Source: a virus
Taxonomy: Duplodnaviria; Heunggongvirae; Uroviricota; Caudoviricetes
DNA length: 5,791 bases
Strand: one strand, 5' to 3'
IMG/VR virus record: IMGVR_UViG_3300013903_000037
Part shown: in pieces, positions 1 through 5,791 of the stretch
Layout of the letters: every line of letters starts with the position of its first letter
Position numbering within the stretch: position 1 is the first letter of the stretch
The notes under the pieces: generated by a model
Databases searched by the model: none
What the model was told of the DNA's origin: nothing
What the model saw: only the letters and a program-made list of their open reading frames with translations
Translations under genes and position numbers: made by a program

Positions 1-13
1 AACTCTGTTATTC

Positions 14-134
14 TCTGTAGTCGTGTAATTACTCGAAGAGAGAGCGGCTAAAGCTCAATTACACTCTGCTTTCCTCGTGTAATTTCACTAAGCCTCAATA
101 CAATTCCACTTCCTACTTCTGTAGTCGTGTAATT
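14..134. repeat. Iteron-like repeat array: exact 17-bp direct repeat TCTGTAGTCGTGTAATT at 14-30 and 118-134; third copy of the 10-bp core TCGTGTAATT at 75-84; inverted copy of the 8-bp core (AATTACAC) at 57-64
   Basis: Read directly from the sequence. Direct copies are spaced about 50-54 bp apart in a stretch with no ORF on either strand. Function (origin iterons or operator array) is inference. Confidence 0.7.
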
Positions 135-180
135 GTTTTCGGTGGAAAAGCCAGAGGCGACACCGAAAGAGAATTCTGAT

Positions 181-250
181 CTTATTAATCTTATCTATCT
201 TAGTTAATCTTCTTACTTTATCTTACTTACTTTATCTACTTTATTGTTAA
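181..250. repeat. AT-rich, pyrimidine-rich low-complexity tract with 10-bp periodic tandem units (TCTTACTTTA at 211-220, TCTTACTTAC at 221-230, then TTTATCTACT)
   Basis: Read directly. Strong strand asymmetry (T/C on + strand) and no ORF. Possible DNA-unwinding or bending element next to the iteron array. Confidence 0.55.
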
Positions 251-280
251 TAATAGCTTTATAAGCTCTGTGTAGCTCTC

Positions 281-338
281 TGACGCAAGAAACCGCATTC
301 AGAAAGGGAATCACCTTAGAAAAGTGTTCTTTGCGTCA
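281..338. promoter_or_regulatory. Imperfect inverted repeat TGACGCAAGA (281-290) / TCTTTGCGTCA (328-338), arms about 37 bp apart
   Basis: Read directly. Lies upstream of the first gene. Could be paired half-sites for a DNA-binding protein or a long-range stem. Function unknown. Confidence 0.35.
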
Positions 339-463
339 TAATGTGTTTTATGAAGGATTCAGAGGTGTTTCATAACAGAAATGTATTGAGGCATATTTTT
401 CTAAGCATTACCCAAATATATACGATGACTTTGATATTCCCTTTTAAAAAGTAAGGAGGACTA

Positions 464-742
464 TTGATACAGTATTTAATAAAAAGCAAAGTAGACAGAA
501 TTCAGTGTAATGACACAGGAAAACGCATCTACGAGACACTTGCTTACCTCTATAAAGGAAAGCCAACACCGCTAAAATATAGCGATGTGTTACATCGAGC
601 AGGGTGCTCTGAAGCTGGTTTAAAATTCTGGCTGAAACAGCTATCAAACTTCGGTGTTATAGAGATTAAAGAATTATCTTTCTCTACATTCAATCTCAAA
701 AGACTTTCTAAAGAAATAGAATTCATCTATTCCACTCTCTAA
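464..742 (+). CDS. Small (92 aa) putative winged-helix/HTH DNA-binding protein, TTG start
   Basis: ORF track 464..742. Strong Shine-Dalgarno AAGGAGGA at 453-460, though spacing to the TTG at 464 is short (3-4 nt). No in-frame ATG or GTG exists near the 5' end, so TTG is the only canonical start. The central segment (KYSDVLHRAGCSEAGLKFWLKQLSNFGVIE) has the look of a helix-turn-helix with a wing. Sits next to the repeat array. Confidence 0.5.
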   Translation: MIQYLIKSKVDRIQCNDTGKRIYETLAYLYKGKPTPLKYSDVLHRAGCSEAGLKFWLKQLSNFGVIEIKELSFSTFNLKRLSKEIEFIYSTL

Positions 743-783
743 AATCTCTCTATGTAATTAAAATATAAAAGGAAAACATTATT

Positions 784-900
784 ATGATAGTAGCTATGTA
801 TTGGTTATTGTTCTTTCTCACGTTAGAAGCATATTTCGGGGTGTTTTCCTTTAAAAGAAAAGGAAAAATAAATGGCAAAAAGAAAAAACAACGTTGTTAA
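784..900 (+). CDS. Candidate 38-aa small membrane peptide (MIVAMYWLLFFLTLEAYFGVFSFKRKGKINGKKKKQRC): hydrophobic N-terminal segment plus polybasic tail
   Basis: Hand translation; not in the ORF track because it is short. ATG at 784 preceded by AAAGGA (769-774) at about 9 nt spacing. Overlaps the start of the 872..1282 gene in another frame, so it could also be a chance ORF. Confidence 0.25.
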   Translation: MIVAMYWLLFFLTLEAYFGVFSFKRKGKINGKKKKQRC

Positions 901-1282
901 GAAAATCGGTGATTCAGCTTCTCTTCTAAGTAAACCTAAATCTATTCTAAGACGTAAAGACTTTAAAGAGCTAGTTACGCTCACCAAGCAAAATAGCGCC
1001 CCTGGCGAATGGAAAACAGAGATCATAGAACATTCTCCCTCTGTGCCTTGTGGAGATGAATATATCGCATTACAAGAAATCTTATCTTCAACACCTGGCG
1101 TGTTCTGGAAACCTAAAAAAAGAAAAGAGTATATCGTTGATAGCTCTGATTTACGCAAATACCAGATTTTAGGATTTGAAGACTATAACCACTACGTCGG
1201 TTATCTCGCCACAAATGGCCTAAATAATTTAGTTCCTGAATTCCAAATTTTAGATAATGCTGATCACTATGGAGACTTTTAA
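872..1282 (+). CDS. Hypothetical protein, 136 aa, strongly basic N-terminus (MAKRKNNVVKK...RRKDFK), possibly nucleic-acid binding
   Basis: ORF track. ATG at 872 preceded by a purine-rich AAGGAA (860-865). Stop TAA at 1280-1282 lies one base before the next gene's ATG. Same strand as all other supported genes. Confidence 0.6.
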   Translation: MAKRKNNVVKKIGDSASLLSKPKSILRRKDFKELVTLTKQNSAPGEWKTEIIEHSPSVPCGDEYIALQEILSSTPGVFWKPKKRKEYIVDSSDLRKYQILGFEDYNHYVGYLATNGLNNLVPEFQILDNADHYGDF

Positions 1283-1283
1283 T

Positions 1284-1622
1284 ATGAACAAAAACACATA
1301 TGACACAATTTACTCACTAATTAATTATTATGAGGATGATTACCTCCTGCCTTTAAACCGCGCTGAACTTGAAGCATACAAAGAAAACACGCCAGCGGCA
1401 CTAAATGAGGCGTTTAAACACTGGGATTTAGCTGTGAATGCCTTTGAGCACCTCTCTAAGCGTGTAGAGATGCTCTGTAAGCGTGAAAACGCATACCTGA
1501 CAGCCGATCAGATATGGGAGCTATCAAACTGGATAGAAGATATTGAATCTGATGTTCGCTATGTAGGAGATGGACTTGTTGAACTAGCTCAACGCTTAGG
1601 CGCTACTATCACAGAAGAATAA
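1284..1622 (+). CDS. Hypothetical acidic protein, 112 aa (track ORF 1257..1622 trimmed to the ATG with the best ribosome-binding site)
   Basis: GGAGA at 1271-1275, 8 nt upstream of ATG 1284. The earlier in-frame ATGs at 1257 and 1269 lack a ribosome-binding site and overlap the previous gene. By residue counting the protein has a clear excess of Asp/Glu over Lys/Arg, and its composition suggests mostly helix. Stop TAA at 1620-1622. Confidence 0.6.
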   Translation: MNKNTYDTIYSLINYYEDDYLLPLNRAELEAYKENTPAALNEAFKHWDLAVNAFEHLSKRVEMLCKRENAYLTADQIWELSNWIEDIESDVRYVGDGLVELAQRLGATITEE

Positions 1623-1651
1623 AAAAAGCAACAAAAAAGTTGTAAAATATC

Positions 1652-1680
1652 TTGACATTTCATCTATTGTATGTTAATAT
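1652..1680 (+). promoter_or_regulatory. Near-consensus sigma70-type promoter: -35 TTGACA (1652-1657), 17-bp spacer, extended -10 TGtTAATAT (1672-1680), A/T-rich UP-like tract upstream (1621-1650)
   Basis: Read directly. Predicted transcription start around 1687-1689. Confidence 0.65.
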
Positions 1681-1686
1681 AATTAT

Positions 1687-1910
1687 ATGGGGGTGATTAT
1701 TTTTCCTTTATTGGTTCGATATTAAAAATTCTTCCTGTCATTAAAGGGGAGTAAAATCTCCGCTCCCCGCTTCTCCTCCTTAAGTAAATACTGTGTCATT
1801 ATTACCTCTTTTTTCCTTTGTTATGCATACATCTTGGAGTATGCATAACATAGGGTAATTACATAGGTATGAGTTAATAAAAGGCGGCTTTAAATGCTGC
1901 CTTTTATTTT
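1687..1910 (+). ncRNA. Putative structured non-coding transcript or leader of about 220 nt, running from the predicted start of the 1652-1680 promoter to the intrinsic terminator at 1879-1910
   Basis: No plausible ORF with a ribosome-binding site in this interval. Contains hairpin GGGGAG(1746-1751)/CTCCCC(1763-1768), a single-stranded CU-rich anti-Shine-Dalgarno-like stretch TCCTCCTTA (1774-1782), a perfect 10-bp inverted repeat TTATGCATAC(1821-1830)/GTATGCATAA(1839-1848), and the terminator hairpin. Existence of a discrete RNA is inference. Confidence 0.3.
1879..1910 (+). terminator. Intrinsic (rho-independent) terminator: stem AAAAGGCGGC / GCTGCCTTTT with 7-nt loop, followed by TTTTATTTT
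   Basis: Read directly: 6 G/C-rich pairs including one G-U, extended by A-U pairs, then a T-run. Moderate predicted strength, so it may act as a partial or regulated terminator. Confidence 0.55.
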
Positions 1911-1972
1911 GCCCGTTATGCAACTTAAAAGTTGTATTTCTTACTTTAAACAAGGTAACAAGGTTTATATAA

Positions 1973-2185
1973 ATGTTGTTCTTAAATGATAAAGAGCAAA
2001 TCATCAAGTATAAAGATGAAATGCTGAAAATTAATCCACAAATTACCGAAATGGTAGCTAAATACGCTGGGTGTTCTGTCGAGGAAGTAGAAAGATGTGT
2101 TGAAAAATATTTTTCTCCTTCTTCTCCGTCTACACCTTCCCTTAATGAATTAATCAAATTAAAAGCTAAGGAGATTACTAAATGA
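1973..2185 (+). CDS. Hypothetical protein, 70 aa
   Basis: ORF track. Weak ribosome-binding site (AAGG at about 1961-1964). Stop TGA (2183-2185) overlaps the ATG (2182-2184) of the next gene, which suggests translational coupling. Start codon uncertain; internal ATGs exist. Confidence 0.45.
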   Translation: MLFLNDKEQIIKYKDEMLKINPQITEMVAKYAGCSVEEVERCVEKYFSPSSPSTPSLNELIKLKAKEITK

Positions 2186-2550
2186 TTATTGATTTAGACA
2201 CTCTGTTTCCAGGTCGAAATCGAAAGACTTTCACAGATATTGTAAGTTATTGTACTGATCCGTTTGCCTCTGTAGAAAGCAAGGTTTTTGCTTCTCTTCC
2301 TGCTGATGTTGAGTGCGGCGACTTGATCACCAGCACTGGCGCTAAATATGAATCAGGAGATGATATCTATGTTGTTATGAGTGAATTTGTAACGGCTGGA
2401 GAAAACAAGCCTGTAGATGTGCTACGTAGCAATGCTGGGCTTGTATGCATCAAAGCTGATGCCCTGAATGCTGTAAGTGAAGCAGCAAAAACAGCATTAA
2501 TTAAAAAAGGCTTTCAGCTTGAAGGCTTTAATACGGTTTTCACTTCTTAA
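2182..2550 (+). CDS. Hypothetical protein, 122 aa, immediately upstream of the major capsid gene (positional candidate for a scaffolding, decoration or other head-associated protein)
   Basis: ORF track. Good ribosome-binding site TAAGGAG (2167-2173), 8 nt before ATG 2182. Function is assigned from position only. Confidence 0.6.
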   Translation: MIIDLDTLFPGRNRKTFTDIVSYCTDPFASVESKVFASLPADVECGDLITSTGAKYESGDDIYVVMSEFVTAGENKPVDVLRSNAGLVCIKADALNAVSEAAKTALIKKGFQLEGFNTVFTS

Positions 2551-2568
2551 TAAAAGGAATAATAATAA

Positions 2569-3597
2569 ATGATTCTAGGTAATGATTACGTTGATTTAGC
2601 TCCTTTGTTCTCTGCGCATAGCACTAGAAACTATCTACTGTCTACCCTTGACTTCACTGATCCGGTGGGCGTTAGTTCTCATAAAGTAGCTGTTTCCCAG
2701 CTTGTCGAAAGCAACGAATCTCTCTTTAACAAAGAGACAAGCCGTTTTAGTTCTGAACACAATGTTACTAAGCGTGAACAAGGTAAAGAATGGCTTATCG
2801 AAATCCCGTATTTTCTTCGTGAAGATGTGATCCGTCCTTCTGATGTTCAAGGCAAACGTAAGTCTGGCACTGATTTTCAGGAAACACTCACTGATATTTA
2901 TGCGGAATATATCGCTAAACACCACGTAGCGTATCAGCGCACTAAAGAGAGCGTGCTGGCGGCTTCTTTGTTCTCTGGCAAAACTTACACGCCTAAAACT
3001 GATGATGTGTTAATTGAGTGGAGCAAGCTGTTTAACGTATCACCAATGAAAACCACGGTGAACGCTTCCAGCACGGACACCACGAAGATTTTTAAAGAAT
3101 TTGATCAGATTGCTACTAACATTTTTGAAATCACACAAAGCCAGGCGTCAGCGGTAGAAAGAATTGTTGTTTTCTGTAAACCTGACGCCTTCTCTGCAAT
3201 TCGATTCTCTGCTGGTATGGCAAACGCATTCCAGTATGTAAGCCCACTGGAAGAGGGGAACGTTGTGTATCAGCGTCGTGACCTGCTGCCAGGAGTGACA
3301 GCGTTCACTATTCCAGGAACTAACATCGATGTTGTTAAACTGGTAGATCCGCTACATCTGGCACATATGACCGCAGACGCTGTAGCGGTTCCGAAGTTTG
3401 CTAAAGGCTCTAACGTATATCAGAACATCTACGGGGCTGCTTCCAGCACCTTTGAACTGATTAATGCCGCTCCTGCTGAGGTGTATAGCTATAGCTATGA
3501 ATCTTCTCGTGGTGATGCTGTTAACGTTGTTACAGAGAATAGCCAGATGGTTGTAAACCACGGCGTTGGCTTCTCCGTTCAAATCACTGTTAAATAA
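2569..3597 (+). CDS. Major capsid protein, 342 aa, HK97-fold, apparently of the T7 gp10-like family
   Basis: ORF track. Ribosome-binding site AAAGGA (2553-2558). Recognition is from memory of T7 gp10A (345 aa), not a search: window VVFCKPDAFSAIRF (residues about 200-213) against remembered T7 VFYCDPDSYSAIL (about 206-218); window IEIPYFLREDVIRPSDV against T7 ITIDGLLTADVLIYDIE; similar length and C-terminal character. Followed by a strong terminator, as is typical of highly expressed capsid genes. Confidence 0.7.
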   Translation: MILGNDYVDLAPLFSAHSTRNYLLSTLDFTDPVGVSSHKVAVSQLVESNESLFNKETSRFSSEHNVTKREQGKEWLIEIPYFLREDVIRPSDVQGKRKSGTDFQETLTDIYAEYIAKHHVAYQRTKESVLAASLFSGKTYTPKTDDVLIEWSKLFNVSPMKTTVNASSTDTTKIFKEFDQIATNIFEITQSQASAVERIVVFCKPDAFSAIRFSAGMANAFQYVSPLEEGNVVYQRRDLLPGVTAFTIPGTNIDVVKLVDPLHLAHMTADAVAVPKFAKGSNVYQNIYGAASSTFELINAAPAEVYSYSYESSRGDAVNVVTENSQMVVNHGVGFSVQITVK

Positions 3598-3616
3598 TAT
3601 TTTTAACGTGTAATAG

Positions 3617-3652
3617 AGGCGTGGCGTGTATTCACGCTTCGCCTTTTTTTTT
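3617..3652 (+). terminator. Strong intrinsic terminator: stem AGGCGTGGCGTG / CACGCTTCGCCT (two G/C-rich helices around a small internal loop), loop TATT, followed by a run of 9 T
   Basis: Read directly. Located 20 nt after the capsid stop codon. Confidence 0.75.
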
Positions 3653-3686
3653 ATTTATTTTTTAAATTTTGAGAGGTGATTAAAAT

Positions 3687-3887
3687 ATGGAAGTGATTTT
3701 GAAATCAAAAAATGGTGTACACGTACATTTAGATGCTAATGATTCTAGAGGCTTGTTAAATCTGAAATATCTCTGTTCTCTCCTAGATGTTCCATATGAA
3801 GGAGTAAAAGCCCGTATGTTCAGATTAAACGAGAGTATTGATCAAGCTCTACACCATTTCTTAAGCAAAGAAGGTGGTAAAAAATGA
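3687..3887 (+). CDS. Hypothetical protein, 66 aa
   Basis: ORF track. Ribosome-binding site GAGGTGA (3673-3679), 7 nt before ATG 3687. Stop TGA at 3885-3887, 19 nt before the next gene. Confidence 0.55.
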   Translation: MEVILKSKNGVHVHLDANDSRGLLNLKYLCSLLDVPYEGVKARMFRLNESIDQALHHFLSKEGGKK

Positions 3888-3906
3888 TTAATAAGGGGGA
3901 TTTTAA

Positions 3907-5791
3907 ATGTTAGAAATTAACACTTCTAAAATTAAGAACACAGTTACATTTAGTGTAGATAAAGACAGCTTGAAAAAAGCGAAAGACTCTATTACAGGCT
4001 TAAAGGAATTCGCAGAAAATATCAAGCCAGCTAAATTAAGATTTGATATTGTCACTAAAGGCTATAAGAAAGCACAAAGTGAAGTAGACAAGATTGCTCA
4101 ACAGAAAGCTAAAACAGAAAAGCAGAATCAAAGAGCACAAGCTGCCGCAGCAAGAGCACAGGCAAGGCAACAGGCACAAATAGCAGCACGCAAGGAGAAA
4201 GCAGACTTAAAACTGTTAGACGTTGGATCAAGCATTAGTGCAATGCACCGTCTCTCTGTAGCGGAACAATACAAAGCTATTGCACAGGCTAGAGAAATTG
4301 CCCTCCAATATGAAAGAGGCGCTATTAGTCTGGCACGTATGAATAGCCAGATGAAACGCCTACAACAGCAACAACGTAAGATTAATGGCAACAGAAAAGC
4401 TCAATTAGCCCCCGTTAAGGGAGGAGGATCAGGGAATGCCGCCACTATGGGCGCTCTGTTATTTGGAGGCGCTACGGCTGCTGCTGGCGTGATGGCTGTT
4501 AGTAAAGCGTCGGAGTTTGTTAGTAGCAGTTTCGCTAACGCAGACACCCAAGGGGAGCTAATCCAACGTGCAAAGCTGGGTGGTGTAGACGTTAACCAGA
4601 TGTATAATATTACAGAATGGGCGTATAAAAACGGCGTTGACTCTATGATGGGTGATCAAGGGGCTAGAAAATACCTAGATCAGATGAAAGATGTTAGGGA
4701 ACGTGCCGCAAAATCCTATAGTGAAGCTGAATTGGTGAAAGACAAGAAAACCGGAAAATCAGGGAAATGGAAAGGCGGTGATAACGCTATTAATGAACTT
4801 CTAAACATCGGAGTTATTAACAAAAGCGACCTTAAAAAATTTGCTGATAATCCAGCCGGATTAATTTCTAAGGCTGTTAATGGAATGATGAAAAAAGGGT
4901 TTTCAGATTCTCAAATTGGACAACGTTTAGAAGACCTGGGCGATGATTTGATGCTTACATCAAAATATTGGCAACGTTCCGTTAAAGATGTACAAGAAAG
5001 TATTAACCAGCAAAAAGCCTCTGGAAAATGGCTAACAGAAACACAGCAAGACTCTATTGTTAAATTCAGAGAACTAAACAGACAGCTTTCACAGCTTTCT
5101 GATGCAAGACAAGTAGCATTCGTAGACGGCTTTATGAAATCTCTTGATCCAAAAGTAACGGAAGAGTTTTTGAAAAACCTTTCTAATCTCACTCCGTATT
5201 TTACGAAGCTGGGAGAAGCTACAGGAAGTCTCTTTGAGGCCATTATGAAGATTGTAAACTGGTTTAATCGTAATGATGATAAGACAGATGCTATTCAGAA
5301 AAATTTAGGTGATGCACCGCCATTAAGCAATGACGGAATGAAACAGAATCTTTCTAATCTCGTTCCTGATAAATATAAAGGCGCTGGCACTGCAACAACT
5401 ACACCTGATAATAGTCATTCTCTCTTTAACACGATTAAGGGATTGCTTTTCGATGATAATTCTTCTGTGTCAGATGTAAAAATGTCAGTCAGCGAAGCAC
5501 CGATAACCAATCTCAAACAGGGTGCTTTAAATAATCTTGCAATGACAACTCCGGCTTATAATTTATCTCCTGTGTTTAATCTGAATCCTACATTTGAAGT
5601 GGTAACAGAGGTTCCTCTTACTATTAATTCTGACACATCAAGATTAAGCGATTATGTGGATTTTACAGCGAGAGCAAGTCGGGATAGCTTCTTGAAATCA
5701 TTAACATTAACCAGCTTATCAGGACACGAAGATTATCAGGAAATAAAAGGCGTAAGATATCATCAGACAGATAAAGAACTTGTGCAGAAAG
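3907..5791 (+). CDS. Large virion-type protein, 3'-partial (at least 628 codons, no stop before the window end): N-terminal Q/A/R/K-rich predicted coiled-coil, Gly/Ala-rich hydrophobic glycine-zipper-like segment (residues about 172-199, nt 4420-4503), then a mixed Ser/Asn/Thr-rich region. Candidate internal core, ejection or tape-measure-like protein.
   Basis: Hand translation of frame 1 from ATG 3907 gives an uninterrupted reading frame to the end of the window. Absent from the ORF track, presumably because it has no stop inside the window. Ribosome-binding site AAGGGGGA (3893-3900), 6 nt before the ATG. Composition is typical of phage tape-measure or internal virion proteins. Confidence 0.7.
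   Translation, partial: MLEINTSKIKNTVTFSVDKDSLKKAKDSITGLKEFAENIKPAKLRFDIVTKGYKKAQSEVDKIAQQKAKTEKQNQRAQAAAARAQARQQAQIAARKEKADLKLLDVGSSISAMHRLSVAEQYKAIAQAREIALQYERGAISLARMNSQMKRLQQQQRKINGNRKAQLAPVKGGGSGNAATMGALLFGGATAAAGVMAVSKASEFVSSSFANADTQGELIQRAKLGGVDVNQMYNITEWAYKNGVDSMMGDQGARKYLDQMKDVRERAAKSYSEAELVKDKKTGKSGKWKGGDNAINELLNIGVINKSDLKKFADNPAGLISKAVNGMMKKGFSDSQIGQRLEDLGDDLMLTSKYWQRSVKDVQESINQQKASGKWLTETQQDSIVKFRELNRQLSQLSDARQVAFVDGFMKSLDPKVTEEFLKNLSNLTPYFTKLGEATGSLFEAIMKIVNWFNRNDDKTDAIQKNLGDAPPLSNDGMKQNLSNLVPDKYKGAGTATTTPDNSHSLFNTIKGLLFDDNSSVSDVKMSVSEAPITNLKQGALNNLAMTTPAYNLSPVFNLNPTFEVVTEVPLTINSDTSRLSDYVDFTARASRDSFLKSLTLTSLSGHEDYQEIKGVRYHQTDKELVQK

What the first reader, a model, noticed from the sequence alone, without database searches (positions are those of the whole stretch)
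14..134. Iteron-like array with three direct and one inverted copy of a GTGTAATT core
An exact 17-bp repeat (TCTGTAGTCGTGTAATT) occurs twice, 104 bp apart. The 10-bp core recurs between them at about 50-54 bp spacing, which is roughly five helical turns and puts the sites on one face of the helix. An inverted copy of the 8-bp core lies at 57-64. The region is non-coding and sits upstream of a small winged-helix-like protein gene. This fits a replication origin with iterons, or an operator array or partition site for a phage or plasmid DNA-binding protein.
Basis: partly seen in the sequence, partly recalled or inferred. Interest (0 to 1): 0.55.

Follow-up and report, generated by a model that had tools for sequence, protein, structure and literature searches.

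The report
Protein-site cluster beside a satellite origin
The repeats are real and far from chance, but they are not the replication iterons: they are one cluster of a short protein-binding motif that flanks the true iteron origin, just outside the window, of a 12.5-kb phage-satellite-like island in E. coli.

Summary
GTGTAATT occurs four times, all within bases 23-134, against 0.25 expected. The 17-mer is exact at 14 and 118.

The window is part of a 12.5-kb island inserted at tRNA-Thr (thrW) in about 600 E. coli genomes. The island's real origin lies 331-437 bp upstream of window base 1. It consists of 4-5 tandem 22-bp iterons followed by a 19 % GC stretch. Iteron sequence changes together with the HTH_36 initiator-like protein.

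The GTGTAATT array does not change with them. Islands with other iterons, another initiator or another integrase keep the same array. The extended motif TCGTGTAAT has five exact copies in 31 kb. All five lie within 1.1 kb around the iterons, and all point away from them.

The spacing is not conserved: 50-51 bp usually, 70 bp in one island, and one island has collapsed to a single copy. The motif is not enriched in the likely helper lineage (Justusliebigvirus) or in T5.

The best reading is a cluster of accessory or regulatory binding sites for an island-specific factor. The downstream 92-aa winged-helix protein is the leading candidate. That gene is adjacent to the array only because this variant has lost 1.56 kb, including the early promoter and the initiator gene.

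The parts
14..30 (+). Copy 1: the 17-mer TCTGTAGTCGTGTAATT (core GTGTAATT at 23-30). It is embedded in the 16-bp near-palindrome TCGTGTAATTACTCGA at 21-36.
   Evidence: The palindromic partner TCGAGTAAT on the - strand appears (L003 12028-12036).
57..64 (-). Inverted copy of the 8-bp core (AATTACAC on the + strand). With copy 2 it forms AATTACAC-N12-GTGTAATT.
   Evidence: (I20, I21).
68..84 (+). Copy 2: GCTTTCCTCGTGTAATT, 76 % identical to the 17-mer, with the 10-bp core TCGTGTAATT at 75-84.
118..134 (+). Copy 3: an exact second copy of the 17-mer. In island L148 its homology with the left flank of copy 1 extends to about 41 bp.
137..168 (.). Inverted repeat TTTCGGTG ... CACCGAAA (8-bp arms, 16-nt spacer) immediately after copy 3. 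Other island subfamilies also have a hairpin after their GTGCAAT sites.
   Evidence: (I24).
179..244 (.). T/C-rich degenerate tandem repeats (periods 9, 14 and 23), about 29 % GC. This is the most indel-variable part of the region among relatives.
379..399 (.). Junction of a 1.56-kb deletion (L003 12398-13956 is missing). The deletion removed the main early promoter, the 62-aa and 56-aa genes and nearly all of the 230-aa HTH_36 initiator-like gene.
464..742 (+). The 92-aa winged-helix protein (p92), the leading island-encoded candidate for binding the motif.
   Evidence: It is identical in every island examined that carries this array, whatever the Rep or integrase.
753..759 (+). Extra TGTAATT copy in the p92-p136 intergenic region.
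1857..1863 (-). Extra TGTAATT copy (AATTACA on the + strand) in the 350-bp intergenic region ahead of the capsid genes.
3607..3614 (+). Extra CGTGTAAT copy just after the capsid gene stop codon and before a terminator-like hairpin.
   Evidence: L003 17184-17192.

Best explanation
The array is a cluster of four recognition sites for a sequence-specific DNA-binding protein. The core is GTGTAAT(T) and the extended form is TCGTGTAAT. It is the right-hand part of a two-sided set of at least eight sites that flank the true iteron origin of a 12.5-kb thrW-integrated, satellite-like island, and almost all sites point away from the iterons. I infer that the sites are accessory or regulatory: a factor other than the initiator binds them and organises or represses the 2-kb origin and early-control region. 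The factor is most likely the island's own 92-aa winged-helix protein, otherwise a host nucleoid or origin factor. What is shown: the repeats, their enrichment, their placement and orientation around the iterons, and their independence from the initiator, the RHH protein, the integrase and the resolvase. What is inferred: that a protein binds them, which protein it is, and what binding achieves. In this window's variant the initiator gene and early promoter are deleted, so the array here is probably an intact part of a disabled element.
For: Enrichment: there are 4 GTGTAATT copies against 0.25 expected. TCGTGTAA occurs 6 times in the 1.8-kb non-coding region against 0.05 expected, making it the top non-iteron word. 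TCGTGTAAT has 5 exact copies in 31 kb, all between L003 11025 and 12133.

Orientation: the two exact copies and other GTGYAAT copies left of the iterons are on the - strand, and those on the right are on the + strand. The same pattern holds in five loci, including modules that are not homologous to this one and use GTGCAAT.

Placement: all further TGTAATT or CGTGTAAT copies in the window fall in intergenic DNA.

Independence from other proteins: the array is identical in islands whose iterons and Rep differ (L145 Rep 64 % identical, L147 59 %), whose RHH differs (46 % or absent), whose integrase differs (L148, 32 %, at another att site), or which lack the resolvase. Conversely, L022 has the L003-type Rep N-terminus (93 %) and iterons but lacks this array, and its p92 is only 24 % identical.

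Candidate binder: p92 has a winged-helix fold. The region has no ORF and no Rfam match. Folding z-scores are the same on both strands (-3.2), which points to inverted repeats at the DNA level rather than an RNA.
Against: No binding data exist. The link between array type and p92 type could be shared ancestry alone, since only two module types were seen. No promoter lies in the array. Spacing varies (70 bp in L148), and L009 keeps a single copy, so the full array is not needed for the island to persist in a chromosome. Close relatives are too similar for phylogenetic footprinting: the array is no more conserved than its flanks. The exact 17-mer may reflect gene conversion between copies 1 and 3 rather than selection on 17 bp.
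Confidence: 0.4

Rival explanations
1. The array is the iteron set of the replication origin: the initiator binds the repeats and melts adjacent DNA.
For: These are direct repeats in non-coding DNA of a replicating mobile element, with roughly five-turn spacing.
Against: A canonical iteron array (4.9 x 22 bp, 92 % matches) followed by a 19 % GC stretch lies 331-437 bp upstream of window base 1. Each subfamily has its own 22-23-bp iterons, and these track the HTH_36 protein. The GTGTAATT array stays the same when iterons and Rep change. The local GC-skew switch is at the iterons, not at the array.
Confidence: 0.04
2. The array is a packaging recognition site (pac, or cosB-like) through which a helper or island small terminase selects island DNA.
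For: The island has capsid and tail-length genes but no terminase or portal, so it must use a helper's packaging machinery. From my own recall, three sites in mixed orientation over about 120 bp resemble the R3-R2-R1 layout of lambda cosB.
Against: The motif is neither enriched nor clustered in the candidate helper lineage (PaulScherrer, 150 kb: 4 TCGTGTAA against 4.6 expected) or in T5 bases 1-50,000 (0 copies). Copies are spread over 1.1 kb on both sides of the origin. One natural island keeps a single copy.
Confidence: 0.1
3. The sites are polar signals for replication, either fork barriers or primosome and priming signals. They are placed symmetrically so that the same strand polarity faces forks leaving or returning to the origin.
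For: All five exact TCGTGTAAT copies, and most degenerate ones, point away from the iterons on both sides. The copy at L003 11864 (TCGTGTAACTA) matches 9 of 11 bases of the Ter core TGTTGTAACTA; the Ter sequence is from my own recall.
Against: The array copies carry three mismatches to the Ter core. One inverted copy breaks the polarity. The left-hand copies lie in a homologous block, so they are not independent across subfamilies. No candidate protein is known.
Confidence: 0.1
4. The sites nucleate a host nucleoid protein such as H-NS, which silences the island's control region.
For: TCGTGTAATT matches 9 of 10 positions of the published H-NS high-affinity motif tCG(t/a)T(a/t)AATT; the motif is from my own recall and was not checked here. 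A 29 % GC T-rich tract follows the array.
Against: Sister subfamilies use GTGCAAT, which fits H-NS poorly. Strict orientation is not expected for H-NS.
Confidence: 0.08
5. The array is a recombination by-product with no function of its own. Copies 1 and 3 arose by duplication and gene conversion, and the short core recurs by descent.
For: In L148 the homology between the flanks of copies 1 and 3 extends to about 41 bp. L009 has lost the 104 bp between them. A metagenome scaffold breaks inside the array.
Against: Duplication does not explain copy 2, the inverted copy, the exact copies 380-615 bp on the other side of the iterons, the intergenic copies elsewhere, or the GTGCAAT sites at the equivalent place in non-homologous modules.
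Confidence: 0.12
6. The array is a partition (centromere-like) site bound by the winged-helix protein.
For: Repeats lie near an origin, and TubR appears among the weak fold matches of p92.
Against: No ParA, ParM or TubZ-type NTPase was found among the island proteins scanned. The element integrates through a tyrosine integrase between 20-bp att repeats, so stable inheritance does not need partition.
Confidence: 0.05

Closest known systems
Accessory protein-binding sites that flank iteron origins (for example the DnaA and IHF sites at both ends of P1 oriR, R6K gamma ori and RK2 oriV; layouts from my own recall)
   Same: Short sites, distinct from the iterons, lie on both sides of an iteron plus AT-rich core and are not specific to the initiator.
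   Different: The motif is not a DnaA box: it matches only 5-7 of 9 positions of TTWTNCACA by my own comparison. It is not an IHF site either. The sites are further out (200-600 bp), and the binder is unknown.
The pSC101 par locus (cis-acting stability region next to an iteron origin, with two direct repeats flanking an inverted one; from my own recall)
   Same: A cluster of about 100-400 bp without genes beside an iteron origin, built of direct repeats plus an inverted copy. Natural or engineered loss of repeats is tolerated to a degree.
   Different: There is no sequence similarity. The gyrase binding described for par was not tested here. This element is integrative.
Dispersed asymmetric operators of a mobile-element regulator (for example the P1 C1 repressor sites or the KorB sites of RK2; from my own recall)
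   Same: An asymmetric 8-9-bp motif in either orientation, concentrated in one control region, with further single copies in intergenic DNA.
   Different: No promoter overlaps the array. The cognate regulator is only guessed to be p92.
Lambda cosB (R3-I1-R2-R1 small-terminase sites; from my own recall)
   Same: Three to four copies of a short element in mixed orientation over about 120 bp in a capsid-encoding element.
   Different: No adjacent terminase gene or cosN-like site is present. The motif is absent from the candidate helper genomes examined.

Membership tests
Iteron array of a theta-type origin | Tandem or regularly spaced direct repeats of about 17-24 bp | tested here: not met
   The array units share only 8-10 bp (17 bp for two of them) and are 50-54 bp apart. 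By contrast, 4.9 tandem 22-bp units lie at L001 19564-19670, upstream of the window.
Iteron array of a theta-type origin | An AT-rich unwinding stretch next to the repeats | tested here: not met
   The 19 % GC stretch (L003 11650-11749) abuts the 22-bp iterons. It is about 270 bp from the array, which itself is 38-40 % GC.
Iteron array of a theta-type origin | Repeat sequence co-varies with the cognate initiator | tested here: not met
   The array is identical in L144 (Rep 100 %), L145 (64 %) and L147 (59 %), which carry three different iteron types. The 22-23-bp iterons do track the Rep N-terminus.
Iteron array of a theta-type origin | Initiator binds the repeats | not testable with these tools
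   This needs EMSA or footprinting.
Partition site (parS, parC, tubC) | A partition NTPase and a centromere-binding protein are encoded alongside | tested here: not met
   Pfam, PHROG and NCBIfam scans of island proteins found no ParA, ParM or TubZ.
Operator array of a transcription regulator | Sites overlap or adjoin a promoter | tested here: not met
   No sigma-70-like site lies in L003 12014-12134. The strong promoter is at 12759-12787, 625 bp downstream. Only a consensus scan was run.
Operator array of a transcription regulator | A cognate DNA-binding regulator is encoded in the element | tested here: inconclusive
   p92 is a predicted winged helix and always accompanies this array type, but there is no evidence on its specificity.
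cos or pac site | The same recognition sequence is present in the helper genome, or the site is adjacent to terminase genes | tested here: not met
   The island has no terminase gene. The motif is at chance level in PaulScherrer and absent from T5 bases 1-50,000. Only two phages were examined.
Integrase arm-type sites | Sites lie within a few hundred bp of the att core and are specific to the integrase | tested here: not met
   The att repeats are at L003 9064-9083 and 21571-21590; the array is 2.9 kb from attL. L148 has a 32 %-identical integrase at another site but the same array.
res site of a serine resolvase | The site adjoins the resolvase gene and is present with it | tested here: not met
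   The resolvase gene is 1.1 kb away in L003 and absent from L001, L144-L148 and other array-bearing islands.
DnaA boxes | Match to TTWTNCACA | tested here: not met
   The array copies read AATTACACG, which is 5 of 9 by direct comparison with the sequence. The consensus is as quoted in 10.1101/866236.

The most novel reading that the evidence does not exclude
The motif set is an origin-centred, outward-pointing polar array belonging to an apparently undescribed family of E. coli phage satellites. These satellites carry their own capsid and tail-length genes and appear to parasitise virulent Stephanstirmvirinae myoviruses. In this reading the sites are where a satellite-specific factor controls fork direction, replication mode or the hand-over of replicated DNA to packaging. 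That would be a cis-element class with no described counterpart in PICI, P4-like or PLE satellites.
Probability: 0.12. Interest if true: 0.65.

Novelty: new member of a known kind. Interest (0 to 1): 0.4.

Why it matters
The array alone is an ordinary kind of feature: short protein-binding repeats in the control region of a mobile element. Its main value is as a handle on the element around it.

The host island is found in roughly one in nine complete E. coli genomes. It has a modular iteron origin and encodes a capsid protein, a tape-measure protein and a tail-tube initiator. The tail-tube initiator is 60 % identical to that of Justusliebigvirus phages. The island has no portal or terminase. 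I found no description of it in the searchable literature.

If the motif's binder is identified, it would give an entry point to how this island is kept silent and how it is switched on. The analysis also corrects the origin assignment, which matters for anyone building a mini-replicon from this element.

Tried and rejected
- **Rfam:** a permissive scan of the whole island found only the tRNA.
- **Promoter and terminator scan:** nothing lies in the array.
- **RNA folding:** z-scores are equal on both strands, so I dropped an RNA reading.
- **BLAST of the 2-kb non-coding region against phages and plasmids:** nothing matched the array. A 28-31-nt match to T5-like terminal-repeat DNA lies elsewhere in the region, in the part deleted from this window.
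- **T5 as source of the motif:** T5 bases 1-50,000 contain no TCGTGTAA.
- **PaulScherrer (Justusliebigvirus) as source of the motif:** counts are at chance and there is no cluster.
- **IMG/VR scan for two spaced motif copies:** 115 hits, essentially chance plus the known E. coli islands, so uninformative.
- **IMG/VR scan for the window's 3' junction:** no hit.
- **Genome-contig scan with the capsid protein:** only one locus returned, because a single query finds only close relatives.
- **Sequence searches of p92 and p136 against PDB, and of the small proteins against NCBIfam:** nothing significant.
- **The 62-aa conserved first-gene product:** AF2 gives a three-helix bundle with no informative fold match, so there is no evidence that it binds DNA.
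- **Literature searches:** searches on the motif, on satellites at thrW and on Stephanstirmvirinae satellites found nothing relevant.
- **Considered and rejected by direct comparison:** DnaA boxes, IHF sites, integrase arm sites and a resolvase res site.
- **Phylogenetic footprinting:** failed because close relatives are 93-99 % identical across the whole region.

Full report
**1. The observation**

TCTGTAGTCGTGTAATT is exact at 14-30 and 118-134. The 10-bp core TCGTGTAATT recurs at 75-84, and an inverted GTGTAATT lies at 57-64. GTGTAATT has four copies in the 5791-base window, all within 23-134. The expectation is 0.25, and no shuffle out of 200 reaches four. No ORF of 25 aa or more crosses the array. 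Copy 1 is embedded in a 16-bp near-palindrome, TCGTGTAATTACTCGA.

**2. Where the window comes from**

The window matches a chromosomal segment in 624 of 5426 complete E. coli genomes, with identity up to 100 % over bases 1-5726. In full-length copies it is part of a 12.5-kb island bounded by a 20-bp direct repeat (ACTCCTATTATCGGCACCAT). One repeat copy is the 3' end of tRNA-Thr thrW.

The gene order in the island is:
- variable cargo, in some islands a serine resolvase;
- about 2 kb of non-coding DNA;
- a near-consensus sigma-70 promoter;
- genes for a 62-aa protein, a 56-aa RHH-like protein (my reading of its sequence; no family matched), a 185-244-aa HTH_36 protein and the 92-aa protein (p92);
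- genes for 136-aa, 121-aa, 70-aa and 122-aa proteins;
- a gpE-type major capsid protein (PF03864) and a 66-aa protein;
- a 611-aa tape-measure-like protein and a 237-aa Dit-like protein;
- a tyrosine integrase on the opposite strand.

This window's variant has lost L003 12398-13956, with the junction at window 379-399. The deletion removed the promoter, the first two genes and nearly all of the HTH_36 gene. The array therefore sits just upstream of the 92-aa gene only as a product of that deletion. In intact islands the array ends 625 bp before the promoter and 767 bp before the first gene.

**3. The real origin**

Tandem Repeats Finder reports 4.9 copies of a 22-bp unit (GGTAGGTCACTGTGAACTAGGG, 92 % matches) at 331-437 bp upstream of window base 1. 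A 19 % GC stretch follows, then a 55-57 % GC stretch, and the local GC skew changes sign at that point.

Diverged members of the island family have different 22-23-bp iterons, or spaced palindromes, at the same position. They also have different HTH_36 proteins. L022 shares the L003-type HTH_36 N-terminal half (93 %) and has the L003-type iterons. This is the behaviour expected of an initiator and its iterons.

**4. The array is not tied to the initiator**

Looking up the exact p92 sequence returned islands with three other origin types. L145 has CCTACCTAGGAAATGAGTT-type iterons and a Rep 64 % identical. L147 has ACAGAAnnCTGTTA-type iterons and a Rep 59 % identical. L148 has two iteron sets, and a 32 %-identical integrase at a different insertion site next to actS and xdh, where L005 is annotated with a tRNA-Gly. 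All three keep the same GTGTAATT array. The RHH protein also varies (46 % or absent), and the resolvase is usually absent.

That excludes the initiator, the RHH protein, the integrase and the resolvase as array-specific partners. The proteins that always accompany this array type are p92 and the downstream p136, p121 and p70 module, together with the well-conserved 62-aa protein.

p92 is predicted with confidence to be a winged helix: pLDDT is 91, and the best Foldseek matches are CodY C-terminal domain, ArsR, MarR and TubR, all at weak E-values. The 62-aa protein is a three-helix bundle with no informative match.

**5. The array is part of a larger, oriented motif set**

TCGTGTAA is the most over-represented non-iteron word in the 1.8-kb non-coding region, with 6 copies against 0.05 expected. 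TCGTGTAAT has five exact copies in the 31-kb locus. Two lie on the - strand 380-555 bp left of the iterons, and three lie on the + strand in the array. One-mismatch copies lie at 11495 (-), 11864 (+) and 12028 (-). Almost all copies therefore point away from the iterons.

In four other island subfamilies the sequence to the right of the origin is not homologous to this one. It still contains one or two GTGCAAT sites on the + strand, followed by a hairpin. ATTRCAC copies lie on the left.

The remaining TGTAATT or CGTGTAAT copies in the window (753, 1857, 3607) are all intergenic.

**6. Structural variation**

Among 36 array-bearing loci:
- 33 have spacings of 54/50 or 54/51 bp;
- L148 has 54/70, because the left flank of copy 3 there duplicates about 41 bp of the left flank of copy 1;
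- Escherichia sp. E1V33 (L009) has lost the 104 bp between copies 1 and 3;
- one metagenome scaffold has a gap inside the array.

Most relatives carry T instead of C at window position 22. Copies 1 and 3 are therefore exchanging sequence, the exact 17-mer is not universal, and same-face phasing is not conserved. Close relatives are too similar overall for footprinting.

**7. Other readings that were tested**

There is no Rfam family and no promoter in the array. Folding z-scores are equal on both strands, which indicates DNA-level symmetry rather than an RNA. The cores match only 5 of 9 positions of the DnaA box consensus. The array is 2.9 kb from attL, so the sites are not integrase arm sites.

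The motif is absent from T5 bases 1-50,000 and at chance level in the 150-kb Justusliebigvirus PaulScherrer genome. It is therefore not copied from those phages, which weakens the packaging-mimic idea.

**8. What the island is**

The Dit-like protein is 60 % identical (E 2e-81) to the tail-tube initiator of PaulScherrer. The N-terminus of the tape-measure-like protein is 53 % identical to the phage's tape-measure protein. The capsid protein is a distant relative (21 %). DNA identity reaches 72-81 % in the tail genes. About 150 bp of the island's left non-coding region is collinear with a non-coding region of that phage.

With an integrase, its own origin, capsid and tail-length genes, and no portal or terminase, the island looks like a satellite of Stephanstirmvirinae myoviruses. 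I found no description of it in the searchable library.

**9. Verdict**

The iteron-origin reading is wrong in detail, because the iterons are next door and outside the window. It is right in spirit, because this is origin and control DNA of a phage-related element.

The best-supported mechanism is a cluster of accessory or regulatory binding sites for an island-specific factor, with p92 as the leading candidate. My confidence is 0.4. The rivals are a packaging site, polar replication signals, H-NS nucleation, a recombination relic, and a partition site.

The feature is a new member of a known kind. The surrounding island is the more interesting object.

Noticed in passing
L001 19564-19745 (331-437 bp upstream of window base 1); L003 11584-11749: This is the true iteron origin: 4-5 tandem 22-bp repeats followed by a 19 % GC stretch and then a GC-rich stretch. 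Other island subfamilies carry different 22-23-bp iterons at the same place, and these match their different HTH_36 proteins.
   Followed up: yes
window 379-399 (equivalent to L003 12398-13956, which is missing): This variant carries a 1.56-kb deletion between short similar sequences. It removes the early promoter, two small genes and the initiator-like gene, so this copy of the island is probably unable to replicate. The same deletion is present in several E. coli genomes and one metagenome scaffold.
   Followed up: yes
window 2182-5790 and L003 19355-20068, compared with phage MZ501100.1 6139-15739: The island's tape-measure-like and Dit-like proteins are close relatives of the Justusliebigvirus tape-measure and tail-tube initiator proteins: 60 % identity for the initiator, with DNA-level similarity. 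The capsid protein is a distant relative, and no portal or terminase is present. The island looks like an undescribed satellite of Stephanstirmvirinae phages that brings its own capsid and tail-length determinants.
   Followed up: partly
L003 12647-12677 (deleted from the window); L007 3001-3028: A 28-31-nt element (GTTAGAACGCGTTTTAGAGCGTTTTAG) lies about 100 bp upstream of the island's early promoter. It matches, at 93-97 %, the start of the large untranslated repeat region in the terminal repeat of T5-like phages, and it is conserved in diverged island subfamilies. It may be a shared regulatory site.
   Followed up: partly
L001 18581-18678 and 19096-19145, compared with MZ501100.1 94,775-95,008: Two blocks of the island's left non-coding region are collinear with a 1.6-kb non-coding region of phage PaulScherrer (72-76 % identity, E 1e-10 and 2e-5). 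One block is a TTGGCATTTCTAAACA...TTGCCAAATG element.
   Followed up: partly
window 5721-5791: The last 71 bases do not match the E. coli islands, whose similarity ends at 5726. They are 100 % identical to an unrelated 53-kb 'Bacteriophage sp.' scaffold from human faeces (MT835527.1 28662-28732), and the open reading frame continues through the junction. This is either an assembly chimera or a recombinant tape-measure C-terminus.
   Followed up: partly
window 1640-1960: The 350-bp intergenic region ahead of the capsid genes holds a near-consensus promoter (TTGACA, 17-nt spacer, TAATAT, near 1653-1681). It also holds a perfect 11-bp inverted repeat (GTTATGCATAC ... GTATGCATAAC, near 1821-1851) and a terminator-like hairpin near 1881-1907. 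It is probably the late control region.
   Followed up: no
L003 10940-11060: Two copies of GTATTCATTTGGT lie 56 bp apart, immediately upstream of the serine resolvase gene. They are probably its res or crossover site. At the same position L005 has a small tyrosine recombinase instead.
   Followed up: no
L001 1-15533: In strain CEA601S a P22-like prophage lies upstream of the island; thrW itself is outside the fetched stretch. The vat autotransporter island follows on the other side. If the prophage is at thrW, this is a tandem array of integrated elements at one tRNA gene.
   Followed up: no

What the first reader, a model, noticed from the sequence alone, without database searches (positions are those of the whole stretch)
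464..742. TTG-initiated small winged-helix-like protein beside the repeat array
This is the only gene in the window without an ATG start: TTG follows a strong AAGGAGGA at unusually short spacing, a combination often seen in tightly controlled, low-abundance regulators. The sequence looks like a small winged-helix DNA-binding domain, and the gene is adjacent to the iteron-like array, which makes it the obvious candidate binder (repressor, replication or partition accessory).
Basis: inference. Interest (0 to 1): 0.45.

Follow-up and report, generated by a model that had tools for sequence, protein, structure and literature searches.

The report
Small winged-helix gene in satellite-like island
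The 92-codon TTG-started reading frame is a real, conserved gene for a small winged-helix protein of an uncharacterised phage-satellite-like island of E. coli and its relatives, but it lies beside the repeat array only because this copy of the island has a rare deletion, so the repeats are not its obvious target.

Summary
Observation confirmed. The ORF at 464-742 starts with TTG 3 nt after AAGGAGGA and is the only non-ATG gene in the window.

It is a real gene:
- dN/dS is about 0.10 against a diverged E. coli copy.
- Homologues of 92-95 aa at 38-53% identity occur in Klebsiella, Citrobacter, Enterobacter and Buttiauxella, in conserved gene order.
- The start position is fixed, and ATG and TTG alternate there in three lineages.

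AlphaFold2 with a 42-sequence alignment (pLDDT 92) gives a winged helix with extra N- and C-terminal strands. All the best PDB matches are winged-helix domains, mostly DNA-binding (CodY, ArsR, HlyU). No Pfam, NCBIfam, PHROG or PADLOC family matches.

The "binder of the adjacent iterons" idea is weak:
- The window carries a 1.56-kb deletion, whose junction is intact in only 2 of 424 matching complete E. coli genomes. It removed the early promoter and a replication-initiator gene that normally lies directly upstream.
- The true tandem iterons lie outside the window and co-vary with that initiator, not with this protein.

Most likely the protein is a DNA-binding regulator co-expressed with the initiator. 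Its target is unproven. Interest is modest; the surrounding island is more interesting than the gene.

The parts
453..460 (+). Shine-Dalgarno sequence AAGGAGGA, 3 nt upstream of the TTG start
   Evidence: Read directly from the sequence. The equivalent AAGGAGG or GGAGG lies 3-6 nt before the start in all lineages.
464..742 (+). Gene for the 92-aa winged-helix protein (TTG start, TAA stop). Predicted elements: beta-hairpin 2-15, H1 17-29, strand 35-38, H2 39-46, recognition helix H3 50-63, wing 66-81, C-terminal strand 85-90.
   Evidence: ORF list; dN/dS 0.10; homologues in five genera; AF2 pLDDT 92.4; Foldseek matches to CodY, ArsR, HlyU, TubR and MarR winged helices; profile match to ArsR 6j05, E = 0.014.
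382..447 (+). 3' stump of the replication-initiator gene (encodes ...IEAYFSKHYPNIYDDFDIPF*). The rest of the gene is deleted in this copy.
   Evidence: The translations are identical to the C-terminus of the 230-aa protein of L012. That protein matches replication-initiation PHROGs (phrog_270, E = 2.5e-9) and Pfam HTH_36.
379..399 (.). Junction of a 1.56-kb deletion. This 21-bp sequence is present at both ends of the missing segment in full-length islands.
   Evidence: BLAST of the window against L002, L004 and L012: window 1-399 and 379-5726 match places about 1.56 kb apart and overlap by 21 bp. The junction is intact in only 2 of 424 matching genomes.
14..134 (.). Dispersed repeats with core TCGTGTAATT: direct copies at 14-30, 68-84 and 118-134, and an inverted GTGTAATT at 57-64. 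The binder is unknown. They are not the initiator's tandem iterons.
   Evidence: They are conserved in islands with either initiator type and in the thiM-site island L019.
179..245 (.). AT-rich tract of degenerate ATCTTA-type short tandem repeats (periods 9, 14 and 23). Possibly a DNA-unwinding element.
   Evidence: L012 6179-6244 corresponds to window 179-244. The function is inferred.
784..900 (+). Conserved 38-aa ORF with one predicted transmembrane helix, lying between the 92-aa and 136-aa genes. It overlaps the start of the 136-aa gene.
   Evidence: Called in L001 and L016. The ATG, the Shine-Dalgarno sequence and the hydrophobic N-terminus are conserved in Citrobacter and Klebsiella.
1628..1644 (.). 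Palindromic 17-mer GCAAC-N6-GTTGTA, copy 1, centred about 51 bp upstream of the inferred late transcription start. Candidate operator (inference only).
   Evidence: There are two exact copies in the window and none elsewhere in the 20-kb loci. The pair is conserved in most E. coli-type islands sampled.
1920..1936 (.). Palindromic 17-mer GCAAC-N6-GTTGTA, copy 2, about 10 bp after the leader terminator. Candidate operator (inference only).
1652..1910 (+). Late-operon control cassette: near-consensus sigma-70 promoter (TTGACA-17-TAATAT, 1652-1680), a structured leader of about 225 nt, and an intrinsic terminator hairpin plus T-run (1879-1910) ahead of the capsid genes.
   Evidence: Promoter scan; RNA fold z = -4.9 with a 13-bp terminal hairpin; consensus promoters at the same place in Citrobacter and Klebsiella islands.

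Best explanation
The gene encodes a small (92 aa) winged-helix protein that most probably binds DNA sequence-specifically and regulates the island that carries it.

The island is 11-13 kb, integrated and phage-satellite-like. It encodes an integrase, an iteron origin with its initiator, this protein, and then a lambda-E-type major capsid protein, a tape-measure-like protein and a Dit-like protein. It has no terminase or portal gene.

In the intact island the gene is the fourth gene of the early operon: promoter, 62-aa gene, 56-aa gene, initiator, then this gene. Its start lies 0-17 nt after the stop of the gene upstream and follows a strong but closely spaced Shine-Dalgarno sequence. The start codon is frequently TTG. 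The protein is therefore probably made in small, coupled amounts whenever the replication module is expressed.

Shown by the tools: the gene is real, its fold, its position and gene order, and its independence from the initiator/iteron type and from the integrase type.

Inferred: that it binds DNA as a dimer, and that it acts on the conserved part of the island. The most attractive target is the pair of GCAAC-N6-GTTGTA palindromes that bracket the late promoter-leader-terminator cassette. The TCGTGTAATT repeats are the alternative.

In this window the early promoter and the initiator gene are deleted, so this copy is probably a poorly expressed relic.
For: Real gene:
- dN/dS = 0.10.
- Homologues of 92-95 aa at 38-53% identity in Klebsiella, Citrobacter, Enterobacter and Buttiauxella.
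- Fixed start position with ATG/TTG alternation.
- PGAP annotates the ATG-started copies.

Fold:
- AF2 pLDDT 76, rising to 92.4 with the deeper alignment, with canonical H1-S-H2-H3-wing topology.
- All the best Foldseek PDB matches are winged-helix domains, mostly DNA-binding: CodY C-domain, ArsR, HlyU, PefI, BlaI, TubR, MarR, at TM 0.5-0.6.
- BFVD matches are phage HTH, replication-initiator and regulator domains.
- The family profile aligns to the ArsR HTH and wing region, E = 0.014.
- Residues on the exposed face of H3 (50, 51, 54, 58) differ between lineages while the scaffold residues (G52, F55, W56, L60, G64) are fixed. This is the usual pattern for specificity-determining helices.

Context:
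- The gene always lies immediately after the replication gene, which is of three unrelated types (230-aa O/DnaD-like, 305 aa, 482-aa DEAD-like).
- It always lies before the conserved 38-aa, 136-aa and 112-aa genes and the capsid module.
- In Citrobacter the start overlaps the upstream stop (TTGA).
- Candidate operators: two exact 17-bp palindromic sites flank the late control cassette.
Against: - There is no direct evidence of DNA binding.
- Winged helices also serve as protein-protein modules; ScpA and ribosomal eS25 are among the structural matches.
- The protein is not uniformly basic. Calculated pI is 9.1-9.4 in E. coli copies but 5.6-8 in other lineages.
- No basic residue on H3 is invariant, and an exposed F55-W56 pair is unusual for a recognition helix.
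- The palindrome pair is not recognisably conserved in Citrobacter or Klebsiella islands, apart from loosely similar motifs.
- Other small proteins of the operon could be the regulators instead: the 56-aa protein with a weak Arc-like match, and the 136-aa protein with a basic N-terminus.
- Foldseek E-values are only about 1e-3.
- Some copies carry in-frame deletions in H1 or frameshifts, so the gene is dispensable for the host.
Confidence: 0.55

Rival explanations
1. One reading: the protein binds the repeat array at window 1-340 and acts as a replication or partition accessory, or as a repressor at the origin.
For: - The gene is always directly downstream of, and probably translationally coupled to, the replication gene.
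- Weak structural and sequence resemblance to the winged helices of replication initiators and DnaD-like loaders (phrog_7498, E = 0.095).
- The TCGTGTAATT repeats travel with the E. coli-type protein whichever initiator N-domain is present, including in the thiM-site island. Their spacing of about 50-54 bp would place the sites on one face of the helix.
Against: - Adjacency is an artefact of a rare 1.56-kb deletion.
- The tandem 22-23-bp iterons and their AT-rich tract lie outside the window and co-vary with the initiator's N-terminal domain, while this protein stays identical.
- The gene persists next to three unrelated replication proteins.
- No equivalent of the TCGTGTAATT repeats was found in Citrobacter or Klebsiella islands.
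- No partition ATPase is encoded in the island.
Confidence: 0.17
2. The winged helix is a protein-protein adaptor rather than a DNA binder. For example, it could dock onto the initiator, a host replication or RNA-polymerase component, or a helper-phage protein, to time the switch to capsid production or to interfere with the helper.
For: - Near-neutral or acidic pI in most lineages.
- An invariant N16-D17-x-G19-K20 loop and conserved terminal beta-strands (MIQY......EFIYS) lie outside the DNA-reading surface.
- A conserved exposed aromatic pair F55-W56.
- Structural matches include non-DNA-binding winged helices such as ScpA and eS25.
Against: - The best and most numerous structural matches are DNA-binding regulators, and the only sequence-profile match is to ArsR across the HTH and wing.
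- K20, S49 and K79 sit where winged-helix proteins usually contact the DNA backbone. This rests on the model and on general knowledge of the fold.
Confidence: 0.18
3. It is an excisionase (recombination directionality factor) or a small-terminase-like protein that recognises the packaging site.
For: Excisionases and the N-terminal domains of some small terminases are small winged-helix proteins that bind arrays of repeats (general knowledge: lambda Xis, P2 Cox, lambda gpNu1). A satellite also needs both functions from some source.
Against: - The identical 94-aa protein P0045 occurs in islands with two different integrases and attachment sites, L016 and L018.
- The gene is far from the integrase gene.
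- At 92 aa, with no helical oligomerisation domain, it is too small for a small terminase.
- No terminase or Xis family matches in Pfam, PHROGs or NCBIfam.
Confidence: 0.06
4. The ORF is a chance reading frame, not a gene. NCBI's PGAP pipeline leaves it unannotated in the strains identical to the window.
For: - No CDS is annotated at this position in NZ_CP166713.1 or NZ_CP192200.1.
- TTG start and no family match.
Against: - dN/dS = 0.10.
- Length and sequence are conserved down to 38% identity across genera.
- The fold is predicted with high confidence.
- PGAP does annotate the ATG-started alleles.
Confidence: 0.03

Closest known systems
ArsR/SmtB-type and CodY-type winged-helix DNA-binding domains (e.g. 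PDB 6j05 and 6j0e ArsR, 3jth HlyU, 2b0l CodY C-domain)
   Same: Same H1-strand-H2-H3-wing core (TM 0.5-0.6, rmsd 2.2-2.8 A over about 65-70 residues). The HTH and wing sequence pattern S-x3-(L/V)-x3-L-x2-L-x3-G-(V/L)-I aligns to ArsR.
   Different: - No Pfam HTH_5 or any other family match.
- No metal-binding or effector site.
- The dimerising terminal helices of ArsR/SmtB are replaced by an N-terminal beta-hairpin and a C-terminal strand.
- It is encoded in a mobile island next to a replication gene, not next to a resistance operon.
Winged-helix domains of phage and plasmid replication initiators and DnaD-like loaders (PHROG 270, 186 and 7498; Pfam HTH_36, DUF6945)
   Same: Similar fold (BFVD matches at TM 0.64-0.69). 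Direct neighbour of such an initiator in the island.
   Different: - Profile comparison with the neighbouring initiators is not significant (hhalign probability below 2%).
- It does not co-vary with the iterons.
- It is a single domain of 92 aa.
Small regulators of phage satellites, such as AlpA of Gram-negative PICIs or P2 Cox / 186 Apl (from my own knowledge, not tested experimentally here)
   Same: About 70-90 aa, a helix-turn-helix-type fold, encoded in an integrative helper-dependent element, and expected to switch on the element's operons.
   Different: - No match to Phage_AlpA or any excisionase family.
- Not next to the integrase gene.
- Independent of the integrase type.
- The island itself is unlike PICI, cf-PICI, P4 or PLE. 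It has an E-type capsid gene plus tape-measure-like and Dit-like genes, but no terminase, portal or primase-helicase gene.

Membership tests
Winged-helix (wHTH) fold superfamily | Topology H1-strand-H2-H3(recognition helix)-beta-hairpin wing, predicted with confidence | tested here: met
   AF2 with 42 sequences: pLDDT 92.4, pTM 0.83. Elements: H17-29, E35-38, H39-46, H50-63, E66-70, E75-81. The same topology appeared with the shallow alignment.
Winged-helix (wHTH) fold superfamily | Structural superposition on solved winged-helix domains | tested here: met
   The top 50 Foldseek PDB matches are almost all winged-helix domains (CodY, ArsR, HlyU, PefI, BlaI, TubR, MarR, IclR). TM 0.5-0.62, E about 2e-3.
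Winged-helix (wHTH) fold superfamily | Sequence-specific DNA binding | not testable with these tools
   Needs EMSA, footprinting or DAP-seq. Only candidate sites could be listed.
ArsR/SmtB family (Pfam PF01022 HTH_5) | Sequence match above the family threshold | tested here: not met
   No HTH_5 match in Pfam at E <= 1. The family profile against ArsR 6j05 gives only E = 0.014 at 18.9 bits.
ArsR/SmtB family (Pfam PF01022 HTH_5) | Alpha1/alpha5 helical dimer interface and a metal or metalloid sensing site | tested here: not met
   The model has beta-strands at both termini instead of helices. C15 and C48 are not conserved across the family.
Iteron-binding replication initiator or origin accessory | Co-variation of the protein with the iteron sequence and initiator type | tested here: not met
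   L003 and L012 have different iterons (23-bp ACCTAGGAAATGAGTTCCTACCT against 22-bp GGTAGGTCATAGTGAGCTAGGG) and different initiator N-domains (28% identity). Their 92-aa proteins are identical.
Iteron-binding replication initiator or origin accessory | Native adjacency to the repeat array | tested here: not met
   Adjacency results from a 1.56-kb deletion whose junction is intact in 2 of 424 matching genomes.
Excisionase / recombination directionality factor | Linkage to, and co-variation with, a cognate integrase | tested here: not met
   The same protein P0045 occurs with a 551-aa integrase (L016) and with a 398-aa DUF6538-type integrase (L018). No Xis or AlpA family match.
Terminase small subunit | HTH plus oligomerisation domain, about 100-180 aa, next to a large terminase gene; family match | tested here: not met
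   92 aa, single domain. No terminase gene in the island. No PHROG or Pfam terminase match.
Known phage-satellite families (PICI, cf-PICI, P4-like, PLE, PICMI) - for the surrounding island | Hallmark gene sets: alpA plus pri-rep; HK97-type capsid, portal and terminase; psu, delta, sid and alpha; and so on | tested here: inconclusive
   The gene content seen does not fit these sets as I recall them: integrase, small recombinase, O/DnaD-like initiator, E-type capsid, tape-measure-like and Dit-like proteins. SatelliteFinder itself was not run, and six of the ten permitted literature searches found no description of this island.

The most novel reading that the evidence does not exclude
The 92-aa winged-helix protein is the developmental switch of a previously undescribed family of capsid- and tape-measure-encoding satellites of large virulent myophages in Enterobacteriaceae. 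It is made in small amounts by coupled, TTG-limited translation behind the replication initiator. It binds the paired GCAAC-N6-GTTGTA sites and opens the promoter-leader-terminator cassette that gates the satellite's own capsid and tail genes.
Probability: 0.1. Interest if true: 0.6.

Novelty: new member of a known kind. Interest (0 to 1): 0.33.

Why it matters
Taken alone, this is one more small winged-helix protein of unknown target, which is ordinary. Its value lies in the context.

- It is a conserved, unannotated-family gene (no Pfam, PHROG or NCBIfam family). It sits at the hinge between the replication module and the structural module of an island found in about 11% of complete E. coli genomes (624 of 5426) and in Klebsiella, Citrobacter and Enterobacter.
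- The island carries its own E-type capsid, tape-measure-like and Dit-like genes but no terminase or portal gene. Its tape-measure-like protein resembles those of ~150-kb myophages annotated as Phapecoctavirus and Justusliebigvirus.
- If the island is a working satellite, this protein is a prime candidate for its regulator and a handle for experiments.

The check also gives a practical lesson. The apparent gene-beside-iterons arrangement is a deletion scar, and PGAP misses the gene when its start is TTG.

Tried and rejected
- Family searches with the 92-aa protein gave only sub-threshold noise: Pfam (DUF4214), PHROGs (DnaD-like, E = 0.095), NCBIfam and PADLOC.
- tblastn of the E. coli and Klebsiella proteins against 50,697 phage genomes found nothing.
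- A profile search of 1.84 billion representative proteins found only the same narrow family; the 907-aa repetitive match P0038 is spurious.
- hhalign against the neighbouring initiators was not significant.
- Blastn of the upstream region and of the late intergenic region against phages gave no match, so there is no evidence of a shared cos site or of helper promoter mimicry.
- Rfam had nothing above threshold.
- I searched for repeats equivalent to TCGTGTAATT, or for the palindrome pair, in Citrobacter and Klebsiella islands to test co-variation with the recognition helix. The result was inconclusive.
- Inverted copies of ATTACACGA near a small recombinase gene suggested an invertible segment, but the similarity does not extend beyond 9 nt, so I dropped the idea.
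- Six of the ten permitted literature searches for the island found nothing relevant; the Tai paper is unrelated.
- IMG/VR loci are mostly proviruses predicted in isolate genomes, so they are not evidence of packaging.

Full report
**1. What is in the sequence**

The ORF at 464-742 (+ strand, 92 aa) begins with TTG. An in-frame TAA at 452-454 closes the frame upstream and there is no internal ATG. AAGGAGGA lies at 453-460, 3 nt before the TTG. Every other gene called in the window starts with ATG.

**2. Is it a gene?**

Yes.

- The exact protein is encoded on hundreds of E. coli contigs.
- A profile search found full-length relatives of 92-95 aa at 38-53% identity in Klebsiella, Citrobacter, Enterobacter and Buttiauxella.
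- Between the window and a diverged E. coli copy (L019) there are 22 synonymous and 12 non-synonymous differences. That gives pS 0.42, pN 0.063 and dN/dS about 0.10.
- The start position is orthologous everywhere, and the N-terminus M/L-IQY is conserved.

The start codon alternates between ATG and TTG in each of the three lineages:

- E. coli: TTG with the 'IKSK' allele, ATG with the 'VKNQ' allele.
- Citrobacter type: TTG in L013-15, ATG in L037-38.
- 94-aa Klebsiella/Enterobacter type: TTG in ten IMG/VR loci, ATG in L016-18.

The Shine-Dalgarno core ends 3-6 nt before the start, and the stop of the upstream gene lies 0-17 nt away. In Citrobacter the two overlap as TTGA. Low or coupled translation is therefore plausible, but this is an inference.

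PGAP does not annotate the TTG allele. It does annotate ATG alleles: WP_000617145.1, WP_000617146.1 and WP_148123961.1. Some copies are decayed, with in-frame deletions in helix 1, a frameshift in L021, or fusions with the 112-aa gene.

**3. Fold**

With 10 close sequences, AlphaFold2 gave pLDDT 76. With 42 sequences spanning the family it gave pLDDT 92.4 and pTM 0.83.

The predicted elements are:

- beta-hairpin 2-15
- H1 17-29
- strand 35-38
- H2 39-46
- H3 50-63
- wing 66-70 and 75-81
- C-terminal strand 85-90

Foldseek against the PDB returns almost only winged-helix domains. These include the CodY C-domain, ArsR, HlyU, PefI, BlaI, TubR, IclR and MarR, at TM 0.5-0.62 and E about 2e-3. BFVD returns phage HTH, replication-initiator and regulator domains. 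The family profile aligns to ArsR 6j05 across H2, H3 and the wing, with E = 0.014.

No Pfam, PHROG, NCBIfam or PADLOC family matches. The winged-helix reading is thus well supported. Membership of ArsR/SmtB proper is not supported: there is no family match, no terminal dimerisation helices and no conserved sensing site.

**4. Surroundings**

The window is part of an 11-13 kb island. In many E. coli strains it is integrated at the tRNA-Thr gene next to proA (annotated in L012; gene order conserved in the other proA-side loci), and elsewhere in other strains and genera.

The conserved gene order is:

1. a variable replication gene
2. this 92-aa gene
3. a 38-aa membrane peptide
4. a 126-136-aa gene
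5. a 112-119-aa gene
6. a consensus promoter, a structured leader and a terminator
7. a 70-aa gene
8. a 119-122-aa gene
9. a lambda-E-type major capsid gene (PF03864)
10. a 60-66-aa gene
11. a 611-622-aa tape-measure-like gene (phrog_16051)
12. in E. coli, a Dit-like gene

An integrase gene lies at one end or the other. There is no terminase or portal gene. The island is found in 624 of 5426 complete E. coli genomes.

**5. The repeat array and the deletion**

The window differs from full-length islands such as L002, L004 and L012. It lacks 1.56 kb, lost between two copies of a 21-bp sequence (window 379-399). The lost DNA carries:

- a near-consensus promoter (read by eye as ttgaca-N17-taataa in L012 6760-6788)
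- a 62-aa gene
- a 56-aa gene
- nearly all of a 230-aa gene

The product of the 230-aa gene matches replication-initiation PHROGs (phrog_270, E = 2.5e-9) and Pfam HTH_36. Window 382-447 still encodes its last 20 residues. The deletion junction is intact in only 2 of 424 matching complete genomes. The gene's position beside the repeats is therefore secondary.

The repeats in the window are real. They comprise TCGTGTAATT three times plus one inverted copy and an ATCTTA-type AT-rich tract.

The classical tandem iterons lie about 350 bp to the left of the window start: 22 bp repeated 3.4 times, followed by an AT-rich stretch. In L003 both the iterons (a different 23-mer) and the initiator's N-terminal DNA-binding half (28% identity) are swapped. 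The 92-aa protein and the window 1-399 segment stay the same. The iterons therefore belong to the initiator.

The TCGTGTAATT repeats are independent of initiator type, and they co-occur with the E. coli-type 92-aa protein. They remain a possible target, but an unproven one.

**6. Other functions considered**

- **Recombination directionality factor.** Unlikely, because the identical 94-aa protein is found with two different integrases.
- **Small terminase.** Unlikely on size, domain content and the lack of any family match.
- **Protein-protein role.** Cannot be excluded. The pI is near neutral outside E. coli, and conserved features lie outside the DNA-reading face.

**7. Candidate mechanism**

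The gene belongs with the conserved half of the island and is expressed behind the initiator. The late genes are preceded by a near-consensus sigma-70 promoter (1652-1680). This is followed by a structured leader of about 225 nt (z = -4.9) ending in a strong terminator (1879-1910). The equivalent intergenic region of the Citrobacter and Klebsiella islands also contains a consensus-like promoter.

The layout recalls the lambda PR'-tR' arrangement (my own knowledge), so some factor must license the late genes. Two exact copies of the palindromic 17-mer GCAAC-N6-GTTGTA bracket this cassette and occur nowhere else in the loci.

I therefore favour a dimeric DNA-binding regulator acting there (confidence 0.55). 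The fold and context are shown; the target and mode of action are inferred.

**8. Verdict**

The winged-helix reading is supported. The "obvious binder of the adjacent iteron-like array" is not supported.

This is a new, narrowly distributed family within a very well-known fold. Interest in the gene itself is modest. The island around it is the more notable object and appears undescribed in the six literature searches run.

Noticed in passing
window 1-5726, with L001-L023 and L025-L048: The window belongs to an 11-13 kb integrative island. It encodes an E-type major capsid protein, a tape-measure-like protein, a Dit-like protein, an iteron origin and an initiator, but no terminase or portal. 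It is present in 624 of 5426 complete E. coli genomes and in Klebsiella, Citrobacter and Enterobacter. It does not fit the gene sets of PICI, cf-PICI, P4 or PLE as I recall them, and six of the ten permitted literature searches found no description of it.
   Followed up: partly
window 3907-5726 (tape-measure-like gene) and 2569-3597 (capsid gene): The tape-measure-like protein is 32-36% identical to tape-measure proteins of ~150-kb Escherichia and Klebsiella myophages, some annotated as Phapecoctavirus or Justusliebigvirus. The capsid protein's nearest phage relatives are Pseudomonas myophages at 24% identity. This hints that the helper is a large virulent myophage.
   Followed up: partly
window 1652-1910: A near-consensus sigma-70 promoter (TTGACA-17-TAATAT) is followed by a structured RNA of about 225 nt (z = -4.9) and a strong intrinsic terminator, just ahead of the capsid operon. 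Consensus promoters sit at the same place in Citrobacter and Klebsiella islands. The layout resembles lambda PR'/6S RNA/tR', so it may be an antitermination-gated late operon or a small RNA. There is no Rfam match.
   Followed up: partly
window 1628-1644 and 1920-1936: Two exact copies of the palindromic 17-mer GCAAC-N6-GTTGTA bracket the promoter-leader-terminator cassette. There are no other copies in the 20-kb loci, and most E. coli-type islands sampled keep both copies.
   Followed up: partly
window 784-900: A conserved 38-aa ORF (MIVAMYWLLFFLTLEAYFGVFSFKRKGK...) with one hydrophobic helix and its own Shine-Dalgarno sequence overlaps the start of the 136-aa gene. It is conserved in Citrobacter and Klebsiella islands.
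   Followed up: partly
window 5727-5791: The last 65 nt do not belong to the island. All E. coli matches stop at 5726. Window 5721-5791 is 100% identical to an unrelated human-faecal phage scaffold, MT835527.1. The junction shares only a short AGGACA microhomology, so it looks like an assembly chimera. It also falsely extends the tape-measure-like ORF.
   Followed up: yes
L012 5584-5750 (about 350 bp left of the window start); L003 7611-7755: These are the true origin-like arrays: 22-bp GGTAGGTCATAGTGAGCTAGGG repeated 3.4 times (L012), or 23-bp ACCTAGGAAATGAGTTCCTACCT repeated 2.8 times (L003). Each is followed by an AT-rich stretch, and each is paired with a different N-terminal domain of the initiator. 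This is a modular swap of origin specificity.
   Followed up: yes
window 464-742 homologues P0002, P0003, P0007, P0010, P0012, P0015, P0024, P0017, P0018; L021: Many copies carry in-frame deletions of 4-31 residues in helix 1. By eye, the 13-codon deletion lies between short AGGAAA repeats at about 517 and 556. L021 has a frameshift. P0017 and P0018 are fusions with the C-terminus of the 112-aa protein at the shared LSN(F/W) motif. The island is frequently decaying in E. coli.
   Followed up: partly
L012 4392-4931, L013 4773-5351, L016 5663-6280: A small (180-205 aa) recombinase gene lies on the opposite strand, left of the origin region, in many islands. The Pfam hits precomputed for the loci call the 192-205-aa copies (L013, L016) Phage_integrase, and PGAP calls the 179-aa copy in L012 a 'recombinase family protein'. 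In the window-type islands it is replaced by 183-aa and 160-aa genes. Its role is unknown.
   Followed up: no

What the first reader, a model, noticed from the sequence alone, without database searches (positions are those of the whole stretch)
784..900. Possible unannotated 38-aa membrane peptide overlapping the start of the 136-aa gene
ATG 784 with an upstream AAAGGA opens a short ORF encoding a roughly 23-residue hydrophobic segment followed by a polybasic tail (KRKGKINGKKKKQRC). This architecture resembles small membrane-active peptides such as type I toxins, holin-like peptides or regulatory leader peptides. It is below the ORF-track size cutoff and overlaps the next gene by 29 nt in another frame.
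Basis: seen in the sequence. Interest (0 to 1): 0.4.

Follow-up and report, generated by a model that had tools for sequence, protein, structure and literature searches.

The report
Conserved small membrane-peptide gene, masked start
The 38-codon reading frame is very likely a real small gene for a membrane peptide, kept across E. coli, Klebsiella and Enterobacter phage-like islands, and a conserved RNA helix hides its ribosome-binding site, but its function is still unknown.

Summary
ATG 784 to TAA 900 encodes 38 aa, AAAGGA lies at 768-773, and the ORF overlaps the 136-aa gene by 29 nt. In one sequence this is weak evidence: about 5% of shuffles give a similar ORF. Comparison makes it strong.

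- **Frame conservation:** 86 of 91 related loci keep an ATG-started ORF of 34-41 codons at the same place and frame. This holds in Klebsiella and Enterobacter islands whose 136-aa homologue is only about 50% identical. The other 5 loci carry a different upstream module.
- **Coding signature:** codon position 3 varies most. Pooled pN/pS is 0.57, against 0.87 and 0.92 in the shifted frames, and about 0.32 in four close pairs (p = 3e-4). Indels in the hydrophobic part are in frame. The antisense ORF is not conserved.
- **Product:** an N-terminal hydrophobic, aromatic-rich helix followed by basic residues. The far tail is poorly constrained.
- **RNA helix:** the ORF's own Shine-Dalgarno region (768-780) pairs with 840-852 inside the ORF. 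This 10-13 bp helix occurs in every lineage, with two compensatory pairs. In E. coli and Klebsiella the same anti-SD can instead pair with the next gene's SD (859-867).

No homology to toxins, holins or any other family was found, and no antisense RNA signal. RefSeq omits the ORF; many GenBank records call it "hypothetical protein". Function is inferred only.

The parts
464..742 (+). Upstream 92-aa gene (TTG start here, ATG in most relatives; strong AAGGAGG SD). It belongs to the replication/regulation module and always accompanies the small ORF.
   Evidence: PGAP annotates it in relatives. It is conserved at 92 aa in 11 of the 15 sequences translated, 91 aa in 2, and truncated in 2 (L005, L016). 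It is swapped out together with the small ORF in the L069/L073-type loci.
768..780 (+). SD of the small ORF (AAAGGAAAACAUU), which is also the 5' arm of the conserved long-range helix.
   Evidence: Inverted repeat I8, 768-778/842-852, 100% complementary. The 13-bp helix appears in the MFE fold of 760-910. The equivalent helix is found in all 44 unique versions, with covariation.
784..900 (+). Small ORF of 38 codons plus stop. Residues 2-23 (nt 787-852) form the hydrophobic, aromatic-rich helix. Residues 24-38 (nt 853-897) form the basic tail.
840..852 (+). Anti-SD element (GGUGUUUUCCUUU) inside the ORF. It is the 3' arm of the long-range helix, or alternatively the 5' arm (844-852) of a local hairpin with SD2.
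   Evidence: for pairing with SD1. for pairing with SD2. The nucleotide motif GUUUYCC is kept even where the amino acids differ (VSP versus SFP).
859..867 (+). SD of the 136-aa gene (AAAGGAAAA). It lies inside the small ORF and can pair with 844-852.
   Evidence: P(paired) about 0.99 versus about 0.6 in shuffles in this lineage. Direct repeat D3, 762-776/853-867.
872..1282 (+). 136-aa gene of unknown function. Its first 29 nt are overlapped by the small ORF in another frame.
   Evidence: Homologues of about 50% identity occur in Klebsiella, Enterobacter, Raoultella and Leclercia. There are no family or PDB hits. The AF2 model has low confidence.

Best explanation
The ORF 784-900 is a genuine small-protein gene that is missing from RefSeq. 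It belongs to a family of integrative, phage-derived (satellite-like) islands of Enterobacteriaceae.

Shown:
- The reading frame, its ATG and a GGAAA-type SD are conserved across diverged lineages.
- The N-terminal 15-23 residues evolve under purifying selection as an uncharged, aromatic-rich hydrophobic helix followed by basic residues.
- The ORF always ends 20-38 nt inside the next gene.
- Its own SD is complementary to a segment about 60 nt downstream within the ORF in every lineage, with compensatory changes.

Inferred:
- The product is a single-pass or membrane-embedded inner-membrane peptide with the N terminus out and the C terminus in (positive-inside rule).
- The SD1:anti-SD helix keeps its translation low or conditional, for example limited to nascent transcripts or to mRNAs already carrying ribosomes.
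- Ribosomes translating it pass through the anti-SD, SD2 and ATG2, so its translation is mechanically linked to initiation of the 136-aa gene.
- In the E. coli and Klebsiella lineages the anti-SD can pair with either SD1 or SD2, which would make a two-state switch.

My committed guess for the peptide's role is a dose-limited, membrane-active effector of the island's induced cycle. That role is not shown.
For: - Frame conservation: 86 of 91 loci have a 34-41-codon ATG-ORF in the same frame and place, as 47 unique nt versions and 42 peptides. It was first seen in the Klebsiella and Enterobacter loci.
- Coding signature: differences per codon position are 0.41 / 0.34 / 0.57. Pooled pN/pS is 0.57 in frame against 0.87 and 0.92 in the shifted frames. 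Four independent close pairs give pS 0.32, pN 0.10, Fisher p = 3e-4. Many columns are purely synonymous within Klebsiella, including multi-step Leu changes. The length differences placed in the peptide alignment are whole codons (1, 2, 5 or 6 codons).
- The antisense ORF that shares the wobble phase is broken by stops in other lineages.
- Chance of such an ORF is 5-12% per lineage, product about 1e-7.
- Helix: duplex dG is -10 to -15.5 against about -4 to -6 in shuffles, in all 44 versions. 90.3% of cells are paired against 42-69% when slid. Two pairs show compensatory change (AU/GC and AU/UA). Covariation is 0.234 against 0.147, reached by 0 of 500 shuffles.
- P(SD1 paired) is 0.88 in the window's version.
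- SD2 hairpin in E. coli and Klebsiella.
- AF2 predicts a helix at 2-29, with pLDDT 89 and 83 over the first 20 residues.
- Hydropathy, aromatic content and tail charge.
Against: - There is no expression, proteomic or ribosome-profiling evidence.
- The SD is weak (GGA/GGGA), and in the E. coli lineage it sits 10 nt from the ATG.
- The hydrophobic stretch is only about 16-17 residues in Enterobacter-type peptides, and L077 carries Arg and His inside it.
- The C-terminal tail is not constrained as protein: frame-shifted acidic tails and one in-frame fusion occur.
- Five loci lack the ORF yet keep the downstream gene.
- pN/pS is only moderately below 1 between distant lineages.
- The helix alignment was anchored on the complementary motifs, so the invariant core pairs carry no weight, and the compensatory changes largely follow one lineage split.
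- RNAalifold on a naive alignment found no SD2 hairpin, and SD2 masking is absent in Enterobacter-type loci.
- In several E. coli variants the ensemble favours the SD2 hairpin and leaves SD1 open.
Confidence: 0.55

Rival explanations
1. A purely cis-acting leader ORF. Only the act of translating it matters, by opening the structure around the 136-aa gene's RBS or re-delivering ribosomes there. The peptide itself would have no function, as with tap-repA or repY-repZ in IncFII/IncI plasmids (own knowledge).
For: The ORF always ends 20-38 nt past ATG2, and further downstream in frame-shifted variants. SD2 lies inside the ORF and is hairpin-masked in E. coli and Klebsiella. The tail sequence and frame are variable. 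The anti-SD nucleotides are better conserved than the amino acids they encode. The ORF is dispensable when another gene ends next to ATG2.
Against: Purifying selection acts on the N-terminal peptide: pN/pS is 0.32-0.57, with synonymous-only polymorphic columns. Hydrophobic and aromatic character persists despite saturated synonymous change. In-frame indels occur. SD2 masking is absent in Enterobacter-type loci.
Confidence: 0.2
2. A type I toxin: a membrane-depolarising peptide whose mRNA is kept silent by SD sequestration and by an antitoxin RNA not yet seen.
For: A small hydrophobic helix with a basic tail. SD sequestration by an anti-SD within the mRNA is a hallmark of hok, tisB and aapA1-type mRNAs (own knowledge) and is conserved here.
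Against: No antisense promoter or terminator is predicted near the ORF in three lineages. The structured RNA candidate at 1688-1915 and its counterparts show no significant complementarity to the ORF's initiation region. The ORF is embedded between co-directional genes 20-41 nt apart rather than forming its own unit. No toxin family hit was found.
Confidence: 0.1
3. Not a gene: a chance ORF in a conserved intergenic regulatory RNA/DNA segment. T-rich sequence reads as hydrophobic and A-rich RBS sequence reads as Lys/Arg.
For: About 5% of shuffles of a single sequence give such an ORF. The basic tail is indeed the A-rich RBS/5' CDS read in another frame. PGAP never calls it. RNA-level constraint exists in part of it.
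Against: The frame is open in 86 of 91 loci across three or more genera, while the other two sense frames and the antisense frames are not all open. There is codon-position periodicity and pN is below pS. Length differences in the peptide alignment are whole codons. The ATG and SD are conserved.
Confidence: 0.07
4. A holin, antiholin or lysis-timing peptide of the island.
For: One hydrophobic helix with a charged C-terminal tail. Met1 and Met5 in the E. coli lineage superficially resemble a dual start.
Against: At 34-41 aa it is far below usual holin sizes (own knowledge). No endolysin or spanin was recognised among the window's proteins or the few flanking ones scanned, and none is annotated in the islands of L001 and L098. 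The second Met is not conserved. No holin family hit was found.
Confidence: 0.05

Closest known systems
Type I toxin mRNAs (hok/sok, tisB/istR-1, aapA1/isoA1)
   Same: A short hydrophobic peptide with a charged end. The ribosome-binding site is sequestered by an intramolecular anti-SD, so translation is tightly limited.
   Different: No antitoxin RNA signal, no stand-alone transcription unit and no sequence homology. The ORF sits inside an operon and overlaps the next gene's start. Toxicity is untested.
Leader-peptide translational coupling in plasmid replication control (tap-repA of R1; repY-repZ of ColIb-P9)
   Same: A short ORF just upstream whose translation runs into the start region of the next gene. 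That gene's RBS can be structured, and the locus lies beside a replication module.
   Different: Here the peptide's N-terminal sequence is under purifying selection and is hydrophobic. The leader's own SD is masked by a long-range helix. No antisense RNA is seen. SD2 masking is lineage-specific.
Small inner-membrane proteins of enterobacteria (e.g. AcrZ, MgtS, MgrB, CydX, PmrR; Hemm/Storz-type small proteins)
   Same: 50 aa or fewer, one hydrophobic helix, basic cytoplasmic end, and routinely missed by annotation pipelines.
   Different: No homology. It is encoded on a mobile phage-like island rather than the core genome, its partner or target is unknown, and it has an unusual masked RBS and gene overlap.
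Long-distance RBS masking in phage RNAs (MS2 maturation gene; lambda cIII alternative structures)
   Same: The start region is closed by pairing with a distant segment, which implies translation only in a kinetic or conditional window.
   Different: A different genome type and gene. Here the masking element lies inside the regulated ORF itself and can also pair with the next gene's SD.

Membership tests
Type I toxin-antitoxin toxin | Small (<60 aa) hydrophobic, membrane-type peptide | tested here: met
   38 aa. There are 15-23 uncharged N-terminal residues in all but the L077 variant (Arg5, His10). KD is 1.4-2.1 over 15-17 residues, and 5-8 residues are aromatic in the same seven peptides (1 in L077). 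AF2 predicts a helix at 2-29.
Type I toxin-antitoxin toxin | Antisense or trans-encoded antitoxin RNA complementary to the toxin mRNA | tested here: not met
   No minus-strand promoter-like or terminator-like site was found near the ORF in the window, L018 or L021. Duplexes between the ORF's initiation region and the nearby structured intergenic RNA candidate are no better than shuffles. These are consensus scans only; RNA-seq is needed for certainty.
Type I toxin-antitoxin toxin | Toxin SD sequestered by intramolecular pairing | tested here: met
   A 10-13 bp SD1:anti-SD helix in all 44 versions, with covariation.
Type I toxin-antitoxin toxin | Sequence membership of a known toxin family (Hok/Gef, Ldr, TisB, Ibs, ShoB, Fst, DinQ and others) | tested here: not met
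   No Pfam, NCBIfam, PADLOC or PHROG hit at E<=0.1. The HMM search of 1.84e9 representatives returned 15 matches at E<=0.001 and nothing beyond them; those whose sequences I had retrieved are variants of this peptide.
Type I toxin-antitoxin toxin | Growth arrest or membrane depolarisation on expression | not testable with these tools
   Needs an experiment.
Holin | Genetic linkage to an endolysin / lysis cassette | tested here: not met
   The window proteins have no lysozyme, amidase or spanin hits. The rest of the island consists of capsid, TMP-like, Dit-like and integrase genes.
Holin | TMD(s) plus charged C-terminal tail, typical size about 60-150 aa, holin family hit | tested here: not met
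   The architecture is superficially similar, but the peptide is 34-41 aa and has no holin family hit.
Leader-peptide translational coupling (tap/repA type) | Short ORF directly upstream that terminates at or within the start region of the regulated gene | tested here: met
   It ends 20-38 nt after ATG2 in all 86 loci.
Leader-peptide translational coupling (tap/repA type) | Downstream RBS masked by structure that leader translation would open | tested here: inconclusive
   P(SD2 paired) is about 0.99 in most E. coli and Klebsiella versions but 0.02-0.8 in Enterobacter-type versions. RNAalifold gave no consensus hairpin.
Leader-peptide translational coupling (tap/repA type) | Peptide sequence itself unconstrained | tested here: not met
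   The N-terminal part is under purifying selection. Only the tail is unconstrained.
Enterobacterial small membrane proteins (<=50 aa) | Conserved ORF of <=50 codons with start, SD and one predicted hydrophobic helix | tested here: met
Enterobacterial small membrane proteins (<=50 aa) | Protein detected and membrane-localised | not testable with these tools
   Needs tagging and fractionation or ribosome profiling.

The most novel reading that the evidence does not exclude
The peptide is a dose-gated, toxin-like membrane effector of an undescribed family of enterobacterial phage satellites. These islands carry their own lambda-E-like capsid, TMP-like and Dit-like genes but no portal or terminase. 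A three-element riboregulator (SD1 / shared anti-SD / SD2) would make translation of the peptide and of the next gene mutually dependent or mutually exclusive, without any antisense RNA.
Probability: 0.2. Interest if true: 0.7.

Novelty: new member of a known kind. Interest (0 to 1): 0.5.

Why it matters
Small membrane proteins are systematically missed. Here RefSeq omits an ORF carried on more than 1000 contigs in the protein collection, with matching DNA in about 300 of 5,426 complete E. coli genomes and relatives in Klebsiella and Enterobacter.

This case offers a compact, testable unit of about 130 nt. It contains a peptide under selection, a conserved helix that masks the peptide's own start, and an overlap with the next gene's start. 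If the peptide is membrane-active, it could explain how a poorly understood class of capsid-encoding islands manipulates the host or a helper phage. If it is only a coupler, it is a clean natural example of relay translation control without an antisense RNA. In either case the ORF deserves annotation.

Tried and rejected
- The genome-contig scan with the 136-aa protein gave only one extra locus, Escherichia sp..
- Phage genomes have no match to the window beyond 71 nt at its end, and no tblastn match to the 136-aa protein.
- Rfam gave only sub-threshold chance hits, none in 700-950.
- Pfam, PHROGs, NCBIfam, PADLOC and PDB sequence searches found nothing for the peptide, and nothing useful for the 92-aa and 136-aa neighbours.
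- The AF2 model of the 136-aa protein has pLDDT 51, so I ran no fold search.
- RNAalifold on a MAFFT alignment of the SD2 region gave no consensus hairpin. SD2 masking is therefore treated as lineage-specific.
- I considered the idea that the putative sRNA region at 1688-1915 is a trans antitoxin. Duplex energies are no better than shuffles.
- I considered the antisense ORF 750-878 as the real gene, because its wobble phase coincides with the sense ORF. It is rejected because it carries stops in Klebsiella and Enterobacter lineages.
- The promoter-like site 758-785, which would start transcription after the ATG, is 9/12 and no more frequent than in shuffles, so I ignored it.
- The homologue search with the 92-aa protein found only E. 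coli relatives.
- Literature searches for the peptide strings and for the island type returned nothing relevant.
- Programmed frameshifting that would fuse the peptide to the 136-aa protein needs a +1 shift. A-runs vary from 4 to 7 and no conserved shift site exists. It is not excluded but unlikely. One database variant is fused by an indel.

Full report
**1. Observation**

The window is a piece of an E. coli chromosomal island. It is 100% identical over 1-5726 to NZ_CP166713.1, and related copies occur in 624 of 5,426 complete E. coli genomes.

The ORF listing gives ORF 784..900 (+), ATG, 38 aa: MIVAMYWLLFFLTLEAYFGVFSFKRKGKINGKKKKQRC. AAAGGA lies at 768-773. The next gene starts at ATG 872, so the overlap is 29 nt in another frame.

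On its own the ORF is weak evidence. The window contains 39 ORFs of at least 30 aa. About 4.7% of dinucleotide shuffles of the upstream 130 nt produce an ATG-ORF of at least 30 codons that crosses the downstream ATG.

**2. Context**

The window encodes, in order:
- a 92-aa protein (464-742);
- the small ORF (784-900);
- a 136-aa protein (872-1282);
- a 112-aa protein;
- a 350-nt gap;
- 70-aa and 122-aa proteins;
- a lambda-E-type major capsid protein (PF03864, E = 6e-14);
- a 66-aa protein;
- a tape-measure-like protein (phrog_16051, E = 1e-52).

In the chromosome these are followed by a Dit-like tail protein (PF21821) and a tyrosine integrase. Relatives carry an HTH_36 protein upstream. Klebsiella relatives carry an SF2-helicase-like protein instead. 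No portal, terminase or lysis genes are seen.

The element therefore looks like an uncharacterised satellite-like or defective phage island, and it sits at different integration sites in different strains. RefSeq/PGAP annotates the 92-aa and 136-aa genes but never the small ORF. Many GenBank/UniRef records do list exactly this peptide as 'hypothetical/Uncharacterised protein'.

**3. Is it a gene?**

Within E. coli the region is 92-100% identical, and the ORF is intact at 38-39 aa in all 14 sampled copies. That alone proves little.

The decisive material came from distant homologues of the 136-aa protein, about 50-58% identical, in Klebsiella, Enterobacter, Raoultella and Leclercia. I found 91 loci with enough upstream sequence.
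- 86 have an ATG-started ORF of 34-41 codons in the same position. It starts 73-91 nt before the downstream ATG, in the same relative frame, with a GGAAA(A)C or GGGAAAC SD 7-10 nt upstream, and it ends 20-38 nt inside the downstream gene.
- These 86 loci give 47 unique nucleotide versions and 42 peptides.
- Examples: MIIMLYWTLFIYITVYYSGMFSVKRNNNNEQKTT (Klebsiella), MITALWWWALLYGLYVMTRQGVSPLRGMNGKKRAKSD and MIIAIYWLFAFYAVWTLTRKHGSFPLRGINGTKRTQ (Enterobacter-type).
- The 5 exceptions share a recombinant junction. A different module (a 257-aa protein plus a 153-aa HTH_36 protein) replaces both the 92-aa gene and the small ORF, and ends 1 nt before 'ATGAATGGG'.

Substitution pattern over codons 2-26 in 12 representative sequences:
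- Differences per codon position are 0.41, 0.34 and 0.57.
- Pooled pN/pS is 0.57 in the ORF frame, against 0.87 and 0.92 when the same alignment is read in the shifted frames.
- Four phylogenetically separate close pairs give pS = 0.32 and pN = 0.10 (ratio 0.32, Fisher p = 3e-4).
- Within Klebsiella many columns vary only synonymously (Thr ACA/ACG/ACT, Phe, Ile, Tyr, and Leu TTA/CTT/CTG).
- In the peptide alignment, length differences in the hydrophobic part fall as whole codons: 1, 2, 5 or 6 codons.

The antisense ORF 750-878 shares the wobble phase and could mimic this periodicity. It is interrupted by stops in the Klebsiella and Enterobacter lineages.

The per-lineage chance of such an ORF is 5-12%, and the product over six lineages is about 1e-7. 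This is a loose bound because the lineages are related, although synonymous sites are near saturation between them.

I conclude the ORF is protein-coding with high probability, about 0.9.

**4. The product**

- The conserved part is the N terminus, M-I-[IVT]-[AM]-[MLI]-[YW]-W-x-[LFA]-[FLA]-[FIL]-[YL]..., followed by K/R-rich residues.
- In seven of the eight representative peptides it has 15-23 uncharged residues and 5-8 aromatic residues. The L077 variant has Arg5 and His10 inside the stretch. KD is 1.4-2.1 over 15-17 residues, and the summed Hessa dG is roughly 0 +/- 1.6 kcal/mol in the seven (2.3-5.4 in L077).
- AF2 with a 22-sequence alignment gives one helix at 2-29, with pLDDT 89 and 83 over the first 20 residues and a disordered tail.
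- The positive-inside rule (established knowledge) predicts N-out/C-in topology. This is an inference.
- The far tail is not constrained as protein. Natural variants have frame-shifted, acidic tails (...TRNEWDEKNEIQLNG), one variant is fused in frame to the downstream protein, and one lacks the anti-SD segment.
- The 'polybasic tail' is largely the A-rich RBS and Lys/Arg-rich 5' coding sequence of the next gene read in another frame. It is only +2 in Klebsiella L018.
- The family is small and closed. A profile HMM search of 1.84e9 representative proteins returned 15 matches at E<=0.001; those whose sequences I had retrieved are variants of this peptide. About 80 clusters at 90% identity occur in E. 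coli, Klebsiella and Cronobacter (the Enterobacter-type peptides come from the loci), none with an informative name.
- There are no Pfam, PHROG, NCBIfam, PADLOC or PDB matches. The peptide strings do not occur in the searchable literature.

**5. RNA-level features (new here)**

The repeat finder shows an 11-nt perfect inverted repeat, 768-778 / 842-852. The MFE fold of 760-910 extends it to 13 bp, 768-780 with 840-852. That pairs the small ORF's own SD and spacer with a segment inside its codons 19-23.

The equivalent duplex exists in all 44 unique versions from all lineages. It is 7-13 bp (10-13 bp in all but the L071/L075 type), with dG of -10 to -15.5 kcal/mol against -4 to -6 for shuffled partners, and the fraction of shuffles as good is 0-0.025.

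I tested it on an anchored, gapless alignment of 24 distinct versions (A6):

| Measure | Observed | Control |
|---|---|---|
| Cells forming standard pairs | 90.3% | 42-69% with the partner slid by 1-3 columns |
| Covariation score | 0.234 | 0.147 in shuffles, reached by 0 of 500 |
| Pair col 5/32 | AU:12, GC:10, GU:2 | compensatory change on both sides |
| Pair col 10/27 | AU:13, UA:7 | compensatory change on both sides |

Two caveats apply. The alignment was anchored on the complementary motifs, so the invariant core pairs are uninformative. The compensatory changes follow largely one lineage split.

An additional hint of RNA-level constraint is that the motif GUUUCCC is kept in Enterobacter-type loci even where paired indels change the encoded residues (G-V-S-P against G-S-F-P).

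In the E. coli and Klebsiella lineages the same anti-SD (844-852) is also complementary to the SD of the 136-aa gene (859-867). P(SD2 paired) is about 0.99 in most E. coli and Klebsiella versions (0.30-0.86 in a few Klebsiella-type ones), against about 0.5-0.6 in shuffles. In Enterobacter-type loci this is not so (0.02-0.8), and RNAalifold found no consensus hairpin.

In the ensemble, the window's version has SD1 paired with P = 0.88. Other E. coli variants shift toward the SD2 hairpin. This is consistent with, but does not prove, a two-state arrangement.

**6. How it most likely works**

Shown:
- a conserved coding frame;
- a selected hydrophobic N-terminal helix;
- a conserved helix that covers the ORF's SD;
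- an ORF that always reads through the next gene's SD and ATG.

Inferred:
- The peptide inserts in the inner membrane.
- Its synthesis is kept low or conditional by SD masking. One possibility is initiation only before the anti-SD is transcribed, or on mRNAs whose anti-SD is being traversed by a ribosome. The second case would give self-reinforcing on/off behaviour.
- Its translation modulates initiation of the 136-aa gene, by unmasking SD2 where it is masked or by occluding it.

The biological role is unknown. My committed guess is a dose-limited, membrane-active effector used during the island's induced cycle.

The main rival is a pure coupling leader ORF. That rival explains the overlap, the variable tail and the dispensability in recombinants. 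It does not explain the amino-acid-level selection on the helix.

**7. Comparison with known systems**

- Like type I toxin mRNAs, it combines a hydrophobic mini-peptide with SD sequestration. Membership fails on the antitoxin RNA, on stand-alone organisation and on homology.
- Like tap-repA or repY-repZ leader coupling, it overlaps the next start. But the peptide is constrained, and SD2 masking is lineage-specific.
- It is not a holin: it is too small, there is no lysis cassette and there is no family hit.
- It fits the generic class of enterobacterial small membrane proteins of 50 aa or fewer, as a new family carried on a mobile element.

**8. Verdict**

This is a real but uncharacterised small gene with an unusual, conserved translational-control architecture. 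I rate it as a new member of a known kind, of moderate interest (0.5). The most novel reading not excluded is a toxin-like effector gated by an SD1/anti-SD/SD2 riboregulator in a new satellite family, with probability about 0.2.

Noticed in passing
window 1652-1915: A strong sigma-70-like promoter (TTGACA-17-TAATAT with an extended-10 TG, 10/12) lies at 1652-1680. It is followed by a 228-nt region (1688-1915) that folds far better than shuffles (MFE -67.5 kcal/mol, z = -5.08, 0 of 200 shuffles as good) and ends in a terminator-like hairpin with a U-run (about 1881-1912). This is a candidate sRNA or structured leader between the 112-aa and 70-aa genes. It has no Rfam family and no significant complementarity to the small ORF's start region.
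   Followed up: partly
window 13-134: Three copies of TCTGTAGTCGTGTAATT / ..CTCGTGTAATT lie at 14-30, 68-84 and 118-134 (spacing 54 and 50 nt). The first sits inside a 20-nt palindrome (13-44). They look like iterons or operators at the head of the early region.
   Followed up: no
window ~379-399: The window's copy (the same as E. coli CEA601S) appears to carry a deletion of about 1.5 kb relative to most relatives. Window 1-399 matches a region further upstream in L002/L008/L009, and 379-470 matches the 3' end of the ~230-aa HTH_36 gene. The 63-aa and 56-aa genes and most of the HTH_36 gene are therefore missing. The 92-aa gene also uses TTG here instead of ATG.
   Followed up: partly
window 5721-5791: Identity to E. 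coli chromosomal copies stops at 5726. The last 71 nt are 100% identical to an unannotated 'Bacteriophage sp.' contig from human faeces (MT835527.1). This is a mosaic junction inside the tape-measure-like gene.
   Followed up: no
L008-L010 (next to thiM/TPP riboswitch), matching window ~465-834: Several hundred E. coli genomes, including O157:H7, carry a decayed remnant of the same module beside thiM. It ends inside the small ORF (at about window 834), at an IS-related 'HTH-like domain' gene.
   Followed up: partly
window 2182-5791 and L001 17777-19849: The island combines a lambda-E-like capsid protein, a possible D-like 122-aa protein, a tape-measure-like protein, a Dit-like protein and an integrase, with no recognisable portal, terminase, protease or lysis genes. 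It is integrated at different sites: next to a P22-like prophage and the vat island in CEA601S, and next to tRNA-Gly/ETT2 in M21170. It may be an undescribed satellite or decoy-type island.
   Followed up: partly
database variants of the peptide (P0177, P0192, P0220, P0230, P0243): Natural variants exist with a frame-shifted acidic tail, with a deletion between ACGAG repeats that removes the anti-SD, and with an in-frame fusion to the downstream 136-aa-type protein. They are useful natural 'mutants' for testing the model.
   Followed up: no

What the first reader, a model, noticed from the sequence alone, without database searches (positions are those of the whole stretch)
872..1622. Tightly coupled basic/acidic small-protein pair in the early region
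A 136-aa protein with a strongly basic N-terminus is followed, with a 1-nt gap and the second gene's ribosome-binding site inside the first gene's 3' end, by a 112-aa clearly acidic, Trp-containing protein. Translationally coupled pairs of this kind in phage early regions are often host-takeover or anti-defence factors (acidic DNA-mimic proteins such as Ocr or ArdA-type anti-restriction proteins, or anti-CRISPR-like proteins), or toxin-antitoxin-like modules. Neither protein is recognisable to me, so the pair is a good candidate for an undescribed function.
Basis: inference. Interest (0 to 1): 0.55.

Follow-up and report, generated by a model that had tools for sequence, protein, structure and literature searches.

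The report
Conserved gene pair of satellite-like element
The two small genes are real and tightly coupled, but they are a conserved core pair of a 12.5-kb phage-satellite-like island in E. coli and its relatives, their function is still unknown, and nothing found here supports an anti-defence or toxin-antitoxin role.

Summary
orfA (872-1282, 136 aa, basic N-terminus) and orfB (1284-1622, 112 aa, pI 4.4, 3 Trp) are separated by 1 nt, and orfB's GGAG lies inside orfA. Both are under purifying selection. The context is not a phage early region. It is a 12.5-kb island at tRNA-Thr thrW, matched in 624 of 5426 complete E. coli genomes, with relatives in Klebsiella, Enterobacter, Citrobacter and other genera. 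The gene order is always replication initiator, orf92, A, B, promoter/leader/terminator, orf70, decoration-like orf122, capsid protein, orf66, tape measure, tail-tube initiator, integrase. No terminase or portal gene is present. The tail genes resemble those of phi92-like virulent myoviruses (up to 60% identity), so the island looks like a satellite. I found no description of it in the literature. B is predicted with high confidence as a generic three-helix bundle. A has no recognisable fold, but its last ~40 residues are homologous to rV5 gp104, a small early protein of rV5-like phages. No anti-restriction, anti-CRISPR, defence or toxin-antitoxin family matches. My best guess, at low confidence, is a helper-interface adaptor pair. 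The main rival is a regulator of the late operon that starts 30 nt downstream of B.

The parts
861..864 (+). AGGA ribosome-binding site of orfA, 7 nt upstream of the ATG
   Evidence: Read directly from the sequence.
872..1282 (+). orfA, 136 aa. It has a basic, poorly ordered N-terminal tail (residues 1-40), a conserved alpha/beta core with a KP(K/R)KRK motif, a C-terminal ~40-residue domain homologous to rV5 gp104, and an acidic end.
   Evidence: ORF. 276 homologues and alignment A1. pN/pS 0.15-0.53. AF2 pLDDT 59.9, with residues 1-27 below 50. phrog_5488 hit in 32 of 33 members. hhalign to rV5 gp104 gives 93.3% probability, E 2.8e-7.
1154..1267 (+). Part of orfA (residues 95-132) that encodes the gp104-like domain (LGF..Y.GYL..NGL.N...FD)
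1271..1274 (+). GGAG ribosome-binding site of orfB, inside the 3' end of orfA
   Evidence: An SD-like element is kept at this position in 8 lineages.
1284..1622 (+). orfB, 112 aa, acidic (pI 4.44). Predicted antiparallel three-helix bundle with helices at residues 5-34, 37-66 and 74-105.
1452..1485 (+). Imperfect 21-nt-spaced direct repeat inside orfB (CTCTCTAAGCGTG / CTCTGTAAGCGTG). It coincides with the 7-residue insertion and deletion variants (KRVEMLC unit) seen among E. coli alleles.
   Evidence: Repeat family D12. Alleles of 105, 112 and 118 aa in alignment A2.
464..742 (+). orf92, a basic 92-aa protein that always lies directly upstream of orfA. Its helix-turn-helix look is my reading of the sequence, supported only by a weak DnaD-like hit.
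   Evidence: Weak DnaD-like PHROG hit. Conserved synteny in 12 of 16 loci by tblastn.
1629..1642 (.). Dyad CAAC-N6-GTTG, copy 1, 7 nt after the orfB stop codon and just upstream of the -35 element
   Evidence: Exactly two copies in the window against 0.06 expected. The equivalent TAAC-N6-GTTA dyads lie almost only in this gap in other lineages.
1652..1680 (+). Sigma-70-type promoter TTGACA-17-TAATAT with TG extended -10; candidate promoter of the structural (late) operon
   Evidence: The -35 and -10 elements can be found in all 8 divergent loci aligned, although in two of them the promoter sits in a shifted position in the alignment (A4).
1686..1915 (+). Structured leader that ends in a hairpin (1876-1908) plus a U-run, which I read as an intrinsic terminator upstream of orf70
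   Evidence: Fold energy -67.5 kcal/mol, z = -5.5. Inverted repeat I8. By my reading of alignment A4, a hairpin followed by a T-run precedes orf70 in the other lineages too. The tool's own terminator scan did not list this site.
1921..1934 (.). Dyad CAAC-N6-GTTG, copy 2, between the terminator and orf70 (52 nt before its ATG)

Best explanation
orfA and orfB are two co-translated core genes of a 12.5-kb integrative, satellite-like island. The island carries capsid, decoration, tape-measure and tail-tube-initiator genes but no terminase or portal gene.

The reading I think most likely is that they form a two-protein helper-interface module. In this model A is a modular adaptor. Its lysine/arginine-rich, poorly ordered N-terminal tail and KPRKRK patch bind nucleic acid or an acidic partner. 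Its C-terminal ~40-residue domain, shared with the small early protein gp104 of rV5-like virulent myoviruses, engages whatever host or helper component gp104 normally binds. B, an acidic three-helix bundle made in fixed proportion to A through translational coupling, would bind and modulate or chaperone A. Together they would tie the island's replication-to-morphogenesis programme to infection by a helper phage.

Shown here: both genes are real. The coupling and the position are conserved. The fold of B is predicted with high confidence. The C-terminal domain of A is homologous to rV5 gp104. The island's tail genes resemble those of phi92-like phages.

Inferred, not shown: that A and B bind each other, that A binds nucleic acid, that the target is a helper or host factor, and that the island is a satellite at all.
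For: - Core status and fixed position. The order orf92-A-B-gap-orf70-orf122-MCP-orf66-TMP is found in all E. coli, Klebsiella, Citrobacter, Pluralibacter and IMG/VR loci examined.
- Conserved translational coupling and purifying selection.
- The C-terminal domain of A is related to rV5 gp104. phrog_5488 hits 32 of 33 members, best E 4e-5. tblastn with the family consensus gives 120 hits, apparently all in rV5-like phage records. hhalign gives 93.3% probability.
- gp104 is conserved in 238 large-myovirus records. In rV5 it follows a sigma-70 promoter and sits between thyX and nrdA.
- The island is linked to the same phage supergroup. Its tail-tube initiator is 60% identical to that of Justusliebigvirus PaulScherrer, and the tape-measure N-terminus is 53% identical. 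The capsid and Dit-like proteins match rV5 gp060 and gp048.
- A-B stay in place when the replication initiator is swapped from an HTH_36/O-like type to a 482-aa helicase-like type. This argues for a role independent of the initiator.
- B is among the fastest-evolving genes of the island (26-40% identity, against 52-64% for the capsid protein), as expected for an interaction surface under conflict.
- From general knowledge, the genes that follow the replication module in known satellites (P4 epsilon, SaPI Ppi and PtiA/M) are typically helper-interaction factors.
Against: - There is no direct evidence that A and B interact.
- The function of gp104 is itself unknown, so the homology names no mechanism.
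- The closest gp104 relatives are in Vequintavirinae, while the tail genes are closest to Stephanstirmvirinae. No single helper is therefore identified.
- A types and B types are found in different combinations across lineages, which does not suggest tight co-evolution.
- The island has not been shown to be mobilised by any phage.
Confidence: 0.33

Rival explanations
1. A and/or B regulate the island's late (structural) operon. In this model a strong constitutive promoter 30 nt after orfB transcribes a structured leader that ends in an intrinsic terminator. A-B would then act like lambda Q (encoded directly upstream of pR'-tR'), or as an activator or anti-repressor working through the two dyads that flank the leader, and so allow read-through into orf70-orf122-capsid-tape measure.
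For: - Consensus promoter at 1652-1680, recognisable in 8 lineages.
- Leader folds with z = -5.5 and ends in a terminator-like hairpin plus U-run.
- The dyad CAAC-N6-GTTG occurs exactly twice, flanking the leader, against 0.06 expected.
- The same arrangement, with TAAC-N6-GTTA, is seen in other genera, and both half-sites change together.
- orfB ends 30 nt before the -35 element in E. coli.
- A has a basic N-terminus.
Against: - No similarity to any Q, N or other antiterminator or activator family.
- The dyad sits at about -51 in some lineages but inside the promoter spacer in others. That fits a repressor or roadblock better than an activator.
- orf92, which looks like a winged-helix protein, is a more obvious DNA binder than A.
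- The type of A's N-terminal tail does not track the leader sequence: L043 and L021 share leader hairpins but have different A tails.
- The gp104 homologue in rV5 is followed directly by nrdA, not by a promoter-terminator unit.
Confidence: 0.22
2. A-B are accessory replication proteins of the island, for example recruiting a host or helper helicase or polymerase to the island's origin together with the initiator and orf92.
For: - They lie directly downstream of the replication initiator and orf92.
- A has a basic tail that could bind DNA.
- gp104 in rV5 sits in the DNA and nucleotide metabolism cluster: DNA polymerase exonuclease subunit, thyX, nrdAB.
- Iteron-like repeats lie upstream in the same arm.
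Against: - No similarity to helicase loaders (DnaC, P or DnaD families) for A or B.
- A-B are retained unchanged when the initiator type is exchanged.
- They remain intact in the window's variant, which has lost the initiator gene. The pN/pS values themselves describe the gene family, not this deletion lineage.
Confidence: 0.13
3. One reading: B is an acidic DNA-mimic or other anti-defence or host-takeover factor (Ocr/ArdA-like or anti-CRISPR-like), and A is its partner or regulator.
For: - B is acidic (pI 4.44, net charge about -12) and small.
- B evolves fast.
- Both proteins are unannotated.
- From general knowledge, satellites and phages do carry anti-defence genes.
Against: - No Pfam, NCBIfam, PHROG or PADLOC match.
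- The acidity is moderate: 19.6% D/E, against roughly 29% for T7 Ocr (from memory).
- The pair has a fixed core position in all lineages, not a variable cargo slot.
Confidence: 0.07
4. A-B is a toxin-antitoxin-like addiction module that stabilises the island.
For: It is a two-gene, translationally coupled operon of small proteins, one basic and one acidic.
Against: - No toxin or antitoxin family matches.
- The sizes and predicted folds do not resemble known type II pairs.
- In two lineages a third ORF separates the genes.
- The pair is conserved as a syntenic core across genera.
Confidence: 0.03

Closest known systems
rV5 gp104 (YP_002003606) / phrog_5488, a small hypothetical early protein of Vequintavirinae and related large myoviruses
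   Same: Residues 95-132 of A align with residues 4-41 of gp104 at 37% identity, sharing the motif LGF..(E)Y.G(W/Y)L..NGL.N...(Y/F)D.VY.D. hhalign gives 93.3% probability. phrog_5488 hits 32 of 33 A-family members.
   Different: gp104 is a stand-alone 76-aa protein located between thyX and nrdA. A carries about 90 additional N-terminal residues (a basic tail plus an alpha/beta core) that have no counterpart in gp104. A also sits in a chromosomal island, next to B. The function of gp104 is unknown.
Helper-interaction genes of known phage satellites (P4 epsilon; SaPI Ppi and PtiA/PtiM)
   Same: These are small satellite-encoded proteins placed after the replication module, some of which work as pairs (PtiA and PtiM). 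They act by binding helper proteins. This comparison is from general knowledge and position only.
   Different: There is no sequence or structural similarity, and no helper target is known here.
Lambda Q with pR'-6S-tR' (late-gene antitermination unit)
   Same: A gene lies immediately upstream of a strong promoter, a short structured transcript and an intrinsic terminator that precede the structural operon.
   Different: A and B match no Q family. The palindromic dyads flank the leader rather than forming a single Q-binding element. No antitermination has been demonstrated.
T7 Ocr / ArdA DNA-mimic anti-restriction proteins
   Same: Small, acidic and helical.
   Different: B is much less acidic, is predicted as a simple three-helix bundle, has no family match, and behaves as a core gene rather than cargo.

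Membership tests
phrog_5488 / rV5 gp104 family (applies to the C-terminal domain of A only) | Significant profile match to the family model or to a member | tested here: met
   phrog_5488 hits 32 of 33 members, best E 4.1e-5. hhalign of A1 against gp104 gives 93.3% probability, E 2.8e-7 over 38 columns. tblastn with the consensus gives 120 hits, apparently all in rV5-like phage records, at 36% identity.
phrog_5488 / rV5 gp104 family | Stand-alone protein of about 76 aa in the nrd/thyX gene cluster of a large virulent myovirus | tested here: not met
   A is 136 aa with about 90 extra N-terminal residues and lies in a chromosomal island between orf92 and orfB. It shares a domain with the family but is not an orthologue.
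Ocr / ArdA DNA-mimic anti-restriction proteins | Match to the Ocr or ArdA sequence families | tested here: not met
   No Pfam, NCBIfam or PHROG hit for B or A.
Ocr / ArdA DNA-mimic anti-restriction proteins | Very high negative charge density arranged to imitate the DNA backbone | tested here: inconclusive
   B has 22 D/E in 112 residues (19.6%), net charge about -12 and pI 4.44. That is acidic but well below Ocr (from memory). The surface charge pattern of the model was not analysed.
Ocr / ArdA DNA-mimic anti-restriction proteins | Fold similar to Ocr or ArdA | tested here: not met
Type II toxin-antitoxin module | Recognisable toxin fold or family (RelE, MazF, VapC, HipA, Doc and others) with a DNA-binding antitoxin | tested here: not met
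   No Pfam, NCBIfam or PADLOC match. B is a helical bundle.
Type II toxin-antitoxin module | One product is toxic and is neutralised by the other | not testable with these tools
   This needs expression assays.
Anti-CRISPR (Acr) with Aca regulator | An Aca-type HTH regulator gene adjacent to a small Acr gene, usually in a variable locus | tested here: not met
   No HTH family match in A or B. The locus is invariant across lineages.
Lambda-type Q antiterminators | Gene directly upstream of a constitutive promoter followed by a terminator that gates the late operon | tested here: met
   The promoter lies at 1652-1680 and the terminator-like hairpin at 1876-1908 with a U-run after it. Both lie between orfB and orf70 and recur across lineages.
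Lambda-type Q antiterminators | Membership of a Q protein family (Q-lambda, Q82 or Q21) | tested here: not met
   No Pfam, PHROG or NCBIfam hit. No PDB sequence match.
Phage satellites (P4-like, PICI, cf-PICI, PLE) - context of the pair | Small integrative element with integrase, its own replication genes and an incomplete set of virion genes | tested here: met
   The island is 12.5 kb, bounded by 20-bp repeats of the thrW 3' end. It has a tyrosine integrase, a replication initiator, capsid, decoration-like, tape-measure and tail-tube-initiator genes, and no terminase, portal, sheath or tube gene.
Phage satellites (P4-like, PICI, cf-PICI, PLE) - context of the pair | Gene content of one of the four described families (for example Sid/Psu/Delta/alpha for P4; terminase, portal and protease for cf-PICI) | tested here: not met
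   None of these genes is present. The mix of capsid genes with a tape-measure and tail-tube-initiator gene is not that of any described family, as far as the annotations and six literature searches show.
Phage satellites (P4-like, PICI, cf-PICI, PLE) - context of the pair | Mobilisation by a helper phage | not testable with these tools
   There is only indirect support: 60% identity of the tail-tube initiator to that of Justusliebigvirus.

The most novel reading that the evidence does not exclude
A-B is the helper-sensing or hijacking switch of a previously undescribed class of phage satellites. These satellites carry their own capsid, decoration, tape-measure and tail-tube-initiator genes and parasitise virulent phi92/rV5-like myoviruses of Enterobacteriaceae. 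A would use a domain copied from a helper early protein (gp104) to plug into the helper's programme, and B would gate it.
Probability: 0.2. Interest if true: 0.8.

Novelty: new variant of a known kind. Interest (0 to 1): 0.5.

Why it matters
If the island is a satellite of virulent phi92/rV5-like phages, it would be a new satellite type in E. coli and Klebsiella. Phages of that group are among those considered for therapy. It would be unusual in supplying its own capsid subunit and tail-length ruler while apparently borrowing the remaining virion parts. The A-B pair is one of the few non-structural genes kept in every member, so it is a prime candidate for the step that couples the island to its helper. 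A also gives a first functional handle on gp104, a small protein conserved in 238 large-myovirus genome records and so far without any assigned role. If instead the pair is an ordinary regulator of the island's late operon, the interest is limited to this element family.

Tried and rejected
- Family searches. Pfam, PHROGs, NCBIfam and PADLOC scans of A and B gave nothing significant for the whole proteins. Scanning every family member separately gave only phrog_5488 for A.
- Phage genomes. tblastn of A and B against 50,697 phage records found nothing at E <= 0.01. B still finds nothing meaningful at E <= 10.
- Solved structures by sequence. Profile searches with the A, B and A C-terminal alignments gave only coiled-coil noise.
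- A-B complex.
- Related loci. The GTDB representative-genome scan returned only one locus.
- Rfam. No family matches the leader or any other part of the window.
- N-like RNA binding by A. Rejected as unsupported, because the type of A's tail does not track the leader hairpins.
- The dyad as a helper late-promoter motif. rV5 has 22 copies in 88 kb against 6.5 in mononucleotide shuffles. As far as I checked against the rV5 annotation, they fall mostly within coding sequence and show no promoter pattern, and the control is weak, so I dropped this line.
- Known cryptic prophages. O157 Sakai Sp1 and Sp2 at thrW are different elements.
- Literature. Six searches found no description of the island or of these proteins.

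Full report
**Observation**

The window has an ORF at 872-1282 (136 aa). A second ORF's best-supported start is the ATG at 1284, ending at 1622 (112 aa). The stop codon TAA of the first ORF (1280-1282) is separated from that ATG by one base, and GGAG at 1271-1274 lies 9 nt upstream of it. Gene callers sometimes chose an in-frame ATG at 1269 (P0121, P0122). The family alignment starts at the 1284 methionine, and only that start has a Shine-Dalgarno sequence.

Protein A has pI 8.56, with 12 K/R against 3 D/E in its first 40 residues. Protein B has pI 4.44, 22 D/E against 10 K/R, and 3 Trp. The description in the finding is therefore accurate.

**Are the genes real?**

Against six diverged E. coli copies, both genes show pN/pS of 0.14-0.53. 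A has 276 homologues and B has 443. All are in Enterobacteriaceae, and all that carry a name are called 'hypothetical'. The length variants of B are in-frame 7-residue units at a short direct DNA repeat.

In 24 distinct A/B pairs the stop-start distance is +1, +4, -8 or -11 nt, with an SD-like GGAG or AAGGAA in the 3' end of A. The Klebsiella and Pluralibacter lineages are the exception, because an additional 55-75-aa ORF lies between the two genes. Translational coupling is thus a conserved property of the pair.

**What the surroundings are**

Window positions 1-5726 are identical to chromosomal DNA of several E. coli strains. 624 of 5426 complete genomes have a match, always on the chromosome.

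In full-length copies the sequence is a 12.5-kb island inserted at tRNA-Thr thrW and bounded by a 20-bp direct repeat of the tRNA 3' end. Its genes, in order, are:
- a small recombinase on the minus strand
- about 2 kb without ORFs
- two small ORFs
- a replication initiator (HTH_36, O-like or DnaD-like)
- orf92, then A, then B
- a non-coding gap
- orf70 and orf122
- a lambda gpE-type major capsid protein
- orf66
- a 611-aa tape-measure homologue
- a Dit-like protein
- a tyrosine integrase on the minus strand

.

There is no terminase, portal, protease, sheath or tube gene. The same order is found in Klebsiella, Citrobacter, Pluralibacter and metagenome-derived loci that share only 26-64% protein identity. 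In some of these the initiator is replaced by an unrelated 482-aa helicase-like protein, while orf92-A-B stay in place.

The Dit-like protein is 60% identical (E 4e-82) to the 'tail tube initiator' of the phi92-like phage PaulScherrer. The tape-measure N-terminus is 53% identical to that phage's tape measure. The local orders small ORF, tape measure, initiator and decoration, capsid both mirror that phage and rV5.

The island therefore looks like a satellite of large virulent myoviruses rather than a phage. Six literature searches found no description of it. So the pair is not in 'a phage early region'. It lies in the non-structural arm of a satellite-like element, between the replication genes and the promoter of the structural operon.

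**Protein B**

No sequence family matches B, and no phage in the 50,697-record collection encodes a relative, even at E <= 10. The conserved polar residues cluster on helix 3 (W78, N82, E85, E86, E97, E100). My inference is that this acidic face could bind a basic partner.

**Protein A**

- a variable, basic N-terminal tail
- a conserved core (PGEW.TEIIEH ... KPRKRK.Y..DS)
- a conserved C-terminal segment, L.KYQILGFE.Y..Y.GYL..NGLNN...DFD, followed by an acidic end

The C-terminal segment is the only part with relatives elsewhere. phrog_5488 is hit by 32 of 33 family members, with best E 4e-5. A tblastn search with the consensus finds 120 records, apparently all rV5-like phages, at the same gene. 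hhalign against that gene product, rV5 gp104 (76 aa), gives 93.3% probability over 38 columns.

gp104 is a hypothetical protein found in 238 large-myovirus records. In rV5 it lies downstream of an annotated sigma-70 promoter, between thyX and nrdA. It has no Pfam or PDB relative. A is thus a composite protein that shares one domain with an early protein of the phage supergroup to which the island's structural genes also point.

**The DNA just downstream of B**

This region matters for interpreting the pair.
- Thirty nucleotides after the orfB stop codon lies a near-consensus promoter, TTGACA-17-TAATAT with an extended -10 (1652-1680). It is recognisable in all eight aligned lineages.
- The promoter is followed by a strongly structured leader (z = -5.5) that ends in a hairpin and U-run at 1876-1915, before orf70. 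By my reading of the alignment, the other lineages have longer leaders that also end in a hairpin and T-run. The tool's own terminator scan did not list the window site.
- A palindrome, CAAC-N6-GTTG, occurs exactly twice in the window, against 0.06 expected. One copy is just upstream of the -35 element and one is just after the terminator.
- In the other genera both positions carry TAAC-N6-GTTA, and these dyads are almost the only ones in 16-31 kb of sequence.

This layout resembles lambda Q with pR', the 6S transcript and tR'. It makes 'regulator of the late operon' a serious alternative for A-B.

Several points count against that alternative. There is no similarity to any antiterminator. The position of the dyad relative to the promoter differs between lineages (about -51 in some, inside the spacer in others). 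orf92 looks like the more obvious DNA-binding protein. The type of A's tail does not track the leader sequence.

**Weighing the explanations**

- The anti-defence (DNA mimic) and toxin-antitoxin ideas have no positive evidence. The pair's invariant core position also argues against them.
- A replication-accessory role fits the neighbourhood. It is weakened because A-B persist when the initiator type is exchanged, and because they remain intact in the window's own variant, which has lost the initiator through a 1557-bp deletion.
- The reading I favour, at about one in three, is a helper-interface pair. A would be an adaptor that uses its gp104-like domain to engage the partner of the helper's gp104, and its basic parts to bind nucleic acid or B. 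B would be its stoichiometric modulator. This rests on the domain homology, the helper-like structural genes, the core status of the pair, the fast evolution of B, and the precedent of satellite genes in the equivalent position.
- The late-operon regulator model comes second, at about one in five.

None of these models has been tested directly.

**Novelty and verdict**

The two protein families are uncharacterised. The pair is ordinary in kind: small accessory proteins of a mobile element. What makes it interesting is where it sits, in an apparently undescribed satellite-like family that is widespread in E. coli and Klebsiella and is linked to phi92/rV5-like virulent phages. I rate the finding itself as moderately interesting (0.5).

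Noticed in passing
Whole window; full-length copies at L002:9064-21590 and L003:9207-21425: The window is part of a 12.5-kb island at tRNA-Thr thrW, bounded by a 20-bp direct repeat (ACTCCTATTATCGGCACCAT). It has an integrase, a replication initiator, decoration-like and gpE-type capsid genes, a tape-measure gene and a tail-tube-initiator (Dit-like) gene, but no terminase, portal, sheath or tube gene. 624 of 5426 complete E. coli genomes have a match, and relatives occur in Klebsiella, Enterobacter, Citrobacter, Pluralibacter and other genera. The tail-tube initiator is 60% identical to that of Justusliebigvirus PaulScherrer. It looks like a satellite family of virulent myoviruses, and I found no description of it in the literature.
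   Followed up: partly
window:1623-1972: The gap between orfB and orf70 contains a consensus sigma-70 promoter (1652-1680), a strongly structured ~230-nt leader (z = -5.5) and a terminator-like hairpin with U-run (1876-1915). Two copies of the palindrome CAAC-N6-GTTG (1629-1642 and 1921-1934) flank the leader. Other genera have TAAC-N6-GTTA at both positions. The layout resembles lambda pR'-6S-tR'. No Rfam family matches.
   Followed up: partly
window:5727-5791: The last 65 nt do not belong to the island. From 5721 the window is 100% identical to the 3' end of a murE-like gene in MT835527, whereas the E. coli copies continue differently and end the tape-measure ORF at the window-equivalent position 5743. 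The window's source contig is probably a chimeric assembly, joined at a short shared stretch (AGGACA, 5721-5726).
   Followed up: yes
L046 (MT835527.1 20662-36732): This GenBank record, labelled 'Bacteriophage sp.' and marked UNVERIFIED, carries what look like bacterial housekeeping genes in this stretch. By my reading of the ORF sizes and N-termini they include murE-, priA-, def-, fmt-, rsmB- and rlmN-like genes. It looks like a bacterial chromosome fragment rather than a phage.
   Followed up: partly
window:379-399 (deletion junction); L002:12399-13955: Compared with full-length islands, the window copy (and the identical copies in H22 to H24) has a 1557-bp deletion between ~20-bp similar sequences. 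The deletion removes two small ORFs (62 and 56 aa) and nearly the whole replication-initiator gene, so this variant is probably unable to replicate on its own.
   Followed up: yes
window:14-30, 68-84, 118-134: Three copies of a 17-nt repeat (TCTGTAGTCGTGTAATT; two identical, one 76% identical) are spaced about 50 bp apart, upstream of the replication genes. They look like iterons and could mark an origin.
   Followed up: no
L002:10931-12900: About 2 kb of the island's left arm has no ORF longer than 75 aa. This is unusually long non-coding DNA for a 12.5-kb element. It could hold an origin, a packaging site or regulatory RNAs.
   Followed up: no
window:1452-1485 (orfB codons ~57-68): E. coli alleles of B differ by gain or loss of a 7-residue unit (KRVEMLC) at a short direct DNA repeat, giving proteins of 105, 112 and 118 aa. 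The indels are one heptad long and fall at the end of helix 2 and the following loop of the predicted bundle.
   Followed up: partly
L004:10405-10572; L006:10405-10632; L050:7784-8008: In the Klebsiella and Pluralibacter lineages an extra acidic 55-75-aa ORF is inserted between A and B, overlapping the end of A. The pair becomes a trio there.
   Followed up: no
L006:1-15340; L001:1-11000: The islands can sit in tandem arrays. One Klebsiella locus has two copies head to tail. In E. coli CEA601S the island lies next to a P22-like prophage and a vat toxin island, all downstream of thrW.
   Followed up: no
window:2182-3650: orf122 followed by the capsid gene and then a strong terminator (3616-3640) copies the arrangement decoration, capsid, terminator seen in rV5 (gp061, gp060) and PaulScherrer. 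The capsid protein is only 21-23% identical to those phages' capsid proteins, far less than the tail-tube initiator.
   Followed up: partly

What the first reader, a model, noticed from the sequence alone, without database searches (positions are those of the whole stretch)
1652..1910. Strong promoter driving a roughly 220-nt structured non-coding RNA that ends at an intrinsic terminator, directly upstream of the structural genes
TTGACA-17 bp-TGtTAATAT with an A/T-rich upstream tract is about as close to the sigma70 consensus as promoters get. The next 220 nt contain no credible coding sequence but several hairpins, and they end in a terminator before the first structural gene. This is the architecture of lambdoid late control (PR' promoter, 6S RNA, tR' terminator read through by Q antitermination); alternatively it is a highly expressed phage small RNA. 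The transcript also carries an exposed CU-rich stretch (TCCTCCTTA, 1774-1782) that is exactly complementary to the AAGGAGGA ribosome-binding site of the 464..742 gene and resembles the anti-Shine-Dalgarno tail of 16S rRNA, so a role in translational control is conceivable. No Q-like protein is recognisable in the window, so the antiterminator, if any, would be novel or encoded elsewhere.
Basis: partly seen in the sequence, partly recalled or inferred. Interest (0 to 1): 0.75.

Follow-up and report, generated by a model that had tools for sequence, protein, structure and literature searches.

The report
Satellite-island regulatory RNA gene before capsid genes
A near-perfect promoter makes a roughly 220-base non-coding RNA that stops at a terminator just before the capsid genes of a small phage-parasite-like island in E. 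coli; related islands carry unrelated structured RNAs of up to about 900 bases in the same place, so this is a conserved but undescribed RNA control point.

Summary
TTGACA-17-TGtTAATAT (1652-1680) is the only such site in the window (0.01 expected). It is followed by about 222 nt with no conserved ORF, two hairpins and an intrinsic terminator (1876-1910), 63 nt before a 70-aa/122-aa/major-capsid operon.

The window is part of a roughly 12-kb island at tRNA-Thr (thrW) with capsid, tape-measure-like and Dit-like genes but no portal or terminase, so it looks like a satellite. The RNA is 91-100% conserved in 307 of 5,426 complete E. coli genomes. It is unannotated and has no Rfam match.

In relatives from E. 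coli, Klebsiella, Citrobacter, Kluyvera, Buttiauxella, Scandinavium and Serratia, the same slot always holds a strong promoter, an ORF-free RNA and a terminator. There are at least five unrelated sequence types, from 220 to about 920 nt. One type has good covariation support.

The RNAs show above-chance antisense complementarity to translation-start regions of the island's upstream operon: 9 of 86 upstream sites against 1 of 89 downstream. In the window these are the 92-aa and 136-aa genes.

Best reading, all function inferred: a constitutive regulatory RNA that represses the upstream operon in trans, and whose terminator gates the capsid operon. Membership of the lambda Q/PR'/6S system is not supported.

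The parts
1628..1644 (+). Palindrome GCAAC-AAAAAA-GTTGTA just upstream of the -35, centred about -52. It is the first copy of a 17-nt repeat whose second copy follows the terminator.
   Evidence: the repeat finder family D9. Conserved in type A variants except one C>A change in NC101. Its function is not known.
1652..1680 (+). Sigma-70 promoter with an extended -10: TTGACA, 17 bp, TGt, TAATAT.
   Evidence: 1 match against 0.01 expected. The same stringent pattern sits at the same slot in type A loci, L017, L037, L047-49 and L050. It is near-invariant in 17 distinct variants.
1687..1910 (+). Predicted non-coding RNA of about 222 nt (205-225 nt in variants). The predicted start is A1687 to G1689, followed by a G-run.
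   Evidence: No conserved ORF, and indels that are not multiples of 3. 8.4% of columns vary, against 15-41% at third codon positions of the flanking genes. No Rfam match. Transcription itself is inferred, not shown.
1694..1735 (+). 5' block, nearly invariant and A/U-rich, and the candidate seed. 1697-1709 (UUAUUUUUCCUUU) is 13/13 complementary to 859-871, the ribosome-binding site that abuts the ATG of the 136-aa gene.
   Evidence: Alignment A7. Complementarity: (z = 2.7). Duplex energy -11.5 kcal/mol and mean unpaired probability 0.59.
1746..1768 (+). Hairpin 1: GGGGAGU / GCUCCCC with a 9-nt loop.
   Evidence: The stem is invariant in all variants, so there is no covariation evidence either way.
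1771..1782 (+). CU-rich, anti-Shine-Dalgarno-like stretch UUCUCCUCCUUA. UCCUCCUUA is complementary to the ribosome-binding site UAAGGAGGA of the 92-aa gene (452-460). It expands by TCC repeats in variants.
   Evidence: CU-rich loops (CCUCC, or UCUCCU in Serratia) sit in hairpin loops 45-130 nt before the terminator in RNA types B, C, D and E. In the window itself no stable local hairpin is predicted.
1785..1798 (+). Segment complementary over 14 contiguous bp, one of them G-U, to 465-478: the start codon and first four codons of the 92-aa gene.
   Evidence: -15.9 kcal/mol. It is weakened or lost in other alleles, and 3 of 17 RNA variants delete it, so it is probably not essential.
1815..1854 (+). 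Hairpin 2: 16-nt arms CCUUUGUUAUGCAUAC / GUAUGCAUAACAUAGG. The 5' flank carries a second UUUUCCUUU (1811-1819).
   Evidence: (I9). The only stem substitution among variants is A>G at 1841, which turns U-A into U-G and is tolerated only on the + strand.
1876..1910 (+). Intrinsic terminator: A-tract, GGCGGC / GCUGCC stem with a 7-nt loop, then UUUUAUUUU.
   Evidence: -17.4 kcal/mol. The stem is invariant and there is one loop substitution. GC hairpin plus U-run terminators close the RNA in every other type, with compensatory stem swaps in type B (GGGGC/GCCCC, GGCGAC/GUCGCC, GGGCUAC/GUAGCCC).
1911..1972 (+). Spacer between the terminator and the 70-aa gene, with hairpin AUGCAAC-UUAAAA-GUUGUAU (1918-1937) and the ribosome-binding site of the 70-aa gene. 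No promoter-like site lies here.
   Evidence: It is the most conserved stretch measured, with 1 variable column of 62. No promoter was called. Analogous post-terminator hairpins occur in types B and D (helix 12).
449..478 (+). Candidate target 1: ribosome-binding site and start (TTG 464) of the 92-aa gene.
   Evidence: z = 3.6-4.1; top-scoring complementarity in the whole window.
768..900 (+). Candidate targets 2 and 3. The first is the ribosome-binding site (768-776) of an unannotated, conserved 38-aa hydrophobic ORF (784-900). The second is the ribosome-binding site of the 136-aa gene (859-871), which also sits in a local sequestering hairpin (844-852 with 859-867).
   Evidence: The pairing with the small ORF site alone is not significant in the window (z = 0.0), but it is in L014, L044 and L011.

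Best explanation
This is a real, constitutively transcribed non-coding RNA gene of a thrW-integrated, capsid-encoding, satellite-like island. It sits at the junction between the island's upstream (regulatory) operon and its capsid operon, and it probably does two things.

(1) Most transcripts from the near-consensus promoter stop at the terminator. This gives an abundant RNA of about 220 nt. Its conserved A/U- and C/U-rich single-stranded stretches base-pair in trans with the ribosome-binding and start regions of the island's own upstream genes: the 136-aa gene with the small hydrophobic ORF in front of it, and the 92-aa gene. That would hold their translation down while the island is quiescent.

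(2) No other promoter lies between the terminator and the 70-aa/122-aa/capsid genes. Those genes can therefore be expressed only by read-through, so the terminator gates the morphogenesis operon. The release factor is unknown and may come from a helper phage.

Shown: the sequence architecture, its conservation, its non-coding nature, the positional conservation of the module across five RNA sequence types, covariation in type B, and the statistical enrichment of complementarity. Inferred: transcription, RNA abundance, trans repression and regulated read-through.
For: - Promoter: unique in the window and conserved.
- Non-coding: indels that are not multiples of 3, and loss of the only ATG.
- Purifying selection: 8.4% of columns vary, against 15-41% at third codon positions of flanking genes.
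- Prevalence: 91-100% identity in 307 of 5,426 E. coli genomes.
- Conserved slot: the same position in every relative holds a strong promoter, an ORF-free stretch of 220-920 nt and a terminator, always co-oriented with the capsid genes.
- Structure in type B: 91% of cells paired against 42-51% in slid controls; 26 pairs changed on both sides against 7-12; about 15% G-U cells, which fits only the + strand.
- Complementarity: translation-start regions with z of 3 or more number 9 of 86 in the upstream module and 1 of 89 in the downstream module. In the window the values are z = 3.6-4.1 for the 92-aa gene and 2.7 for the 136-aa gene. The 13-nt match to the 136-aa gene's ribosome-binding site lies inside the invariant 5' block.
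- CU-rich loops in types B-E.
- No promoter-like site between the terminator and the first capsid-operon gene.
Against: - No expression data were available.
- Complementarity is significant in only 6 of 16 elements and at different sites in each. The elements are related, so the tests are not independent.
- The 14-bp match to the 92-aa gene start is degraded by synonymous changes in the commoner allele with no compensating change in the RNA, and 3 of 17 RNA variants delete it.
- Any CU-rich RNA will tend to match purine-rich start regions, although dinucleotide shuffles control for part of this.
- Predicted accessibility of the candidate seeds is only about 0.5.
- Type A stems show no compensatory changes.
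- Nothing identifies the factor that would release termination. No alternative antiterminator pairing is evident, but this was judged by eye and not computed.
- The window's own copy has lost 1,557 bp, including the early promoter. In this copy the proposed targets may be poorly transcribed.
Confidence: 0.45

Rival explanations
1. Purely cis-acting late-gene control, working like lambda PR'-tR'. The promoter exists to drive the capsid operon. The terminator keeps it off until a processive antiterminator, from the helper phage or from an island protein, modifies RNA polymerase. The terminated RNA is a by-product with no function in trans.
For: The position and co-orientation directly upstream of the capsid operon are conserved in all five RNA types. 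No other promoter lies before the capsid genes. The terminator is strong. The post-terminator spacer is extremely conserved, as expected of a cis control region.
Against: No Q-, N- or other antiterminator-like protein was found. There is no similarity to lambdoid phages. A by-product RNA would not be expected to keep 550-920 nt of covarying structure, nor an invariant 45-nt 5' block, nor above-chance complementarity to upstream start regions.
Confidence: 0.25
2. A structured RNA with another job. It might be a decoy or sponge for a helper-phage or host RNA or protein, or an RNA component used in capsid assembly or DNA packaging. The different sequence types would then match different helpers.
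For: Five unrelated RNA types occupy one slot between conserved genes, as with specificity or arms-race cargo. The RNAs are large, covary and have conserved loops, for example the invariant GCCG-UUUCCCAUA-GCGGC hairpin and the AUUCGAAUC loop in type B. Most elements show no significant self-targets.
Against: No complementarity partner or similar sequence was found in 50,697 phage records. No consistent partner for the conserved loops was found in the loci. The helper is unknown, so there is no positive evidence.
Confidence: 0.15
3. The RNA is the antitoxin of a type I toxin-antitoxin-like pair. It blocks translation of the conserved small hydrophobic ORF (784-900), and the pair stabilises the island.
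For: A 28-41-aa peptide with one transmembrane helix and a basic tail is conserved in types A-D. The RNA is significantly complementary to its start region in L014 (z = 5.5), L044 (3.3) and L011/L030 (3.7-3.9). The window RNA carries two UUUUCCUUU copies that match AAAGGAAAA at this ORF's ribosome-binding site.
Against: In the window the match is only 9 A/U-rich bp (z = 0.0, -7.3 kcal/mol). The RNA lies about 900 nt away on the same strand, unlike known type I pairs. The small ORF is absent from L015, L017, L037 and L050, which still carry the RNA. The ORF overlaps the 136-aa gene start, which suggests a coupling or leader role instead.
Confidence: 0.07
4. Not an RNA gene. The region is a DNA-level site (packaging site, origin or operator cluster), a chance promoter-like sequence in an AT-rich spacer, or it encodes a small protein.
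For: Both strands fold better than shuffles. Palindromes flank the unit. The region is AT-rich.
Against: The stringent promoter pattern is expected 0.01 times per window and recurs at the same slot in unrelated sequence types. G-U-tolerant covariation is strand-specific. Each type ends in a terminator on the + strand. No reading frame survives the indels.
Confidence: 0.05

Closest known systems
Lambda late control: PR' promoter, 6S RNA, tR' terminator, Q antiterminator
   Same: A strong constitutive promoter, a short terminated transcript of about 200 nt, and morphogenesis genes directly downstream that can be reached only by read-through.
   Different: No Q gene or Q-like domain was found. 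There is no sequence similarity to any lambdoid phage. The element is an island without portal or terminase genes, not a phage. In relatives the RNA body is long, structured and covarying, unlike, as far as I recall, the stretch between PR' and tR'. No Q-binding or pause element could be recognised.
Immunity antisense RNAs of the satellite P4 (CI RNA) and of phages P1/P7 (C4 RNA; the Rfam C4 family). Their properties are stated from my own knowledge.
   Same: Constitutively made RNAs of a satellite or phage. They keep the element quiescent by pairing with complementary sequences, including ribosome-binding sites, in the element's own transcripts.
   Different: No Rfam match was found even at E of 10 or less. 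C4 and CI are processed out of the leader of the very operon they control. Here the RNA has its own promoter, and the candidate targets lie in the operon upstream.
SviR, the trans-acting small RNA of the Vibrio cholerae satellite PLE (Dunham, Angermeyer and Seed, bioRxiv 10.1101/2022.04.08.487710)
   Same: A small RNA encoded by a satellite, conserved across the satellite family, that regulates the satellite's own transcripts by base pairing.
   Different: The host, satellite family and sequence are unrelated. SviR induction needs phage infection and it also targets helper mRNAs. Here the promoter looks constitutive and no helper is known.
Trans-encoded type I antitoxin RNAs such as IstR-1/TisB (stated from my own knowledge)
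   Same: A small RNA complementary to the start region of a small hydrophobic peptide gene.
   Different: The distance (about 900 nt) and the same-strand arrangement differ. The pairing with the small ORF is weak in the window. The small ORF is missing in some elements that keep the RNA.

Membership tests
Lambdoid Q-dependent late control (PR'/qut/6S RNA/tR') | A strong constitutive promoter and an intrinsic terminator within a few hundred nt, directly upstream of the late or morphogenesis genes. | tested here: met
Lambdoid Q-dependent late control (PR'/qut/6S RNA/tR') | A Q antiterminator gene in the element, normally just upstream of PR'. | tested here: not met
   No Q or other antiterminator family was hit in Pfam, PHROGs or NCBIfam for the window proteins tested or the other island proteins. 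The AlphaFold model of the 136-aa protein was too poor to search (pLDDT 59.6).
Lambdoid Q-dependent late control (PR'/qut/6S RNA/tR') | Sequence relatedness to the lambdoid PR'-6S-tR' region. | tested here: not met
   Sensitive blastn of 1500-2300 against 50,697 phage records gave no match. Rfam gave no match.
Lambdoid Q-dependent late control (PR'/qut/6S RNA/tR') | A Q-binding element with a sigma-70-dependent promoter-proximal pause, and Q-dependent terminator read-through. | not testable with these tools
   This needs in vitro transcription or reporters. By eye, GATTAT at 1696-1701 is the only -10-like hexamer in the early transcribed region (from the sequence). I did not test its conservation as a motif across RNA types.
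C4/CI antisense immunity RNA (P1, P7, P4) | A match to the curated covariance model. | tested here: not met
   cmscan of the window at E of 10 or less, and of seven related loci at gathering score, returned no such family.
C4/CI antisense immunity RNA (P1, P7, P4) | Complementarity to ribosome-binding or leader sequences of the element's own operon. | tested here: inconclusive
   Significant for start regions of upstream genes in 6 of 16 elements, including the window. Not significant for the early-operon leader.
Trans-acting base-pairing small RNA (enterobacterial type) | Its own promoter, an intrinsic terminator with a U-tail, and a conserved seed that is at least partly single-stranded. | tested here: met
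   the 5' 45 nt are invariant; unpaired probability about 0.5-0.6.
Trans-acting base-pairing small RNA (enterobacterial type) | Target complementarity beyond chance. | tested here: met
   In the window, z = 3.6-4.1 (92-aa gene) and 2.7 (136-aa gene) against dinucleotide shuffles. Across the family, 9 of 86 upstream against 1 of 89 downstream start regions reach z of 3 or more.
Trans-acting base-pairing small RNA (enterobacterial type) | A detectable transcript, chaperone (Hfq or ProQ) binding, and regulation of the target. | not testable with these tools
   I found no expression data for this locus in the papers searched.
Type I toxin-antitoxin | A small hydrophobic toxin ORF, with an antitoxin RNA that is complementary to its start region and encoded next to or overlapping it. 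| tested here: inconclusive
   The small ORF is conserved. Complementarity is significant in L014, L044 and L011 but not in the window. The RNA is not adjacent or overlapping: it lies about 900 nt downstream on the same strand.
The about 560-nt 'type B' structured RNA of related islands | Sequence similarity to the covarying type B RNA. | tested here: not met
   blastn found no hit between types. No k-mer of 8 nt or longer is shared at the conservation thresholds used. Only position and architecture are shared. A covariance-model search was not run.

The most novel reading that the evidence does not exclude
The slot between the regulatory and capsid modules of this widespread enterobacterial island family holds a set of interchangeable structured RNAs of 220 to about 920 nt, at least five unrelated types, none in Rfam. 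These RNAs would be the element's specificity determinant: either an RNA-based immunity or helper-sensing switch, or an RNA that takes part directly in exploiting the helper phage, for example in capsid assembly or packaging. That would be a new class of satellite RNA rather than an ordinary small RNA.
Probability: 0.15. Interest if true: 0.85.

Novelty: new variant of a known kind. Interest (0 to 1): 0.6.

Why it matters
About 11% of complete E. coli genomes carry one of these unannotated RNA genes: 307 have type A, 282 type C and 14 type B, out of 5,426. The counts overlap, since at least one genome carries two types. Many Klebsiella, Enterobacter and Citrobacter genomes carry related islands. 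The RNA genes have near-consensus promoters, so they are probably among the more strongly transcribed loci of these islands.

The islands themselves encode capsid, tape-measure-like and Dit-like proteins but no portal or terminase. My limited literature searches did not find them described.

If the RNA represses the island's upstream operon and gates its capsid genes, it is the switch that decides when the element becomes active. This would also extend RNA-based control of phage satellites, so far known from P4 and PLE, to a common enterobacterial element. The longer relatives would add large structured RNAs of unknown function in very well studied bacteria.

Tried and rejected
- Leaderless 12-aa ORF at ATG 1687: rejected, because the ATG is lost and frames are broken in variants.
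- 31-aa ORF 1894..1989 as the reason for spacer conservation: rejected, because an 8-nt deletion breaks it in one variant.
- Minus-strand ORF 1780..2157: rejected, because the 17-nt indel lies inside it.
- Known RNA family: none in Rfam for the window or the relatives. The weak STnc250 hit (18.6 bits against a gathering score of 42) overlaps the terminator.
- Homology among RNA types A, B and C: none by blastn or shared k-mers.
- RNA copied from a helper phage: no match in the phage collection.
- Lambda or P2 cos site in the spacer: none. The only cosN-like site lies inside the 122-aa gene.
- RfaH ops element: partial CGGTAG matches were seen by eye in some type B and C RNAs (sequences). They are not conserved and are absent from the window.
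- Kissing partner for the type B loop AUUCGAAUC: no consistent complementary site.
- Pairing with the early-operon leader, as in P4: not significant.
- Co-variation between the type B hairpin CAUUCAUUCC and the start region of the 136-aa homologue: not maintained across elements.
- Apparent paralogy between the RNA promoter and 5' end and the region upstream of the 136-aa gene: dropped, because that region is the coding sequence of the small ORF.
- DNA inversion between the 31-nt inverted repeats 453-483 and 1780-1810, by the island's serine recombinase: no inverted arrangement appeared among the E. coli hits I examined, and I saw no resemblance to hix or gix sites as I recall them.
- Function of the 136-aa protein: no family or PDB match. 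The AlphaFold model was too poor to search.
- RNAduplex scan of the whole window: uninformative, because long internal loops inflate the scores.
- Literature: no description of the island or its RNA was found.
Full report
**What is in the window.** The window holds these genes on the + strand:
- a 92-aa gene (464..742);
- a 136-aa gene (872..1282);
- a 112-aa gene (1284..1622);
- a 350-nt gap;
- a 70-aa gene (1973..2185);
- a 122-aa gene (2182..2550);
- a 342-aa major capsid protein of the lambda gpE type (2569..3597; Pfam PF03864, E = 5.9e-14; phrog_29);
- a 66-aa gene;
- a roughly 611-aa protein matching a tape-measure PHROG.

The finding lies in the 350-nt gap.

**Checking the observation.**
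- Promoter. TTGACA (1652-1657), a 17-bp spacer, TG (1672-1673) and TAATAT (1675-1680) form the best + strand promoter-like site in the window. The stringent pattern TTGACA-N14-TGN-TANNNT occurs once, against 0.01 expected from shuffles.
- Coding potential. From the predicted start (1687-1689) to the terminator there is no + strand ORF of 30 aa or more.
- Fold. The RNA folds at -66.8 kcal/mol, z = -4.9. The reverse strand is nearly as good (z = -4.4), so folding energy alone does not pick the strand.
- Hairpins lie at 1746-1768 and 1815-1854.
- Terminator. It has a 13-bp stem (1876-1888 with 1896-1908, -17.4 kcal/mol) that runs into UUUUAUUUU. The simple scanner missed it because the stem extends into the A and U tracts.
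- TCCTCCTTA (1774-1782) is exactly complementary to TAAGGAGGA (452-460). Its predicted unpaired probability is only 0.47, and in the minimum-energy fold it pairs with the 5' G-run.

**What the element is.**
- Distribution. Positions 1-5726 of the window match the chromosome of 624 of 5,426 complete E. coli genomes, and 288 of them hold 80% or more of it.
- Content. Annotated copies show an island of about 12 kb next to tRNA-Thr (thrW), between proA and the pao/yagU region. It carries a serine recombinase, about 2 kb with little coding, small genes, a 230-aa HTH_36 protein, the genes of the window, a Dit-like tail protein and a tyrosine integrase.
- Missing functions. No portal, terminase or protease was found. 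It therefore looks like a phage satellite that brings its own capsid protein. That label is an inference, and no helper is known.
- Literature. I did not find the island described in the held papers.
- This copy. The copy in the window is a deletion derivative. It lacks 1,557 bp that carry a second strong promoter and three genes. The junction is a 21-nt direct repeat at 379-399.

**Is the gap an RNA gene?**
- Conservation. The 401-nt region is 91-100% identical in 307 E. coli genomes.
- Indels. Seventeen distinct variants differ by indels of 1, 2, 3, 8-9 and 17 nt. The ATG at 1687 is often lost. One variant has an 8-nt deletion in the only other small ORF. The region is therefore non-coding.
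- Selection. Variable columns make up 8.4% of the RNA, 4.7% of the promoter and 1.6% of the post-terminator spacer. At third codon positions of the flanking genes the figure is 15-41%. The region is under constraint.
- Strand. The only stem substitution (A>G at 1841) turns U-A into U-G, which is tolerated only on the + strand. No compensatory double changes exist in this closely related set.
- Rfam has no match.

**Relatives.** Capsid homologues at 38-76% identity occur in Klebsiella, Enterobacter, Citrobacter, Cronobacter and Serratia, among others. I fetched loci from species-representative genomes, IMG/VR and assemblies. Gene order is conserved even though the small proteins are only 24-50% identical.

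Every locus has a large ORF-free gap at the same place. Each gap begins with a near-consensus promoter followed by A/G plus GGG. Each ends in a GC hairpin with a U-run shortly before the 70-aa gene.

The sequences fall into at least five types with no detectable similarity to one another:

| Type | Length | Where found |
|---|---|---|
| A | about 220 nt | the window and its close relatives |
| B | about 560 nt | Buttiauxella, Kluyvera, Scandinavium, Citrobacter, IMG/VR contigs |
| C | about 920 nt | E. coli |
| D | about 380 nt | Klebsiella |
| E | about 400 nt | Serratia |

Among complete E. coli genomes, type A is in 307, type C in 282 and type B in 14, always with no annotated feature under the match. 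None of the types tested (A, B, C) has a match in 50,697 phage records, and none of those scanned (A, B, C) has an Rfam match.

**Structure in type B.** The RNAalifold consensus of 14 distinct sequences has 65 pairs. On this structure:
- 91.2% of cells form standard pairs, against 42-51% when the partners are slid;
- 26 pairs changed on both sides, against 7-12 when slid and 15.4 in shuffles (0 of 500 shuffles reach the observed value);
- the covariation score is 0.308, against 0.08-0.12 when slid.

The structure was derived from the same alignment, which favours it, but the margin is large. By my count from the table, about 15% of cells are G-U. These would be A-C mismatches on the other strand, so the + strand is the RNA. 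The terminator stem is replaced wholesale with compensation: GGGGC/GCCCC, GGCGAC/GUCGCC and GGGCUAC/GUAGCCC. The slot therefore encodes real structured RNAs. The window's RNA is the shortest version and shares only the architecture.

**A shared motif.** In types B, C, D and E a local hairpin presents a CU-rich loop (CCUCCU, UCCUCA, ACCUCCUAAGA, UCUCCU) 45-130 nt before the terminator. One type B member, L017, lacks it in that loop. The window has CUCCUCCU at the corresponding place, but no stable local hairpin is predicted there.

**Antisense test.** I scored ungapped complementarity between each RNA and the -30..+19 window (-30..+24) around gene starts, against 100 dinucleotide shuffles of the RNA.

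In the window, the two best complementarities in the whole 5.8 kb fall on the start regions of the 92-aa and 136-aa genes:

| Target | z | Pairing |
|---|---|---|
| 92-aa gene | 3.6-4.1 | 14 contiguous bp between 1785-1798 and 465-478 |
| 136-aa gene | 2.7 | 13/13 between 1697-1709 and 859-871 |

The other four genes tested gave z between -0.3 and 1.3.

Across 16 elements, start regions with z of 3 or more number 9 of 86 in the upstream module and 1 of 89 in the capsid module. By my estimate this corresponds to a Fisher test p of about 0.01; that test was not run with a tool, and the elements are related, so the counts are not independent.

The sites differ between elements:
- the 92-aa homologue in the window and L012;
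- the 136-aa homologue in L012, L014 and L039;
- a conserved small hydrophobic ORF in L014, L044 and L011;
- the 102-aa gene in L011.

Ten elements show nothing significant.

Within type A, the 13-nt match to the 136-aa gene's ribosome-binding site lies in the invariant 5' block and survives target variation through G-U pairs. The 14-bp match to the 92-aa gene start is weakened by synonymous changes in the commoner allele, and three RNA variants delete it. I therefore weight the 136-aa gene and small ORF site more heavily, and treat the start-codon match to the 92-aa gene as possibly fortuitous.

**Gating of the capsid operon.** No promoter-like site lies between the terminator and the 70-aa gene in the window or in L011. 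The RNA gene is always co-oriented with the capsid genes and directly upstream of them, even though its sequence has been replaced several times. This argues that the promoter also feeds the capsid operon by read-through.

I saw no alternative pairing that would compete with the terminator stem; this was judged by eye and not computed. Regulated read-through would therefore need a factor acting on RNA polymerase, or simple leakage.

The post-terminator spacer is the most conserved stretch measured. It holds a hairpin whose sequence is repeated just upstream of the -35. Its role is unexplained.

**Comparison with known systems.** The module works like a terminator-gated late operon, as in lambda PR'/6S/tR'. 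It fails the membership tests for that system: no Q was found, and there is no similarity to lambdoid phages. As a repressing RNA of a satellite it resembles P4 CI, P1 C4 and PLE SviR, but it shares no sequence or model match with the first two, and it has its own promoter and different targets. A type I antitoxin reading is possible because of the small ORF, but it is weak for the window.

**Verdict.** The feature is real and conserved: an undescribed RNA gene at a control point of a common enterobacterial island. The lambdoid mechanism is unsupported as membership. The anti-Shine-Dalgarno idea gains statistical but not experimental support. All functional statements are inferences.

Noticed in passing
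window 784-900 (+): An unannotated 38-aa ORF (MIVAMYWLLFFLTLEAYFGVFSFKRKGKINGKKKKQRC) with one hydrophobic helix and a basic tail. It overlaps the start of the 136-aa gene. Homologues of 28-41 aa occur at the same place in island types A, B, C and D. RefSeq copies do not annotate it.
   Followed up: partly
window 379-399; L002 6399-7955: The window's copy of the island lacks 1,557 bp that are present in most relatives. The missing segment carries a strong early promoter (TTGACA-17-TGtAATAAT), 62-aa and 56-aa genes and a 230-aa HTH_36 protein. The junction is a 21-nt direct repeat, so this copy is probably defective.
   Followed up: partly
window 10-134 and 179-243: Three iteron-like copies of TCTGTAGTCGTGTAATT (14-30, 68-84, 118-134) are followed by AT-rich ATCTTA-type repeats. 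This may be a replication origin. It lies in a region of about 2 kb with few genes.
   Followed up: no
window 2313-2324; L011 7738-7749: GTGCGGCGACTT (GTGCGGCGACCT in L011) matches 10 of 12 (11 of 12 in L011) bases of the lambda cohesive-end site GGGCGGCGACCT, quoted from memory. It lies inside the 122-aa gene at the same position in divergent islands and may be a packaging site.
   Followed up: no
window 5721-5791: The last 65 nt of the window (5727-5791) diverge from all E. coli copies. Positions 5721-5791 are 100% identical to a human faecal phage contig (MT835527, 28662-28732). This is a mosaic junction at the end of the tape-measure-like gene.
   Followed up: no
window 1911-1972 and 1628-1644: The spacer after the terminator is the most conserved part of the island, with 1 variable column of 62. 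Its hairpin or palindrome GCAAC-TTAAAA-GTTGTA repeats the palindrome just upstream of the RNA promoter, 292 bp away. Its function is unknown.
   Followed up: partly
window 1681-1693; L002 about 6776-6790; L012, L017, L011, L047 and L050 RNA starts: Both strong promoters of the island family start their transcripts with A/G plus a G-run in a ...TATAGGG... or ...TATTAGGG... context. This holds across otherwise unrelated RNA types and is unexplained.
   Followed up: no
window 844-867; L012 about 5990-6010; L015 and L017 upstream of the 136-aa homologue: The ribosome-binding site of every 136-aa homologue examined that has a small ORF or leader in front of it sits in a local hairpin with a covarying anti-Shine-Dalgarno arm: UUUUCCUUU/AAAGGAAAA, CCUC/GAGG and CACCUCG/CGAGGUG. 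This suggests translational coupling or control.
   Followed up: partly
E. coli AR_0118 (NZ_CP020048.1), hits H39 and H73: One genome carries both a type A and a type B RNA at different chromosomal places, which means two islands of this family in one cell.
   Followed up: no
L001 1-16000: In strain CEA601S the island lies in tandem with a P22-like prophage at the thrW region.
   Followed up: no

What the first reader, a model, noticed from the sequence alone, without database searches (positions are those of the whole stretch)
1801..1859. Nested palindrome containing two copies of the self-complementary octamer TATGCATA
A perfect 10-bp inverted repeat TTATGCATAC (1821-1830) / GTATGCATAA (1839-1848) is flanked by a further complementary pair ATTACC (1801-1806) / GGTAAT (1854-1859). 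Each arm is itself palindromic (TATGCATA), so the element could be either a long RNA hairpin within the leader or small RNA, or two adjacent dyad-symmetric binding sites 18 bp apart for a dimeric regulator acting as a roadblock or operator downstream of the strong promoter.
Basis: seen in the sequence. Interest (0 to 1): 0.45.

Follow-up and report, generated by a model that had tools for sequence, protein, structure and literature searches.

The report
Conserved hairpin in unannotated leader RNA
The palindrome is real and is most likely the main stem-loop of a roughly 220-base non-coding RNA, made from a near-consensus promoter and stopped at a terminator just before the capsid genes of a small, uncharacterised phage-like island found in many E. 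coli genomes.

Summary
The palindrome is at the stated coordinates. It is longer than reported: a perfect 12-bp inverted repeat (1819-1830/1839-1850) with an 8-nt loop, the longest in the window.

It lies at about +130 to +165 of a cassette with no ORF. The cassette is a near-consensus sigma-70 promoter (1652-1680), about 220 nt, then an intrinsic terminator (1876-1910). ORF70, ORF122 and a lambda-gpE-type major capsid gene follow.

The window is a roughly 8-12 kb integrase-bearing island of E. coli. The cassette is present and unannotated in 307 of 5426 complete genomes.

Among 27 distinct variants the stem never changes, apart from a U-A/U.G toggle (13 versus 14) that pairs only on the + strand, and one G-to-U. 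Indels fall in the linkers. The octamer TATGCATA occurs nowhere else in the island, and the G variant breaks one octamer's symmetry.

Syntenic islands in other Enterobacteriaceae carry the same layout of promoter, structured RNA (370-920 nt) and terminator. One class has 37 covarying pairs. No Rfam family matches.

Best reading: an RNA stem-loop in a terminated leader or small RNA that gates the capsid module, analogous to lambda PR'-tR'/StxS. The operator reading is not supported. Better operator candidates are the GCAAC-N6-GTTGT dyads flanking the cassette. The function itself is inferred, not shown.

The parts
1628..1643 (.). Upstream dyad GCAACAAAAAAGTTGT (GCAAC-N6-GTTGT), centred about 52 bp upstream of the inferred start. 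Candidate protein-binding site.
   Evidence: One of only two matches in the window (0.25 expected). The position is mirrored by TAAC-N6-GTTA in class C locus L024.
1652..1680 (+). Near-consensus sigma-70 promoter: TTGACA, 17 bp, TG-n-TAATAT (extended -10), with an A/T-rich stretch upstream.
   Evidence: 10/12 matches, TG present. It is invariant in the relatives. The same TTGACA-17-TGn-(-10) design occurs in class C and class E islands.
1687..1910 (+). Inferred non-coding transcript of about 220 nt, from the inferred start (about 1687-1689, (A)GGGG) to the terminator U-tract.
   Evidence: The only ORF is a 12-codon one whose ATG is lost in most relatives. Fold of 1687-1912: -66.8 kcal/mol, z = -5.2, 0/200 shuffles. 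No Rfam family matches. The ends are inferred, not measured.
1746..1768 (+). Hairpin 1: GGGGAGU / GCUCCCC with a 9-nt loop.
   Evidence: All 7 pairs are invariant in 27 variants, and the single 1-nt deletion falls in the loop.
1775..1782 (+). CCUCCUUA in a C/U-rich linker, identical to the last 8 nt of E. coli 16S rRNA (an anti-Shine-Dalgarno-like motif).
   Evidence: Sequence. A (CUC) copy-number variant exists. Related CCUCCU motifs are loop-exposed in classes B, C and E but are missing from that loop in L029. The 16S identity is from my own knowledge.
1801..1806 (+).
   Evidence: Lies in an indel-prone linker and is not conserved.
1814..1855 (+). Hairpin 2, the finding itself: core 12 bp 1819-1830/1839-1850, loop AUCUUGGA 1831-1838, extension 1814-1817/1852-1855.
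   Evidence: 12 of 16 pairs never vary. Pair U1828-A1841 toggles U-A (13) / U.G (14). The two outermost extension pairs each change on one side in one variant and stay paired. One variant breaks G1820-C1849.
1854..1859 (+).
   Evidence: Invariant in 27 variants although its proposed partner varies.
1876..1910 (+). Intrinsic terminator: A-tract, GGCGGC 1883-1888, loop UUUAAAU, GCUGCC 1896-1901, then UUUUAUUUU.
   Evidence: 13-bp stem in the fold. The stems are invariant and the one substitution is in the loop. The pattern scan does not list it (probably because the A/U extension of the stem uses part of the U-tract; my inference). Terminators occupy the same position in classes C and E.
1920..1935 (.). 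Downstream dyad GCAACTTAAAAGTTGT (GCAAC-N6-GTTGT), between the terminator and the ORF70 start.
   Evidence: The class C counterpart is at L024 7339-7352.
1973..3597 (+). Downstream capsid module: ORF70 (1973-2185), ORF122 (2182-2550) and the major capsid protein (2569-3597).
   Evidence: Pfam Phage_cap_E and phrog_29. No promoter-like site lies between the terminator and ORF70. The order is syntenic in all island classes.

Best explanation
The palindrome is the main internal stem-loop of a roughly 220-nt non-coding + strand RNA. The stem is 12 perfect base pairs plus a short extension, with the loop AUCUUGGA.

The RNA starts at a near-consensus, probably constitutive sigma-70 promoter and ends at an intrinsic terminator placed directly in front of the capsid-gene module. 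The host element is a small integrase-bearing, phage-satellite-like island of E. coli.

Most likely mechanism, inferred: most transcripts stop at the terminator, which keeps the capsid module silent. The capsid genes are expressed only when RNA polymerase is made to read through, by an island- or helper-phage-encoded factor. The short terminated RNA accumulates as a by-product and may have a trans-acting role of its own, as with lambda PR'-tR' 6S RNA/StxS.

Within that RNA the hairpin is a structural module: a folding, stability or processing element, or a factor-binding element. It is not a terminator and not a DNA operator.

Shown here: the sequence, the fold statistics, the promoter and terminator motifs, the conservation pattern and the synteny. 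Inferred: that the RNA is made, where its ends lie, and the gating.
For: - **Cassette layout.** TTGACA-17-TGtTAATAT lies at 1652-1680. A 13-bp GC/AU stem with UUUUAUUUU lies at 1876-1910. No promoter-like site lies between the terminator and ORF70.
- **Fold.** 1687-1912 has z = -5.2, and the hairpin alone z = -5.4.
- **Not coding.** The only ORF has 12 codons, and its ATG is ATA in most relatives.
- **Conservation in 27 distinct variants.** Hairpin 1, the core of hairpin 2 and the terminator stems are invariant. All indels fall in loops or linkers (9-nt, 9-nt and 17-nt deletions, a CUC repeat, a loop deletion).
- **Strand.** The one frequent stem substitution, A1841G, gives U.G on the + strand (14/27). 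It would give C.A on the - strand.
- **Constraint.** In most relatives the cassette is more conserved than the island as a whole, for example 98.2% versus 94.8% and 97.9% versus 94.5%.
- **Synteny.** Islands with capsid proteins 37-76% identical keep homologous flanking genes. In the same slot they carry a TTGACA-17-TGn(-10) promoter, 370-920 nt without ORFs, and an intrinsic terminator.
- **Structured relatives.** In class C, 37 of 97 predicted pairs show compensatory changes. The hairpin just before the terminator uses U.G pairs that only work on the + strand.
- **Precedent.** A constitutive late promoter terminated immediately downstream yields a short RNA that acts as a regulatory sRNA (StxS, PMC7547250).
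Against: - No expression data exist. The start site, the 3' end and the existence of the RNA are inferred from motifs.
- Class A shows no double compensatory change (0 pairs). The invariant stem could equally reflect a DNA-level constraint.
- No antiterminator was identified. No protein-family library (Pfam, PHROGs, NCBIfam, PADLOC) matched ORF92, ORF136 or ORF112, and PDB sequence searches of ORF136 and ORF112 gave nothing significant. The AlphaFold2 model of ORF136 was poor (pLDDT 63) and matched nothing.
- No sequence similarity was found to any phage late-promoter region.
- No alternative antiterminator pairing with the terminator stem was seen by eye in the RNA, so read-through control is purely hypothetical.
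- The hairpin sequence itself is not alignable with the RNAs of the other island classes.
Confidence: 0.55

Rival explanations
1. The cassette is a stand-alone trans-acting small RNA gene. The C/U-rich single-stranded linker with CCUCCUUA (1775-1782), or the GGA-containing hairpin loop, is the working part: base pairing to Shine-Dalgarno regions of island, helper or host mRNAs, or protein titration. The palindrome is a structural or protective stem. This does not exclude the leader model.
For: It has its own strong promoter and a terminator with a long U-tail preceded by an A-rich stretch, the usual sRNA architecture. The CCUCCUUA motif sits in a predicted open linker. Similar CCUCCU motifs lie in apical loops of the larger RNAs of classes B, C and E. 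The StxS precedent applies.
Against: The best internal target candidate, the ORF92 translation start region 453-483 (31 nt, 74% complementary), is not co-conserved with the RNA segment across relatives. No site in the window complements the hairpin loop beyond chance (6 found, 5.2 expected). The CCUCC loop motif is missing in L029. Only two GGA motifs are present, unlike CsrB-type sponges.
Confidence: 0.25
2. DNA operator or roadblock, the reader's second reading: two 8-bp palindromes TATGCATA, 18 bp apart, bind a dimeric regulator that blocks elongation from the strong promoter.
For: Each arm is self-complementary. The stem sequence is invariant in 27 variants, with no compensatory change that would prove RNA pairing. 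The island encodes small candidate DNA-binding proteins (ORF92 looks like a winged helix by eye; a 217-aa annotated 'transcriptional regulator' is present in relatives).
Against: TATGCATA occurs only in these two copies in the window and in 19 kb of island L054. In 14 of 27 variants the 3' octamer is TGTGCATA, which is no longer a palindrome, while RNA pairing is kept. The site lies about 130-165 nt downstream of the start. The window's own island variant has lost the regulator gene yet keeps the palindrome intact. Better-placed, class-covarying dyads (GCAAC-N6-GTTGT / TAAC-N6-GTTA) flank the cassette.
Confidence: 0.08
3. The hairpin is an RNase III (or other endonuclease) processing site that releases a shorter stable RNA or separates the leader from the downstream message.
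For: With its extensions the helix reaches about 20 bp with small internal loops, the size class cut by RNase III (my knowledge). StxS and P4 CI/P1 C4 RNAs are all processed from longer leaders (my knowledge).
Against: The outer extensions that bring the helix to 20 bp are deleted in many variants. The conserved core is only 12 + 4 bp. Nothing here tests cleavage.
Confidence: 0.07
4. A chance or selfish palindrome with no function.
For: A 12-bp perfect inverted repeat arises in about 2% of shuffled windows. There is little divergence among the relatives.
Against: It is invariant while the adjacent linkers accumulate several independent indels. It sits within a cassette that is more conserved than its surroundings in most relatives. 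The exact 28-mer is found only in these islands in the viral collection.
Confidence: 0.05

Closest known systems
Lambdoid late leader: PR' promoter, 6S RNA / StxS, tR' terminator (Q antitermination)
   Same: A strong promoter directly upstream of the structural genes. An intrinsic terminator within about 200 nt. A short structured RNA as the default product. It sits at the boundary between the early/regulatory and late modules. The short RNA can act as an sRNA (PMC7547250).
   Different: No sequence similarity to any phage record. No recognisable Q gene. No demonstrated Q-binding element or sigma-dependent pause. The host element is an 8-12 kb island without terminase or portal genes. Related islands have much longer (370-920 nt), covarying RNAs in the slot.
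P4 CI RNA / P1-P7 C4 / N15 CA immunity RNAs (Rfam C4 family)
   Same: A satellite or prophage leader transcribed from a constitutive promoter. It contains a stable stem-loop RNA and ends in premature termination that keeps downstream genes off. The region is hypervariable between related elements.
   Different: No match to the Rfam model. No complementary target boxes for the hairpin loop or arms were found in the same transcript or window. The genes downstream are capsid genes, not replication or antirepressor genes.
Lambda N / nut (boxA-boxB) and HK022 put RNA processive antitermination sites
   Same: An RNA hairpin between a strong promoter and a terminator. A second strong terminator after the capsid gene (3616-3650) would also need read-through if one promoter drives the whole array.
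   Different: boxB hairpins are 5 bp with an A-rich pentaloop, and put has two adjacent stems. Here a 12-16 bp stem has an 8-nt loop, with no convincing boxA. The comparison rests on my recollection of those sites and was not tested with a model.
Large structured bacterial ncRNAs (ROOL, GOLLD, OLE, HEARO)
   Same: The relatives' RNAs are 370-920 nt, with many covarying helices, and sit on mobile or phage-like DNA.
   Different: No Rfam hit. The window's version is only about 220 nt. Every copy has a fixed position as a promoter-to-terminator unit in front of the capsid genes.

Membership tests
Intrinsic (Rho-independent) terminator | GC-rich hairpin immediately followed by a U-tract | tested here: not met
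   The palindrome is A/U-rich and is followed by CAUAGGGUAAUUAC, not by U's. The real terminator is the separate hairpin at 1876-1910.
Operator pair for a dimeric regulator | Dyad symmetry of each half-site is conserved among relatives | tested here: not met
   The 3' octamer is TGTGCATA in 14 of 27 distinct variants.
Operator pair for a dimeric regulator | Site overlaps or adjoins a promoter, or recurs at other regulated promoters of the element | tested here: not met
   It lies about +130 to +165 from the inferred start. There is no other TATGCATA in the window or in the 19-kb L054.
Structured RNA element (generic) | Folds significantly better than shuffled sequence | tested here: met
   z = -5.4 for 1795-1865 and z = -5.2 for 1687-1912, with 0/200 shuffles as stable.
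Structured RNA element (generic) | Compensatory (both-sides) base-pair changes among homologues | tested here: inconclusive
   0 of 33 pairs show double changes in class A, where the sequences are at least 90% identical. There is only a U-A/U.G toggle. Class C RNAs in the same slot have 37 of 97 pairs with compensatory changes, but they do not align with this hairpin.
Lambda-type PR'-tR' late leader (Q antitermination) | Strong promoter plus an intrinsic terminator within about 200 nt, directly upstream of the structural genes | tested here: met
   The same layout occurs in classes C and E.
Lambda-type PR'-tR' late leader (Q antitermination) | Q-family antiterminator gene adjacent; Q-binding element and sigma-70-dependent promoter-proximal pause | tested here: not met
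   No Pfam, PHROG or NCBIfam hit for the upstream ORFs and no significant PDB sequence hit for ORF136 or ORF112. The pause and binding element cannot be tested in silico. A helper-encoded Q remains possible.
Lambda-type PR'-tR' late leader (Q antitermination) | Sequence homology to known late-promoter regions | tested here: not met
   blastn of 1630-1975 against 50,697 phage records gave no match.
P4 CI / P1 C4 antisense immunity RNA | Match to the Rfam covariance model | tested here: not met
   No hit at E <= 1 across the window.
P4 CI / P1 C4 antisense immunity RNA | Loop or stem sequence complementary to target boxes in the same leader or operon | tested here: not met
   Loop complement: 6 weak matches against 5.2 expected. 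The 31-nt complementarity to the ORF92 start region is not co-conserved.
CsrB-like protein sponge | Many GGA motifs in hairpin loops | tested here: not met
   Only two GGA motifs in the 220-nt RNA (1748-1750 in a stem, 1836-1838 in the hairpin loop).
Any curated Rfam family | Score at or above the gathering threshold | tested here: not met
   Window: best hits have E 0.3-0.8 and lie elsewhere. Seven related loci give only a tRNA.

The most novel reading that the evidence does not exclude
The slot between the early and capsid modules of this undescribed family of capsid-encoding integrative islands holds a new, fast-evolving family of structured RNAs (about 220 nt here, 370-920 nt in relatives). 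These RNAs would control read-through into the capsid genes. The invariant hairpin would be the recognition element for a processive antiterminator supplied by the island or by a helper phage. That would make it an RNA-based sensor coupling satellite capsid production to helper infection.
Probability: 0.25. Interest if true: 0.7.

Novelty: new variant of a known kind. Interest (0 to 1): 0.42.

Why it matters
If the reading is right, about 6% of complete E. coli genomes (307 of 5426) carry an unannotated, strongly promoted non-coding RNA on a mobile island that nobody has characterised. Relatives in Klebsiella, Enterobacter, Citrobacter and other genera carry larger structured RNAs in the same slot.

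It would give a testable handle on how a minimal island is kept silent and switched on. This island has a capsid gene, a tape-measure-like gene, a Dit-like gene and an integrase, but no terminase or portal gene.

It would also add a second example, outside true lambdoid phages, of a terminated late leader that could double as a regulatory RNA. The hairpin alone is an ordinary structural feature. The interest lies in the cassette and the island around it.

Tried and rejected
- **Rfam.** The window at E <= 1 and seven related loci at gathering threshold matched nothing relevant.
- **Trans-antisense pairing.** RNA 1780-1810 is 74% complementary over 31 nt to the ORF92 ribosome-binding region 453-483. 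I rejected this because the two sides vary independently among relatives.
- **Targets of the hairpin loop in the window.** At chance level.
- **More TATGCATA sites.** None.
- **Repeat of the 5' arm.** GTTATGCA recurs downstream of the terminator (1915-1922, I7). It is not conserved: the G is A in several variants.
- **Alignment of class A to class B RNA.** Not convincing.
- **Island identity.** My guess that the island is K-12 cryptic prophage CPZ-55 was wrong, since CPZ-55 has no capsid gene.
- **Neighbouring proteins.** PHROGs, Pfam, PADLOC and NCBIfam on the neighbouring ORFs, and PDB sequence searches of ORF136, ORF112 and ORF122, gave nothing beyond the capsid and tape-measure hits.
- **ORF136 structure.** AlphaFold2 gave pLDDT 63, and Foldseek found no match with E below 1.
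- **ORF112 homologues.** Only close relatives were found, too shallow for modelling.
- **- strand small ORF behind AGGAGG (the complement of CCUCC).** It is present only in some class C loci and absent in classes A and E (reading).
- **Literature.** Four full-text searches for this island or RNA found nothing specific.

Full report
**Observation**

The perfect inverted repeat is in fact 12 bp, TGTTATGCATAC 1819-1830 against GTATGCATAACA 1839-1850, around the 8-nt loop ATCTTGGA.

It is the longest perfect inverted repeat with a 3-20 nt loop in the window. Only 4 of 200 dinucleotide-preserving shuffles reach 12 bp. As RNA, 1795-1865 folds at -21.3 kcal/mol, against -8.7 +/- 2.3 for shuffles (z = -5.4).

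The octamer TATGCATA occurs only in the two arms, both in the window and in a 19-kb locus holding a complete related island.

**Context in the window**

- A near-consensus sigma-70 promoter lies 140 nt upstream: TTGACA, 17 bp, TG-n-TAATAT, at 1652-1680.
- An intrinsic terminator lies 30 nt downstream: an A-tract, GGCGGC/GCUGCC, then UUUUAUUUU, at 1876-1910 (fold). The pattern scan does not list it, probably because the A/U extension of the stem uses up part of the U-tract.
- Between promoter and terminator the only ORF has 12 codons, and its ATG is ATA in most relatives.
- The 226-nt stretch 1687-1912 folds with z = -5.2.
- No promoter-like site lies between the terminator and ORF70.
- ORF70, ORF122 and a capsid protein of the lambda gpE family follow. 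After a second strong terminator (3616-3650) come ORF66 and a tape-measure-like protein.

**What the window is**

No GenBank phage is similar at the DNA level; the only match is to the last 70 nt of the window. The nearest phage capsid proteins are 24% identical.

The window is an E. coli chromosomal island. 624 of 5426 complete genomes match part of it, and one matches 1-5726 at 100%. Annotated copies show an element of about 8-12 kb next to tRNA or other island sites. It contains:

- small regulator-like genes;
- the cassette;
- ORF70, ORF122 and the capsid gene;
- ORF66 and a roughly 610-aa tape-measure-like protein;
- a Dit_like protein;
- a tyrosine integrase.

No terminase, portal or replication gene is annotated. 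Satellite-like is therefore my inference, not a demonstrated property. The cassette itself occurs in 307 genomes, always with no annotated feature under it.

**Conservation within the close family (class A)**

I collected 27 distinct variants of the cassette from viral, metagenomic and genomic collections.

- **Invariant parts.** The promoter hexamers, hairpin 1 (1746-1752/1762-1768), the core of the palindrome hairpin with its CCU/AGG extension, and the terminator stems are essentially invariant.
- **Where variation falls.** It is concentrated in loops and linkers:
  - the number of 5' G's;
  - a 1-nt loop deletion in hairpin 1;
  - a CUC copy-number change in the C/U-rich linker;
  - two different 9-nt deletions in the linker;
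  - a 17-nt deletion between the hairpin and the terminator;
  - a loop substitution in the terminator.
- **Changes in the core 12-bp stem.** A1841G occurs in 14 of 27 variants and turns U-A into U.G. One variant has a G1820U mismatch. U.G pairs only on the + strand; the - strand would have C.A. The change also breaks the symmetry of the 3' octamer.
ATTACC/GGTAAT is not maintained. Its 5' half lies in the indel-prone linker.
- **Limits.** There are no double compensatory changes, so strict covariation is uninformative at this divergence.
- **Overall constraint.** In most relatives the cassette is more conserved than the island average, for example 98.2% versus 94.8%.

**More distant relatives**

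Islands whose capsid proteins are 37-76% identical occur in E. coli and in Klebsiella, Kluyvera, Buttiauxella, Scandinavium, Citrobacter and Enterobacter. They keep homologues of ORF92, ORF136, ORF112, ORF70, ORF122, the capsid protein and ORF66 in the same order.

Between the ORF112 and ORF70 homologues, all of them keep a TTGACA-17-TGn(-10) promoter. The transcript starts at (A)GGG, runs through a long ORF-free stretch, and ends at an intrinsic terminator.

| Class | Loci or hosts | Approximate RNA length |
|---|---|---|
| A | the window and close E. coli relatives | 220 nt |
| B | E. coli | about 800 nt (L057) to 920 nt (L023, L028) |
| C | Kluyvera, Buttiauxella, Scandinavium, Citrobacter | 560 nt |
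| D | L030 (Enterobacter ludwigii) | 400 nt |
| E | Klebsiella (L058) | 370 nt |

The classes do not align with one another.

Class C is clearly a structured RNA. RNAalifold finds 97 pairs, 37 of them with compensatory changes. These include a hairpin just before the terminator that is held by U.G pairs workable only on the + strand. No Rfam family matches.

A CCUCCU(U)A motif is identical, by my knowledge, to the 3' end of 16S rRNA. In class A it lies in the linker (1775-1782), and in classes B, C and E it is exposed in apical loops. It is missing from that loop in L029, so I treat it only as a lead.

**Interpretation**

The evidence favours an RNA stem-loop on the + strand, inside a short non-coding transcript that ends at a terminator in front of the capsid module.

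The arrangement is a strong promoter, a structured leader and a terminator at the early/late module boundary. There is no other promoter before the capsid genes, and a second terminator follows the capsid gene. The closest functional analogue is the lambdoid PR'-tR' late leader. Its short product, StxS, is an Hfq-binding regulatory RNA (PMC7547250).

I therefore propose that the cassette gates capsid-module expression, and that the short RNA may also act in trans. The hairpin would serve as a folding, stability or factor-binding module. This is inference. I found no antiterminator, no alternative antiterminator pairing, and no similarity to known late leaders.

**Rivals**

- **Operator.** This reading fails on recurrence, on position and on the symmetry-breaking variant. 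Better operator candidates are the two GCAAC-N6-GTTGT dyads that bracket the cassette (1628-1643 and 1920-1935). They are the only two in the window. Class C locus L024 has TAAC-N6-GTTA dyads at the same two positions, the only two in 17 kb.
- **Antisense target in the island.** A specific target, the ORF92 start region, was rejected because the two sides are not co-conserved. No target for the loop was found.
- **Still open.** An RNase III site, a protein-binding loop (GGA) and a pure trans-acting sRNA all remain possible.

**Verdict**

The hairpin itself is ordinary. The unannotated cassette and the island family around it are the more interesting objects, and they are new relative to Rfam 15 and to the literature I could search.

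Noticed in passing
window 1628-1643 and 1920-1935; L024 6719-6732 and 7339-7352: Two GCAAC-N6-GTTGT dyads bracket the promoter-RNA-terminator cassette and are the only two in the window. A class C island has TAAC-N6-GTTA dyads at the equivalent two positions, the only two in 17 kb. They look like class-specific protein-binding sites, possibly a looping pair.
   Followed up: partly
L023 6450-7375; L024 6775-7325; L026, L027, L029, L049-L053; L057 2514-3392; L058 2965-3335; L030 6890-7290: Related islands carry 370-920 nt ORF-free, promoter-to-terminator RNAs in the same slot. Class C has 37 of 97 predicted pairs with compensatory changes, and no Rfam family matches. This is a candidate new family of large structured RNAs.
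   Followed up: partly
window 1775-1782 (and apical loops in L026, L052, L058, L028, L057): CCUCCUUA, identical to the 3' end of 16S rRNA (an anti-Shine-Dalgarno sequence), lies in the C/U-rich linker. Similar CCUCCU motifs are loop-exposed in other classes but absent from that loop in L029.
   Followed up: partly
window about 380-400 (junction); L054 about 6400-7900: Compared with most relatives, the window lacks about 1.5 kb that holds two small ORFs and a 217-aa annotated 'transcriptional regulator'. Contiguous copies at 100% identity, hence with the same deletion, exist in complete genomes such as E. coli CEA601S, so it is a natural variant that may be deregulated or defective.
   Followed up: partly
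window 10-28, 70-85, 114-132: Repeated (T)GTAGTCGTGTAATT / CTCGTGTAATTT motifs in the ORF-free left end, followed by a T/A-rich stretch of short repeats at 179-243. Possibly iterons, an att/pac site or regulator sites.
   Followed up: no
window 784-900 (+): A 38-aa ORF with a hydrophobic N-terminal half and a lysine-rich tail (MIVAMYWLLFFLTLEAYFGVFSFKRKGKINGKKKKQRC). This is the general shape of small membrane-toxin peptides. It overlaps the start of ORF136.
   Followed up: no
window 3616-3650: A strong intrinsic terminator lies directly after the capsid gene, with no promoter-like site before ORF66 and the tape-measure-like gene. The downstream genes would therefore need read-through.
   Followed up: no
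window 5727-5791: The last 65 nt depart from all E. coli copies, whose matches stop at 5726. Window 5721-5791 is 100% identical to a human faecal 'Bacteriophage sp.' contig (MT835527.1 28662-28732). This is a recombination junction inside the tape-measure-like gene, or a chimeric source.
   Followed up: no
L021 20001-27849; L054 3100-15308; L056; L058: The island family has an unusual gene set: a gpE-type capsid protein, a protein in the gpD position, a roughly 610-aa tape-measure-like protein, a Dit_like protein in some members, and an integrase with DUF6538. No terminase, portal, protease or replication gene is annotated. No paper describing it was found.
   Followed up: partly

What the first reader, a model, noticed from the sequence alone, without database searches (positions are those of the whole stretch)
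1973..3597. T7 gp10-like major capsid gene in a non-canonical neighbourhood
The 342-aa protein appears homologous to T7-type capsid proteins, on a remembered comparison only. In T7-like phages the capsid gene is preceded by the portal and a roughly 300-aa scaffolding gene and followed by tail tubular genes, and the operon is transcribed from phage-RNA-polymerase promoters. Here it is preceded only by 70-aa and 122-aa genes behind a sigma70 promoter and terminator cassette, and followed by a 66-aa gene and a large coiled-coil protein. No portal, protease, terminase or recognisable scaffold is adjacent. This suggests either a mosaic or novel virion module, with the 122-aa protein as a minimal scaffold or decoration protein, or a capsid gene recruited into a different kind of element.
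Basis: partly seen in the sequence, partly recalled or inferred. Interest (0 to 1): 0.6.

Follow-up and report, generated by a model that had tools for sequence, protein, structure and literature searches.

The report
Capsid-carrying satellite-like island in E. coli
The capsid gene is real but is not T7-like: it sits in a 12-14 kb mobile island, inserted at a tRNA gene, that carries its own copies of four virion genes of phi92-type virulent E. coli phages and is probably an undescribed kind of phage satellite.

Summary
The T7 label is wrong. The 342-aa protein belongs to Pfam Phage_cap_E (the lambda gpE family). Its best solved relative is the phage phi92 capsid protein gp124; T7 gp10A is not significant.

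The window is part of an 11.7-14.3 kb island. It is bounded by direct repeats at tRNA-Thr (thrW) or tRNA-Gly and carries an integrase and an iteron/Rep replication module. It occurs in about 5-11% of complete E. coli genomes and in Klebsiella, Citrobacter, Enterobacter and Serratia.

The conserved core is 70 aa, 122 aa, capsid, 66 aa and a 611-aa protein.
- The 611-aa protein is a homologue of the phi92 tape measure gp134.
- The next gene, outside the window, is 61% identical to the phi92 tube initiator gp135.
- The 122-aa protein is weakly but consistently linked to the head decoration protein gp123.

These genes are under purifying selection (dN/dS about 0.1).

Best reading: a satellite of phi92/phAPEC8-like virulent myoviruses that supplies its own head shell and tail-initiation proteins. 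No experiment or excised circular form supports this yet, and I found no description in the literature I could search. The last 65 bases of the window are foreign DNA, a chimeric join.

The parts
1..399 (.). Non-coding stretch of the island's replication region. It holds 17-nt repeats (TCTGTAGTCGTGTAATT at 14-30 and 118-134, a degenerate copy at 68-84). The 21-bp repeat at 379-399 marks a 1558-bp deletion.
   Evidence: Window 1-399 equals L001 5855-6252, and window 379-5726 equals L001 7810-13158. The intervening 62-aa gene, the Arc-like gene and most of the rep gene are missing in this copy. Five 22-bp iterons lie just upstream of the window (L012 8564-8673).
379..447 (+). 3' remnant of the Rep (HTH_36, replication-initiator-like) gene.
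   Evidence: It encodes ...FSKHYPNIYDDFDIPF*, identical to the end of the 238-aa Rep of intact copies. Rep matches Pfam HTH_36 and PHROG replication initiation families.
464..742 (+). 92-aa ORF conserved in the island; function unknown.
   Evidence: Intact in 24 of 24 E. coli copies examined. No significant family match.
872..1282 (+). 136-aa ORF, a core gene of the family; function unknown.
   Evidence: A gene of the same size is present in Klebsiella copies. No family match.
1257..1622 (+). 121-aa ORF (annotated as 112 aa from a later ATG), a core gene of the family; function unknown.
1652..1680 (+). Sigma70-type promoter (TTGACA, 17 nt, TAATAT, extended -10 TG).
   Evidence: phi92-type phages use similar TTGACA promoters in their structural region.
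1685..1972 (+). Structured leader: a perfect hairpin at 1820-1849 and a terminator-like hairpin plus T-run at 1879-1910, lying between the promoter and the 70-aa gene.
   Evidence: MFE -80.4 kcal/mol against -55.1 +/- 4.7 for shuffles, z = -5.35. Sequence read. Terminator-like hairpins occur at the same place in other lineages, but the sequence is not conserved.
1973..2185 (+). 70-aa gene, first gene of the conserved core; fast-evolving; function unknown.
   Evidence: Present at this position in all lineages at 26-28% identity. No family match.
2182..2550 (+). 122-aa gene, probable head decoration/stabilisation protein (counterpart of phi92 gp123).
   Evidence: It lies 18 nt upstream of the capsid gene, as gp123 (130 aa) does in phi92-type phages. 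A profile search of 1.8 billion proteins reaches small proteins that match PHROG 'head decoration' and Pfam HDPD. hhalign against the gp123 family gives probability 52%, E 1.4e-4. The best relevant PDB sequence hits and the top five fold hits are the decoration proteins of Bas63 and Sf14, but none is individually significant. Both families end in VFTS. dN/dS is 0.06-0.19.
2569..3597 (+). 342-aa major capsid protein, HK97 fold, Phage_cap_E family (relative of phi92 gp124 and lambda gpE).
   Evidence: Pfam PF03864 E 5.9e-14; phrog_29 major head protein. The family profile matches Phi92_gp124 at E 9.2e-18 over the full length. AlphaFold model pLDDT 69; top Foldseek hits are PhiTE, Bas63, Sf14 and ICP1 capsids. 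dN/dS is about 0.10.
3616..3650 (+). Intrinsic terminator after the capsid gene.
   Evidence: The phi92-type phage KMB37 also has a terminator directly after its capsid gene.
3687..3887 (+). 66-aa gene of the conserved core. It occupies the position of the 75-aa gene that precedes the tape measure gene in phi92-type phages. Function unknown.
   Evidence: No detectable similarity to the phage 75-aa protein.
3907..5726 (+). Tape-measure-like gene, homologue of phi92 gp134. It is 611 aa in genomic copies, and the true stop would lie at window-equivalent 5740-5742.
   Evidence: phrog_16051 tape measure E 1.3e-54; Phi92_gp134 E 6.1e-39. It is collinear with the 659-aa KMB37 tape measure; the N-terminal 66 aa are 55% identical and the 5' end is 81% identical at DNA level.
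5727..5791 (.). Foreign DNA, not part of the element: a fragment of a murE-like gene joined through a 6-7 nt overlap (AGGACA).
   Evidence: Window 5721-5791 is 100% identical to MT835527 within a MurE-like ORF. E. coli copies diverge from the window after 5726.

Best explanation
The window is the morphogenesis module of an 11.7-14.3 kb integrative element, most likely a phage satellite, found in E. coli and other Enterobacterales.

Shown:
- The element is bounded by direct repeats at the 3' end of thrW or of a tRNA-Gly gene.
- It has a tyrosine integrase at one end and a replication module (Rep plus iterons, or a helicase in other lineages).
- It has a conserved core of 70-aa gene, decoration-like 122-aa gene, Phage_cap_E capsid gene, 66-aa gene and tape-measure-like gene. 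E. coli thrW copies add a tube-initiator gene.
- The capsid, tape-measure and tube-initiator proteins are homologues of gp124, gp134 and gp135 of phi92-type virulent myoviruses (Stephanstirmvirinae), in the same local order.
- Everything else a virion needs is absent.
- The core genes are under purifying selection.

Inferred mechanism:
- When a phi92/phAPEC8-like phage infects, the element excises and replicates.
- It expresses its own capsid and decoration proteins from the sigma70 promoter and leader.
- These build shells sized for a 12-14 kb genome on the helper's portal, scaffold and protease, and the helper's terminase fills them.
- The element's own tape measure and tube initiator nucleate tails from helper baseplate, tube and sheath proteins, or divert helper tail assembly.

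The copy in this window has lost most of its rep gene and is probably no longer able to replicate on its own.
For: Identity of the proteins.

Synteny with phi92-type phage KMB37: decoration 130 aa then capsid 333 aa; 75 aa, tape measure 659 aa, tube initiator 236 aa.

Element boundaries:
- thrW: 20-bp att repeat 13.2 kb apart.
- tRNA-Gly: 22-24 bp att repeats 13.9-14.3 kb apart.

Integrase, Rep and iterons.

The same core is kept at 56% (Klebsiella) and 38% (Serratia) capsid identity, with different integrases and replication genes.

All capsid homologues found are from Enterobacterales or unnamed metagenome assemblies and are 342-348 aa where full length.

dN/dS in the near comparisons (L019, L018): capsid 0.10-0.11, 122-aa 0.06-0.19; tape measure 0.13 in the close comparison (L019), 0.28 against L018.

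Link to the phage subfamily:
- The tape measures of three divergent lineages each hit 134 phage records with the same organism make-up, predominantly Stephanstirmvirinae, out of 50,697.
- The tube initiator is 61% identical to the Justusliebigvirus protein, and the 5' end of the tape measure gene is 81% identical at DNA level. This implies recent exchange with such phages.

A defence gene (PD-T7-4) sits at the att-proximal end of one lineage, as in known satellites.

The element is present in APEC O1, the pathotype on which phAPEC8-type phages were isolated.
Against: - There is no experimental evidence of induction, packaging or transfer.
- A search for the excised circular (attP) junction found nothing in metagenome, viral or genome contig collections.
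- No small terminase, pac/cos site or helper-sensing regulator was identified.
- Apart from the tape-measure and tube-initiator genes, the element shares no DNA with the phage.
- Many E. coli copies have damaged mobility genes while the structural genes stay intact. Rep is deleted or truncated in about 7 of 24 copies and the integrase in 3 of 23. That pattern would also fit domestication.
- The capsid protein is only about 21% identical to the phage's, so compatibility with helper portal and scaffold is not assured.
- IMG/VR hits are mostly predicted proviral regions of isolate genomes, with three from metagenome assemblies; none shows the element in virus particles.
Confidence: 0.55

Rival explanations
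1. Defence or interference island. The element's capsid, tape-measure and tube-initiator homologues act as dominant-negative decoys. They co-assemble with, and poison, the heads and tails of infecting phi92-type phages. The host retains them for protection, and mobility is secondary or lost.
For: The structural genes are intact in 22-24 of 24 copies, while the rep and integrase genes are often disrupted. The genes carried are those that nucleate assembly: shell, tape measure and tube initiator. One lineage carries a bona fide defence gene. No circular form was found.
Against: The loci were picked through their capsid gene, which biases that comparison. The family keeps a narrow size of 11.7-14.3 kb, att repeats, and interchangeable integrase and replication modules across genera, which indicates continuing horizontal mobility. 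Interference and satellite transfer are not mutually exclusive; PLE and P4 do both (established knowledge).
Confidence: 0.22
2. Inert remnant of a decayed prophage that happened to keep a few structural genes.
For: Prophage predictors flag it, which is why it appears in IMG/VR proviral calls. Some copies carry IS insertions, deletions and frameshifts.
Against: The core genes have dN/dS of about 0.1 and are intact from E. coli to Serratia. There are no pseudogene traces of portal, terminase, sheath or tube genes. The same compact architecture recurs with different integrases and replication modules. The only phage relatives are 145-150 kb virulent phages; KMB37's annotation lists no tyrosine integrase, only a serine recombinase.
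Confidence: 0.05
3. One reading: a T7-type capsid gene in a mosaic or novel virion module of a complete phage whose other genes lie elsewhere.
For: The protein has an HK97 fold and is nearly the same length as T7 gp10A.
Against: T7 gp10A is not a significant sequence match and is a poor fold match (TM 0.41, rank 36). The whole element is 12-14 kb between att repeats and has no portal or terminase gene. In CEA601S the neighbouring P22-like prophage is a separate tandem insertion with its own att copy.
Confidence: 0.02
4. A self-sufficient particle or compartment: the capsid and decoration proteins assemble without any phage, like an encapsulin or a minimal gene transfer agent.
For: HK97-fold proteins can self-assemble, and encapsulins appear among the distant fold hits.
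Against: There is no cargo-loading or packaging gene. A tape measure and a tube initiator have no role without a tail. The affinity is specifically to phi92-type virion proteins.
Confidence: 0.04

Closest known systems
Phage phi92 / Stephanstirmvirinae virion genes gp123 (decoration), gp124 (major capsid), gp134 (tape measure), gp135 (tube initiator)
   Same: The order is the same: decoration gene then capsid gene, and small gene, tape measure, tube initiator. Homology is significant for the capsid (profile E 9.2e-18), the tape measure (E 6.1e-39) and the tube initiator (E 2.1e-78, 61% identity). Both have a terminator after the capsid gene and sigma70-type promoters.
   Different: The phage is a 148-kb virulent myovirus with a full virion gene set. 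The island is 12-14 kb, integrative, and lacks the portal, protease, scaffold, terminase, sheath, tube and baseplate genes. Capsid identity is only about 21%, and the tape measure is about 30-50 aa shorter.
Capsid-forming PICIs (cf-PICIs)
   Same: Small integrative satellites that encode their own HK97-fold capsid protein rather than remodelling the helper's (bioRxiv 10.1101/2022.09.08.507074).
   Different: By that paper's abstract, cf-PICIs encode all the proteins needed to make their small capsids and take only tails from the helper. The specific genes (portal, protease/scaffold, head-tail connectors, small terminase) are from my memory. This island has none of them, and it carries tail-initiation genes that cf-PICIs lack.
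PLE satellites of the virulent Vibrio myovirus ICP1
   Same: A chromosomal island tied to a large virulent myovirus. The ICP1 capsid protein is among the closest structural relatives of this island's capsid protein (8g1r, TM 0.65).
   Different: PLE has no capsid gene. It remodels the ICP1 coat protein with an external scaffold (title of PDB entry 8g1r; PMC10945586 as cited in PMC12846349). PLEs are reported only in Vibrionaceae (PMC11773190 introduction).
P4 satellite of P2
   Same: An integrative satellite of 11.6 kb, comparable in size, that ends up in a small capsid and has a capsid-surface protein (Psu) (established knowledge).
   Different: P4 uses the P2 capsid protein with the Sid external scaffold. 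It encodes no capsid or tape-measure gene.
Lambda gpD-gpE pair
   Same: The Pfam family of the capsid protein is the same (Phage_cap_E), and a decoration gene of about 110-130 aa lies immediately upstream.
   Different: The fold match to lambda is more distant (TM about 0.50) than to the large myoviruses. The 122-aa protein itself does not reach the Pfam HDPD model.
T7 gp10A
   Same: HK97 fold and similar length.
   Different: No significant sequence similarity. TM 0.41. No T7-type gene order.

Membership tests
T7 gp10-type major capsid protein | Significant sequence similarity to T7 gp10A | tested here: not met
   phmmer against PDB: 2xvr (gp10A) E 0.38, 13.6 bits, 70 residues. Absent from the family-profile search at E <= 1.
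T7 gp10-type major capsid protein | T7 capsid is the closest fold among HK97 capsid proteins | tested here: not met
   Foldseek rank 36, TM 0.41, against 0.64-0.67 for PhiTE, Bas63, Sf14 and ICP1. Model pLDDT 69.
T7 gp10-type major capsid protein | Gene order portal, scaffold, capsid, tail tubular genes | tested here: not met
   None of these genes lies within the att-bounded element.
Phage_cap_E (PF03864) HK97-fold major capsid proteins (lambda gpE, phi92 gp124) | Pfam model matched above the gathering score over the full length | tested here: met
   52.3 bits against a cut-off of 22.9; residues 19-341 on profile positions 14-329 of 329.
Phage_cap_E (PF03864) HK97-fold major capsid proteins (lambda gpE, phi92 gp124) | Predicted HK97 fold with capsid proteins as best structural matches | tested here: met
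   256 PDB matches with E <= 0.001, and the 50 matches listed are almost all capsid or encapsulin shell proteins.
Phage_cap_E (PF03864) HK97-fold major capsid proteins (lambda gpE, phi92 gp124) | Assembles into an icosahedral shell | not testable with these tools
   Needs expression and electron microscopy.
gpD / phi92 gp123-type head decoration proteins | Detectable homology to known decoration proteins | tested here: inconclusive
   No direct Pfam, PHROG or PDB hit. Transitive link through remote homologues to phrog_2680 and HDPD. hhalign probability 52%, E 1.4e-4. Bas63 and Sf14 decoration proteins are among the best, non-significant PDB sequence hits and top the fold search. AlphaFold model is poor (pLDDT 53.5).
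gpD / phi92 gp123-type head decoration proteins | Gene of about 110-130 codons immediately upstream of the capsid gene | tested here: met
   122 aa, 18-nt gap. The phage gp123 counterpart is 130 aa with a 21-nt gap.
Tape measure protein (phi92 gp134 type) | Full-length collinear homology to a tape measure seen in a solved tail structure | tested here: met
   Phi92_gp134 E 6.1e-39; phrog_16051 E 1.3e-54; alignment.
Phage satellites (generic) | Small (about 7-20 kb) integrated element with integrase and flanking att repeats | tested here: met
   11.7-14.3 kb; att repeats of 20-24 bp at thrW or tRNA-Gly; tyrosine integrase.
Phage satellites (generic) | Own replication module | tested here: met
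   Rep (HTH_36 / replication-initiator PHROGs) plus 22-bp iterons, or a DEAD-box helicase in another lineage. The rep gene is deleted in the window's own copy.
Phage satellites (generic) | Incomplete virion gene set, hence dependence on a helper | tested here: met
   No portal, terminase, protease, scaffold, sheath, tube or baseplate gene. Dependence itself is inferred.
Phage satellites (generic) | Helper-induced excision, packaging and transfer | not testable with these tools
   The only proxy, a search for the attP junction, was negative.
cf-PICI | Encodes portal, protease/scaffold, head-tail connectors and small terminase besides the capsid protein | tested here: not met
   Only the capsid protein is present. 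The other ORFs have no such Pfam, PHROG or NCBIfam matches.
Classical PICI / P4-like satellite | AlpA-type regulator plus primase/helicase (PICI); Sid, Psu, Delta and alpha primase (P4) | tested here: not met
   None was detected by Pfam or PHROGs in the island ORFs. EcCIMP1, a true PICI at the same thrW site, is a different element.

The most novel reading that the evidence does not exclude
This is the first recognised satellite family of phi92/phAPEC8-like virulent myoviruses in Enterobacterales. It represents a new satellite strategy: the element supplies its own capsid shell and decoration protein and its own tail-length and tube-initiation proteins, while taking portal, scaffold, protease, terminase, baseplate, tube and sheath from the helper. 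The resulting virions would be hybrids in both head and tail.
Probability: 0.4. Interest if true: 0.8.

Novelty: new variant of a known kind. Interest (0 to 1): 0.66.

Why it matters
If the satellite reading holds, three things follow.
- E. coli and its relatives would have a common satellite of large virulent myoviruses. The element is in 288 to 624 of 5,426 complete E. coli genomes. The ISME J 2025 paper on EcCIMP1 (PMC11773190) states that PLEs and PICMIs, the satellite families tied to virulent phages, are found only in Vibrionaceae.
- phi92-, phAPEC8- and Justusliebigvirus-type phages are candidates for phage therapy against ExPEC and APEC. A resident element that hijacks or poisons their assembly would affect efficacy and could move DNA between pathogens.
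- It would be an intermediate between satellites that only remodel helper capsids and cf-PICIs that encode a whole head. It would also be the first satellite with its own tape measure.

It also re-reads a stretch of DNA long catalogued as part of the vat/thrW 'pathogenicity island' of APEC and ExPEC strains.

Tried and rejected
- **Near-identity DNA search against phage records.** It found only a 71-base match at the window end. This turned out to be a murE-like fragment, so the window end is chimeric and not a phage relative.
- **Direct pairwise comparisons.** The 122-aa protein against phage gp123, and the 66-aa protein against the phage 75-aa protein, gave nothing.
- **Single-sequence and first-profile PDB searches for the 122-aa protein.** Nothing found.
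- **Structure prediction of the 122-aa protein.** Low confidence (pLDDT 53.5), so its fold hits are only suggestive.
- **tblastn of all 16 island proteins against about 139 kb of phage KMB37.** Only the capsid, tape-measure and tube-initiator proteins match. The 136-aa protein gave a marginal hit (E 0.009), which I did not accept.
- **Shared k-mers between phage and island intergenic regions.** No specific shared motif beyond generic promoter and RBS words.
- **Alignment of the leader region across lineages.** Essentially unalignable, so no conserved RNA element can be claimed. Rfam found only the tRNA.
- **attP (circular junction) search.** Negative in three collections.
- **IMG/VR and metagenome contigs carrying the capsid gene.** IMG/VR hits are mostly proviral predictions from isolate genomes, and the metagenome scaffold has chromosomal flanks; none is a virion-derived genome.
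- **Literature searches.** Eight searches found no description of this element. EcCIMP1 at the same site is a different island. The Parreira & Gyles 2003 VAT-PAI paper could not be read.
- **NCBIfam and PADLOC.** No names for the core genes.
Full report
**1. Observation check**

A sigma70-type promoter with an extended -10 lies at 1652-1680. The 288 nt between it and the 70-aa gene fold far better than shuffled sequence (z = -5.35). This leader contains a perfect hairpin (1820-1849) and a terminator-like hairpin with a T-run (1879-1910; read). A strong intrinsic terminator follows the capsid gene (3616-3650).

No portal, protease, terminase or scaffold gene is in the window or within 10 kb either side in genomic copies.

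**2. The capsid protein**

The 342-aa protein matches Pfam Phage_cap_E (lambda gpE family) over its full length, at E 5.9e-14 and 52.3 bits against a gathering score of 22.9. It also matches PHROG 29, 'major head protein'.

- Against all PDB sequences, a profile of the protein family (alignment A1) finds Phi92_gp124 best, at E 9.2e-18 and aligned end to end. PhiTE, Sf14 and Bas63 capsid proteins also match.
- T7 gp10A reaches only E 0.38 over 70 residues with the single sequence and is absent from the profile search.
- An AlphaFold model (pLDDT 69) matches the PhiTE, Bas63, Sf14 and ICP1 capsid proteins best (TM 0.62-0.67). Lambda gpE scores about 0.50. T7 ranks 36th with 0.41.

So this is a genuine HK97-fold major capsid protein of the gpE/phi92 gp124 lineage. 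'T7 gp10-like' holds only at the level of the shared fold.

**3. The neighbours**

- **The 611-aa ORF.** It is not just a coiled-coil protein. It matches PHROG 16051 'tape measure' (E 1.3e-54) and Phi92_gp134 (E 6.1e-39). It is collinear with the 659-aa tape measure of the phi92-type phage KMB37, and the first 66 residues are 55% identical.
- **The next gene, outside the window (237 aa).** It has a Pfam Dit_like domain (E 3.5e-29). It is 61% identical to the Justusliebigvirus tube initiator and matches Phi92_gp135 at E 2.1e-78.
- **Gene order in phage KMB37.** The order there is portal, protease, scaffold, decoration (130 aa), capsid (333 aa)... sheath, tube, chaperone, 75 aa, tape measure, tube initiator. 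The island keeps two short pieces of that order, [122 aa, capsid] and [66 aa, tape measure, tube initiator], and nothing else.
- **The 122-aa protein.** It has no direct family hit, but several weak lines agree:
  - A family profile searched against 1.8 billion proteins reaches 111-122-aa proteins (E 5.7e-7 to 4e-4). Four of the six matched known families: two PHROG 2680 'head decoration' and two Pfam HDPD (lambda gpD), the HDPD matches below the curated threshold.
  - The widened profile aligns with the phi92 gp123 family at hhalign probability 52%, E 1.4e-4.
  - The decoration proteins of Bas63 and Sf14 are among its best PDB sequence hits, ranked second and third (E 0.1-0.4).
  - They are also the top five fold hits of a poor model.
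  - Both families end in the same C-terminal VFTS.

  I regard 'decoration protein' as probable, not proven.
- **The 70-aa and 66-aa genes.** They are positionally conserved but fast-evolving (26-40% identity across lineages) and have no detectable relatives.

**4. Genomic context**

The exact capsid protein is encoded in hundreds of E. coli chromosomes. The window DNA matches 624 of 5,426 complete E. coli genomes, 288 of them over at least 80% of its length, and always on the chromosome.

The element lies directly after thrW (tRNA-Thr CGT), downstream of proBA. It is bounded by a 20-bp direct repeat 13.2 kb apart. A tyrosine integrase sits at the far end, reading towards attR, the far att repeat.

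Upstream of the window are accessory ORFs, five 22-bp iterons, small regulators and a Rep protein (HTH_36, replication-initiator PHROGs).

The window's own copy is identical to strain CEA601S. It has lost 1558 bp between two 21-bp repeats, which removed most of the rep gene. In CEA601S a P22-like prophage sits in tandem at the same att site and is a separate insertion.

The '20-kb PAI-APECO1-thrW' of the pathogenicity-island literature (PMC7545054) consists of this element plus the 7-kb vat island.

**5. A family, not an accident**

Capsid homologues (38-96% identity, about 343 aa) occur only in Enterobacterales.

- The Klebsiella (56%) and Serratia (38%) copies, and a second E. coli lineage at tRNA-Gly (75%), keep the core 70 / 122 / capsid / 66 / tape measure next to an integrase. 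Their replication genes differ, and the tube initiator is absent.
- att repeats give element sizes of 13.9-14.3 kb for these.
- dN/dS is 0.10-0.11 for the capsid, 0.06-0.19 for the 122-aa protein, and 0.13 for the tape measure in the close comparison.
- One lineage carries the defence gene PD-T7-4 at its att-proximal end.
- In 24 E. coli copies the structural genes are almost always intact, whereas the rep gene (about 7 of 24) and the integrase (3 of 23) are sometimes disrupted. The loci were chosen through their capsid gene, which biases this comparison.

**6. Link to one phage subfamily**

- The tape measures of three divergent lineages each hit 134 phage records, with the same organism make-up each time. 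These are predominantly Stephanstirmvirinae (Phapecoctavirus, Justusliebigvirus and relatives), at 31-42% identity.
- At DNA level the island shares with KMB37 only the tube-initiator gene (72%) and the first 100 nt or so of the tape measure gene including its ribosome-binding region (81%). That pattern fits recent recombination.
- These phages are 145-150 kb virulent myoviruses. The island therefore cannot easily be a decayed prophage of that kind.
- Their structural genes are preceded by sigma70-type TTGACA promoters, and their capsid gene is followed by a terminator, as in the island.

**7. Most likely mechanism**

*Shown:* a mobile, integrative, replicative element under selection carries homologues of four phi92-type virion proteins and lacks the rest.

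*Inferred:* it is a satellite of phi92/phAPEC8-like phages. On infection it excises, replicates, and makes its own shell and decoration protein. These assemble on the helper's portal, scaffold and protease into heads sized for 12-14 kb; from general knowledge of P4, SaPI and PLE I would guess T=3 or T=4. Its tape measure, about 30-50 aa shorter than the phage's, and its tube initiator either start tails for its own particles or divert helper tail assembly.

The promoter-leader-terminator arrangement resembles the lambda PR'-tR' late control. It suggests antitermination or another gated read-through, but this is speculation, because the leader is not conserved in sequence across lineages.

The main rival is a defence role through decoy structural proteins. 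That role can coexist with satellite transfer.

**8. Comparison with known systems**

- The element works most like a cf-PICI in having its own capsid protein. It fails the cf-PICI definition because it has no portal, protease, connectors or small terminase.
- It resembles PLE in targeting a large virulent myovirus, but PLE has no capsid gene.
- It is not a classical PICI or a P4-like element (no AlpA, primase, Sid or Psu).
- EcCIMP1, a PICI at the same thrW site, is a different element.

**9. Novelty**

Eight full-text searches found no description of this element family or of any satellite of Stephanstirmvirinae. Absence from the searchable library is not proof of absence. I rate it a new variant of a known kind (phage satellites), pending experiment.

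**10. Artefact in the window**

Bases 5727-5791 are not from this element. They are 100% identical to a murE-like gene on a faecal 'Bacteriophage sp.' scaffold and join the E. coli sequence through a 6-7 nt overlap. The real tape-measure ORF ends 16 nt after the junction, with ...SGQSNGG*.

Noticed in passing
window 5727-5791: The last 65 bases are foreign. They are 100% identical to a murE-like gene on MT835527 (an 'UNVERIFIED Bacteriophage sp.' faecal scaffold that looks like Firmicute chromosomal DNA). They join the E. coli element at a 6-7 nt overlap (AGGACA). The window's source contig is therefore chimeric, and the tape-measure ORF is falsely extended.
   Followed up: yes
window 379-399 (deletion junction); L001 6232-7830: The window's copy of the island has a 1558-bp deletion between two 21-bp direct repeats. 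It removes a 62-aa gene, an Arc-like gene and most of the Rep gene. L002, L008 and strain CEA601S share the deletion.
   Followed up: yes
L012 8564-8673 (just upstream of the window); window 14-30, 68-84, 118-134: Five tandem 22-bp iterons (GGTAGGTCAYWGTGARCTAGGG) and three 17-nt repeats (TCTGTAGTCGTGTAATT) lie upstream of the rep gene. They are probably the island's replication origin.
   Followed up: partly
window 1652-1972: A strong sigma70 promoter is followed by a roughly 290-nt highly structured leader (z = -5.35) with a perfect 11-bp hairpin (1820-1849) and a terminator (1879-1910) ahead of the morphogenesis genes. The layout recalls lambda PR'-tR' late-gene control. Other lineages also have terminator-like hairpins here, but the sequence is not conserved.
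   Followed up: partly
L018 1042-1659 (E. coli EC21GDE043, tRNA-Gly lineage of the element): The att-proximal accessory region carries a PD-T7-4 anti-phage defence gene (PADLOC E 6.3e-90). The Klebsiella copies carry a Dam-like orphan methyltransferase at the corresponding place.
   Followed up: partly
L045 (APEC O1, NC_008563 295044-315000): The published 20-kb 'PAI-APECO1-thrW' / vat island is a composite. It consists of this roughly 12-kb capsid-carrying element plus a separate 7-kb island with its own degraded integrase, a MarR regulator and vat.
   Followed up: yes
L012 1-5320 (E. coli CEA601S): A P22-like prophage end (tailspike, Arc repressor, ejection-protein-like transglycosylase) sits in tandem between thrW and the island, separated from it by a third copy of the att repeat. 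thrW is a shared hotspot for P22-like phages, the PICI EcCIMP1 and this element.
   Followed up: partly
L017 9827-22095 (phage KMB37 structural region): The phi92-type phage has host-type TTGACA/-10 promoters and intrinsic terminators between its structural genes, including a terminator right after its capsid gene.
   Followed up: partly
PDB entry 9zbi chain A: An unidentified 344-aa 'Capsid protein' is the best single-sequence PDB match to the island capsid protein (E 9.6e-11, residues 27-216). Its source organism could not be determined with these tools. It is too distant to be a member of this family.
   Followed up: no
L029 and L034 (IMG/VR proviral loci), tape-measure gene: In 2 of 24 E. 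coli copies the best tblastn segment covers only 53% of the tape measure. This could be a frameshift or truncation, or merely a split alignment.
   Followed up: no

What the first reader, a model, noticed from the sequence alone, without database searches (positions are those of the whole stretch)
3907..5791. Large coiled-coil and glycine-zipper protein following the capsid gene (3'-truncated)
At least 628 residues: an N-terminal segment dominated by Q/A/R/K heptad-like repeats (about residues 55-160), then a Gly/Ala-rich hydrophobic stretch (GGGSGNAATMGALLFGGATAAAGVMAVSKA) resembling membrane-inserting glycine-zipper segments, then a long Ser/Asn/Thr-rich region. This combination is typical of tape-measure proteins and of podovirus internal core or ejection proteins that form a trans-envelope channel. 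Its position right after a T7-like capsid gene, without tail-tube genes in between, favours an internal or ejection protein. No enzymatic motif such as a lytic transglycosylase or peptidase was recognised in the visible part.
Basis: partly seen in the sequence, partly recalled or inferred. Interest (0 to 1): 0.6.

Follow-up and report, generated by a model that had tools for sequence, protein, structure and literature searches.

The report
Satellite-borne tape measure protein gene
The long ORF is a tail tape measure protein, not a podovirus ejection protein, and it sits on a roughly 12-kb integrative island found in many E. coli genomes that looks like a parasite ("satellite") of the large lytic phi92-like phages.

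Summary
However, the last 65 bases of the window (5727-5791) are foreign DNA, the C-terminus of a MurE-like gene. The protein is therefore not truncated. In E. coli chromosomes it is 611 aa and ends ...LSGQSNGG.

[quoted passage not shown] The capsid gene upstream is lambda-gpE-like, not T7-like.

The genes lie in an 11.7-12.4 kb element bounded by tRNA-derived att repeats. The element carries a tyrosine integrase, iterons plus a replication initiator (deleted in this window's copy), its own capsid protein, and a tube-initiator gene 60% identical to phi92 gp135. It has no portal, terminase, tube or sheath gene. At least 80% of the window is present in 288 of 5,426 complete E. coli genomes.

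TMP copies are intact and under purifying selection (dN/dS 0.13-0.22). Their ends and a central block resemble helper TMPs.

The best reading is a phage satellite that builds chimeric tails, as shown in 2026 for Vibrio PLE. I found no description of this E. coli family.

The parts
3907..5726 (+). Tape measure protein gene, codons 1-606 and the first two bases of codon 607. The native gene is 611 codons and ends 16 nt beyond 5726 in E. coli chromosomes.
   Evidence: ORF. PHROG 16051, E 1.4e-52. phi92 gp134 colinear, E 4e-35. phiWec190 TMP, E 9e-60. PDB 21vq_V, E 6e-39. Native end.
5727..5791 (+). Foreign sequence fused in frame: the C-terminal codons of a MurE-like gene. This is a chimeric window end, not part of the protein.
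   Evidence: Bases 5721-5791 are 100% identical to MT835527, inside a 490-aa MurE-like ORF ending ...GKGHEDYQEIKGVRYHQTDKELVQKAMEDLAR. No E. coli match. The junction was not found in viral or JGI metagenome contigs.
3889..3975 (+). Ribosome-binding region and the first 23 codons (MLEINTSKIKNTVTFSVDKDSLK). This N-terminal peptide is shared with helper-type TMPs.
   Evidence: Bases 3889-3994 are 81% identical at the nucleotide level to phi92-like phages. Codons 1-23 differ from phi92 by 1 internal amino-acid change (S16T), 7 synonymous changes and the start codon (ATG here, TTG in phi92). Residues 1-25 are 84% identical to gp134.
4069..4386 (+). Residues 55-160: Ala/Gln/Lys/Arg-rich helical 'ruler' region. 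It is shorter than in phi92, lacking the Gly/Pro linker and a charged helix of about 45 aa.
   Evidence: Composition. Helices 46-110 and 118-163 in a low-confidence model. Gaps relative to gp134.
4420..4509 (+). Residues 172-201: Gly/Ala-rich hydrophobic segment.
   Evidence: KD19 maximum of 1.60 at residues 180-198. The equivalent segment in phi92 gp134 scores 1.62 and aligns with it.
4687..4956 (+). Residues 261-350: the central block most conserved with helper TMPs (KDVRER...WKGGD...IN...QIG...DDLM).
   Evidence: 38-52% identity to the phi92 and phiWec190 TMPs, against 7-25% in most other bins. 26 columns are invariant across 6 sequences.
5572..5724 (+). Residues 556-606: conserved C-terminal region (...VPLTINSDTSRLSDYVDFTARAS..SF.KSLTL..LSGQS). 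The corresponding residues 631-656 of phi92 gp134 lie inside the baseplate.
   Evidence: 55% identity to phiWec190 and 64% to the Kluyvera element. Location in phi92 from cryo-EM (PMC13450770).
3687..3887 (+). 66-aa ORF directly upstream of the TMP gene. It is conserved at this position throughout the element family. Function unknown.
   Evidence: Homologues in the E. coli, Kluyvera and Citrobacter elements. No similarity to phi92 gp133. AF2 pLDDT 77, with no PDB fold match.
2569..3597 (+). Major capsid protein of the element, 342 aa, lambda-gpE/HK97 type.
   Evidence: Pfam Phage_cap_E, E 6e-14. 21% identity over the full length to phi92 gp124. Best phage matches are Pseudomonas myoviruses at 24%.
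2182..2550 (+). 122-aa ORF preceding the capsid gene, where phi92 has its cement protein gp123. No detectable homology to gp123.
   Evidence: Position. No similarity to gp123. Homologues precede the capsid gene in the Kluyvera and Citrobacter elements.
3616..3650 (+). Terminator-like hairpin and T-run between the capsid gene and the 66-aa ORF.
   Evidence: Consensus scan only.
379..399 (+). Junction of a deletion of about 1.5 kb that removed two small ORFs and the replication-initiator gene present in most copies of the element.
   Evidence: Window 1-399 matches L004 9001-9398, and window 379-5726 matches L004 10919-16230. The deleted 217-aa protein matches PHROG 270, replication initiation, E 2.6e-11.

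Best explanation
The ORF encodes the tape measure protein (TMP) of a roughly 12-kb integrative, satellite-like element of Escherichia. The likely helper phages are the strictly lytic, 145-150 kb phi92-like myoviruses (Stephanstirmvirinae).

Shown:
- The protein is homologous to and colinear with helper TMPs.
- The element has att repeats, an integrase, iterons plus a replication initiator, its own capsid protein, and a tube-initiator gene immediately after the TMP gene.
- The element has no portal, terminase, tube, sheath or other baseplate genes.
- TMP copies are intact, under purifying selection and mosaic.

Inferred mechanism. When a helper phage infects, the element expresses its TMP, and in E. 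coli also its own tube initiator. The TMP's helper-like C-terminus docks in the helper's baseplate hub. The helper's tube and sheath then polymerise around the satellite TMP. The helper-like N-terminal peptide ends assembly at the helper's terminator. The result is a chimeric tail that joins capsids made from the element's own coat protein.

The satellite TMP is 40-48 aa shorter than helper TMPs, which predicts a tail roughly 5-7 nm shorter. The Gly/Ala hydrophobic segment would act as in other TMPs, inserting into the envelope after ejection to help DNA cross.

The direct precedent is Vibrio cholerae PLE. It encodes a TMP and a baseplate hub protein that replace those of phage ICP1 in PLE virions.
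For: TMP identity:
- PHROG 16051, E 1.4e-52, covering profile positions 197-655 of 660.
- tblastn finds only TMPs of phi92-like and Phapecoctavirus phages.
- BLASTP is colinear with phi92 gp134 and phiWec190.
- PDB 21vq_V, E 6e-39.
- phi92 cryo-EM assigns gp134 as the trimeric TMP with its C-terminus inside the baseplate, and gp135 as the hexameric tube initiator.

Neighbouring gene: 60% identical to gp135, Pfam Dit_like E 3.5e-29, PDB tube initiators.

Element:
- 23-nt and 25-nt att direct repeats lie 12,382 and 11,672 bp apart. One pair uses the 3' end of tRNA-Gly.
- Two different integrases and two insertion sites.
- Replication initiator plus iterons.
- The same gene order recurs in Kluyvera and Citrobacter, where TMP identity is only 29%.
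- 624 of 5,426 E. coli genomes have some match and 288 hold at least 80% of the window.

Selection:
- 22 TMP copies with a complete ORF are all 608-613 aa, with dN/dS 0.13-0.22.
- The first 23 codons differ from phi92 mainly by synonymous changes.
- Identity to helper TMPs is concentrated at residues 1-25, 261-350 and 556-611.
- Modules reassort between copies.

Precedent: PLE TMP and BhuB are incorporated into PLE virions, ICP1's are excluded, and PLE tails are 10 nm shorter (PMC12987554).
Against: - There is no experimental evidence that this element excises, replicates, is packaged or transfers, or that any phi92-like phage induces it.
- The only element-sized metagenome contig I examined is the integrated form.
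- No tail assembly chaperone was recognised. The 66-aa ORF upstream has no similarity to phi92 gp133 and no fold match.
- The capsid protein is only 21% identical to the presumed helper's, so how it would use the helper's portal, scaffold and terminase is unexplained.
- The second E. coli TMP clade has termini that match no sequenced phage.
- This window's copy lacks the replication initiator and may itself be immobile.
Confidence: 0.6

Rival explanations
1. Assembly-interference defence. The island's TMP and tube initiator, and perhaps its capsid protein, act as dominant-negative decoys. They co-assemble with the infecting phage's baseplate and tube components and poison tail formation. This would protect the bacterial population whether or not the island is ever packaged.
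For: - The termini and central block that would contact helper parts are conserved, while the rest has diverged.
- Tail assembly is a known target of defences carried on mobile elements: Tai and Rta of PLE11.
- The window's copy has lost its replication gene yet keeps all structural ORFs intact.
- The element is frequent in E. coli.
Against: - Known tail-assembly inhibitors are small unrelated proteins, not TMP homologues.
- PADLOC models match none of the ten island proteins tested.
- The integrase, att sites, replication initiator and iterons, a separate capsid gene, and spread to different tRNA sites and genera all point to an element that moves horizontally in particles.
- The two functions are not exclusive. 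PLE does both.
Confidence: 0.2
2. Decaying remnant of a prophage. The TMP gene would be a leftover with no current function.
For: - The structural gene set is incomplete.
- RefSeq calls nearly every gene hypothetical.
- IS insertions and a deletion occur in some copies.
Against: - dN/dS is 0.13-0.22, and all 22 loci with a complete ORF have a TMP of 608-613 aa.
- The same compact gene order is kept at 29% TMP identity in other genera.
- att repeats are intact at two different sites.
- The only phages with homologous TMPs are virulent 145-150 kb myoviruses. Their lack of integrases and their lytic lifestyle rest on general knowledge of the subfamily, not on a test here.
Confidence: 0.05
3. Podovirus internal core or ejection protein that forms a trans-envelope channel.
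For: - The hydrophobic Gly/Ala segment and the long helical region.
- No tube or sheath gene in the window.
Against: - There is no homology to any ejection or internal-core family in Pfam or PHROGs.
- The protein is homologous over its full length to a myovirus TMP whose position in the virion has been solved.
- The next gene is a tube initiator.
- The capsid is gpE-like, not T7-like.
Confidence: 0.01

Closest known systems
Tape measure protein gp134 of Escherichia phage phi92 (PDB 21vq chain V) and its homologues in Justusliebigvirus and Phapecoctavirus (PHROG 16051)
   Same: - Colinear from the first to the last residue.
- The N-terminal peptide is almost identical.
- It has a helical region, a hydrophobic Gly/Ala segment, a central conserved block and the C-terminal ...LTL..SGQS motif.
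- It is followed by a tube-initiator gene, as in the phage.
   Different: - Overall identity is only 26-28%.
- It is 40-48 aa shorter, lacking the Gly/Pro linker and a charged helix.
- It is encoded on a 12-kb chromosomal island rather than in a 148-kb lytic phage.
- It is not preceded by homologues of gp132/gp133.
PLE satellites of Vibrio cholerae: the TAC-TMP-BhuB module that builds chimeric tails with phage ICP1 (Mathur, Boyd et al., Nature 2026, PMC12987554)
   Same: - It is a small integrative element that appears to parasitise a large lytic myovirus.
- It has its own replication initiator.
- Its TMP is a distant homologue of the helper's and shorter than it.
- It carries a more conserved baseplate-core gene beside the TMP gene. 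This gene is present in some family members and absent in others, as reported for PLEs.
   Different: - No sequence relationship to ICP1 was seen in the phage collection (no Vibrio phage among the hits). PLE sequences themselves were not compared.
- It has a tyrosine integrase.
- It encodes its own major capsid protein, whereas PLE virions contain ICP1-encoded capsid proteins.
- No recognisable chaperone or Rta-like inhibitor was identified.
- There is no experimental evidence for this element.
Capsid-forming PICIs (cf-PICIs)
   Same: - It is a chromosomal island with an integrase and its own HK97-type capsid protein.
- Some cf-PICIs are reported to carry putative tmp genes.
   Different: By general knowledge, cf-PICIs carry a complete head and packaging module: portal, protease, terminase small subunit and connectors. 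Only a capsid protein and small unknown ORFs are present here.

Membership tests
Myovirus tape measure protein, phi92 gp134 type (PHROG 16051) | Significant sequence homology over most of the length | tested here: met
   PHROG E 1.4e-52. BLASTP E 4e-35 and 9e-60. PDB 21vq_V E 6e-39.
Myovirus tape measure protein, phi92 gp134 type (PHROG 16051) | Conserved N-terminal peptide and C-terminal baseplate-docking motif in the same order | tested here: met
   Residues 1-25 are 84% identical to gp134. Residues 556-611 are 36-55% identical to helper TMPs and include the LTL..SGQS motif.
Myovirus tape measure protein, phi92 gp134 type (PHROG 16051) | Gene lies immediately upstream of the tube-initiator/baseplate-core gene | tested here: met
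   A 237-aa gene, 60% identical to gp135, starts 34 nt after the TMP stop codon in E. coli loci. It lies outside the window.
Myovirus tape measure protein, phi92 gp134 type (PHROG 16051) | Preceded by tail assembly chaperone gene(s) | tested here: inconclusive
   A conserved 66-aa ORF lies upstream. It has no similarity to phi92 gp133 and no PDB fold match.
Myovirus tape measure protein, phi92 gp134 type (PHROG 16051) | Occupies the tail-tube lumen and sets tail length | not testable with these tools
   Needs virion mass spectrometry and EM.
Podovirus internal core / ejection proteins | Homology to a known ejection-protein family, or a podovirus gene context | tested here: not met
   No such Pfam or PHROG match. 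The capsid is Phage_cap_E type. The next gene is a myovirus tube initiator.
Phage satellite with a chimeric-tail module (PLE-like in function) | Discrete integrative element with att repeats and an integrase | tested here: met
   Direct repeats of 23 and 25 nt lie 12,382 and 11,672 bp apart, with tyrosine integrases of 406 and 424 aa at one end.
Phage satellite with a chimeric-tail module (PLE-like in function) | Own replication module | tested here: met
   Iteron-like 22-24 nt tandem repeats and a 217-aa initiator (PHROG 270, E 2.6e-11) in complete copies. The module is deleted in this window's copy.
Phage satellite with a chimeric-tail module (PLE-like in function) | Lacks the genes needed to make a virion alone (portal, terminase, tube, sheath, baseplate wedge, fibres) | tested here: met
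   The gene lists and family scans of whole elements show none of these.
Phage satellite with a chimeric-tail module (PLE-like in function) | Induced, packaged and transferred by a helper phage, with the satellite TMP present in the particles | not testable with these tools
   No experiment was possible. The element-sized contig L035 is the integrated form.
Phage satellite with a chimeric-tail module (PLE-like in function) | Sequence homology to PLE proteins (membership of the PLE family proper) | not tested
   No PLE sequences were available. No Vibrio phage appeared among the tblastn hits.
cf-PICI | Complete capsid and packaging module (portal, protease, terminase small subunit, connectors) | tested here: not met
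   Only a capsid protein is recognisable.

The most novel reading that the evidence does not exclude
This could be the tail-core gene of an undescribed family of Enterobacteriaceae satellites that parasitise strictly lytic phi92-like and Phapecoctavirus phages, a group I understand to be used in phage therapy. Such satellites would make both their own capsid shell and a chimeric tail, using their own TMP with or without their own tube initiator. Their TMP termini would be swapped or held constant to fit whichever helper is circulating.
Probability: 0.5. Interest if true: 0.75.

Novelty: new variant of a known kind. Interest (0 to 1): 0.62.

Why it matters
If the reading holds, about 5-11% of sequenced E. 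coli carry a parasite of a major group of virulent coliphages.

It would be a second, independent case of a satellite rebuilding the core of its helper's tail, after Vibrio PLE. It would also be the first in a genetically tractable host with a solved helper structure (phi92, PDB 21vq).

Three questions would become testable:
- why satellites replace the tape measure protein;
- which parts of a TMP must match the baseplate and which are free to vary;
- whether such islands limit these phages in therapy and host-range screens.

For annotation, hundreds of 'hypothetical proteins' can be named tape measure protein.

Tried and rejected
- **66-aa ORF structure.** AlphaFold2 gave pLDDT 77 (a beta-hairpin plus two helices). 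Foldseek against the PDB found nothing with E below 1. It therefore cannot be called a chaperone, an HTH protein or an Rta analogue.
- **TMP structure.** Single-sequence AlphaFold2 gave pLDDT 42.6, usable only as a secondary-structure hint, and no fold search was made.
- **PADLOC.** No hit for ten island proteins.
- **Rfam.** Only the flanking tRNA was found.
- **Junction at 5726.** Absent from IMG/VR and JGI metagenome contigs, so the origin of the chimeric end is unresolved.
- **IMG/VR loci.** To judge from their contig names, all derive from isolate genomes, so they give no evidence of packaging.
- **ENA contig L035 (12,264 bp).** It looked like an excised element, but it holds both att copies plus chromosomal flanks and has no terminal overlap.
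- **Other comparisons with phi92.** The 122-aa ORF shows no similarity to cement protein gp123, and the 66-aa ORF shows none to gp133.
- **Second E. coli TMP clade.** Its termini match no phage.
- **Literature.** Six searches found no description of this E. coli element, including searches by RefSeq protein accession. The library is not exhaustive.
Full report
**1. The observation**

The frame from ATG 3907 is open to the end of the window, 628 codons.
- Residues 55-160 are 21% Ala, 17% Gln, 10% Lys and 9% Arg.
- Residues 172-201 are 30% Ala and 27% Gly. They contain the most hydrophobic 19-residue window of the protein (Kyte-Doolittle 1.60).
- The last 141 residues are rich in Ser, Leu, Thr and Asn.

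A single-sequence AlphaFold model is of low confidence (pLDDT 42.6). It places long helices at 46-110 and 118-163 and leaves the C-terminal 130 residues mostly non-helical. Pfam finds no domain.

Two points need correcting.

First, the ORF is not cut off by the window. Window 1-5726 is 99.98-100% identical to E. coli chromosomes. Bases 5721-5791 are 100% identical to the 3' end of a MurE-like gene in an unrelated faecal scaffold. They match no E. coli genome. The six bases 5721-5726 are common to both sources. In E. coli the gene ends 16 nt past the junction, giving a protein of 611 aa that ends ...LTLTSLSGQSNGG. The window's residues 607-628 are therefore foreign, most likely from a chimeric assembly. 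The junction is absent from IMG/VR and JGI metagenome contigs.

Second, the upstream capsid protein is lambda-gpE-like (Pfam Phage_cap_E, E 6e-14), not T7-like.

**2. What the protein is**

PHROGs places it in family 16051, 'tail length tape measure protein', with E 1.4e-52. The match runs to position 655 of 660 in the profile.

tblastn against 50,697 phage records finds 134 matching records. By organism name and record length, the listed ones are 141-151 kb phi92-like or Phapecoctavirus phages (Stephanstirmvirinae), including some labelled Klebsiella, Salmonella, Serratia or Campylobacter phages. Where the matched gene is annotated, it is called a tape measure protein.

BLASTP shows colinearity from residue 1 to the last residue with phi92 gp134 (659 aa; 55% identity over residues 1-66, 26% over 86-611) and with the phiWec190 TMP (651 aa; 28%, E 9e-60). 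The protein alone finds PDB 21vq chain V, phi92 gp134, at E 6e-39.

The 2026 cryo-EM study of phi92 assigns gp134 as the trimeric TMP, with residues 631-656 resolved inside the baseplate. It assigns gp135 as the hexameric tube initiator (PMC13450770).

The Gly/Ala hydrophobic segment has an equally hydrophobic counterpart at the aligned position in gp134 (KD 1.62). It is a normal feature of this TMP family, not a sign of a podovirus ejection protein.

**3. Where the gene sits**

In E. coli CEA601S the TMP gene is followed after 34 nt by a 237-aa gene. That gene is 60% identical to phi92 gp135 (Pfam Dit_like, E 3.5e-29; PDB 21vq_N, E 2e-78). A tyrosine integrase follows on the opposite strand.

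Direct repeats mark the ends of the element:
- In strain M21170, a 23-nt repeat consisting of the 3' end of tRNA-Gly recurs 12,382 bp away, just beyond the integrase.
- In CEA601S, a 25-nt tRNA-3'-end-like repeat recurs 11,672 bp away, within a tandem array of islands downstream of a P22-like prophage.

The two elements have different integrases (32% identical) but share the same cargo.

Complete copies read in this order: att, serine invertase, iteron-like 22-24 nt tandem repeats, two small ORFs, a 217-aa replication initiator (PHROG 270, E 2.6e-11), five small ORFs, a capsid protein, a 66-aa ORF, the TMP, the tube initiator, the integrase, att. There is no portal, protease, terminase, tube, sheath, wedge or fibre gene.

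The capsid protein is only 21% identical to phi92 gp124, and at most 24-25% identical to any phage capsid protein in the collection.

Some part of the window matches 624 of 5,426 complete E. coli genomes. 288 genomes hold at least 80% of it, always on the chromosome. The protein database lists 773 relatives. The 120 listed are from E. coli, E. fergusonii and E. albertii, are 607-616 aa long, and are nearly all named 'hypothetical'.

The same order (a protein of about 125 aa, a capsid protein of about 345 aa, an ORF of about 65 aa, then the TMP) occurs in Kluyvera georgiana and a Citrobacter species. TMP identity there is 29%. In the Kluyvera locus an integrase follows as well. The Kluyvera TMP is 43% identical to Phapecoctavirus TMPs over residues 232-618, and that element has no tube initiator.

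**4. Signs of function**

All 22 loci with a complete ORF have a TMP of 608-613 aa. Pairwise dN/dS is 0.13-0.22.

Identity to helper TMPs is concentrated in three places:
- residues 1-25: 84% to phi92;
- residues 261-350: 38-52%;
- residues 556-611: 36-55%.

Most other bins are 7-25% identical.

Within the first 23 codons, the window differs from phi92 by one internal amino-acid change, seven synonymous changes and the start codon, ATG here and TTG in phi92. The peptide is therefore being held constant; it has not simply been copied recently.

The satellite TMPs lack phi92's Gly/Pro linker and a charged helix of about 45 aa. The modules reassort: L002 and L012 have near-identical termini (dS 0.05-0.11) but a divergent middle (dS 0.9). 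A second E. coli clade has other termini that match no sequenced phage.

**5. Mechanism**

The pieces fit a phage satellite: integration, replication, its own coat protein, two tail-core genes copied from a lytic myovirus lineage, and nothing else needed for a virion.

The closest experimental precedent is Vibrio cholerae PLE. PLEs encode a chaperone, a TMP and a baseplate hub protein that are 20%, 20% and 41% identical to those of phage ICP1. PLE virions contain the PLE TMP and hub protein and exclude ICP1's, and their tails are 10 nm shorter. Not all PLEs carry the hub gene. The authors note putative tmp genes in other satellites (PMC12987554).

By analogy, I propose that this TMP docks through its conserved C-terminus in the helper's hub. 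In E. coli this would occur inside a ring of the element's own tube initiator. The TMP would then template helper tube and sheath polymerisation and be capped through its helper-like N-terminus.

The TMP is 40-48 aa shorter than helper TMPs. That predicts a tail shorter by about 7 nm at 1.5 Å per helical residue, or about 5 nm by the PLE ratio.

All of this is inference. Nothing here shows induction, packaging or transfer. The one element-sized metagenome contig I examined is the integrated form.

**6. Rivals**

- **Dominant-negative decoy.** The TMP might act as a decoy in a tail-assembly defence. Known inhibitors of that kind (Tai, Rta) are small unrelated proteins, and PADLOC finds nothing. 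The two roles could coexist.
- **Dead prophage remnant.** This is contradicted by the selection data, the conserved architecture and the intact att sites.
- **Podovirus ejection protein.** This is excluded by the homology.

**7. Novelty**

The protein is a new member of a known TMP family. The setting is a variant of a kind recognised only in 2026.

Unlike PLE, this element encodes its own capsid protein and uses a tyrosine integrase. Unlike cf-PICIs, it lacks a complete head module.

Six literature searches, including searches by protein accession, found no description of it. That does not prove absence.

**8. Caveat on this copy**

The window's copy has a deletion of about 1.5 kb at 379-399 that removed the replication initiator. 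This copy may be a non-mobile derivative, although its structural genes are intact.

Noticed in passing
window 5727-5791: The last 65 bases belong to a MurE-like gene of an unrelated organism, fused in frame to the TMP gene across a 6-nt shared stretch (AGGACA). This is most likely an assembly chimera. It adds 22 false residues to the ORF.
   Followed up: yes
window 379-399: Compared with most copies of the element, about 1.5 kb is missing here. The missing block holds two small ORFs and the 217-aa replication initiator. The breakpoints share about 20 nt.
   Followed up: yes
window 464-742 (+): A 92-aa TTG-start ORF is conserved at 89-100% in all clade-1 copies. It is annotated in some RefSeq genomes (WP_021513209) but not in CEA601S. 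It has a weak DnaD-like PHROG match (E 0.095) and lies just downstream of the iterons and the Rep gene.
   Followed up: partly
L002 11564-11670 and L004 8549-8692 (upstream of the window): Tandem 22-24 nt iteron-like repeats (4-5 copies) lie next to the replication-initiator gene. They are a probable origin of replication for the element.
   Followed up: partly
L015 6831-7862 compared with window 2569-3597: Elements with closely related integrases and tube initiators carry two capsid-protein types that BLASTP cannot relate to each other. One type is 47-48% identical to the Kluyvera and Citrobacter capsid proteins. The head module therefore seems to be exchanged independently of the tail module.
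   Followed up: partly
L030 11908-12381: The Kluyvera element has an unrelated 157-aa ORF where the E. coli elements have the tube initiator. It has a weak HEPN_RiboL-PSP match (E 0.006) and a PHROG 5483 match (E 5e-10). It may be defence cargo.
   Followed up: no
window 3616-3650: A strong terminator-like hairpin with a T-run lies right after the capsid gene, upstream of the 66-aa ORF and the TMP gene. This suggests the capsid and tail genes are expressed at different levels.
   Followed up: no
window 3687-3887: The 66-aa ORF is conserved directly upstream of the TMP gene in every family member examined. It has no detectable relatives of known function. It could be a chaperone, a regulator or an inhibitor of the helper's TMP.
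   Followed up: partly
L004 7315-7854 (-): A serine DNA invertase/resolvase (Pfam Resolvase, E 1e-33) sits near the tRNA end of many copies, in addition to the tyrosine integrase at the other end.
   Followed up: no
phage collection hits: Five records named 'Campylobacter phage' (A150, A145, C3, A110a, B15; about 146-151 kb) carry TMPs that score the same as E. coli phi92-like and Phapecoctavirus phages. Their host labels look doubtful.
   Followed up: no
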